IMG/VR virus record: IMGVR_UViG_3300027749_000064
Source of the DNA: an uncultured virus (IMG/VR IMGVR_UViG_3300027749_000064)
Lineage: Duplodnaviria; Heunggongvirae; Uroviricota; Caudoviricetes
Length of the DNA stretch: 36,993 nt
Reading direction: 5' to 3' (one strand)
Shown here: positions 1 through 36,993 of the stretch, piece after piece
Layout: every line of letters begins with the position of its first letter
Numbering within the stretch: the stretch's first letter is position 1
Made by a program: the position numbers and the translations under genes
The notes under the pieces: model-generated
What the model saw: the letters and a program-made list of their open reading frames with translations, nothing else
Database searches by the model: none
Told to the model about the DNA's origin: nothing

Positions 1-2
1 AT

Positions 3-3000
3 GATGCGGCTAAAAAACCAACGCTCTATATACCCGATGGTGATCCTCGGGCAGCAAATAGTCTTGCCGCAGCAAATGCAGCATCAAAAAGTAATGCAGA
101 AGTTAAAAATATTTCATCAAGATCATTTTCTTTAACACAATTAAGTGGCGCAGCAGCTTCTGGAAGTCCAATTTCTACCGCTACATTACCTGCTACGCCA
201 GGTAATTCACCATCAGTTAATATAGGTCCAATTATTAAGGGTTTAGTTTTACCAGGTGGAATTACTAATTTTACAGCAGTTTGGGATGGCGATAATCTTG
301 TATTTACTTTTAATTGTGATCCTACGGCATCACAAAATCAATATCTTTCTAATTTTTATTTTTTATTTACTCCAACAGGTAGTTCTACTCAGTATGCCTG
401 GAGTCCACAAGCTACTCAAGTAAATAATTCGGGCAGTACACAAACAATTACTTTTACATTAACCGATAATACAAATACATTTAATACACAAGTTACAAGT
501 TTTTCTGCAATTAGTGTTTCTGCACAAGATGGATTTGGCAATAGAGGCGATTATGTTTCTTTAACAACAATTCCGACATATAGTAGTGGATTGCCTATTC
601 CAGTATATACAATTTCAGCTATTAATAATGGATATTCTGTTGCGTGGACAGCAATTACAAATTCAAATTTTTATAGGATTCAAATACAGGAATATGTTTC
701 AGATGCTACATCAGAACCAACAGGCGTTACTTATACAGAAACTTATAATGGCACATTAAATCCCGCCGTAGTAATTGCTCCAACATTAAATAAAAGATGG
801 GTTAAAGTAAGATTTTGGGCAACATCAAATGTTCCAGGTCCTTGGGGTGCAGCACAAGCAGTTACTCCAACAGCACCAATTTCAGTAAATACTACAGTGC
901 CCACAGAAGTAACAGTAGGAACAGTATCTTGGTCGGGGACAAATATTGTTATTCCATACACACTACCTTCTACAAATGCAGGAGTTAGATTTTTAGTTAA
1001 ATTAACAGCACCAAATTCACAAGTTGGATATTTTTATTTTTTCCCAGATGGCACAACAAATTTAAGTCAATCACACACTATTAGTTCTGCTGATTTATAT
1101 GCACAGTTTGGCGCATATTATTCTTCTTATTCTGGAGTTTTTGTTAGCTACTCATCTGTAGATGTAACTAGTAGCGGAGCCTCTTTTAATGTCCCCGCAC
1201 GATCAAATCCCTTAGCAGCAATTACTCCAAATCCAACAATAGTTGGAAACATTAATGGTTATAACGTAACATTTGATTTTTCTACAATCCCAGCAACTTA
1301 TGCTGAAATTTATCAAAAGTATACAAGTTCTGCTTGGTCTTCTAACCCACCTGATGCTATTACTGCATCTTATTCTTCAGGCGGGGCTTCAGGAGCAACA
1401 ACAATTGTAGTAAATACAGTAAAAGATAACGATGGGAATACATTAACTTCTATACAAGATGGATATTTAATTACTGGAACAGGAATTCCAACAAATACAT
1501 ATGTTTCTTCTGTTTCAGGAACTGCACCAACATTTACCTTAACATTAAGTAAGGCTTTAACTACACAAGCAGCGGGAACTTATACTATGCAAGGTTTAGT
1601 GTGGGCTGGGGTAAGTCCAGCAAATATATTTAGTAATTTATATATTCCTACATATGTAATTGTAAGATATTATGATAATTTTAATAATGCTTCTTTGCTT
1701 TCTTCTTCAACAACAGTTACTCCAATTGATCCATCTCTTTCTGTTATTAGCAATGCAGTACAAATAGGAAGCGGAGGAGCAATATATGTAGGAGCCAGTG
1801 CCACTAGTGGCGCAAGAGTAGTTTTAGGACCTTCTAAAAAAGCTCCAGATGGTTCGCAATATTCAGGCATATTTGCATTTGATTATGGATCAGCATCTGG
1901 AGATGCTGCAAGTACATCAATTATTACAAATCCTTCTGCGGGAGGATTTACATTTGAAACTATAAATGCAAAAATTGCAGACTGGACTATTTCAACAAAT
2001 AAAATTGAAAGTACATTAGTAACAGGAATTACTAAATATACTGGTTTATCAGCATCTAACACAAGTTATGCATTTTGGGCAGGCGCAACCGCTGCAGGAA
2101 ATTCAGATGCATCAGCTCCTTTTAGCGTAACGCCGTTAGGAGCAGTAAATGCAAGTAATCTTACCATATCTGGAGGATCTATAAATGTAGGTGGTGGTAC
2201 CTTTGTAGTTACTAGTGGAGGAGCATTAACCGCAACAAGCGCAACCATAACTGGATCAATCTCAGCAACAGGAGGATCGTTTACTGGTAATGTATTAATA
2301 AATGGTGGGTCTTTATATTCTCCAAAAACATCAGGCATTCCATCTTCTTCTAATGCGGGAGTTATTTTTAATGGTCAAGGTGTTGCAGCCTATAATGGCA
2401 CTGGCGGATATACAACCATGCTAACAACGGCAGATGCAAATAGTTCTACATTTGCTACTACTGCAGCAACAATTGGGGGATGGGTAGTAGATGCAAATAC
2501 AATACATTCTTCTGCAAATACCGCAATTATAGATTCTGGAGTAACAGGATCAGCATATGGGCAACCAACAATTTTTCTTAATAGTGGAACAAATTATGTA
2601 GGCATAACTACAGGTACATTAAGTAATACGGTTTTATGGGCGGGGAGTAGTTTTTCAAGTAGAGATACAGCTAAATTTAGAGTAAATGGAGATGGAACAC
2701 TATATGCTACTGGGGCAACCATTCAATCTAATAATGGTTCTAATAATGCTTATTATGTAAAACTTGATGGTACAAATGATCAATTATTAATATATGGATT
2801 ACCTGCAACTAATCCAGGTTCTTCACAAACATTTACGGCTTCAATTACAGGCGGAGCTATACAGGGATCTTATGCAGCAACACAAACAAAAGCAACAACT
2901 CCATATATGCTTACTGCAAAAGCTGGCAATATTTCATCATCTTCATTTCTTTCACTAGTTTCACCTATAGCAGTTCAAATATTTGGCACAAGCGATACTG

Positions 3001-3332
3001 TACCAATGGCTTCATTTGACCCTTCAGGGGGTTATACAACTTTTACAGAAACTGGGGGATCATCTCTAACTGGGTCTTCAGCAGTTATTAATACAGATAT
3101 TGCATTTTTAAACTCATCATCTGTTATACTGGGAAGTGGATCTGGGGTCACATCTGGGGTCGCTACAGATAGTTCTTCTCATGTATATATAAATGGTTTT
3201 GCAAGAGTTAGAAACGCAACTCCAGTAGGATCTGGCACAGGTTCGTATGTAAGAAATGTTTATGTAAATACAGCAGCACCATCCTCCTCTGCCAATAGCG
3301 GGTTTCAGGGCGATCTTTGGGTAACATATTAA
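3..3332 (+). CDS. Large minor tail / host-recognition protein, 5'-truncated by the window edge
   Basis: The frame of the 591..3332 ORF stays open back to position 3 (DAAKKPTLYIPDGDPRAAN...), so the TTG at 591 is not the true start. S/T/G-rich and beta-rich, with phage tail-type motifs (IADWTISTNKI, APFSVTPLGAVNASN, TIGGWVVDANTI, FRVNGDGTLYAT). Confidence 0.7.
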   Translation, partial: DAAKKPTLYIPDGDPRAANSLAAANAASKSNAEVKNISSRSFSLTQLSGAAASGSPISTATLPATPGNSPSVNIGPIIKGLVLPGGITNFTAVWDGDNLVFTFNCDPTASQNQYLSNFYFLFTPTGSSTQYAWSPQATQVNNSGSTQTITFTLTDNTNTFNTQVTSFSAISVSAQDGFGNRGDYVSLTTIPTYSSGLPIPVYTISAINNGYSVAWTAITNSNFYRIQIQEYVSDATSEPTGVTYTETYNGTLNPAVVIAPTLNKRWVKVRFWATSNVPGPWGAAQAVTPTAPISVNTTVPTEVTVGTVSWSGTNIVIPYTLPSTNAGVRFLVKLTAPNSQVGYFYFFPDGTTNLSQSHTISSADLYAQFGAYYSSYSGVFVSYSSVDVTSSGASFNVPARSNPLAAITPNPTIVGNINGYNVTFDFSTIPATYAEIYQKYTSSAWSSNPPDAITASYSSGGASGATTIVVNTVKDNDGNTLTSIQDGYLITGTGIPTNTYVSSVSGTAPTFTLTLSKALTTQAAGTYTMQGLVWAGVSPANIFSNLYIPTYVIVRYYDNFNNASLLSSSTTVTPIDPSLSVISNAVQIGSGGAIYVGASATSGARVVLGPSKKAPDGSQYSGIFAFDYGSASGDAASTSIITNPSAGGFTFETINAKIADWTISTNKIESTLVTGITKYTGLSASNTSYAFWAGATAAGNSDASAPFSVTPLGAVNASNLTISGGSINVGGGTFVVTSGGALTATSATITGSISATGGSFTGNVLINGGSLYSPKTSGIPSSSNAGVIFNGQGVAAYNGTGGYTTMLTTADANSSTFATTAATIGGWVVDANTIHSSANTAIIDSGVTGSAYGQPTIFLNSGTNYVGITTGTLSNTVLWAGSSFSSRDTAKFRVNGDGTLYATGATIQSNNGSNNAYYVKLDGTNDQLLIYGLPATNPGSSQTFTASITGGAIQGSYAATQTKATTPYMLTAKAGNISSSSFLSLVSPIAVQIFGTSDTVPMASFDPSGGYTTFTETGGSSLTGSSAVINTDIAFLNSSSVILGSGSGVTSGVATDSSSHVYINGFARVRNATPVGSGTGSYVRNVYVNTAAPSSSANSGFQGDLWVTY

Positions 3333-3341
3333 GGATAAATA

Positions 3342-5870
3342 GTGGGATTTTTTGTAAAGAAATCTAATACGGGTTCATCCGATTGGGCAAATGCCACAAG
3401 CATATATGTCAAAGTTTCCACGGGCTGGACAGCAATAAAAAAAGGTTTTATAAAAGTTTCAGGTGGCTGGCAACAGTTTTATCCAAATGCTGGTCCATAT
3501 ACAACCGCATCTCCATTTATTTCTTCAAATACTAGTGGAGCTAGTCCCTGGGGTGCGGGAATTTTATTTGGTAGTTCTGCATATGGTCAAAGAGGAACTT
3601 GGGTAGCAAATAGCAGTTCGGCAACAATTACATCTTATTCATATCAAATACTTACATCAACTTCTTCCACACCTGGCTCTGGACCATATGTTACAGTTGT
3701 AGGATCAACTACTTTAAGTGGAACATATCAAACAATAGATTTAACTAACTCAGCATATGATGATGCATTTTTAATTTTTAGAGTTACCGCCACTAGATCA
3801 GATAGTGTTACTGGTGTTGATGATACTGATAGTCAGGCGGGAACTACCAGACAATACTTTATCTATAGAAATATACCAGTAATTAATACAGGATCTTCTT
3901 TAACAAAAGGTGCTAATGATAATATTCTTACATATAGTTCAACTTGGGATACTTCTACTGGCGGTGTGCCAGATATAACAAGATCTACAGTTCAAATTTA
4001 TAGAAATACAACAAGTGCAACAACAGGTGGAACACTGGTATCCACCAGCAGTTGGAATTCATCAGTAATGTCAGGCCCAACTTCTTATGCATCAAGTACA
4101 TCTTATGCAACTACCGCAACTTATGATGCAGGATCAGACCCAACTAATAATGCAGGTAAATATTTTTATGCGGTAGAAACACAGTATAACTCTGGCACTG
4201 ATTATAATGGTGGAACATTTGTACCCGCTCCAGTTACAAATACAAAAACTTATGGTCCTATAACATTATTGACTGCTCCAGGTTCATTTACTTATTCTAT
4301 TTCAGATTCAACAGCAACCCCAGCCTGGACAACATCTCCAAATATAAGTTTATCTGGAGATACAAGTAATTTTTTAACAGTAACTTGGGGAACAGCTTCT
4401 CCAGTAAGTGCTTATTTTATTACTCTTTCAGGATCGCCAGTAACTATTGCAAGAACTGGTAATGGAACAAGTACGACATATATGACTTATTATTATGCCT
4501 CGGGTACAGAAACTGCAACAATAGATGTAGAAAATAATAATACTTATTGCACTATTACAATTCCTACTGCTGCAACAAATGCTACACGTTATGTTTATGA
4601 TTATAGTGATGGTACTACAAGAACTACTGCAAGTACCAGCGCAACTTCATATAGGTTTCAAGTACCAAATGGAAACACGGCCACTGTATATAGCGTAAAA
4701 GCTTATAATGGTCCTAATACAACATCGCCATCAACAACTGGTACGCCACCCGCTACTACAACAAATAAACCAGTAACACAATCAATAACTGCAAGCAATT
4801 CTTCTATATTAACTTATGGCATAGCACCATCAAATACTAGTGTTCCAGTTATTTCTCCAGCAGGTGGATATGTAAATACTGTTTATAGTTGTTCCACGGG
4901 ATCTTGGAGTGGTAGTGCAACAATAACATATTCTTATCAATGGCAAGCATATAACAGTTCAACATTTGGCTGGGATAATTTAACTGGTGGAACTTCAAGC
5001 ACTTATACACCAACTTTTGCCATGAATCCTGGTTTACGTTGTGTTGTTACTGGGTCAAATGCTTATGGTTCATCTTCAGCTAATGCTACTTCAGTTAATA
5101 TAAGCTCATATCCATCACCTTCAATTGTTACGGCACCTTCAGCCACACCTTCAAGCGGTTATTTGGGAATCACTTCATTTACTTCAACATCAGGAACTTG
5201 GAACTACGCATCATCTTATTCATATCAATGGCAATACTATGATACCGTTACCTCTTCTTGGTTAAATCGTAGCGATACTGGAGCAACCACATCTTCTTAC
5301 ACACCTCAAATAACTGGAAGTTTTAGATGTCTTGTTACGGCGTCGGGAACTGGTGGTTCAACTTCTGCAGCATCAAATGCCGTTACCGTAACTTCATATC
5401 CAGTACCAGTAAATACTGTTGCACCTTCAGTTACACCTACAAGTGGAACAACTAGCACATCATTTAGTTGTTCTACGGGAACTTGGACAAATTCACCAAC
5501 ATCTTATTCATATCAATGGCAATACTATAATACCGTTACCAGTAATTGGACAGATCGTTCTGGAGCAACCTCTAGTAGTTATACACTCACTTTTAGTGGA
5601 AGTTTGCGATGTCAAGTTAAAGCAACAAACACGGGTGGTACGTCAAGTGCTGCAACTTCAAATGCCGTTACTGTGAGTTCAACCCCTACACCAACCCCTA
5701 CACCAACCCCTACACCAACCCCTACACCAACCCCTACACCAACCCCTACACCAACCCCTACACCAACCCCTACACCAACCCCTACACCAACCGCTCCAAG
5801 TTCATGTTGTACAACAGGTTCTTGCGGTGGTGGAAGCCTTTGTAGTGGCCGTTGCTTGTGTAATGGATAA
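3342..5870 (+). CDS. Tail fibre / virion adhesin with three C-terminal Ig-like repeats, a (TP)18 linker and a Cys-rich tip
   Basis: GTG start after AAGGA. N-terminal W...SIYVKVSTGWTAIKKGFIKVSGGWQQFY repeat typical of fibre ends; three repeats of P.....S.GTW....SYSYQW.......W....GAT.S.Y.......RC.V.A; then PT repeat and CCTTGSCGGGSLCSGRCLCNG. Confidence 0.7.
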   Translation: MGFFVKKSNTGSSDWANATSIYVKVSTGWTAIKKGFIKVSGGWQQFYPNAGPYTTASPFISSNTSGASPWGAGILFGSSAYGQRGTWVANSSSATITSYSYQILTSTSSTPGSGPYVTVVGSTTLSGTYQTIDLTNSAYDDAFLIFRVTATRSDSVTGVDDTDSQAGTTRQYFIYRNIPVINTGSSLTKGANDNILTYSSTWDTSTGGVPDITRSTVQIYRNTTSATTGGTLVSTSSWNSSVMSGPTSYASSTSYATTATYDAGSDPTNNAGKYFYAVETQYNSGTDYNGGTFVPAPVTNTKTYGPITLLTAPGSFTYSISDSTATPAWTTSPNISLSGDTSNFLTVTWGTASPVSAYFITLSGSPVTIARTGNGTSTTYMTYYYASGTETATIDVENNNTYCTITIPTAATNATRYVYDYSDGTTRTTASTSATSYRFQVPNGNTATVYSVKAYNGPNTTSPSTTGTPPATTTNKPVTQSITASNSSILTYGIAPSNTSVPVISPAGGYVNTVYSCSTGSWSGSATITYSYQWQAYNSSTFGWDNLTGGTSSTYTPTFAMNPGLRCVVTGSNAYGSSSANATSVNISSYPSPSIVTAPSATPSSGYLGITSFTSTSGTWNYASSYSYQWQYYDTVTSSWLNRSDTGATTSSYTPQITGSFRCLVTASGTGGSTSAASNAVTVTSYPVPVNTVAPSVTPTSGTTSTSFSCSTGTWTNSPTSYSYQWQYYNTVTSNWTDRSGATSSSYTLTFSGSLRCQVKATNTGGTSSAATSNAVTVSSTPTPTPTPTPTPTPTPTPTPTPTPTPTPTPTPTPTPTAPSSCCTTGSCGGGSLCSGRCLCNG
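5212..5540 (+). repeat. 41-bp direct repeat (5212-5252 and 5500-5540, one mismatch) in Ig-like repeats 2 and 3
   Basis: CATCTTATTCATATCAATGGCAATACTAT[G/A]ATACCGTTACC occurs twice. Confidence 0.9.
5681..5792 (+). repeat. Perfect 12-bp tandem repeat AACCCCTACACC x9 plus AACC, encoding (Thr-Pro)18
   Basis: Read directly from the sequence; identical copies with no spacers. Confidence 0.97.
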
Positions 5871-5888
5871 TTTAAAAATGTTTAAATG

Positions 5889-5897
5889 TGATATACT
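5889..5897 (+). promoter_or_regulatory. Extended -10 promoter TGnTATACT
   Basis: TGATATACT in the intergenic gap, followed by AAGGAG RBS and ATG at 5943. Confidence 0.55.
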
Positions 5898-5942
5898 GTA
5901 TAAAAAACAAACAATGTATTATATAAAAGGAGATCAATAATT

Positions 5943-6359
5943 ATGGTTAATAGTCTTTTTGTTTTTATAAATAAAGATAATAATAAAGTTTTTTGTGTTA
6001 TGGATCGTTTTCCAGGCCCCTTAAATGATTTACTTACTGCTGCATTTGCGTCGGAAGTTCAAGGTATGATTATTACTGAATATCCAAATGCTCAGAGAGG
6101 AGATATTTGGGATGGTTCAAATTTTATTAAAATGTCTCTTGAACAAGACCCAGAGTTAGAAGAAAGAGTTGCTTTATTGGTAGAAAATGAAATTGTTGAT
6201 ATTTTAGAATTAGACAAAGTTTATCCTTATTATAATATATGGATAGAAGGATTTTCTAAAGAACATTTTGGATTTAATGCTACAGGTTATGAAAATGTTC
6301 GTTCAGGATCAATTTGGGATGGAAAATCTTTTACTCTTCCAGATATTCCAGCTTATTAA
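5943..6359 (+). CDS. Putative tail fibre assembly/chaperone-like protein with an internal duplication
   Basis: AAGGAG RBS; two copies of G..WDG..F (RGDIWDGSNF, SGSIWDGKSF); lies directly after the fibre gene. Confidence 0.5.
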   Translation: MVNSLFVFINKDNNKVFCVMDRFPGPLNDLLTAAFASEVQGMIITEYPNAQRGDIWDGSNFIKMSLEQDPELEERVALLVENEIVDILELDKVYPYYNIWIEGFSKEHFGFNATGYENVRSGSIWDGKSFTLPDIPAY

Positions 6360-6361
6360 AA

Positions 6362-6390
6362 TTGACTATTTTGTAAAAAGAGAGTATTAT
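6362..6390 (+). promoter_or_regulatory. Sigma70/SigA-type promoter TTGACT-N17-TATTAT
   Basis: Near-consensus hexamers with 17-bp spacing upstream of the 6415 gene. Confidence 0.6.
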
Positions 6391-6414
6391 TAATAATAAA
6401 GAAAGGTATTTATT

Positions 6415-6660
6415 TTGGATAACGAAAAAGAATTAACCCCTTGGCAGCAATATAAAAAAAATCTTGGAGAAACAAGGCCCTGGGACATAATTGATCCAGC
6501 CGCAGAACGAGCAACTGAAGAAGAAGCAAATACAAGATATTCAATTTGTTTAGAATGCCCAGAATTAATTAAATTAACAAAACAATGCAGAAAATGTAGT
6601 TGTTTTATGAAAGCAAAAACAAAGTTGCAAGCAGCACATTGTCCATTACAAAAATGGTAA
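6415..6660 (+). CDS. Small Cys-rich metal-binding protein (DUF6171-like)
   Basis: R..IC.ECP.L...TKQC.KC.CFM..K..L....CP..KW pattern; GAAAGG RBS with TTG start. Confidence 0.6.
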   Translation: MDNEKELTPWQQYKKNLGETRPWDIIDPAAERATEEEANTRYSICLECPELIKLTKQCRKCSCFMKAKTKLQAAHCPLQKW

Positions 6661-7250
6661 AAGAAAAAATAGAAGAAGGCATTTATTTATATAAAAATGT
6701 TCTTCCAGAATCTAAACAAATTATTAAAGAAATTGAAGAATGTATTCAATTAAATATGCTTTCTTGGATTCCAAGTCTTGTAAAAACAGATTCTACTGAT
6801 TCTATTAATAAAATGGTAAGAGACACAGATTCAATATCAATTCCGTATTTAGGAAAAATTGATGAAAATTTTGTTAATTCTACAGAATCATTATTTAAAT
6901 CTTTAAATAATGCTTTTTATGAAGCATTTGATTTATGTGAAAAAGATTATATGTCAATGTTTGGTATATCTTCAGTTTGGCATGATTCTTGGCAAATATT
7001 AAAATATGGAGTTGGTCAATTTTTTACAAATCATATTGATGACCATACAAATTATCATAGAAGAATATCAACAGTTTTTTATATGAATGATGATTATAAG
7101 GGTGGCGAAATAAATTTTCCAAGATACAATTTATCAATTAAACCAAAAGCAAATGATTTGTTAATATTTCCTTCATTCTACACTTATAATCATTCTGTAA
7201 ATCCAGTAACAGAAGGCACAAGGTATGCGGTTGTTGGTTGGTTAAGATGA
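6654..7250 (+). CDS. 2OG-Fe(II) oxygenase, prolyl 4-hydroxylase-like
   Basis: HxD (HID), RRISTVFYMNDDYKGGEINF, distal His (NHSVNPVTEGTRY). ATG 6654 overlapping the upstream stop is preferred over TTG 6600. Confidence 0.88.
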   Translation: MVKEKIEEGIYLYKNVLPESKQIIKEIEECIQLNMLSWIPSLVKTDSTDSINKMVRDTDSISIPYLGKIDENFVNSTESLFKSLNNAFYEAFDLCEKDYMSMFGISSVWHDSWQILKYGVGQFFTNHIDDHTNYHRRISTVFYMNDDYKGGEINFPRYNLSIKPKANDLLIFPSFYTYNHSVNPVTEGTRYAVVGWLR

Positions 7251-7825
7251 ATATTCAAAAACCACAAATAATAAATGATCTTTTAAAAGAAAAAGATTTT
7301 GAAAATTTAAAAAAAATTTTTTCAATAAATAAAATAAAGTCTTTTAATTTTGAACAAGAACTTTCAAGATATATCATTGCAGATAATCAAATGTTGGAAT
7401 TTAAAGAATATATAAATTTTATAACACCAATAGCAAAAGAAATTTTTAAAAGTGATACATTAATGCCAACATATTCTTTATTTTCACATTATGAAGGACC
7501 AAATGCAAATCTTTATAAACATAAAGATGATAATGCTTGTACATATACAATAGATATGTGTCTTTATCAAAAATATGCTTGGGATTTATGGGTAGAAAAT
7601 CAACCATATACACTTTTGCCAAATCAAGCCTTGGCTTATTATGGCAATAATCAAGAACATTGGCGGGAATCTTTTCCAATGAAAGAAATTAATTATGTAG
7701 CAATGATTTTTTTTCATTTTGCGGAACCAGACCATTGGTGGTTTGTTAAAGGGCCAGGTTATCTTGACGTAGTAAGAGGAAACTTATCGGAGGAAGAATG
7801 GCAATTGGGGCAAAATCAGCATTAG
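7247..7825 (+). CDS. Phage-type 2OG-Fe(II) oxygenase-like protein
   Basis: LYKHKD (HxD) ... YYGNNQEHWRE ... IFFHF; ATGA overlap with the upstream stop. Confidence 0.7.
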   Translation: MNIQKPQIINDLLKEKDFENLKKIFSINKIKSFNFEQELSRYIIADNQMLEFKEYINFITPIAKEIFKSDTLMPTYSLFSHYEGPNANLYKHKDDNACTYTIDMCLYQKYAWDLWVENQPYTLLPNQALAYYGNNQEHWRESFPMKEINYVAMIFFHFAEPDHWWFVKGPGYLDVVRGNLSEEEWQLGQNQH

Positions 7826-8775
7826 TATTAGGTGCTGGAGGATTTATTGGAAGCCATTTAGTAAAAAAGTTAAAAGAAAATAACTATTGGGTTCGTGGGG
7901 TAGATCTTAAATACCCAGAATATTGGGAAACTTTTGCAGACGATTTTGTTATTGGCGATTTAAGAGATCCTAAGATAGTTGAAAGTGTTATTGATTTTAA
8001 ATTTGATCAGGTATATCAATTAGCAGCAGATATGGGCGGTGCTGGCTATATTAATACAGGAGATAATGATGCAGAAGTTATGGGTAACTCTATACTTATT
8101 AATGTAAATGTTTTAAAGAAATCGCATGAAGTTGGAATTGAAGGAGTTTTTTATTCTTCTACAGCATGTGTTTATCCAGAGTATAATCAAATGGACCCAG
8201 ATAGTGTAAATTGCAGAGAAGATTCTGTATATCCCGCATTACCAGATACAGAGTATGGCTGGGAAAAATTGTTTAGTGAAAGGCTATACTTAGCCTATAA
8301 CAAAAATTATAATATGAAAAATAAGATAGCCCGATACCATAATGTCTTTGGGCCGTATGGCACTTGGGACGGCGGTAAAGAAAAAGCCCCAGCAGCTATT
8401 TGCAGAAAAGTAGCAAAAGGAATTGATAAAATAGAAATATGGGGTAATGGCGAACAATTAAGGTCTTTTTTATATATTGATGAGTGCATAAAAGCAACAA
8501 TAGATTTTAACACTAACTCCGATTACTTGGAGCCAATAAATATTGGTTCAGAAAGAGGAATATCAATTAACGAGCTTGTTGATATAGTTTGTGCAATTGC
8601 TGAAAAGAATTTAGAAAAAGTAAATATATCAGGACCTATGGGTGTGCATGCAAGGTACTCAAATAATGATTTGATAAATGAAGTGCTTGGCTGGAAGCCA
8701 GAAGAAAACTTAGAGTATGGATTATCAAAAACATACGAGTGGATAAACAATCAGGTAAATGATTTCAAGCGATAA
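7798..8775 (+). CDS. NAD-dependent epimerase, GDP-mannose 3,5-epimerase-like
   Basis: GAGGFIG, LAADMGGAGYI, SSTACVYPEYNQ, YGWEK (YxxxK), KEKAPAAICRKVA match the GME subfamily. Confidence 0.85.
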   Translation: MAIGAKSALVLGAGGFIGSHLVKKLKENNYWVRGVDLKYPEYWETFADDFVIGDLRDPKIVESVIDFKFDQVYQLAADMGGAGYINTGDNDAEVMGNSILINVNVLKKSHEVGIEGVFYSSTACVYPEYNQMDPDSVNCREDSVYPALPDTEYGWEKLFSERLYLAYNKNYNMKNKIARYHNVFGPYGTWDGGKEKAPAAICRKVAKGIDKIEIWGNGEQLRSFLYIDECIKATIDFNTNSDYLEPINIGSERGISINELVDIVCAIAEKNLEKVNISGPMGVHARYSNNDLINEVLGWKPEENLEYGLSKTYEWINNQVNDFKR

Positions 8776-9814
8776 AATTTATTTTCAATTATACAATCCA
8801 ACTGGAATGATTAATCAAGTTATGAGTATGGAGTTAGCAGTTGGCTTAGCGCACGAAACAAAAAGAGAAACTATTATCCATTATGTTTCTAATAATGGAG
8901 ACAATCTTTACAACTTTAGAACAGTTCCAATTTTTACACCGAGTCGCTGGTACAACCCTCAAAGAAAAGGTTTTATCAACGGAGATCAGTTTCCACACCT
9001 TTCGGATATACTTGAGTGGGATGATTTAAATATAACTTTAATAAATGAAAAAATTGATAGTTTTGAAGATGAACATCTTGTTATTCCAGATTTAATGAAC
9101 AATTATTATTTTTCTAAAGAAGAAAGTGTTAGCGAAAATGAACTTAGTTTTGCAGAAACAAGATCAAGACTTGAGTTCAATGATAATTCTAATATTCATT
9201 TAAAGCTTACTCTTGGTTGGTATTCAAGGTTTTTCTATAACAGAGATAAAGATCTTGATCGCATTTTAAGTAATGTTAAATTTAAAAAAGAATATTATGA
9301 TTTTGCTGCAATGGTAGCATCCTCTTTAGGAAATTTTCAAGCAGGTCACATTAGGCTTTCAGATCATTTAAGAATGTTTGAAACAACACAAGCAATGTTT
9401 GAGTATAATCTTTCAAGACTTGAAAAAAATAATTTGCCTATTGTTATATCAACTTGTGAACCAAATCATAAGATGATTAAAGATAATAGTCATAGATTTA
9501 TTTTACTTGATGAGTATATTGTTAATAATTTTTATAAAGAGTTCCAAGATCTTAAATTTAAAGACGAGATAGTATTTGGCCTTATCTGTAACTTAGTGCT
9601 ACATCACTCTAAGTATTTTATAGGCACATCAGGTAGCACATACACTGGGTATGTACAAAGAAAAAGAAATCAAAATGGTCTTGTAGAAAACTGGGAGTTC
9701 TGGGACAATCCTTGGGACATATCTAATGGGCCGTTTTCTTGGAACGGCTACGCTTTAGAAAATGGAAGAAAGATGTGGTGGAGAGAATGGGAAGAATCAA
9801 AATTAAATTTTTAA
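8759..9814 (+). CDS. GDP-fucose O-fucosyltransferase-like glycosyltransferase (GT-B, O-FucT superfamily)
   Basis: N-terminal G.INQ.M.....LA....R, central HIRLSD (HxR), C-terminal FIGTSGSTYTGYV.R.R. Confidence 0.72.
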   Translation: MISSDKIYFQLYNPTGMINQVMSMELAVGLAHETKRETIIHYVSNNGDNLYNFRTVPIFTPSRWYNPQRKGFINGDQFPHLSDILEWDDLNITLINEKIDSFEDEHLVIPDLMNNYYFSKEESVSENELSFAETRSRLEFNDNSNIHLKLTLGWYSRFFYNRDKDLDRILSNVKFKKEYYDFAAMVASSLGNFQAGHIRLSDHLRMFETTQAMFEYNLSRLEKNNLPIVISTCEPNHKMIKDNSHRFILLDEYIVNNFYKEFQDLKFKDEIVFGLICNLVLHHSKYFIGTSGSTYTGYVQRKRNQNGLVENWEFWDNPWDISNGPFSWNGYALENGRKMWWREWEESKLNF

Positions 9815-9874
9815 AAAACATTGCGTTTAGGTATAAGCAATGGAAAAAATATCGCAAGATTAAAAAATCAAATC

Positions 9875-9883
9875 TGATATACT
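9875..9883 (+). promoter_or_regulatory. Extended -10 promoter giving a probable leaderless mRNA
   Basis: TGATATACT, 6 nt, then ATG 9890 with no SD sequence. Confidence 0.6.
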
Positions 9884-9889
9884 AGTAAT

Positions 9890-10846
9890 ATGTTATTTGA
9901 CTTGTACTACAAAAATGTAATACCACACCACAGTTACGATAAAAACAATAAGTATAAAGATTACTCTGGCGTATTCCCCACGCTAGCAGCACATTCAGAG
10001 GTAGCAAGGCCAGAGTACAACTATATTTGGAATAGCGATGGGTTAAGGTCTATTGAGTTTTCAAATAAACCAAATGTAATTGCATTAGGGTGTTCAATAA
10101 CTTTAGGACAGGGGCTACCAGTAGATTTAAGATGGTCAAACCTATTGTCAGATATGTTAAATAAACACGGGAAATATTCAATAGGTAATATATCTTATAG
10201 TGGAGCAGCGATAAACAAAGACGTTTTAAGTTTTTTTGGTTTAATAAATCAATATAACTATTTGCCAGAATATGTAATTTGTAATTTTGCAAATTTTGAA
10301 AGGTTTTATTTTGTTGATTCAAACAATGAGTATATGCGTGATAACTATGCAAACCATAAACCAAGAGCTTATAAAGCAAATGCACCATTTGACTATGAAT
10401 CTATTATTCCTTATGAATGGATTTATTATAATAATTTAGAGCATATAAAAATGCTTGAGGTTTTTTGTAAAGCCAACAATATCAAATTAATTTGGAGCTG
10501 TTGGTCAAATAATTTAGATGAAAATAAAGAAAAGTTCTTGTTAGAAAATTTTGAATTTTATGTGCAAGATCCAACAAGAAAACAATTTCCTAAAGATTTT
10601 GAGTTTTTGGTAAATCCAGACAGCATAGATAATCTTGAACAATATTATAAAATGAATGATTGGGATCTTATTAAATGCCATGAAGATTATTATAATAAAC
10701 ATAAGGAAATATTTGACCATGGGTATGACTATCATAAAATTGCAGGATCTTGGGGGCCAGGCGCACACTGGCCTCATCCAGGAATACATAAACAAATTCA
10801 CTGGGCAGAATTTTATTATGAAGAGATGAAAAAAAACTGGATTTAA
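9890..10846 (+). CDS. SGNH/GDSL hydrolase-fold protein (esterase or acyltransferase)
   Basis: NSDGLRS, block I ALGCSITLGQG, C-terminal HPG...H. Confidence 0.6.
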   Translation: MLFDLYYKNVIPHHSYDKNNKYKDYSGVFPTLAAHSEVARPEYNYIWNSDGLRSIEFSNKPNVIALGCSITLGQGLPVDLRWSNLLSDMLNKHGKYSIGNISYSGAAINKDVLSFFGLINQYNYLPEYVICNFANFERFYFVDSNNEYMRDNYANHKPRAYKANAPFDYESIIPYEWIYYNNLEHIKMLEVFCKANNIKLIWSCWSNNLDENKEKFLLENFEFYVQDPTRKQFPKDFEFLVNPDSIDNLEQYYKMNDWDLIKCHEDYYNKHKEIFDHGYDYHKIAGSWGPGAHWPHPGIHKQIHWAEFYYEEMKKNWI

Positions 10847-10847
10847 T

Positions 10848-12290
10848 ATGAAAATATTGGGGTATAACGAAACATCACACGATGCTGCTATGGCATTAAT
10901 TGACGATGAAAAAATACTGTTTGCTGGTCATGCTGAAAGATATAGTAAGAAGAAGAATGATTGGTATAACAATGATGAAATAATTACTGATCTTTATTCT
11001 TATGGAACTCCAGACGCTGTAGCATATTATGAAAAATCTAATTTAAAACGATTAAGAATTAAATTGCGTGGGGGTGCTTCGGACTGGAAACCTCTTTGGT
11101 CAGTATCAAAAGTAAAAGAATTTAAGCATCATTACTCGCATGCAGCAGCAGGGTATTACACAAGTCAATTTGATGATGCTGTGATAGTAGTTCTGGATGC
11201 CATTGGTGAATTCAATACTTCAACTGTTTGGGTCGGGGAGGAAGATAAAATCTCCTTGGTAAGTAAAAAAAATTATCCGTTTAGCTTTGGTTTGTTTTAT
11301 TCAGCATTTACTCAGCTTATCGGACTTATGCCAAATCAAGAAGAGTATATTATGATGGGTATGGCTGCATATGGAAATCCAAATAAATACTTTGATAAAG
11401 TAAACAAGTACTTTCCTAGTTTTAAAAAGCAAAGAAAAAATTTTCATAGTGGTATTAATAATTGGAATCTAAAAATTACAGAGCAAGATAAGTTTGATAT
11501 TGCAGCATCAGTTCAAAAAGTTTATGAAAAAAGATTAATGGAATTTATGCATAATGTAAAGTGGAAAACAAAAAAGAATAAATTAGTTTTTATGGGCGGT
11601 TGTGCTTTAAACTGTTCTGCAAACACAAGACTTTGGGAAGTTTTTCATGATATTTGGATTATGCCAAACCCAGGAGATGCAGGCTCTAGTCTTGGGGCAG
11701 CTTTAGCATTAAGAGGAAAACATATTAAGTGGGAAGGCCCGTACCTTGGATACGACTTAGGAAATGATTATCCAGTTGAAGAAATATTAGATCAACTTGT
11801 CAGTAAAGGTGTAGCACCAGTTGCAGCGGGACGTGCAGAATTTGGGCCTAGAGCTTTTGGAAACAGAAGTATATTGGCTGATCCAACAGATATTAGAATA
11901 AAAGATAAAGTAAATAAAATTAAACAAAGAGAACTTTTTAGACCTTTTGCTCCAGTAGTTATGGAAGAACATGCAAATGAATGGTTTGATATGCCAAGGG
12001 GTAAGCCAACCCCATATATGCAATATGCGGTAAAATGTTTAAAGCCAGATTTAATTCCAGCGGTTGTTCATAAAGATGGAACCTCAAGAGTTCAAACGGT
12101 AAATAAAGATCAACACCCAGGTTTGTATGCTGTGCTTTCTGAATGGTATAAACTAACAGGCGTTCCAGTTCTTTTAAATACTAGTTTAAACATAAAAGGG
12201 CAACCATTATTAAATGATGAGTCTGATATAAAATTGTGGAATAAAGTGTATAATAGTACAATAATCACTGGCAGCAAAAAAAATAAATAA
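10848..12290 (+). CDS. Carbamoyltransferase, NodU/CmcH family
   Basis: HDAA, ERYSKKKND, HHYSHAA, GGCALNC, GDAGSSLGAA, EFGPRAFGNRSILA, RPFAP, HKDGTSRVQTV, LLNTSLN. Confidence 0.95.
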   Translation: MKILGYNETSHDAAMALIDDEKILFAGHAERYSKKKNDWYNNDEIITDLYSYGTPDAVAYYEKSNLKRLRIKLRGGASDWKPLWSVSKVKEFKHHYSHAAAGYYTSQFDDAVIVVLDAIGEFNTSTVWVGEEDKISLVSKKNYPFSFGLFYSAFTQLIGLMPNQEEYIMMGMAAYGNPNKYFDKVNKYFPSFKKQRKNFHSGINNWNLKITEQDKFDIAASVQKVYEKRLMEFMHNVKWKTKKNKLVFMGGCALNCSANTRLWEVFHDIWIMPNPGDAGSSLGAALALRGKHIKWEGPYLGYDLGNDYPVEEILDQLVSKGVAPVAAGRAEFGPRAFGNRSILADPTDIRIKDKVNKIKQRELFRPFAPVVMEEHANEWFDMPRGKPTPYMQYAVKCLKPDLIPAVVHKDGTSRVQTVNKDQHPGLYAVLSEWYKLTGVPVLLNTSLNIKGQPLLNDESDIKLWNKVYNSTIITGSKKNK

Positions 12291-12344
12291 ATGCTATAAT
12301 GTAATGAGAGGGATAATTTCTGAAGAATATTGGAAAAATAATAA

Positions 12345-12551
12345 ATGATATCTTTAAATAAAGATGAAAAATTAATAATAGCAAATTCTCATTTAAATGC
12401 TTTAATAAATAGAGAAAAAGAATTAATGTTGTTAAAGGAAGGTCTTTCAACAATAGATGCAGAGTCAATTATTGAATCTTTAATGGATTTAATAAAAAAA
12501 AGGCAAGCAATAAATAATGAAATTGCAAATATTTTGTTAAAAACGCAATAA
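12345..12551 (+). CDS. Small helical hypothetical protein, paralog of 12598..12837
   Basis: L...EK.IIA..HL motif; TGCTATAAT upstream at 12292-12300. Confidence 0.6.
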   Translation: MISLNKDEKLIIANSHLNALINREKELMLLKEGLSTIDAESIIESLMDLIKKRQAINNEIANILLKTQ

Positions 12552-12552
12552 A

Positions 12553-12582
12553 TTGACCATATCGTATAAAGTATGATACAAT
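12553..12582 (+). promoter_or_regulatory. Promoter TTGACC-N18-TACAAT with extended TG
   Basis: Hexamers followed by AGGAG RBS and ATG 12598. Confidence 0.55.
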
Positions 12583-12597
12583 AAATTAGGAGAAAAA

Positions 12598-12837
12598 ATG
12601 ACAATACTTACACCAGAAGAAAAAAAAATTATAGCAGAGCAGCATCTAAAAACTGTTTTGTTTTCAGAATATAATATATCTTTAAGTTTAATGGAATCTA
12701 ATGCAATAGTTGATAAAAATCAAACTAACATTGATGCATTAAATAATCAAATGAATGAAGTTCTTTCTCAAAAAAATATTTTGCAAGCAGAACTTGATTC
12801 AATAGAAGCAGAGATAGCTTCACAAACAACAGCATAA
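12598..12837 (+). CDS. Small coiled-coil hypothetical protein
   Basis: AGGAG RBS; LTPEEKKIIAEQHL motif. Confidence 0.7.
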   Translation: MTILTPEEKKIIAEQHLKTVLFSEYNISLSLMESNAIVDKNQTNIDALNNQMNEVLSQKNILQAELDSIEAEIASQTTA

Positions 12838-12845
12838 GGATAAAA

Positions 12846-13040
12846 ATGGAAAATAATCAAAAAGCAGAATTAATAATTACTGCTTTACAACAGCGTATTG
12901 GTGAACTAGTTTCAAATTATGAAACTCAAATTGCGATACTTAGAGCAGATTTAACAGGGTTAATGCAACAAGAAGAAGAAAAGAAAAAGGCGTTAGATGA
13001 ATATTCTCAAGGTCTTTCAGAAAAAACAGCAACCGCTTAA
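12846..13040 (+). CDS. Small coiled-coil hypothetical protein
   Basis: AAGGA RBS; heptad pattern ALQQRIGELVSNYETQIAILRADLT. Confidence 0.7.
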   Translation: MENNQKAELIITALQQRIGELVSNYETQIAILRADLTGLMQQEEEKKKALDEYSQGLSEKTATA

Positions 13041-13392
13041 AAATTATAACCCAAGTGTTCCGAGTGGATTAATAGCTCATACAGAATCGGGTTATTTTTA
13101 TATTAAGGGAAATAAAAAATTTAAATTTATATCTGAAAGAGCTGTTATTTCTTGGGGATTACCAATAATTAAAACTATTGATAAACAATTAAATAAATTA
13201 GTCTTAACAGGAACTTTAGGGTTTAGAGACGGAACTTTGATAAAAGATATTTCAGATGGTAAAATATATCTTATAAGCGATTCAAAAAAACGACATATAA
13301 CTGATCCAGATGTTTTAGAGTGGCTTAATGGTAAAATCATTGTGATTGGGCAAAAAGAACTTTTTGTTCATGACGAAGGAGAAGATCTATAA
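12997..13392 (+). CDS. Hypothetical protein with two small beta-repeat modules
   Basis: G.L......G.(F/I)Y.I...KK..I occurs twice; start uncertain. Confidence 0.55.
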   Translation: MNILKVFQKKQQPLKNYNPSVPSGLIAHTESGYFYIKGNKKFKFISERAVISWGLPIIKTIDKQLNKLVLTGTLGFRDGTLIKDISDGKIYLISDSKKRHITDPDVLEWLNGKIIVIGQKELFVHDEGEDL

Positions 13393-13393
13393 A

Positions 13394-13654
13394 ATGTATG
13401 TTCCTATCAAATCTTGGGTTAAGAGAGATAGGAAAATTAGTAAAGAAGGATATATTTTAATAAAGATTCCAGAACATCCTAAAAGTTTTAAAGGCTGGTA
13501 TTATGAACACCGCCTTATAATTGAAAAACAATTAAATAGAATTATTGAAGATTGGGAAACTATTCATCATATAAATAAAAATAAAATTGATAATAGATTA
13601 ATTAATCTTTTTATATGTTCAAGATTAGAACATAATAAAGCTCACGTTGCTTGA
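13394..13654 (+). CDS. HNH endonuclease
   Basis: GYILIKIPEHP, YEHRLIIEKQL, IHHINKNKIDNRLINL, H...H; ATG 13394 preferred as start. Confidence 0.85.
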   Translation: MYVPIKSWVKRDRKISKEGYILIKIPEHPKSFKGWYYEHRLIIEKQLNRIIEDWETIHHINKNKIDNRLINLFICSRLEHNKAHVA

Positions 13655-13680
13655 CAAAAAATAACATAATGCGATACAAT
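13651..13680 (+). promoter_or_regulatory. Promoter TTGACA-N18-TACAAT
   Basis: Consensus -35 upstream of the phosphoesterase gene. Confidence 0.6.
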
Positions 13681-13706
13681 TAACTAAACCCCTAGAAAGG
13701 GATTAA

Positions 13707-14462
13707 ATGAATAATGATTTAAAATGGATGATGGTCTCAGATGTCCACTTCCCCCGCCACGATGAACGCAAAGTAGAATTATTTCTTAAAGTTATGAAGT
13801 GGTGGAAACCAGATTCAGTAGACCTTCTTGGCGATATTGATGATGCTGATTCTACAAGTCGTTGGGCAGATGGATACCCCGATGAAGGAATTTCTATTAT
13901 GGACGGCGGTGTTTTAGGAACACGTCAGTTCTTGTCAGATATTAGAAATATTGTACCAAATGCTGATTGTCATTTTCATGATGGTAATCACGGTTGGACA
14001 AGACATGGAGATTATATTGCAAAGAAAGCTCCAACATTATTAGATTTCGTTACACCAGATTCACTCTATGAATATACTAAGCATGGTTTTAATTGGCATC
14101 ATTATAATGAACCTCCAGTTAAACGTTTTGGCGATTTGTATGGTCACCATGGCGAATCCATTTCTAAACACTCTGGGGAATCTGTTCGTAACGATGTAAA
14201 CAACTGGGGAATTTCCTTGGTTCGTGGACATTCTCACCGTATGGGTGCCTATTATCAAACATACAATCTAAGCGGTCAAGAACTGCGTGGATATGAAATT
14301 GGGCATCTTTGCGATGAAGAAAAAATGGATTACTCCATACAAAAAAATTGGCAGGCAGGGTTTGCAGTAGCACATGTTGTTAATGACTATCCTCACGTCC
14401 AGCTAATACAAATTACACGAGATTATACTTGTGTAGTTGACGGTAAGATTTTTACCGCATAA
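13707..14462 (+). CDS. Calcineurin-like metallophosphoesterase
   Basis: SDVHFP, LGDIDD, GNH, HG, GHSHR motifs. Confidence 0.9.
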   Translation: MNNDLKWMMVSDVHFPRHDERKVELFLKVMKWWKPDSVDLLGDIDDADSTSRWADGYPDEGISIMDGGVLGTRQFLSDIRNIVPNADCHFHDGNHGWTRHGDYIAKKAPTLLDFVTPDSLYEYTKHGFNWHHYNEPPVKRFGDLYGHHGESISKHSGESVRNDVNNWGISLVRGHSHRMGAYYQTYNLSGQELRGYEIGHLCDEEKMDYSIQKNWQAGFAVAHVVNDYPHVQLIQITRDYTCVVDGKIFTA

Positions 14463-14479
14463 CCTAAATAGGAGAAATA

Positions 14480-14662
14480 ATGAACGCAAAGACAAAAGCT
14501 CTTGTAGAGCACTATGTAATGGCAACAGCAGCAGCTGGTGTAGCAATTTGGCAAACAGGCAATCATGATCTTAAGAGAGTTTCATGGGCCGCACTTGTAG
14601 GCGTACTTGGTCCAGTGCTTAAGGGTGCTTACGATCACGCAACAAAACCAGCAGCAAAGTAA
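14480..14662 (+). CDS. Small membrane protein, holin-like
   Basis: AGGAG RBS; two short hydrophobic segments and a basic C-terminus. Confidence 0.45.
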   Translation: MNAKTKALVEHYVMATAAAGVAIWQTGNHDLKRVSWAALVGVLGPVLKGAYDHATKPAAK

Positions 14663-14682
14663 TTCATAGATAAAACTAAATA

Positions 14683-14868
14683 ATGCTTAAGTGTAAAAAA
14701 TGTACAGGGCGAGTATTTGTTGACAGAGTTTATTCCCAGAACCTGCGAGTTGAATTGTTCTGTATCATGTGTGGGAAAAGATGGATGGTCAAAAGAGATA
14801 ATAGGTTTGCATTATGGGTAGCAAAAAAAGAGGAAACTCTGCAACACGGTTACGGTATTTCTATCTAA
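14683..14868 (+). CDS. Zinc-ribbon protein
   Basis: CKKC...CIMCG. Confidence 0.7.
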   Translation: MLKCKKCTGRVFVDRVYSQNLRVELFCIMCGKRWMVKRDNRFALWVAKKEETLQHGYGISI

Positions 14869-15329
14869 ACGATAAGTTGCATAAAGTTTTGCGTCGCTCA
14901 AGAGCAGAAGATCTTTTAATTGCTTGGGACTATCAATTGGGTAAGCGTGTTGCTTATAACTTGACAGATGTCAATAAAAATAAACAATATGCTTACCCCA
15001 TCAAAGAAGTTGTTAAAATAATTGGTAAACATGAAGATACTATAAAATGGCATTTATATAAAGGCAATTTAAAATTTCCACAAAGAGTTTATTCTTTAAA
15101 TGGAAATAAAACTCCAGGAAAATATTTTTGGAGCGAAGATGATATTAGAGGTATGCATGATTTTTTTAAAACAGTTCACAGAGGACGACCAAGAAATGAT
15201 GGCGGTATTACACCAGGTGACATGCCAAGTAGAGCAGAATTAGAAGCAATGATTAAACAAGAAAATATTTTATATGTTAAAAATAATGATGGGGAATTTA
15301 TCCCAGTTTGGAAGGCACCTGAATGGTAA
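14814..15329 (+). CDS. Putative HTH (MerR/excisionase-like) DNA-binding protein
   Basis: YPIKEVVKIIGKHEDTIKWHLYKG...YFWSEDDI, followed by an AT-hook-like RGRPR. Confidence 0.55.
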   Translation: MGSKKRGNSATRLRYFYLNDKLHKVLRRSRAEDLLIAWDYQLGKRVAYNLTDVNKNKQYAYPIKEVVKIIGKHEDTIKWHLYKGNLKFPQRVYSLNGNKTPGKYFWSEDDIRGMHDFFKTVHRGRPRNDGGITPGDMPSRAELEAMIKQENILYVKNNDGEFIPVWKAPEW

Positions 15330-15562
15330 ATGATAAAATAAATAAAGAGGCAAAGCAGACTTTGGATGCAGCATTAAAAGTTTTAGAATATGCCATGGAG
15401 CTAGCTTTACAAAAAGATGATCTAGATGCTATGATAGCAATATCGGATCGTTTGATGATGTTGTATCAACATCTTTCGGATAAAAATCCAAAAAAGTTTA
15501 AACCAGGATTTGCTTTAGTTGAAAGGGAAGAAAAAAAGAATGACGAACCAGACGAGCATTAG
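15323..15562 (+). CDS. Hypothetical protein
   Basis: ORF tightly packed in the operon. Confidence 0.6.
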   Translation: MVNDKINKEAKQTLDAALKVLEYAMELALQKDDLDAMIAISDRLMMLYQHLSDKNPKKFKPGFALVEREEKKNDEPDEH

Positions 15563-15749
15563 AATTGATTTACAGTTCACCCGAAATCTAGGTAATTATG
15601 AAAATATTAAAATTGGTATTGCCGTTGAAGACTTTAAGCGTCAAGGAGAAAGTACTGATGAAGCAACTGATAGAGTTTATGATTTTGTTGAAAAAAAGTT
15701 AATTGAAAAAGTCAATCAGATTGAAGAAGAGCTAAAGGTTAAAAAATGA
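15540..15749 (+). CDS. Hypothetical phage protein
   Basis: TRNLGNYENIKI motif; ATG 15540 preferred as start. Confidence 0.65.
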   Translation: MTNQTSIRIDLQFTRNLGNYENIKIGIAVEDFKRQGESTDEATDRVYDFVEKKLIEKVNQIEEELKVKK

Positions 15750-16078
15750 CAAAAGATGAAGCAAAACTAGCTTATGGGTTAGTTTCACTTTATTGCGCTT
15801 TGTATAAAGAAACTTATAAAAAGCCAGCTGTTGTAAATAAGTATAGAGAAAAATGGGCTATGCAAGATGTTATTGATAGCGTAGGGTATGACCGTGCCAA
15901 GGTGCTTTTAGAATATTATTTTAAGATTATTAAAAATGGACATCCCTTATCTTGGTTTTTTTATAATTTTGAAAAATTAAATATAACTTTACAGCAAACA
16001 GAAGAAGATAAAACTCGCAGGGAATTAATAAGAGCAAAAACCAAGTCTATGGTTGAAGAAAGAGACAATGAACGCTGA
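15746..16078 (+). CDS. Hypothetical protein upstream of the helicase (possible loader/initiator)
   Basis: ATGA overlap; function inferred from position only. Confidence 0.55.
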   Translation: MTKDEAKLAYGLVSLYCALYKETYKKPAVVNKYREKWAMQDVIDSVGYDRAKVLLEYYFKIIKNGHPLSWFFYNFEKLNITLQQTEEDKTRRELIRAKTKSMVEERDNER

Positions 16079-17294
16079 ATCAGCAGTTATAACATCTGTA
16101 TGCAGCAATAAAGATATTTCCACTGTACTTGCTGAAAATATTGATGAAGTATTTACTTCTCACCGAGATGTATGGGAAGGTTTAAAGTCTTATTATTTAA
16201 AGTTTAAATCTGTTCCAGATATTTCAGTACTTACTGAAAAATTTAAAGATTTTGAACCAGCAAAAGTAAACGGTGAAACAGCCTATTATCTTGATCAACT
16301 TAAAAACGAATATCTTGCTGGCAGATTAAGAAATTTGCTTTTAACATCAGGCGCTAGTCTAAAAACAGAAGCATCTGCTAGGGTGATTGCTCAGATGCAA
16401 TCAGAATTAAATGGCCTTGGTAAATTAACTGCAAATGTTAGAGACGTAGATTTAACTGATTATAAATCTGCTCAAAAACATTTTGAAGCAGTTAGAACAA
16501 GATCTGATGCGATGGGCGGTAGCCCAGGAATTATGACAGGGTTTAAAGCTATTGACTATGCATATCCTACAGGTATGGCTCCAGGACACCTTATAGTGAT
16601 GATTGGTTGGCCAGGTAAGGGTAAGACATGGTTCTCTTCTTATTTAGCCTGTAAAGCTTGGGAACAGGGATTTAAACCAATGATTATCTCTCTTGAAATG
16701 ACACCAGAAAATATGCGGGATCGCATTTATACAATGTTGGGTTCTGGTCTTTTTAAATCTTCAGATTTTGCAAGAGGTAGCGTTGATATGGCAGCCTTTG
16801 ATGATTGGGGTTCTAAAAAATTTCTTGATAAAAATGGTTTTATTCTTGTTTCAAATGAAGGCGCTGGTCAAATAACTCCAACAACCGTGCAAGCAAAAAT
16901 TGATCAACACAAACCTGATTTAGTAATTTTAGATTATCATCAATTATTTTCTGATTCAAATAATTCAAAAGCCCCTACAGAACGTAATATGAATATTTCT
17001 CGTGAATTTAAAATGCTTGCTATGAGAAATAATATTCCAGTTATTGATATTACTGCTGCAACAGCAGAAGAAACTTCTGATCATGATTCGCCGCCAATGC
17101 TTAATCAGGTGGCTTGGTCAAAAGCAATTGAATATGATGCTGATATGGCAATTGCAGTACATAAGAATCCTGATTCTAATATAATGGAAATTGTAAGTAG
17201 AAAAAATCGTCATGGCACTGATTTTGGTATGTATTTGGATTGGGATTTAAATCGCGGTATTGTAAAAGAAGTTTATGATATACCAATAAGCTAG
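16068..17294 (+). CDS. dnaB: DnaB-like replicative helicase
   Basis: Walker A GWPGKGKT, ISLEM, ILDYHQL, IEYDAD, KNRHG. Confidence 0.93.
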   Translation: MNAESAVITSVCSNKDISTVLAENIDEVFTSHRDVWEGLKSYYLKFKSVPDISVLTEKFKDFEPAKVNGETAYYLDQLKNEYLAGRLRNLLLTSGASLKTEASARVIAQMQSELNGLGKLTANVRDVDLTDYKSAQKHFEAVRTRSDAMGGSPGIMTGFKAIDYAYPTGMAPGHLIVMIGWPGKGKTWFSSYLACKAWEQGFKPMIISLEMTPENMRDRIYTMLGSGLFKSSDFARGSVDMAAFDDWGSKKFLDKNGFILVSNEGAGQITPTTVQAKIDQHKPDLVILDYHQLFSDSNNSKAPTERNMNISREFKMLAMRNNIPVIDITAATAEETSDHDSPPMLNQVAWSKAIEYDADMAIAVHKNPDSNIMEIVSRKNRHGTDFGMYLDWDLNRGIVKEVYDIPIS

Positions 17295-17346
17295 TTTATG
17301 TAATCACTCATTAACTTGATATAATTATCAAGAAAGATTGGTGAGC

Positions 17347-17628
17347 ATGTACCCTAGAAAAATACATGATTTTTGGATGAATGGAATTATTAAAGATGAT
17401 TCTATTTTTCAAAGTTCAAGAGAAAACTATGAAAGACTTTTAGTCCAGCAAATGCGAGACAAAGGTTATGTTCCCGTTCTTGACATGCAGCCGCAGTTTA
17501 ATGTAAAATATAATGAAGAGAAAGATCACTATACTTTCAATCTTGTAATGTACGGCATGTACTTAGGTAAAGTCAAAGCATTAAAGCATGAGGGGTTCTC
17601 TGGTCAGAGTTTAATACCTAAAGGATAA
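17347..17628 (+). CDS. Hypothetical phage protein
   Basis: TGATATAAT at 17317-17325 upstream; start could be TTG 17338 or ATG 17347. Confidence 0.6.
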   Translation: MYPRKIHDFWMNGIIKDDSIFQSSRENYERLLVQQMRDKGYVPVLDMQPQFNVKYNEEKDHYTFNLVMYGMYLGKVKALKHEGFSGQSLIPKG

Positions 17629-17630
17629 AA

Positions 17631-18590
17631 ATGACAGATGCATATACTAAAGCGGATCTCCGCTCTATTCTTCGTTCCTGTAATATAGAAATAATTTCTC
17701 AAACAGGAACAGATTTTTTATGTTTATGTCCATTTCATCACAATACAGATTCTCCAGCTTTTGCCGTAAGTTATTCTAAGGGCTTGTATATTTGTTACAA
17801 TCAAAATTGTGATTCATCTGGGACTGTTCTTGATTTAGTAAAAAATCTTACAAATAGAAATGACTTTGAGGCATTACGATTTATATCTCAAAATAAACAA
17901 ACAGAAGCAGAATCTTTTGAAGAGGGACTAAAAGATTTATTAGGTGAGAAACCAAATTTTGTAGAATTTTCAGAAGATACATTAAAAAATTTATATAATG
18001 GACTTGCAAAAACTGAATCAGCAAGAGATTATTTAAAATCTCGCAAAATAGATTTATCTGCTATGGCTTATTTTTCTATGGGTTATTCAGAAAATATGGG
18101 AATGGTTACAGTTCCTTTGCATTCACCTGACGGCATTCCCGTTGGAATTATTGGCAGATCAATTACTAATAAGAAATTTAAGAATAGCGTTAATCTTCCA
18201 CGTAATAAAACTATGTTTAATTTACACCGTGCAAAGCGTGAAGGTGGAACAATTATTGTTGTAGAATCAAGTTTTGATGTTATTCGTTTATGGCAGGCGG
18301 GATATCCAAATGCTGTAGCCACACTAGGTGGAAGCATATCGGACATTAATATACAAAATTTAAATAAGTATTCATCTACAATAATTTTAATGACAGATAA
18401 TGATTCAGCAGGTCGTGCATTAGGCAATACTATTGCTAATAGATTAAAGAATAAAAATGTTTTGTGGGCTAAATATGACCACAATAATATCTATCCTAAT
18501 TCTGCTAAAGATGTGGGAGATATGACGGATGAAGAAATAAAACAATGTATAAAAAATGCTATTCCGCATTTTGAATACGCTAATATCTAG
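17631..18590 (+). CDS. dnaG: DNA primase (CHC2 zinc finger + TOPRIM)
   Basis: CPFHHNTDSP...C....C; VVESSFD, AVATLG, DNDSAG, KDVGD. Confidence 0.93.
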   Translation: MTDAYTKADLRSILRSCNIEIISQTGTDFLCLCPFHHNTDSPAFAVSYSKGLYICYNQNCDSSGTVLDLVKNLTNRNDFEALRFISQNKQTEAESFEEGLKDLLGEKPNFVEFSEDTLKNLYNGLAKTESARDYLKSRKIDLSAMAYFSMGYSENMGMVTVPLHSPDGIPVGIIGRSITNKKFKNSVNLPRNKTMFNLHRAKREGGTIIVVESSFDVIRLWQAGYPNAVATLGGSISDINIQNLNKYSSTIILMTDNDSAGRALGNTIANRLKNKNVLWAKYDHNNIYPNSAKDVGDMTDEEIKQCIKNAIPHFEYANI

Positions 18591-18619
18591 TAGACAAAGC
18601 AAGTCTAAACTGATATAAT
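18591..18619 (+). promoter_or_regulatory. Promoter TAGACA-N17-TATAAT with extended TG
   Basis: Upstream of AAGGAG RBS and ATG 18664. Confidence 0.65.
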
Positions 18620-18663
18620 GATAATAATAGGACATAATATAGTCCACTACATAAGGAGAAAAT

Positions 18664-19340
18664 ATGGGTATAGTGACAGGCTTAGCAGCAATGAACAAGC
18701 AGATGGAAACAAAAACTTCATCTGGAGATACACAAAAAGGAAGATGGCTTCAACTTAAAGACGGCCAATCATTAAAGATACGATTCATGCAAGAAATTGA
18801 TCCAGATTCAAAAAATTATAATGAAAAAGCTGGTTTAGCATTTATTGAGTTGAACATACAAATCCAAAAGATTACAAGCGTAAAGCGCTTTGTACAATTG
18901 AAGATCAAGGTAGATGTTTTGGTTGCGAGCAACATCGTCGTGATCAGAAAGCTGGCTGGAAAGGGCGCTCTCGTTTCTATGCTAATGTTTTGGTTGATGA
19001 TGGTCAAGAAGAACCCTACGTAGCAATTTTTTCTCAAGGTGCAGGACCAAAATCTGCAACTCCAGAAATTATAAATTATGCGGGTGAAACAGGTAGCATT
19101 TCTAATCTTAATTGGAAGTTAAAGCGTACAGGAACTTCAACTGATACTAATTATTCAATTATTCCATTGCCAACAGCAGATGCTGCTCCAATTGATTTTG
19201 ATAAATATGAGTTATTTGAACTTCAAAAGTCTGCAGTTCGTGATGTTCCATATGATGAGCAAGAGAATTTTTATCTTGGAATAACATCTGATTCTTCTGA
19301 AGAATCTTTACAATCCACTTCATCAGCCGTTGAGTGGTAA
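18664..19340 (+). pseudogene. Single-stranded DNA-binding protein (gp32-like), split by an apparent 1-nt frameshift near 18847
   Basis: Frame 1 gives W..LKDGQSLKIRF...GLAFI. Frame 3 opens at 18849 with VEHTNPKDYKRKALC....GRCFGCE...WK...RFYANVLVDDG, LKRTGTSTDTNY and an acidic tail ending in W. May be an intact gene with a sequencing error. Confidence 0.75.
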
Positions 19341-19365
19341 TTAAAAACTAATAGAATAGATAAAC

Positions 19366-22300
19366 ATGTCTGACTTTGTGCATTTGCATTGCCATAGCCA
19401 TTACTCTTTGATGGATGGGCTTAATACACCCTATGAGTTACTTGAGGCTGCAAAAAATCAAGGTCAGACTTCTTTAGCAATTACAGACCATGGCACACTA
19501 TCTTCACACAGAGACATGCAGATTGCCGCTAAAGAATTAGGCGTGAAGCCAATTTTAGGAATTGAAGCTTATATTTCTGAAACAGATAGATTTGATAAAC
19601 GTGAAGTCAAAAAGCGTGATGATAATACTTCTGTATATAATCATATTATATTACTTGCTAAAAATAATACTGGTTTAAAAAATTTACAAAAACTTTCACA
19701 GATTGCATGGACTGAAGGTTATTATAGAAAACCACGCATTGATATGGAAATCCTTTTTGAATATAAAGAGGGTATAATTGTTGTGTCAGGGTGTATGAAT
19801 GGGTTGATTTCTAAATCTATTGAACGCGGTGAGTTAGATAGAGCAGAAGAGATTGTAAAAATATTTAAAGAAAATTTTAATGAAGATTTTTATATTGAAG
19901 TGCAAGCTCATAATCCAATAAAATTAAACACTGCTCTATTAAATTTAGCAGACAAGTTTGGAGTAAAACCAGTTGCTACGGGAGATTGTCATTTTGCAAA
20001 GAAAGAGGAGAGGGATTTGGAAGAACTCCTTCTCATCTTATCTACCAAGCCAACGCAAAACAAAGAAGCAGATTATACAAGTGGTCGTCAAAGATCTTCT
20101 ATCCTTGATCGTTTTGATCATATTTATCCCAATCGCCCTATTAGTTTTGCTGATATTAACGTTTATATTCAATCCTATGATGAAATTAGTTTGGATTTTC
20201 AAAAAGCGGGTGTAATAAGAAAAGATATATATCAATCAACGGTAGAAATATCAAATAAAATTGAAGAATATGAATTTCATAAAAATCTTGATTTACTACC
20301 AGTGCCGAAAGCAAATGCATTAAAAACATTAAAAGATATGTGTAGTGATTCTCTAGTGGATATGGAGTTAGATAATGAAATTTATAGAGCAAGGCTTGAA
20401 GAAGAACTTAAAATCATCAAAGACAAGAATTTTGCTAGTTATTTTCTCGTTGTTAGTGATATGGTTAATTGGGCGAAACAGAATGAAATACTTGTTGGAC
20501 CAGGACGGGGCTCCGCAGCGGGGTCATTAGTTTGTTATTTATTGGGTATTACAGAAGTAGATCCAATTAAATTTGATCTTTTGTTTTTTAGATTTATTAA
20601 TCCAGAACGCAATGACTTTCCAGATATTGATACAGACTTTATGGATCGCCGTCGTGGGGAAGTAAAAGAGTATTTGCGTAAAAGATTTAAACATGTTGCT
20701 TCTATATCAACTTATCAGTATTTTAAAGATAAAGGAGTTGTTCGTGATGTTGCCAGAGCATTTTTGGTCCCACTTGGTGAAGTTAATAAAGCGCTTAAAA
20801 CTGTTGAGACATTTGAAGAATACGAAAGCTCTAATAGTACGGAAGAATTTCGTAAAAAATATCCAGAAGTAACTAAATATGCTTCAATGTTACGTGGCAA
20901 AATTCGTGGCAATGGAATGCATGCAGCAGGGGTAGTTGTTGCAAAAGATGATATTAGTCAATATGTACCAATTGAAACCCGAAAAGACCCAAATGATTCC
21001 GTATCTGGAAGAATCCCAGTTGTAGCATATGATATGGATCAAACAGCAGACTTGGGCTTGATTAAACTTGATGTTTTAGGACTTAAAACATTATCGGTTA
21101 TTGACGATGCATTAAGAACAATTGAGCATCTTAAAAAGAAAAAAATTGATCTTAAATCAATTAAACTTGATGATCCAAAAGTTTTTGAAGATTTATCTAA
21201 TGGTTATACTAAGGGTGTGTTTCAAGCTGAAGCAACTCCATACACCAATTTGTTAATGAAAATGGGTGTAAATAATTTTGAAGATTTAGCTGCATCCAAC
21301 GCTTTAGTGCGCCCAGGTGCTATGAATACGGTTGGAGGATCTTATATAAGGCGTAAACGTGGAGAGGAGTTAATTACTTATGCCCACCCAATTATGCAGG
21401 AGTTTACAGCTCGTACTTATGGAGTAATTATTTATCAAGAACAAGTTATGCAAGCTTGTGTAAATTTAGGTGGTATGACTTGGGCGGACGCTGATAAAGT
21501 AAGAAAGATTATCGGTAAGAAAAAAGATGCAAAAGAATTTGATATATTTAAAGATCAATTTATTTCTGGAGCAAGCAAGCATATTACCCCCGAAGATGCA
21601 CAAAAATTATGGCATGATTTTGAAGCTCATGCTGGTTATTCTTTTAACCGTTCTCATGCTATTGCTTACTCTATGTTATCTTATTACACGGCATGGCTTA
21701 AGCATTATTATCCTCTTGAATTTATGTTTGCTATTCTTAAAAATGAAAAAGATAAAGATGCTCGTACAGATTATTTGCTAGAAGCCAAAAGAATTGGCAT
21801 TAAAGTTTTATTACCTCATATTAATGAATCGGAGTTAGATTTTAGCGTTCAAGGTAATTCTATAAGATTTGGGTTGTCAAATATTAAGTATATTTCAGAT
21901 AATATTGGTAGTAAAATAACCCACCTTCGCCCATTTAAATCATATAAAGATTTTGTTGAAAAAGCCAATATTAAAGGCAGTGGGATAAATTCCAGAGCTA
22001 TAGAATCTCTTAATACAATTGGAGCCGCAGCATTTCCAGATAATAAGCGAAAAGGTAATGAAAATGAAAATCTTTATGAGTATTTAGGCATTCCAAAGTT
22101 TGACACTGGAAAATTAAGTCCAAAAATTAAATCTCAAGTAAATCCGCTTGAAGATTTTCTTGAAGAAGGATGTTTTGTGCTTTTAGCTATGGTTAAATCA
22201 ATTAAAAAAGGACCGACGTGGGCCCGAATAGAACTTGTAGATGATACAGGTGCTGTGGGTATTTTCCATGAAGTTAATACAAAAATTGAGCCAGGAATGA

Positions 22301-22641
22301 TGTACTTTTTCTTAGTGGGAGATAACCGCATACATAAATATGTAACAATTGATGATGTTGTTAATAATATTGATGAACCATTTGTTCACTGGCTTTATAA
22401 AGATAAATTAAAAATTGATAGTGGAAAAAGACTTGTTCTTGATTTTACACATTATAAGACTAAAGCTAACAAAATGATGGCTCATATTATTTTATCTGAT
22501 GCGGATAAAAATTTAGAGCGAGTAATAGCTTTTCCAAAGATGTATACAAAATCTTTGGGTAAAATGCAAGCAGGATTAATTTGTGATCCCGCTATTGCAA
22601 AGATGGATGATGGAACATTATTTGTAAAGGAGGTGAACTAA
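19366..22641 (+). CDS. dnaE: DNA polymerase III alpha subunit
   Basis: PHP domain FVHLHCHSHYSLMDG, AITDHG; GPGRGSAAGSLVCY, FPDIDTDF, HAAGVV, KLDVLGL, YSFNRSHA. Confidence 0.97.
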   Translation: MSDFVHLHCHSHYSLMDGLNTPYELLEAAKNQGQTSLAITDHGTLSSHRDMQIAAKELGVKPILGIEAYISETDRFDKREVKKRDDNTSVYNHIILLAKNNTGLKNLQKLSQIAWTEGYYRKPRIDMEILFEYKEGIIVVSGCMNGLISKSIERGELDRAEEIVKIFKENFNEDFYIEVQAHNPIKLNTALLNLADKFGVKPVATGDCHFAKKEERDLEELLLILSTKPTQNKEADYTSGRQRSSILDRFDHIYPNRPISFADINVYIQSYDEISLDFQKAGVIRKDIYQSTVEISNKIEEYEFHKNLDLLPVPKANALKTLKDMCSDSLVDMELDNEIYRARLEEELKIIKDKNFASYFLVVSDMVNWAKQNEILVGPGRGSAAGSLVCYLLGITEVDPIKFDLLFFRFINPERNDFPDIDTDFMDRRRGEVKEYLRKRFKHVASISTYQYFKDKGVVRDVARAFLVPLGEVNKALKTVETFEEYESSNSTEEFRKKYPEVTKYASMLRGKIRGNGMHAAGVVVAKDDISQYVPIETRKDPNDSVSGRIPVVAYDMDQTADLGLIKLDVLGLKTLSVIDDALRTIEHLKKKKIDLKSIKLDDPKVFEDLSNGYTKGVFQAEATPYTNLLMKMGVNNFEDLAASNALVRPGAMNTVGGSYIRRKRGEELITYAHPIMQEFTARTYGVIIYQEQVMQACVNLGGMTWADADKVRKIIGKKKDAKEFDIFKDQFISGASKHITPEDAQKLWHDFEAHAGYSFNRSHAIAYSMLSYYTAWLKHYYPLEFMFAILKNEKDKDARTDYLLEAKRIGIKVLLPHINESELDFSVQGNSIRFGLSNIKYISDNIGSKITHLRPFKSYKDFVEKANIKGSGINSRAIESLNTIGAAAFPDNKRKGNENENLYEYLGIPKFDTGKLSPKIKSQVNPLEDFLEEGCFVLLAMVKSIKKGPTWARIELVDDTGAVGIFHEVNTKIEPGMMYFFLVGDNRIHKYVTIDDVVNNIDEPFVHWLYKDKLKIDSGKRLVLDFTHYKTKANKMMAHIILSDADKNLERVIAFPKMYTKSLGKMQAGLICDPAIAKMDDGTLFVKEVN

Positions 22642-22883
22642 TGGCAAAAAAAACAAGTAACGTAGAAGAATCTGCAGCAGAGAATACTAATATCCCTATT
22701 AGCATTGAACAAATTTGTGCAGCAATTATCACAACACTGGGTTCTGTAAGTATTTCATTCGCAAATCTTTTGGCAGATTACTCAGGTAAGAGTATTTCTG
22801 TAAATCAAGATGATGAGACTAAAGCCGTAACATTTGGACTTATTGATACTCCAGAAATTGAAAAAACAGAATCTGCAGAATAG
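22641..22883 (+). CDS. Hypothetical protein
   Basis: AGGAGG RBS; start overlaps the dnaE stop. Confidence 0.65.
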   Translation: MAKKTSNVEESAAENTNIPISIEQICAAIITTLGSVSISFANLLADYSGKSISVNQDDETKAVTFGLIDTPEIEKTESAE

Positions 22884-22899
22884 TGTATAATATAAGTAT

Positions 22900-23154
22900 A
22901 TGGCTCAGTCCTACATACTTAAAGGTACGGAGAACGAATATCTTTTGGTCATTAGAGCAGAAGACGAAAAAGCAATCTATAATATAATAGATTTATTAGT
23001 AACCAGCCGTAATGAACAAATAAAATTGCTGGCATTAGAGTTAGAAAAGAGTTTACATGATAACGGAAGAGATTCTAGCAAAACTAGATCCAAAAACAAG
23101 AGCAAGAGTACAACTAGCAACAACGATAAGCGTAGAAAAGCAAAAGACTCCTAG
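22900..23154 (+). CDS. Hypothetical protein, probably leaderless
   Basis: TATAAT at 22886-22891, 8 nt before ATG; 3' end overlaps recA by 98 nt. Confidence 0.55.
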   Translation: MAQSYILKGTENEYLLVIRAEDEKAIYNIIDLLVTSRNEQIKLLALELEKSLHDNGRDSSKTRSKNKSKSTTSNNDKRRKAKDS

Positions 23155-24055
23155 TATTGGTTTAAATATAGCCTTAAGAGGTGGATTTGGTTTTGGTAGA
23201 CAAGTGCTTGTTTGGGGAAATAAATCTGCAGGTAAATCATCATTTTGTTTACAGATGATTGCTGATGCTCAAAAAAATGGTAAAACTTGTGCTTGGATTG
23301 ATGCAGAAGCATCTTATGATTCTGAATGGGCAGGTAAACTGGGTGTAAACTCAGAGTCTCTTATATATTCTCCAGCTAAATCTATTAATGATATGGTTGA
23401 TATTGCTCAACAATTAATGGAAGCAGGAGTAGATATTATTGTTGTAGATTCTATTTCAGCATTACTTCCTGCTATTTATTTTGAAAAAGATAGTACAGAT
23501 CTTAAAAAATTAGAAGATACAAAGCAAATAGGTGCAGAAGCAAAGGACATGACACATGCAGTTAAAATGCTTAACTATGCCAATAAAAATACACTACTCG
23601 TTCTTATTTCTCAACAGAGAAATCAATTTGGTTCTATGCATGCCAGTCACATCCCGACTGGAGGAATGGCAGTTAAATTCTTTTCTAGTACCGTCATTAA
23701 ACTTTGGTCATCAGAAGCTGAAGCTAATGCTATTAAATCTGGAGTTCAAGTTGGTGACAAAATTATTGAACAAAGAGTGGGTCGTCCCGTTAATTGGATC
23801 ATTGATTACAACAAACTTGGACCTCCAAACCTGTCGGGTCAATATGATTTTTACTATCAAGGAGAAAACTTGGGAGTTGATTCAGTAGGTGAAGTTCTTG
23901 ATTCTGCAGAAATGATGGGTATTGTTCAAAAAGGTGGAGCTTGGTATACAGTAAATGGTGAGCGTTTCCAAGGACGTGCAAAATCAGTTGAATATTTAAG
24001 AAATAACCCAGATATTGTTAAAAAGATAGCAAAAGAGATTTATGACAAATCTTGA
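23057..24055 (+). CDS. recA: RecA/UvsX-like recombinase
   Basis: Walker A GNKSAGKS, AWIDAE, IVVDSISAL, TGGMAVKFFSS, KGGAWY, QGR. Confidence 0.95.
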   Translation: MITEEILAKLDPKTRARVQLATTISVEKQKTPSIGLNIALRGGFGFGRQVLVWGNKSAGKSSFCLQMIADAQKNGKTCAWIDAEASYDSEWAGKLGVNSESLIYSPAKSINDMVDIAQQLMEAGVDIIVVDSISALLPAIYFEKDSTDLKKLEDTKQIGAEAKDMTHAVKMLNYANKNTLLVLISQQRNQFGSMHASHIPTGGMAVKFFSSTVIKLWSSEAEANAIKSGVQVGDKIIEQRVGRPVNWIIDYNKLGPPNLSGQYDFYYQGENLGVDSVGEVLDSAEMMGIVQKGGAWYTVNGERFQGRAKSVEYLRNNPDIVKKIAKEIYDKS

Positions 24056-24236
24056 TGATTTTTTAAATAAAAAAAATGATGTACCAAAAATTATAAATGT
24101 TGAAATTATAGATGGATCTTTTGTATGTCAAAATACAGAATGTAATGCCATTTCTTATGAAGCAATAATGGATTCAAATGACAGATCAGTACACTGGACG
24201 TGCAATTGCGGACATAGATCAAAGTTTAAACTATAA
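24042..24236 (+). CDS. Small zinc-binding protein
   Basis: CQNTEC...WTCNCGHRS. Confidence 0.6.
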   Translation: MTNLDDFLNKKNDVPKIINVEIIDGSFVCQNTECNAISYEAIMDSNDRSVHWTCNCGHRSKFKL

Positions 24237-24544
24237 TGTCAGAACGTGGGGAGATTAAGCGTGATAAAGCAAAAGCTCAAAAGAATTCTGGACGTGGTGA
24301 TTATCAAAAGGGTGATGCTATCTGGCATGACTTTGTGGTTGATTACAAAGAGTATGAAAAGTCAATATCAATTAGTCAATCAATTTGGGCTAAAATATGT
24401 ACAGATACTTTTAAGGTATCACGAGAGAAATATCCTGTACTTAAGATCATCTTGGGCGGATCAGGTCAAAAAACTAGACTTGCAGTAATTGAATGGGCAT
24501 TATTTGAACAAATGGTAGAGTGTTGGGAGACACATAATGATTGA
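24236..24544 (+). CDS. PD-(D/E)XK nuclease, Holliday-junction resolvase-like
   Basis: SE..E......NSGRG..QKGDA......VDYKE. Confidence 0.6.
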   Translation: MSERGEIKRDKAKAQKNSGRGDYQKGDAIWHDFVVDYKEYEKSISISQSIWAKICTDTFKVSREKYPVLKIILGGSGQKTRLAVIEWALFEQMVECWETHND

Positions 24545-24719
24545 AGAAAAAGACCTTAATGAATTTCACATTTGGTATGACAATGGCGTTGCCCGTGGCT
24601 GGATAACTGAAATGTTTTGCGCTACTCACGATGGGGTGCCATCACTTACAGAAGAAGAAGAAAAAGAATGGGAAGATGGCGGAGATCCTTGTCAATTTTG
24701 TGTTAGGATTATGGAATGA
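24537..24719 (+). CDS. Hypothetical protein
   Basis: W...G..RGWI....CATHDG......E...WEDGGDPC. Confidence 0.65.
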   Translation: MIEEKDLNEFHIWYDNGVARGWITEMFCATHDGVPSLTEEEEKEWEDGGDPCQFCVRIME

Positions 24720-25042
24720 CAGATAAACCAACTATTGAATTAATTAGTGAACTTACAGAGTTCAATGATATGAAAACATATATGAATGATAAAGATCTTG
24801 ATTATGCTCTTGATTTAATTATTAAGTTAATTGCAAAACCAGATGTTCCTTCATCTAAAGCTCCCGATCTTATTATTAAGATGCAAGCACTTGCAGCTAA
24901 ATTTGCAATGATGGCAAGATACTATACCACCTTTGAAAAAGGCGGGGAGAATGCAAAGAAAAAAAATGTTTATTTTACAGCAGAAGAAGCAATTAATAGA
25001 TTAGTGGATGCATTAAAGTATTCCGCAAGATATGGAGCATAA
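24716..25042 (+). CDS. Helical hypothetical protein (possible recombination mediator)
   Basis: ATGA overlap; position in the recombination operon. Confidence 0.55.
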   Translation: MTDKPTIELISELTEFNDMKTYMNDKDLDYALDLIIKLIAKPDVPSSKAPDLIIKMQALAAKFAMMARYYTTFEKGGENAKKKNVYFTAEEAINRLVDALKYSARYGA

Positions 25043-25070
25043 TGAAAATAGGTATAAGGAACAAAATAAA

Positions 25071-25736
25071 ATGAATACAAATTTAGTTATAGTGCCAACA
25101 AGATCAAGACCAGATAATGCAGAAAGATTTGCTAAACATTTTTTTGAAACATCTAAGATATCAGATTTAGTTTTTGGTATTGATGATGATCAAATTGATT
25201 TATATCCAAAAATTGATGGTGTTATTTATGACATAAACCCTAATATGAAATTAGTACCAAAGCTAAACCTTTTAGCAAATAAGTATAAAGATAAATATGA
25301 AACTATAACTTTTTTGGGCGACGATCATTTGTTGATAACCGATGGGTGGGATCAAAGTCTTTATATACCAATTAAACAAACAGGTTACGGTTTTTCTTTT
25401 GCAAATGATTTATTGTTTAAAGAATCCTTGCCTACCTGTGTTATGGCATCAACCAATATAATCAAATCTTTAGGTTATATGACTCCGCCTATTTTATGGC
25501 ACATGTATATTGATAATTTTTGGAAAATGTTAGGTAGCAGATTAAATGCAATATTTTATTTTCCAGAAGTTTATTGGGAAAATTTAACTTATCAAAATGG
25601 AAAAGCCAAAATGGATGATTCTTATAGGGAAACCAGCACTTATTTAGAACGTGATAAATTTGCTTTTCATGAATATTTAGCCGATGATTTTCAAAATGAT
25701 TTACAAAAAATAAAAAAGGATTTAAAAATTGGCTAG
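25071..25736 (+). CDS. Glycosyltransferase, family 2-like
   Basis: VIVPTRSRP, GIDDD, FLGDDH, WD, HMYIDN; ATG 25071 follows AAGGA. Confidence 0.8.
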   Translation: MNTNLVIVPTRSRPDNAERFAKHFFETSKISDLVFGIDDDQIDLYPKIDGVIYDINPNMKLVPKLNLLANKYKDKYETITFLGDDHLLITDGWDQSLYIPIKQTGYGFSFANDLLFKESLPTCVMASTNIIKSLGYMTPPILWHMYIDNFWKMLGSRLNAIFYFPEVYWENLTYQNGKAKMDDSYRETSTYLERDKFAFHEYLADDFQNDLQKIKKDLKIG

Positions 25737-26508
25737 AAAAATAATAGGAAATTTAAAATTTAAAAAACCATTAGAAAATGGTTTTGACCCAAATAAGTTT
25801 GCAGAAATGATGGAGGAGGCTTATACAAATGTTGAAAAACGTGATAGTTTTACTCAAAAGAAAACATTTAGTCCTAGTACTATTGGCTATGGTCACGGTA
25901 ACTGCCCTAGATATTGGTTCATTGCTTTTACTGGTGCAGAGTTTGAAGACCAGTTTGATGCTATGGCTAGGGCTAATATGGATAATGGTACGGCTGCTCA
26001 TGATCGCATTCAGGCGGTTATGGCTAAAACAGGTGTACTTAAATCAACAGAAATTGAAATTACAAACGATAACCCACCAATTAGAGGATTTGCAGATGCA
26101 ATTATTGAATGGGATGGAAAAGAAGTAATTGGAGAGATAAAAACTGCTAAAGACGAAGTATATTCTATGCGTCAAGCAGAAATGGCTCCAACTTCAAATC
26201 ATTTATATCAATTATTAACATATATGAAAATTCGTGGAGCAGAACAAGGATTTTTTTATTATGAAAATAAAAATGATCAATCATATTTAATTCTTCCAAT
26301 AAATATGAATGAAAGAAATGAAAAAATAATTAATGACGTATTTGATTGGTTAAAAAAAGTATATGCTAATTATGAATCTGGAACTTTGCCAGAAAGAGTA
26401 TTTACTAAATCTGTTTCTGCATGCAAGTATTGCCCAGTAAAGACATCATGTTGGAAAGAGTTGGGTGATGGTGAAGTCTTTATACCAGCAATGGTGGTTG
26501 CAAAATGA
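25729..26508 (+). CDS. Cas4-like / RecB-family PD-(D/E)XK exonuclease
   Basis: FSPS......CPR, GTAAH, GFADAI, EIKT, QL..Y, CKYCP....C Fe-S motif. Confidence 0.88.
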   Translation: MARKIIGNLKFKKPLENGFDPNKFAEMMEEAYTNVEKRDSFTQKKTFSPSTIGYGHGNCPRYWFIAFTGAEFEDQFDAMARANMDNGTAAHDRIQAVMAKTGVLKSTEIEITNDNPPIRGFADAIIEWDGKEVIGEIKTAKDEVYSMRQAEMAPTSNHLYQLLTYMKIRGAEQGFFYYENKNDQSYLILPINMNERNEKIINDVFDWLKKVYANYESGTLPERVFTKSVSACKYCPVKTSCWKELGDGEVFIPAMVVAK

Positions 26509-26792
26509 TATGTATTTATGAAAAATGTGATAATGAGTTTACTCCTAAAACACATAATCAAAAATATTGCTCTGATGAATGTTGCAGAATAGCAACAAAT
26601 GAAAAACTTAAAGAAGCTTATTATGAAAAAAAAGCAAGGCTTGCAGGTAAAAAAAGATTATGTAAAACTAAAGGTTGCGAAATTATATTGAGTAGATATA
26701 ATAACACAAACATTTGTGATAAATGCGTAGGCGCAAAAAAAGAAGCAGAAAGAAAAGATTTAATAGAAATGGTAAAACGTGTCTCTGGCTAA
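26505..26792 (+). CDS. Cys-rich zinc-finger protein
   Basis: C....C...F......QKYCSDEC and C....C...LSRYN....C..C. Confidence 0.7.
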   Translation: MICIYEKCDNEFTPKTHNQKYCSDECCRIATNEKLKEAYYEKKARLAGKKRLCKTKGCEIILSRYNNTNICDKCVGAKKEAERKDLIEMVKRVSG

Positions 26793-27336
26793 ATTATCCA
26801 GGCCCGTTGCCCATAAAGTCTTGGGAATAGATGCCAGTACAAACAGCATTGCTTTTTGCCTTATGAATGAAAATAAACCAATAAAATGGGGAGAAATAGT
26901 TTTTGAAGGCGCAGATGTATACGAAAGAATATTAGACGCTAAACGCAAAATAAAATCGTTTAAAAATGAGTTAGATACAGATTTTGTAGTAATTGAAGCA
27001 GCAATTCAAGTAAAAAGCGTTCATACTGGAATAAAGATGGCATACGTTTTTGGTGCTATAATGGGAGAGTTACTTAGTGATAATGTAAAAGTTGTTGAGG
27101 TTCACCCTATAACCTGGCAATCATACATAGGTAATAAAAATTTTACAAAAGTTGAAAAACAGGCGGTTAAAGATGAATTTCCAGGAAAATCAGAAAATTG
27201 GTACAAAGCCAAAATCAGAGACATTAGAAAGTCTAGGACAATTGACTTTGTTAGAACACTGGGCGTTGACACTAAAAATGATAACGTTGCTGATGCGGCG
27301 GGGATAGCTTGGTATGCAGTTAATGAAGTGGTATAA
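26779..27336 (+). CDS. ruvC: RuvC-like Holliday junction resolvase
   Basis: VLGIDAST, VVIE, P..W, DNVADAAGIA. Confidence 0.85.
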   Translation: MSLAKLSRPVAHKVLGIDASTNSIAFCLMNENKPIKWGEIVFEGADVYERILDAKRKIKSFKNELDTDFVVIEAAIQVKSVHTGIKMAYVFGAIMGELLSDNVKVVEVHPITWQSYIGNKNFTKVEKQAVKDEFPGKSENWYKAKIRDIRKSRTIDFVRTLGVDTKNDNVADAAGIAWYAVNEVV

Positions 27337-27344
27337 GGAAAATA

Positions 27345-27518
27345 ATGGCTAAAAAATATAAACTATATGATAATAAAGAATGGGTTTACAAAAGATATGT
27401 AACCGAAAAAAAGACAGTTAGAGAGATGGCTATGGAAGCTAATTGCTCTCATATGACTATTCAAAGAGAATTAGAAAGACATGGATTAATTAAAAAACCT
27501 AGAAAATGGACTAAATGA
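27345..27518 (+). CDS. Small HTH DNA-binding protein (57 aa, absent from the ORF track)
   Basis: AAGGA RBS; MAKKYKLYDNKEWVYKRYVTEKKTVREMAMEANCSHMTIQRELERHGLIKKPRKWTK. Confidence 0.75.
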   Translation: MAKKYKLYDNKEWVYKRYVTEKKTVREMAMEANCSHMTIQRELERHGLIKKPRKWTK

Positions 27519-28198
27519 TACCAGTATTAATATATCCAGTTCTTAATAGATATGATCTTTTAAGAAAATCATTAAGCACAATTGACTATCCAATTGGTGA
27601 AATATTGATTATTAATAATAGCGGCGACAATTCAATGAGTGATGGTCTTATTGAAGAATATCCACATTTAAATATTAGAATTTTAAATTTGCCTTCTAAT
27701 ATGGGCATAACTGGTTCTTGGAATCTTGGAATTAAACTTTATCCGCATGCAAAATATTGGATGTTTTCTTCAGCAGATACAACGCCTTCGCCAGGCCTTT
27801 GGCAAGATTACGCAGAAAAAAGCGGACCAGATAAATTTGTTTTATCAGCAAACGCTGGATGGAATATATTTACAGTTGGAGAAGAAATTGTAAAAAAGGT
27901 TGGGATATTTGATGAGTATATTTACCCAGCTTATTATGAAGACAACGATTATTGGGACAGAATGATTTTAGGCGGATTTGTTGTTGATATAAACATTTTG
28001 CATTCACAAGTTTACGCAGATGAAAATGGAATTTCTCAAACTATAAAAAGCAATCCAATTTTTTTTCAAAAAAATGATTATACATATGTAAAAAATCATG
28101 AGTATTATCATAACAAAAAAAATAGTGGCGATTATACCTGTAAAGGTTGGAATTTAGAGAGAAGGAGAGATCACGAATGGCTACCACAAAAACATTAG
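27515..28198 (+). CDS. Glycosyltransferase, family 2-like
   Basis: PVLNRYDLL, ILIINN, NMGITGSWNLGI, VGIFDE...PAYYEDNDY. Confidence 0.85.
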   Translation: MIPVLIYPVLNRYDLLRKSLSTIDYPIGEILIINNSGDNSMSDGLIEEYPHLNIRILNLPSNMGITGSWNLGIKLYPHAKYWMFSSADTTPSPGLWQDYAEKSGPDKFVLSANAGWNIFTVGEEIVKKVGIFDEYIYPAYYEDNDYWDRMILGGFVVDINILHSQVYADENGISQTIKSNPIFFQKNDYTYVKNHEYYHNKKNSGDYTCKGWNLERRRDHEWLPQKH

Positions 28199-28704
28199 AT
28201 TTAGGATGTGGAAAAGAACCAAGAAATCCTAAAAATGCAGATGAAGTGTATGGAGTTGATATTATTGATTATGGCAACTCAAATATTAAAATAGCAGATT
28301 TAGTTATAGACCCTATACCATTTGAAGATAATACATTTGACTTTGTTACGGGACATGATTTTCTTGAACATATTCCCCGAATGCTTTATATTGGTAGAGA
28401 AAGAAAACAACCATTTATTGATATTATGAGTGAAATTTGGAGAGTATTAAAACCAGGTGGTTTTGGTATTTTTGCAACACCAGCATTTCCTCATCAAGAA
28501 ATGTTTCAAGACCCACAACATGTAAATTATATAAGCACTAATACTTTACAGTATTTTTGTTTACCTTCACAAGCCACAAATGGTTGGAGCTTGTTAAATC
28601 TTTGTCATGATTATGGTTTTAAAGGAACTTTTGAAGCCGTAAACCAATATTGGAGAGAAGATGTTCCATATCATTTAATATGGGAAATTAAGGCGGTTAA
28701 ATGA
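28177..28704 (+). CDS. SAM-dependent methyltransferase (type 11)
   Basis: LDLGCG, GVDI, IPFEDNTFD, FLEHI, EIWRVLKPGG, DPQH; AAGGAG RBS precedes ATG 28177. Confidence 0.9.
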   Translation: MATTKTLDLGCGKEPRNPKNADEVYGVDIIDYGNSNIKIADLVIDPIPFEDNTFDFVTGHDFLEHIPRMLYIGRERKQPFIDIMSEIWRVLKPGGFGIFATPAFPHQEMFQDPQHVNYISTNTLQYFCLPSQATNGWSLLNLCHDYGFKGTFEAVNQYWREDVPYHLIWEIKAVK

Positions 28705-29702
28705 AAGTTTTAATTACTGGTGTTGCTGGCTTTATGGGCAGCCATCTTGCGGATGCATTTCTTAAAAATGGAGATAATGTGATTGGAATTGATAATTTAA
28801 TTGGTGGCTATACAGATAATGTACCAGATGCAGTTGAATTCCATAATCAAGATTTAGGTGATTTTGATGCAGTTAAAGATTTATTTAACGGAGTAGATTT
28901 AGTAGTACATTCTGCATGTACTGCATATGAAGGATTGTCTGTTTTTAGCCCTGCACTTGTTACTCGCAACACTTCACATATAACTACTGTTGCTTTATCA
29001 GCATCAGTTCGGGCGGGAGTTAAAAAGTTTGTTCATATGTCATCAATGGCTAGATACGGAACACAAAAAACGCCATATACAGAAGATATGATACCAATGC
29101 CACAAGATCCATATGGAATTTCTAAAGTTGCTTCAGAACAATTAGTTAAAAATATATGTGAAACTAATAATATAAATTATGTAATTCTTGTTCCACATAA
29201 TATTATAGGGCCAAGACAAAAATATGATGATCCGTTTAGGAATGTAGCTTCTATTATGATAAATAGAATATTGCAAGGCAAAAAACCAATTATATATGGT
29301 GATGGTAGCCAAGTAAGATGTTTTTCTTTTATGAATGATGTAACAAATCCATTAATGATTGCTTGTACAACAGATGTTGCAAATGGCATGACAATAAATG
29401 TTGGCCCAGATGAGGAATTTATTACTATAAAAGATTTGTTTTACAAGATTGCTAAAATAATGAATTACACTGATGATCCTATTTTTTTACCAGGTAGACC
29501 TCAAGAAGTTCATAATGCAGTATGTTCTTCAAATTTATCAAGAAAAATTTTAGGATATAAAACAACAACTACACTTGATAAGGGCTTGACAGAATTGGCT
29601 GAATGGATTAAAATAAAAGGTGTAAAATCTTTTGATTATCATTTACCACTTGAGTTTACAACAGAAAAAACACCTAAAACTTGGTCAGAGAGGCTAATGT
29701 GA
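28701..29702 (+). CDS. NAD-dependent nucleotide-sugar epimerase/dehydratase
   Basis: GVAGFMGSH, SSMARYG, YGISK (YxxxK), GDGSQVRCF. Confidence 0.92.
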   Translation: MKVLITGVAGFMGSHLADAFLKNGDNVIGIDNLIGGYTDNVPDAVEFHNQDLGDFDAVKDLFNGVDLVVHSACTAYEGLSVFSPALVTRNTSHITTVALSASVRAGVKKFVHMSSMARYGTQKTPYTEDMIPMPQDPYGISKVASEQLVKNICETNNINYVILVPHNIIGPRQKYDDPFRNVASIMINRILQGKKPIIYGDGSQVRCFSFMNDVTNPLMIACTTDVANGMTINVGPDEEFITIKDLFYKIAKIMNYTDDPIFLPGRPQEVHNAVCSSNLSRKILGYKTTTTLDKGLTELAEWIKIKGVKSFDYHLPLEFTTEKTPKTWSERLM

Positions 29703-30019
29703 AAACACCAGCAGAAATAAATGATTTATATTTGCATTCTTTAAAAGCACCATTAGGCGGAGAAATTTGGAATACTTGTTTAAATATAATGGAAATGCTT
29801 ATAGATAAAAACATATCTTATGGCAATTCAGCTATAGACCCAGTTAGGATATTTGCTACATCAGATAATATTGAACAATTAAAAGTTCGTATTGATGATA
29901 AGATCAATAGAATAAAAAATAATCAAGGTTATGCTGGAGATAATGATATTGTTGATATGATTGGTTATTTAGTTTTACTTAAAATTGCTATTGACAAAGA
30001 TGGTAATAAAGAGGTATAA
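29699..30019 (+). CDS. DUF1599 / nucleotide-modification-associated domain 1-like protein
   Basis: KNISYGNS, VRIDDKINRI, D...DMIGYL; GTG 29699 overlaps the upstream stop. Confidence 0.72.
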   Translation: MKTPAEINDLYLHSLKAPLGGEIWNTCLNIMEMLIDKNISYGNSAIDPVRIFATSDNIEQLKVRIDDKINRIKNNQGYAGDNDIVDMIGYLVLLKIAIDKDGNKEV

Positions 30020-30020
30020 T
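29991..30020 (+). promoter_or_regulatory. Promoter TTGACA-N18-TATAAT, leaderless
   Basis: Perfect hexamers; ATG lies 5 nt downstream. Confidence 0.7.
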
Positions 30021-30025
30021 TAAAT

Positions 30026-30205
30026 ATGGCTACATATGAATATGGATGTATTGAATGTGATAAGACTGAAGAGGTTTCTAGAGGAATTACTGATCCTGAA
30101 TCAATTCCGTCATGTCCATCATGCGGATATGCTATGGTAAGAGTTTGGAATGCCCCAGGCGTACAATTTAAAGGATCAGGTTTTTATAAAACAGATAATG
30201 GATAA
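30026..30205 (+). CDS. FmdB-family zinc-ribbon protein (59 aa, absent from the ORF track)
   Basis: MATYEYGCIEC...CPSCG..M.RV...PGVQFKGSGFYKTD. Confidence 0.9.
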   Translation: MATYEYGCIECDKTEEVSRGITDPESIPSCPSCGYAMVRVWNAPGVQFKGSGFYKTDNG

Positions 30206-30725
30206 AGAAATAGAAGTTGCAGGTCAATTTGACCAAATGAATAAAGTTGTTGAAGAATTGCTTAAAGGCAATACACCAACACAAATAGCACGTTCTTTAG
30301 ATCTTACCCGTGTTCAAGTAGAAACTTATATTGACGCATGGAAAGGTTTTGTTCATGACAATACAGCAATTCGTGAACGTGCAAAAGAAGCTTTGGCAGG
30401 GGCAGATGAGCATTACAATATGTTAATAAAAGAGGCGTGGATCACTTTAAGTCAAGCAGATGCACAAGATTCTCCCAATATTAAAGCGCAAGTTATTAAA
30501 TTAATTGCTGACATTGAAGCAAAAAGAATTGATATGTTAAATAAAGCGGGAGTGCTAGAAGATAGTTCAATGGCAGATCAAATTTTAGAATCAGAAAGAA
30601 AACAAGATATTTTAGTAGGCATTCTTAAAGATGTAACTTCATCTTGTGATAAATGTAAATGGGAAGTTTCAAAAAGATTATCGCAAGTAACAGGCCAGAT
30701 TGAAGCAGTAATAGTAAATGACTGA
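30198..30725 (+). CDS. HTH protein, probable terminase small subunit
   Basis: LLKGNTPTQIARSLDLTRVQV HTH; immediately upstream of and overlapping TerL; ATG 30198 preferred as start. Confidence 0.6.
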   Translation: MDKEIEVAGQFDQMNKVVEELLKGNTPTQIARSLDLTRVQVETYIDAWKGFVHDNTAIRERAKEALAGADEHYNMLIKEAWITLSQADAQDSPNIKAQVIKLIADIEAKRIDMLNKAGVLEDSSMADQILESERKQDILVGILKDVTSSCDKCKWEVSKRLSQVTGQIEAVIVND

Positions 30726-32559
30726 TTTTAGTGCTTTTATAGATGCACTTGAAGGTGATGAATTTTCAGAAAAACCAGCTCCGCTTGAAGAATTTGTAAC
30801 AAGTAAAGACTATCTTGGTTTACCACCACTTTCTATGTATCAATATCAAATGATCAGAGCATCAACACAAATTTATAAACGTGAAACATTACACAAAATC
30901 TATGGTGAAATTGAAGGCGAAAAAATTTGGAAACAAACTTGTTCTGAAGTAATTTTACAACTTGGTAAAGGTTCTGGAAAAGACTATACATCTACAATCG
31001 CTTGTGCATATATGGTGCATTTACTTTTATGTCTTTCAGATCCAGCAAGATATTATGGAAAACCTCCAGGGGATGCCATTGATATTATTAATATTGCCAT
31101 TAACGCTATTCAAGCTAACCGAGTTTTCTTTAAAGGTTTCAATCAACGCATTGAAAAGTCACCTTGGTTTCAAGGAAAATATATTGCTAAAGCAAATATG
31201 GTTGAATTTGATAAATCTGTTACAGTTCACTCGGGTCACTCAGAAAGAGAAGCTTGGGAAGGATACAACGTTTTAGTTGTTATTCTTGATGAAATTTCAG
31301 GATTTGAACTTGAATCAACTTCTGGGCATGATCAAGCAAAGACCGCATCTGCAATTTATAAAATGTATCGTGCATCTGTAAATTCTCGTTTTCCAGATTT
31401 TGGTAAAGTAATTTTACTTTCTTTTCCTCGTTTTAAAAATGATTATATTCAACAAAGGTATAACGAAGCGGTAGCAGAAAAAGAAGTCGTGCTTAGACAT
31501 CATAAATTTAAAGTAGACACAGAACTTCCAGATGGCACCGAAGGCAATGAATTTGAAATGGAATGGGAAGAAGATCACATTATTTCATATAAAGTTCCAA
31601 GAATGTATGCTTTAAAAAGGCCAACATGGGAGATCAATCCGACTAGAACTATTGACGATTTTACAATTGACTTTTATACAGACCCTACAGATGCTTTATC
31701 TCGTTTTGCTTGCATGCCGCCAGATGCCACGGATGCTTTTTTTAAAAGCAGAATGGTAATTGAAAAAGCTTTTAGTAATCCTAAATTAAATGTAGATTCA
31801 TATGGAAGATTTGATGATGATTTTAAACCAAAAGAAGATAAAACATATTTTATGCATGTAGACTTAGCACAAAAACATGACCATTGTGCGGTGGCGCTAG
31901 CGCATGTAGATGGTTGGGTAACAATGAAAATTGGAGAACAGTATAAAGAAGCCGCACCTAGAATTATAGTAGATGCAGTAAGATATTGGACTCCAACTGC
32001 ATCCAAATCTGTTGACTTTACAGAGGTTAAAGATTATATAACAAGCATAAGAGAGCGCAATTTTAATGTTAAATTAGTTACATTTGACCGATGGAATTCA
32101 CACGATATGATGCAACAACTTGGGGTACATGGCATTAAAACTGAAATTTTATCTGTAGCTAAAAAACACTATGAAGATATGTCTCTTACTTTAACTGAAG
32201 AAAGGTTGCTAGGGCCTAAAATTCAATTGCTTATAGATGAATTATTGCAGTTACGAATTGTAAAAGATAAGGTAGACCACCCAAGAAAGGGTTCTAAAGA
32301 CCTTTCAGATGCCGTATGCGGGGCTATCTACAATGCTATATCCTTAACACCACCAGACCAAAATAAAGAGGTAGAAATCTATACTTATTCTGGGGTATTT
32401 TCGGAGGAGTTGGCAAAATTAAAAGAAGAATCAGATGCAAGAATGAAAAACACTATTCGCATGCCAGAAAGAAAGGTTATGCCTGAAGATATTAGAGATT
32501 TTTTTGATGATGATGACAGTGAATATAGAGATATAGTTGACAACTTTAAAATATTATAG
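30718..32559 (+). CDS. terL: Terminase large subunit
   Basis: Walker A GKGSGKD, Walker B VVILDE, nuclease motifs HVDLA...D, TFDRWNS, DHP..GSKDLSDA. Confidence 0.92.
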   Translation: MTDFSAFIDALEGDEFSEKPAPLEEFVTSKDYLGLPPLSMYQYQMIRASTQIYKRETLHKIYGEIEGEKIWKQTCSEVILQLGKGSGKDYTSTIACAYMVHLLLCLSDPARYYGKPPGDAIDIINIAINAIQANRVFFKGFNQRIEKSPWFQGKYIAKANMVEFDKSVTVHSGHSEREAWEGYNVLVVILDEISGFELESTSGHDQAKTASAIYKMYRASVNSRFPDFGKVILLSFPRFKNDYIQQRYNEAVAEKEVVLRHHKFKVDTELPDGTEGNEFEMEWEEDHIISYKVPRMYALKRPTWEINPTRTIDDFTIDFYTDPTDALSRFACMPPDATDAFFKSRMVIEKAFSNPKLNVDSYGRFDDDFKPKEDKTYFMHVDLAQKHDHCAVALAHVDGWVTMKIGEQYKEAAPRIIVDAVRYWTPTASKSVDFTEVKDYITSIRERNFNVKLVTFDRWNSHDMMQQLGVHGIKTEILSVAKKHYEDMSLTLTEERLLGPKIQLLIDELLQLRIVKDKVDHPRKGSKDLSDAVCGAIYNAISLTPPDQNKEVEIYTYSGVFSEELAKLKEESDARMKNTIRMPERKVMPEDIRDFFDDDDSEYRDIVDNFKIL

Positions 32560-32595
32560 TAGACTAACCCATATAACAACAAACAAAGGATAATA

Positions 32596-32883
32596 ATGTT
32601 AGCAAATGGAACTATTGCAACAATTGAAGACGAACAAGATATTTATATTAGTTTAACTGCACTTTGTGAATATTTTACTAAATCTTCTGTAAATATGCAA
32701 CAAGAAATTAAACATGCAGATCCAAGAGATAAAAGATATGCAGCAGGACTTTATGATATGATGCATACAATTGCACAAGAAATTGTTGAGCTTGGAAAAT
32801 TTGAAGCACAGCGTAGAATGATTAATAGTCCTGAAGATCTTTTAAAGATGATTGACAAAAACCCATTTGGTAAAGTAGAATAG
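32596..32883 (+). CDS. Hypothetical protein
   Basis: AAGGA RBS and ATG start. Confidence 0.65.
   Translation: MLANGTIATIEDEQDIYISLTALCEYFTKSSVNMQQEIKHADPRDKRYAAGLYDMMHTIAQEIVELGKFEAQRRMINSPEDLLKMIDKNPFGKVE
32852..32881 (+). promoter_or_regulatory. Promoter TTGACA-N18-TAGAAT for tRNA-Asn
   Basis: Ends 8 nt before the tRNA 5' end. Confidence 0.6.
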
Positions 32884-32889
32884 CAGTAT

Positions 32890-32962
32890 TGGTCATTAGC
32901 TCAATTGGCAGAGCATCCGACTGTTAATCGGAAGGTTCTTGGATCGTGCCCAAGATGACCAG
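32890..32962 (+). tRNA. tRNA-Asn(GTT)
   Basis: Acceptor TGGTCAT/ATGACCA, D-arm GCTC/GAGC, anticodon arm TCCGA-CTGTTAA-TCGGA, T-arm CTTGG-ATCGTGC-CCAAG, G73; CCA not encoded. Confidence 0.9.
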
Positions 32963-33002
32963 CAAATTATTAACCAACTAATAGAGAGAGTATAATATGA
33001 AT

Positions 33003-33242
33003 ATGACAACAGAAATAGTAAAAGAAAAAGAAATTGAGAAAGAATATGTTCTCAAGGTTATTGATCGTTGTGATTCTTGTAACTCTCAAGCGTATGTATT
33101 AGTAAAAGGTGTAACGGGAGACTTAATGTTTTGTGGTCATCATTACAATAAAAATGAAGCAGCATTAATTAAATTTTCATATGAAATTATTGATGAACGA
33201 GAAAAATTAATAGAAAACAAATTAAAGGGCTCAGAAAACTAA
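33003..33242 (+). CDS. Small zinc-binding protein of a family common in Actinobacteria (DUF7455-like)
   Basis: DRCDSCNSQAYV.......LMFCGHH; TATAAT at 32991-32996 suggests a leaderless start at 33003 (alternative 32997). Confidence 0.7.
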   Translation: MTTEIVKEKEIEKEYVLKVIDRCDSCNSQAYVLVKGVTGDLMFCGHHYNKNEAALIKFSYEIIDEREKLIENKLKGSEN

Positions 33243-33250
33243 ATATTTTA

Positions 33251-33324
33251 GCGGTAGTAGCTTAGTTGGTTAAAGCCCCGAACTCATAATTCGGTAATCG
33301 TAGGTTCAAGTCCTACCTCCCGCA
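33251..33324 (+). tRNA. tRNA with CAT anticodon (elongator Met or Ile2)
   Basis: GCGGTAG/CTCCCGC (one mismatch), GCTT/AAGC, CCGAA-CTCATAA-TTCGG, GTAGG-TTCAAGT-CCTAC, A73; lacks initiator features. Confidence 0.88.
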
Positions 33325-33327
33325 CAA

Positions 33328-33445
33328 GGCTATATGCAGCACACCTTAGCATGGTATAGTTACATATAACAAGTACCCGCAGCGTAAGAGTTCGGGGAGA
33401 TAGGGCAGCGTCATTCGGTGCTGGAATATCTGCGTATAGCCCCCA
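33328..33445 (+). ncRNA. Candidate structured ncRNA closed by a 12-bp helix and ending in C-CCA
   Basis: GGCTATATGCAG (33328-39) pairs with CTGCGTATAGCC (33430-41); four internal hairpins; fills the gap between two tRNAs with 3-nt spacers on both sides. Confidence 0.6.
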
Positions 33446-33448
33446 TTT

Positions 33449-33522
33449 GCGAATATTGCATAGTGGTAGTGCGTAACCTTGCCAAGGTTAATGTGCGAGT
33501 TCAATTCTCGCTATTCGCTCCA
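33449..33522 (+). tRNA. tRNA-Gly(GCC)
   Basis: GCGAATA/TATTCGC, TAACC-TTGCCAA-GGTTA, GCGAG-TTCAATT-CTCGC, U73 plus encoded CCA. Confidence 0.93.
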
Positions 33523-33543
33523 GTAATGTATAATTAACTCATA

Positions 33544-34038
33544 ATGACTAATGCACACAATCAAAAAATGACATTTTCAATTCTGGCACATATTCCAGAA
33601 CATGACCCACGAGAAAAAGATCCAAATTATAAATATTTTATTGCCGCTAAAAAGAAAATTAAAGCGGCGGGACTTTGGAAATGTGCCATCAATGATGATT
33701 TATGTGGTGGACAAATGGAATTACATCATACTCATGTAGAATTTAGTCAAATTTCAAATGCTGATAAATCTAAAATAGAAGCTTATTTTGGTTTAAATTT
33801 TAAAGACGATCAAGAATTTCAAGTTTGGTTAGAAAGTCCAGGAAATTTAGAAGTATTATGTACTAATCATCATAGAACACATTATGGGATACATACATTA
33901 CCCCATGCTCTTTGGGAGTCCCTCCGATTTAGAAAAAATGGGACTCTTCCCGCAGCAGAAGTAGTAACAAAATCTAATATGAAATCTCATAAAATTAATG
34001 ATATAATTAAAACGAAGAGGGGTAACGATGCCATATAA
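33544..34038 (+). CDS. HNH-like His/Cys metal-binding nuclease-fold protein
   Basis: C......C....ELHH ... NLEVLCTNHHR...GIH. Confidence 0.55.
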   Translation: MTNAHNQKMTFSILAHIPEHDPREKDPNYKYFIAAKKKIKAAGLWKCAINDDLCGGQMELHHTHVEFSQISNADKSKIEAYFGLNFKDDQEFQVWLESPGNLEVLCTNHHRTHYGIHTLPHALWESLRFRKNGTLPAAEVVTKSNMKSHKINDIIKTKRGNDAI

Positions 34039-35068
34039 AATAGTGCAACATGGAAATAAATTTTCAGTAGTAGCTCAAAATACTGGTCATGTAGCTGGCA
34101 CACATCCAAGCAAAGAAAAAGCACAAGCACAAATGTCTGCGTTATATGCAAATGAACCAGAAGCAACTAAAAAATGTATGACTTGTGGATGCGATGATTT
34201 AGGTAATGATCATCATTATATTTCTGATACAGAAAAATGTTCTTCTTGTATTGATAAAGGACAAGGACCTTGTTGGGATGGGTACGCATATGCTGGCACT
34301 AAAGAACAAGATGGCAAGACTGTTCCAAATTGTATTCCCGTAAAAAAATCTGACGGTGGTTATCAACCAAATGCAGGAATGAAAGCAGCGGCTCGTCGTG
34401 CATTAAAATGGAAAGACGCAGGTATGGCTACGGGTGCAGGAACCCCCGTGGGTTGGGGTCGTGCAAGCGATATTGTTGCTGGAAGATCAATGTCTCTTGA
34501 TACAGTAAAAAGAATGTATTCATTTTTTTCTCGTCATGAAGTTGATAAAAAAGGAAAAGATTGGGATAAACCATCTCACGGAAAAATTATGTGGAATGCT
34601 TGGGGCGGAGATGCAGGGTTTGCTTGGTCTCGTGCAATTGTAGCAAGAGAAAATAAAGTTGAAAAAGATTCTGCATTTGGCTCGGAAAGATTATCAGGCG
34701 GACCAGGATTTAAAATTGAATTTAATACGCCAGACTGTTTAGGTGGTTACGCTGTAATAAAAGCGGGATCTGGACAGGTTATTGGTTGCTATACGACTAA
34801 AGAACATGCACAAGAAGCTATGGATGCTATTGCAGTAAATGAACCAGATTTAACTAAATCAGCAAATCCAACTCCAACAAAAGATTCAACATCAATTTGG
34901 GATGGAATATTTGTTCCAACAGGGGATGCAACATCAGGAACAAATTATGGATCACTTTATGGAGATACTGGTTGGATGTCTACTTATAACTCACCACCAC
35001 AACATGATGGCAAGCCAAGCGTAGGGTATGGAAATCATAGCGATCCAAAGGGTCGCAGTAATCAATAA
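34028..35068 (+). CDS. Modular phage protein, probably virion/head-associated
   Basis: Repeated module (V....G.V.G....KE.AQ..M.A...NE) twice, PCWDGY...G.K..DGKTVPNC.P motif, and a GTPVGWGRA...TVKRMYSFFSRHE...WGGDAG domain. Confidence 0.55.
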   Translation: MPYKIVQHGNKFSVVAQNTGHVAGTHPSKEKAQAQMSALYANEPEATKKCMTCGCDDLGNDHHYISDTEKCSSCIDKGQGPCWDGYAYAGTKEQDGKTVPNCIPVKKSDGGYQPNAGMKAAARRALKWKDAGMATGAGTPVGWGRASDIVAGRSMSLDTVKRMYSFFSRHEVDKKGKDWDKPSHGKIMWNAWGGDAGFAWSRAIVARENKVEKDSAFGSERLSGGPGFKIEFNTPDCLGGYAVIKAGSGQVIGCYTTKEHAQEAMDAIAVNEPDLTKSANPTPTKDSTSIWDGIFVPTGDATSGTNYGSLYGDTGWMSTYNSPPQHDGKPSVGYGNHSDPKGRSNQ

Positions 35069-35088
35069 AATCTGATATAATATATTTA

Positions 35089-35147
35089 CAGGATGCCTAC
35101 GGGGTACTGAATTTAACTAACTTGCTGAAAAGGAGCTAAGTAAAATG
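35089..35147 (+). promoter_or_regulatory. Structured 5' leader of hsp20 (RNA thermometer candidate)
   Basis: TGATATAAT at 35073-81; hairpin 1 with a cUACGg tetraloop; hairpin 2 ACTTGCT-GAAAAGG-AGCTAAGT overlaps the AAGGAG SD. Confidence 0.55.
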
Positions 35148-35582
35148 ACACATCTAACAACATATAACAATCCATTCACACAAATTCAATCTATTTTTAA
35201 TGACCCGTTCTTTTTAGGGTTTAATGATCAATTTGTAAGATGGGAATCAAATAAAAAAACAACATCCGCATTTCCCCCATACAATGTAAAGAAGGTTGAT
35301 GAAGACAATTATATTGTTGAATTGGCTGTTGCGGGATATGATCGTGAAGATCTTGATATTACTGTAGATAAAGATACATTAATTATCAAAAGCGATAGAG
35401 AAAATGATGAAAAATCAGATTTTCTACACAAAGGAATTGCAGGACGCAATTTTAAACAGACGTTCACTTTAGGTGAATACATGCTGGTTAAATCTGCTTC
35501 ACTTGAAAATGGTTTGCTAACCATTAAAATTGAACGGGAAATACCAGAAGAGCACAAGCCTAGACAAATCAAGATCAAGTAG
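35145..35582 (+). CDS. Small heat-shock protein, Hsp20/IbpA-like
   Basis: FPPYNV, VELAVAGY, FLHKGIAGRNF...FTL, ASLENGLLTI...REIPEEHKPRQIKI. Confidence 0.95.
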   Translation: MTHLTTYNNPFTQIQSIFNDPFFLGFNDQFVRWESNKKTTSAFPPYNVKKVDEDNYIVELAVAGYDREDLDITVDKDTLIIKSDRENDEKSDFLHKGIAGRNFKQTFTLGEYMLVKSASLENGLLTIKIEREIPEEHKPRQIKIK

Positions 35583-35593
35583 TATATAATAGT

Positions 35594-35632
35594 GATGAGG
35601 ACCTGAGCACGTCCTGTAATAAACTGCTCATC
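35594..35632 (+). promoter_or_regulatory. H-type pseudoknot in a predicted 5' UTR
   Basis: Stem AGGAC/GTCCT; loop TGAGCA (35604-09) complements TGCTCA (35625-30); begins just after TATAAT at 35585-90. Confidence 0.55.
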
Positions 35633-35647
35633 TAACAGAGGAAAATA

Positions 35648-35779
35648 ATGACTCAAAAGCAAAAAAAAGTAGAAGCAAGACTGGCTATTCGTATTGCAAC
35701 AATGCCTAAAGGGTCGGGGTTTAAAAAGCCTGGGTCCATGAATAAGAAAAAAACAGGTTACGCTAAAGTATCAAGATAA
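35648..35779 (+). CDS. Small very basic protein (43 aa, absent from the ORF track)
   Basis: AGAGGA RBS; MTQKQKKVEARLAIRIATMPKGSGFKKPGSMNKKKTGYAKVSR. Confidence 0.65.
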   Translation: MTQKQKKVEARLAIRIATMPKGSGFKKPGSMNKKKTGYAKVSR

Positions 35780-35794
35780 TGTATAATTAGATAT

Positions 35795-36091
35795 ATGAGC
35801 AAATTAATAAATCATGTATCTTTTTATATAGACAAATACCCAGCAAGAATGTCAGGGTATATTTCAGCAATAATTCTTAATGTTTCTCATATGTGGTCCA
35901 ATTTTCCAATTGGCTTGTTTATTCCAGTTGCCATGTTGTTCATTATGATGGGTGAGGGAGCACAAAGAAAAGAAGATAAAAAAACTTTAAAAGCTCTTTA
36001 TACAGAAAACGATAAAGAAAAATCAGATTCCGATATAATACTAGAGATGGTGCACTCATTGCATCAAAAAGGTGAAAATAATGGCAAATAA
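35795..36091 (+). CDS. Small membrane protein, leaderless
   Basis: Two hydrophobic segments; TATAAT at 35782-87 lies 7 nt before ATG. Confidence 0.6.
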   Translation: MSKLINHVSFYIDKYPARMSGYISAIILNVSHMWSNFPIGLFIPVAMLFIMMGEGAQRKEDKKTLKALYTENDKEKSDSDIILEMVHSLHQKGENNGK

Positions 36092-36530
36092 TGAAAATTT
36101 AATTCAAATTTTAAAAGAATTACAATCAATGGCAATGAAAATGTATGCTCAAGCACACGGTTATCATTGGAATATTAAAGGGCGAGAATTTAAACAAGAT
36201 CACGCTTTTTTATTAGAAATATATGAAGATGTATTTGATTCAATTGATACATATGCTGAAAATTTAAAAAAAATTAAAGAAAAATCACCATTTGGACTTG
36301 AGCAATTACAACAAAATAGTGCATTGAAAATCAATGATTCTGCAGATTTAACTTCTGAACAGATGTTTGCTGAGTTAAGCAAAACTAACTTGCAGATTAT
36401 TGATAAGTTAAAAGATGGCTTTGATATTGCAACAGAAGCTAAAGAAAACGGAATTGCTAATTTTTTTGGTGATCGTCAAGATAAACATTCATTTTGGCAA
36501 TGGCAATTGACAAGCACCCTTAGCGCATAG
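36081..36530 (+). CDS. dps: Dps / ferritin-like DNA-protection protein
   Basis: HGYHWNIKG..F...H..L.EIY......D..AE ferroxidase motifs and a C-terminal K..WQ. Confidence 0.9.
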   Translation: MANNENLIQILKELQSMAMKMYAQAHGYHWNIKGREFKQDHAFLLEIYEDVFDSIDTYAENLKKIKEKSPFGLEQLQQNSALKINDSADLTSEQMFAELSKTNLQIIDKLKDGFDIATEAKENGIANFFGDRQDKHSFWQWQLTSTLSA

Positions 36531-36549
36531 TATAATACATATTAGATGC

Positions 36550-36579
36550 AAAAGGTCACGCAAGTGACCTTTTACTTTT
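36550..36579 (+). terminator. Intrinsic terminator-like hairpin, possibly bidirectional
   Basis: AAAAGGTCAC-GCAA-GTGACCTTTT followed by ACTTTT. Confidence 0.7.
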
Positions 36580-36652
36580 ATCCCTGTAGTTCAGCGGAAA
36601 GAATAGCTCGTTTCTACCGAGAAGGTCGGGAGTTCAAATCTCTCCAGGGGTG
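36580..36652 (+). tRNA. tRNA-Arg(TCT)
   Basis: ATCCCTG/CAGGGGT, GTTC/GAAT, CTCG-TTTCTAC-CGAG, GGGAG-TTCAAAT-CTCTC, G73. Confidence 0.87.
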
Positions 36653-36698
36653 CATTTATTTTGATTAAGTGTATAATAGGAAATGAGGAAGTGACACA

Positions 36699-36993
36699 TT
36701 GGAATACGATCCTTCAAACGAGGAACATAGGGAAATTATGGAGTATCTTCTATCAGAAGGTGCTGCAATCCTTGAGGGAATTGATGAAGATGGTCAACCA
36801 GTATACATGTTTGACATGGAGATCTTGGAAGAAGTTATGCCAGAACTCCACGCTGTAATGCAAGAAGATATGGACCAAGTTTTGGTTGATCTATATCAAA
36901 AAGGCTTAATAGATGTATCTTACGATGAAGATTTAAATGCTATGATGACTATTTCTAAAGAAGGCAAAGATGTCTTATTAAAAATGGGATTTG
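36699..36993 (+). CDS. Acidic hypothetical protein, 3'-truncated by the window edge
   Basis: TATAAT at 36672-77, GAGG RBS, TTG start; frame open to the end (MEYDPSNEEHREIMEYLLSEGAAILEGIDEDG...). Confidence 0.7.
   Translation, partial: MEYDPSNEEHREIMEYLLSEGAAILEGIDEDGQPVYMFDMEILEEVMPELHAVMQEDMDQVLVDLYQKGLIDVSYDEDLNAMMTISKEGKDVLLKMGF

What the first reader, a model, noticed from the sequence alone, without database searches (positions are those of the whole stretch)
33328..33445. Unrecognised ~118-nt structured RNA between two tRNAs, with a 12-bp terminal helix and 3' C-CCA
Seen: it sits 3 nt after tRNA-CAT and 3 nt before tRNA-Gly. The ends pair over 12 bp (one G-U), followed by one unpaired C and CCA. 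Internal hairpins: ACC/GGT (33343-55), GTTA/TAAC (33359-70), CCCG.AGC/GTTCGGG (33376-96), CAGCGTC/GGTGCTG (33406-23). It is more GC-rich than the flanking coding DNA and has no cloverleaf or T-loop. Known: a 12-bp helix plus NCCA is the size of the tRNA acceptor/T minihelix recognised by RNase P, CCA-adding enzyme and some synthetases. Inference: processing of the flanking tRNAs would release it as a discrete RNA, perhaps a new tRNA-mimic or decoy, for example against host tRNA-targeting defences.
Basis: partly seen in the sequence, partly recalled or inferred. Interest (0 to 1): 0.8.

Follow-up and report, generated by a model that had tools for sequence, protein, structure and literature searches.

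The report
Phage tRNA-array RNA complementary to 23S rRNA
This is a real, uncatalogued small structured RNA gene that freshwater phages carry among their tRNA genes, and its one invariant stretch is complementary to a universally conserved hairpin (helix 69) of the large ribosomal RNA, so it may act on the host ribosome.

Summary
Window 33328-33445 is a 118-nt element between tRNA-Met(CAT) and tRNA-Gly(GCC), closed by a 12-bp helix. It belongs to a family of 57 distinct sequences (77-138 nt) in uncultured phage contigs. All 12 pairs of the closing helix covary. The helix is 12 bp in 41 of 58 hits. No Rfam 15 family or GenBank phage matches.

The element sits at tRNA-like spacing in tRNA arrays, or 5-8 nt behind sigma-70-like -10 boxes. 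The 3' C-CCA is not conserved (7 of 58).

All architectural classes share only the closing helix and a ~21-nt module. In all 57 sequences that module aligns to the reverse complement of 23S rRNA 1909/10-1931/32, that is the helix 69 loop, its 3' strand and the next bases. In the E. coli K-12 chromosome the complement of its two arms occurs only in the seven 23S genes.

Best reading, about 0.4: a tRNA-operon RNA, matured like a tRNA, that pairs with 23S rRNA. That it is an RNA gene is about 0.9. The rRNA pairing is inferred, chance is not excluded (empirical p about 0.002-0.005), and expression is not shown.

The parts
33328..33445 (+). Whole RNA as flagged: 114-nt closed core plus a 4-nt 3' tail
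   Evidence: The covariance model hit on the identical copy L001:1589-1704 scores 139.7 bits.
33328..33339 (+). P1, 5' strand of the 12-bp closing helix. The first G is the likely mature 5' end.
   Evidence: 12 of 12 pairs covary. In relatives without an upstream tRNA, a -10-like hexamer lies 5-8 nt upstream of this G.
33343..33363 (+). Invariant module ACCTTAGCATGGTATAGTTAC, complementary to 23S rRNA 1910-1931 (helix 69 loop, its 3' strand, and the following bases)
   Evidence: Pattern match on the minus strand at 33345-33363. E. coli rrlH sequence. Best 23S duplex site is 1909-1932 at -20.7 kcal/mol. Alignment.
33376..33396 (+). P4 hairpin (CCCG.AGC / GTTCGGG) with hexaloop GTAAGA
   Evidence: A hairpin is predicted at this place in all 28 window-like (class A) sequences, with differing stem letters. 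6 of 6 modelled pairs change on both sides on the fitted alignment. P4 is absent in the 77-80-nt short forms.
33404..33423 (+). P5 hairpin with conserved CATT(C) loop; register ambiguous
Evidence: In one register CAGCG/CGGTG changes to CAGAG/CTGTG.
33430..33441 (+). P1, 3' strand
   Evidence: G-U and U-G pairs in P1 (for example GU in 9 and 2 sequences at two positions) fit the + strand only.
33442..33445 (+). 3' tail C-CCA (a C is conserved; CCA is not)
   Evidence: the first base after P1 is C in 49 of 58, CC in 37 of 58, NCCA in 7 of 58.
33251..33325 (+). Upstream tRNA-Met(CAT) (context)
33449..33522 (+). Downstream tRNA-Gly(GCC) with encoded CCA (context)

Best explanation
The element is the gene of a small stable RNA of a new family carried by a group of uncultured, mostly freshwater, low-GC tailed phages. 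It is transcribed with the phage tRNAs, or from its own sigma-70-type promoter that starts at or next to the first G of the closing helix. The 12-bp closing helix plus a short C-rich 3' tail has the dimensions of a tRNA acceptor/T-arm stack. So the RNA is probably cut out and trimmed by the tRNA-processing enzymes (RNase P at the 5' end; RNase Z or exonucleases, and perhaps the CCA-adding enzyme, at the 3' end). This step is inferred. Behind the helix, every member presents the same ~21-nt module. The rest of the molecule (0-3 further hairpins) varies in sequence and even in architecture. The module's two arms (..CUUAG.. and UAUAGUUAC) are complementary to 23S rRNA 1925-1931 and 1910-1918. That covers the loop and 3' flank of helix 69, one of the most conserved and functionally central parts of the ribosome. 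The proposed mechanism is that the RNA base-pairs with this stretch of host 23S rRNA. The likeliest target is nascent or unassembled 23S, where helix 69 is not yet locked. Pairing with the exposed helix 69 loop of free 50S subunits is also possible. Either way it would alter large-subunit assembly, subunit joining or helix-69-dependent steps during infection. Shown here: gene family, closing helix, P4 hairpin, genomic setting, complementarity. Inferred: expression as a discrete RNA, tRNA-like processing, pairing with rRNA in the cell, and the consequence.
For: 1. Family. blastn found the element in 66 of 137 related loci. A covariance model built from 8 sequences gave 54 matches in 97 loci and 48 in 100 loci. 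One match in each run is a false hit inside the terminase ORF. There were no matches in the loci from the scan that did not hold an element. In all, 57 distinct sequences of 77-138 nt.
2. RNA-level selection. 12 of 12 P1 pairs covary on unfitted and fitted alignments. P4 covaries. G-U pairs fit the + strand only.
3. Setting. 47 of 53 distinct contexts have a tRNA within 95 nt. 42 have an upstream tRNA that ends 0-2 nt before the element. Neighbour identities vary: Met, Gln, Leu, Ile, Asp upstream; Gly, Thr, Ser, Gln, Ile, Asn downstream. In the 10 distinct upstream flanks printed for members without an upstream tRNA, and in 5 further members, a TATAAT-like hexamer lies 5-8 nt before the first G. 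It is often preceded by TTGACA (read by eye).
4. Complementarity. E. coli rrlH carries GTAACTATAACGGTCCTAAGGTAGCG at 1910-1935. All 21 distinct modules of the 44-sequence set have their best 23S duplex at 1909/10-1930/32, at -20.7 to -28.2 kcal/mol. All 57 sequences align to the reverse complement of 1909-1932. The complement of the two arms (GTAACTATA N3-10 CTAAG) occurs 7 times in the 4.64-Mb E. coli K-12 chromosome. One hit lies inside rrlH. All seven share the rrlH letters, and seven is the known (recalled) number of E. coli rrl genes. The backwards control gives 1 hit.
5. The target is invariant.
6. Chance estimate. 9 of 6000 random 24-mers of the window reach the family's median alignment score of 32 against antisense rRNA, and 31 of 6000 reach 30.
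7. Substitution pattern. Within the arm cores, the substitutions seen across the family are only A>G or C>U, which keep pairing as G-U: CUUAG>CUUGG, AUG>GUG, UAUAG>UGUAG, AUAG>AUGG, ACC>AUC/ACU.
8. Shared features. The module and P1 are the only features common to all architectural classes.
Against: - No expression data. RNA-run contigs did not cover the element.
- The complementarity was noticed after the fact.
- By energy, the window's own module (-20.7) is not better than the best of 100 shuffles (-24.2). By my count, 8 of the 21 modules, this one included, do not beat their best shuffle.
- The empirical p is only about 0.002-0.005, and a look-elsewhere factor applies.
- The linker between the arms is variable and mostly mismatched to canonical helix 69. 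The full 21-bp duplex exists only in some members and needs one bulged target base.
- In a folded 50S subunit the 3' strand of helix 69 and 1925-1931 are engaged (established knowledge). m3-pseudouridine 1915 would weaken loop pairing.
- Part of the module also has an internal partner. CCUUR can pair with YAGGG upstream of P5, and CUUGG co-occurs with ACAGGG in two lineages, with one exception, L244. So the wobble-keeping substitutions do not discriminate internal from external pairing.
- The module is predicted only about 50% unpaired, against 40% for the rest of the molecule.
- The set used for several counts was picked with a motif that includes parts of the module. This inflates its apparent invariance for the most distant members.
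- Why a phage would target the ribosome it depends on is unexplained.
Confidence: 0.4

Rival explanations
1. It is a structured RNA whose invariant module is kept for its own tertiary fold or for a protein partner (phage or host). The match to 23S rRNA is a coincidence.
For: Most conserved loops in structured RNAs serve folding or protein binding. Internal pairings for parts of the module exist: CCUUR/YAGGG with two co-changes, and UAUA/UAUA paired in 91% of cells. The P3 and P4 hexaloops are complementary over 4 nt in the main class. The chance probability of the rRNA match is small but not negligible, at 9-31 of 6000. By my count, 8 of the 21 modules do not beat their best shuffle by energy.
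Against: The internal partners (P4 loop, YAGGG context, CAUUC loop) are missing or different in the short forms and in several other classes, yet the module stays the same. The complement of its arms is found only in 23S genes in a whole bacterial chromosome. No conserved candidate partner protein was found next to it. The neighbouring HNH-like ORF is absent from some loci with the RNA.
Confidence: 0.3
2. One reading: a tRNA acceptor/T-arm minihelix mimic that acts as a decoy or sponge for enzymes or defence nucleases that recognise tRNA ends (RNase P, CCA-adding enzyme, synthetases, tRNA-targeting toxins).
For: The closing helix is held at 12 bp in 41 of 58 hits. A conserved C follows it (49 of 58), then often a second C (37 of 58). 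The element has gene-like placement among tRNAs. Phage tRNAs as counter-defence are established knowledge (recalled).
Against: NCCA is present in only 7 of 58. There is no T-loop, anticodon-like arm or identity element. Known tRNA-directed defence nucleases mostly cut anticodon loops (recalled), which this RNA lacks. The idea does not explain the invariant module.
Confidence: 0.12
3. It is a cis-acting element of the tRNA operon: a processing spacer, insulator or terminator that helps release or protect neighbouring tRNAs and has no trans function.
For: It lies 2-3 nt from flanking tRNAs. In some relatives P1 is followed by CCUUUU and a new promoter.
Against: It also occurs alone behind its own promoter, in front of unrelated ORFs such as peroxiredoxin-like and 2OG-oxygenase-like genes. 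A spacer would not need an invariant 21-nt module or hairpins P4 and P5. No terminator-like site is called in the window.
Confidence: 0.08
4. It is a DNA-level feature: a small inverted-repeat mobile element, or a DNA copy of the 23S rDNA site that homing endonucleases and group I introns use.
For: It is found between different tRNA pairs in different phages. The same 23S rDNA stretch is a known homing-endonuclease and intron site (recalled, not tested). An HNH-like ORF lies nearby.
Against: The inverted repeat covaries freely instead of being conserved. It contains G-U pairs that exist on one strand only. Promoters are positioned to start transcription at its first base. Inner hairpins covary.
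Confidence: 0.03

Closest known systems
Phage T4 small stable RNAs rnaC (species 1, 139 nt) and rnaD (species 2, 119 nt)
   Same: They are non-tRNA RNAs of about 120-140 nt, encoded inside a phage tRNA gene cluster at tRNA-like spacing. T4 annotation places rnaD 1 nt after tRNA-Arg and rnaC 6 nt after rnaD. Their function is still unknown (recalled).
   Different: There is no sequence similarity: the blastn search of GenBank phages returned nothing. The folds differ: rnaC carries a T-arm-like hairpin, and rnaD has no closing helix in its predicted fold. Neither has rRNA complementarity beyond chance 9-mers.
tRNA acceptor/T-arm minihelix and non-tRNA RNase P substrates (4.5S RNA precursor, tmRNA, phage P1/P7 C4 RNA; recalled)
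   Same: A helix of about 12 bp starts exactly at the mature 5' end and is followed by a short single-stranded 3' tail. The element lies in a transcript that RNase P must cut anyway.
   Different: RCCA is not conserved (7 of 58). There is no T-loop. The helix is closed by a 50-110-nt multi-branch domain. Cleavage was not tested.
rRNA-complementary guide RNAs of archaea and eukaryotes (box C/D and H/ACA RNAs; recalled)
   Same: A structured scaffold presents a short stretch complementary to a conserved, modified rRNA site. Helix 69 pseudouridines are guide-directed in eukaryotes (recalled).
   Different: No box C/D or H/ACA/ANA motifs were seen by eye, and no Rfam snoRNA hit was found. Bacteria and phages are not known to have the partner proteins. 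The complementarity here is 9 + 5-10 nt on one continuous strand.
Trans-acting base-pairing small RNAs of bacteria and phages
   Same: A conserved seed-like stretch sits within a small structured RNA. Phage encoding is known for several such RNAs (search listing: PMC12197685, seen as title and abstract only).
   Different: Known examples target mRNAs and end in Rho-independent terminators. None is reported to target rRNA: searches gave no such report. This one is closed by a 12-bp helix and lies in a tRNA array.

Membership tests
tRNA (Rfam RF00005) | Cloverleaf with D, anticodon and T arms, detectable by ARAGORN or the Rfam model | tested here: not met
   ARAGORN finds 4 tRNAs in the window and none at 33328-33445. 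Rfam at E<=10 on 33200-33560 finds only the two flanking tRNAs.
tRNA (Rfam RF00005) | 7-bp acceptor stem, discriminator base, CCA end (encoded or added) | tested here: inconclusive
   The helix is 12 bp and continuous. A C follows in 49 of 58 hits, and NCCA is encoded in 7 of 58. CCA addition is not testable here.
tmRNA | tRNA-like domain with T arm plus a tag reading frame | tested here: not met
   ARAGORN (tRNA and tmRNA mode) reports none. There is no Rfam hit.
Phage tRNA-operon stable RNAs (T4 rnaC/rnaD kind) | Non-tRNA RNA gene inside a phage tRNA cluster, same strand, tRNA-like spacing | tested here: met
Phage tRNA-operon stable RNAs (T4 rnaC/rnaD kind) | Homology in sequence or fold to rnaC or rnaD | tested here: not met
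   No match in the blastn search of the phage collection. The predicted folds differ.
Phage tRNA-operon stable RNAs (T4 rnaC/rnaD kind) | Accumulates as a discrete stable RNA after RNase P processing | not testable with these tools
   The RNA-run contigs that were laid gave no cover of the element, which says nothing either way.
RNase P minihelix-type substrate | Helix of about 12 bp starting at the cleavage site | tested here: met
   12 bp in 41 of 58 hits, 11-15 bp in 16 others, and one with an internal mismatch
RNase P minihelix-type substrate | 3' RCCA that pairs with RNase P RNA | tested here: not met
   NCCA in 7 of 58, and the base before it is C, not a purine
Y RNA / YrlA, phi29 pRNA, SRP RNA, 6S RNA, C4 RNA, manA, wcaG and all other Rfam 15 families | Match to the curated covariance model | tested here: not met
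   No hit on the element at the gathering threshold, at E<=10, or on 11 diverse family loci at E<=1
Base-pairing (antisense) regulatory RNA | Conserved stretch complementary to a defined target | tested here: met
   23S rRNA 1909/10-1931/32. Chance estimate.
Base-pairing (antisense) regulatory RNA | Pairing with the target in the cell, with an effect on it | not testable with these tools
   This needs crosslink-ligation, probing or genetics.
Inverted-repeat mobile element (MITE-like) | Terminal inverted repeats conserved in sequence | tested here: not met
   All 12 pairs covary, with up to 5 pair types at one position, and G-U pairs are present.

The most novel reading that the evidence does not exclude
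A phage-encoded RNA, released from the tRNA operon by the tRNA-processing machinery, base-pairs with the universally conserved helix 69 region of host 23S rRNA. By doing so it reprograms or blocks large-subunit assembly or subunit joining. The 12-bp arm with a CC(A) end may also dock it like a tRNA acceptor arm. It would be the first natural trans-acting anti-rRNA RNA known in bacteria or their viruses.
Probability: 0.3. Interest if true: 0.9.

Novelty: new variant of a known kind. Interest (0 to 1): 0.7.

Why it matters
Non-tRNA RNAs in phage tRNA clusters have been known since the T4 species 1 and 2 RNAs, and still have no function. This family adds a well-supported new case: 57 distinct sequences and full covariation of the closing helix. 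For the first time it also offers a concrete, testable hypothesis for such an RNA, namely a defined 21-nt complementarity to helix 69 of 23S rRNA. If the pairing is real, it would show a new way for viruses to act on the ribosome, through RNA-RNA pairing with rRNA. It would also give a natural scaffold for delivering anti-rRNA sequences. If the pairing is not real, the family remains a clean new structured RNA with a ruler-like 12-bp helix, well suited to studies of tRNA-like processing.

Tried and rejected
- **Rfam 15.** No family matches, at the gathering threshold on the whole window, at E<=10 on 361 nt, or at E<=1 on 11 family loci. Hits of plastid UTR models there are tRNA antisense artefacts.
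- **GenBank phages.** megablast and blastn found only tRNA matches. The element alone found nothing at E<=10.
- **Own assembly.** It is not held. The nearest record G001 and contig L002 are identical in the region, so they are uninformative.
- **Expression.** Contigs of four RNA runs (X13, X20, X23, X24) were laid. They covered parts of the tRNAs (from other organisms) and, in X13, the upstream DUF7455 ORF without differences. They gave no cover on 33328-33445. This is no evidence either way.
- **T4 rnaC/rnaD.** No likeness in fold. No rRNA complementarity beyond single 9-mers.
- **Whole-RNA duplex folding against 23S** gave meaningless long interrupted duplexes. It was replaced by module-only folding.
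- **BLAST of the module against E. coli genomes** found nothing at E<=10, presumably because of the 28-Gb database size. It was replaced by reading rrlH and by a pattern search.
- **A second antisense block.** The P5 loop against 23S 1966-1976 appears only as 9-mers in L206, L207 and L162. Exact 8-10-mers to rRNA are equally common in sense and antisense elsewhere. Treated as chance.
- **Loop-loop pairings** GGAUG/CAUUC and UUAC/GUAA are not universal and show no covariation.
- **Hosts with a 23S variant that would pair perfectly.** Such a variant (L256, confirmed as LSU rRNA) was the only 23S hit among the 4 matches of the species-genome scan. The metagenome scan gave 2 contigs. These variants are only 72-74% identical to E. 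coli 23S. So the linker is not tuned to a common host variant.
- **Other perfect anti-helix-69 elements in IMG/VR.** The exact 21-mer hit only a 23S gene fragment.
- **Other identities considered by eye and dropped:** tRNA with an intron or permuted tRNA, because P1 is one continuous 12-bp helix; a CsrA sponge, because GGA is not conserved (the window has AGCAU); an anticodon-like loop UUAGNAU, because the stem is only 1-3 bp; a K-turn or double T-loop, which is not testable.
- **Published catalogue of 8,495 IMG/VR candidate RNAs** (PMC10690425; abstract and passages read). Six contig ids were searched in the supplements and none was found in the 6 files read. Three files could not be searched. 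So prior listing there cannot be excluded.
- **Literature searches** found no description of this RNA or of a phage RNA complementary to helix 69.
Full report
**1. The observation**

GGCTATATGCAG (33328-33339) and CTGCGTATAGCC (33430-33441) form 12 pairs with one U-G pair. C, CCA and TTT follow. ARAGORN calls tRNA-Met(CAT) at 33251-33325 and tRNA-Gly(GCC) at 33449-33522, and Rfam agrees.

Nothing else in Rfam 15 matches the stretch, even at E<=10 on a 361-nt slice. The single sequence folds only moderately better than shuffles: -39.7 kcal/mol, z = -2.33, and 2 of 200 shuffles fold as well. The identical copy has 50% G+C, against 33-35% around it.

The window is phage-like. It encodes DNA polymerase III alpha, DnaB, primase, RecA, a PD-(D/E)XK nuclease and sugar-modifying enzymes. 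A terminase large subunit lies just upstream of the tRNA/RNA cluster.

**2. A family**

GenBank phages hold nothing like it. I used two flanking proteins as handles: the terminase, and a 164-aa HNH-like ORF (HNH likeness judged by eye; no Pfam or PHROG hit). These brought in 135 IMG/VR loci, which made 137 with two copies of the window's own region.

- blastn found the element in 66 of the 137 loci.
- A motif scan of IMG/VR added more.
- A covariance model built from eight window-like sequences found 54 matches in 97 loci and 48 in 100 loci. One match in each run is a false hit inside the terminase ORF (E 0.06-0.16). There were no matches in the loci from the scan that did not hold an element.

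A non-redundant run gave 58 hits and 57 distinct sequences, 77-138 nt long. One further member lies in a tRNA array on a 23.8-kb contig binned into a Bacteroidia MAG.

**3. Anatomy**

*Closing helix P1.*
- On an unfitted MAFFT alignment of 44 distinct sequences, all 12 pairs change on both sides.
- 97.3% of cells are paired, against 25-51% when the partner is slid.
- On the model-fitted alignment the figure is 99.3%, with up to five pair types at one position (that alignment leans towards the model's structure).
- The helix is 12 bp in 41 of 58 hits, 11 in 3, 13 in 8, 14 in 4 and 15 in 1. One hit has an internal mismatch.
- G-U pairs fit the + strand only.

It shows two-sided changes at 6 of 6 modelled pairs. 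It is missing from the 77-80-nt short forms and replaced in other classes.

*Hairpin P5.* A hairpin with a conserved CAUU(C) loop exists. The shifted register has a C-G to A-U co-change.

- GUUA/UAAC has no two-sided change, and its outer pairs are broken in 16-17 of 44 sequences.
- ACC/GGU comes down to one invariant C-G plus one partly covarying pair.
- A competing UAUA/UAUA stem is paired in 91% of cells but never varies.

*The 3' end.* The base after P1 is C in 49 of 58 and CC in 37 of 58. NCCA is present in only 7 of 58. The window's C-CCA is therefore not a family trait.

**4. Setting**

- Of 53 distinct contexts, 47 have a tRNA within 95 nt.
- 42 have an upstream tRNA that ends 0-2 nt before the element.
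- The neighbours differ from phage to phage.
- The three bases before the first G are CAA in 28 of 58 hits.

Where no tRNA lies upstream, promoter-like signals take its place. The 10 distinct upstream flanks printed for such members, and 5 further diverged members, show a TATAAT-like hexamer 5-8 nt before the first G. It is often preceded by TTGACA at proper spacing. I read these by eye, not with a calibrated scan.

So the first G of P1 is the start of the RNA either way, by transcription or by processing. In some phages the RNA stands alone in front of unrelated ORFs. It behaves as a gene cassette of the tRNA array.

**5. What the invariant module is**

All architectural classes share only P1 and, 1-8 nt behind its 5' strand, a module of the form (A)CCUUAG-N-AUG-N-UAUAGUUAC.

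A scan of 185,579 species genomes for this motif returned four places. They were one true element, two chance hits, and a 619-nt contig that Rfam identifies as bacterial LSU rRNA on the opposite strand (581.9 bits).

I then read E. coli rrlH. It carries GTAACTATAACGGTCCTAAGGTAGCG at 1910-1935. This is the last stem base and the loop of helix 69, its 3' strand, and the bases that follow. The helix assignment is established knowledge.

- All 21 distinct modules of the 44-sequence set have their best 23S duplex at 1909/10-1930/32, at -20.7 to -28.2 kcal/mol.
- All 57 sequences align to the reverse complement of 1909-1932.
- The commonest form (..CUUAGGAUGUUAUAGUUAC) gives 11 pairs, one bulged target base, then 8-10 pairs. 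One of those is G-U, and their number depends on the two variable bases before CUUAG. In the window's own RNA, mismatches interrupt the stretch between the arms.
- The complement of the two arms with 3-10 free bases between them occurs seven times in the 4.64-Mb E. coli K-12 chromosome. One hit lies inside rrlH. All seven carry the same letters. Seven is the known (recalled) number of E. coli 23S genes. The backwards control gives one hit.
- The target is invariant. In 151 sampled genomes of one class, 72 have it, and every listed match but one is identical to E. coli (this includes one unpublished genome, G035, on which nothing depends).

**6. How likely is chance?**

- My arithmetic: a 14-base two-part pattern with eight spacings is expected 4566 x 8 / 4^14, about 1.4e-4 times, in one strand of the three rRNAs.
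- An empirical null is less extreme. Of 6000 random 24-mers from the window, 9 reach the family's median local-alignment score (32) against antisense rRNA, 31 reach 30, and 2 reach 34.
- By energy, the window's own module is not better than its best shuffle.
- The match was found after the fact.

I therefore treat it as significant but not proven, at roughly p = 0.002-0.005 before any look-elsewhere factor.

Two further observations fit pairing to a fixed partner. First, the module is constant while everything but P1 changes. Second, the substitutions seen in the arm cores are only A>G or C>U, which keep G-U pairing.

The second point is weakened. CUUGG co-occurs with ACAGGG in two lineages, against AUAGGG elsewhere, with one exception. 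This supports an internal helix CCUUR/YAGGG, which may compete with, or mask, one arm. Predicted accessibility of the module is unremarkable: 0.50 unpaired against 0.40 for the rest of the RNA.

**7. Mechanism**

*Shown:* an RNA gene family under selection for a 12-bp closing helix and hairpin P4; placement as a unit of tRNA operons or behind its own promoter; a constant 21-nt module complementary to 23S 1910-1931.

*Inferred:*
- The RNA is released and trimmed by tRNA-processing enzymes. The helix length and the C-rich tail fit this. RCCA is not required by the data.
- The RNA pairs with host 23S rRNA, most plausibly nascent or unassembled 23S, or with the exposed helix 69 loop of free 50S subunits.
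- This pairing changes subunit assembly, subunit joining or other helix-69-dependent steps.

I give about 0.9 to 'a real RNA gene'. I give about 0.3-0.4 to the rRNA-pairing mechanism.

Rivals: conserved module for fold or protein with a coincidental rRNA match (0.3); tRNA-end decoy (0.12); cis-acting operon element (0.08); DNA-level element (0.03).

**8. Comparison with what is known**

The kind, a non-tRNA RNA in a phage tRNA cluster, is old. T4 annotates rnaC and rnaD directly behind tRNA-Arg. They share neither sequence, fold nor rRNA complementarity with this family.

Earlier notes of this scan describe other uncatalogued RNAs in phage tRNA operons. I did not test them, and they are not independent support.

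No paper found in five searches describes this RNA or a phage RNA complementary to helix 69. A catalogue of 8,495 IMG/VR candidate RNAs (PMC10690425) may list it. Its supplements could be searched only in part.

**9. Verdict**

The finding is real and well supported as a new structured RNA family. The tRNA-mimic reading is only partly right. The most interesting result is the complementarity to helix 69, which makes the function of a tRNA-operon RNA directly testable for the first time.

Noticed in passing
window 33544-34038 (+): A 164-aa ORF just after the tRNA/RNA cluster carries Cys and His motifs that look like an HNH nuclease (by eye). It has no Pfam or PHROG hit. Relatives lie 26-193 nt downstream of the RNA in most of the 31 loci that also hold the element by the motif finder, out of 57 loci with the ORF. 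In two loci it is 919 nt away and in two the element lies downstream. The ORF is absent from the roughly 2.6 kb read downstream of the RNA in L056.
   Followed up: partly
window 32890-32966 and 33251-33327: tRNA-Asn and tRNA-Met are followed by CAA rather than CCA after the discriminator base, while tRNA-Gly encodes CCA. CAA is also the commonest 3-nt leader before the RNA, in 28 of 58 hits.
   Followed up: partly
window 32852-32881 (+): A promoter-like site TTGACA-18-TAGAAT (11 of 12 matches) ends 8 nt before tRNA-Asn. The count of such sites in the region is not above that in shuffles.
   Followed up: no
window 7798-12290, 27515-29702, 35145-36530: Auxiliary-type genes are present: two NAD-dependent sugar epimerases, a carbamoyltransferase, glycosyltransferases, an Hsp20 and a ferritin/Dps-like protein.
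   Followed up: no
L255 (Bacteroidia MAG contig JBBALJ010000049.1, 12408-13226): A family member sits in a dense array of at least five tRNA genes on a 23.8-kb contig binned into a bacterial MAG. It may be a phage contig or a prophage. The canonical -35/-10 promoters of the family argue against a Bacteroidota host (the promoter types are recalled).
   Followed up: partly
L256, L262, L263: These are rare LSU rRNA variants with a shortened helix 69 region (..ACTATACCAT[CT]C..), only 72-74% identical to E. coli 23S. One occurs in a MAG that also holds two canonical 23S fragments, so the MAG is probably mixed.
   Followed up: partly
L261 (IMGVR_UViG_2775507074_000001, 417-737): A contig filed as viral carries a 23S rRNA gene fragment.
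   Followed up: no
window 33251-33325 and 33449-33520 (- strand): The Rfam models Plastid-ycf2 and Plastid-psbl-rps4 score on the antisense of tRNA genes, below their gathering scores. These are artefacts of tRNA-derived models.
   Followed up: no
L056 8077-9116; L028 8902-10650: In relatives the RNA, with its own promoter, precedes peroxiredoxin/AhpD-like genes, or follows Hsp20 and precedes 2OG-oxygenase-like ORFs. These functions were judged from the translations by eye.
   Followed up: no
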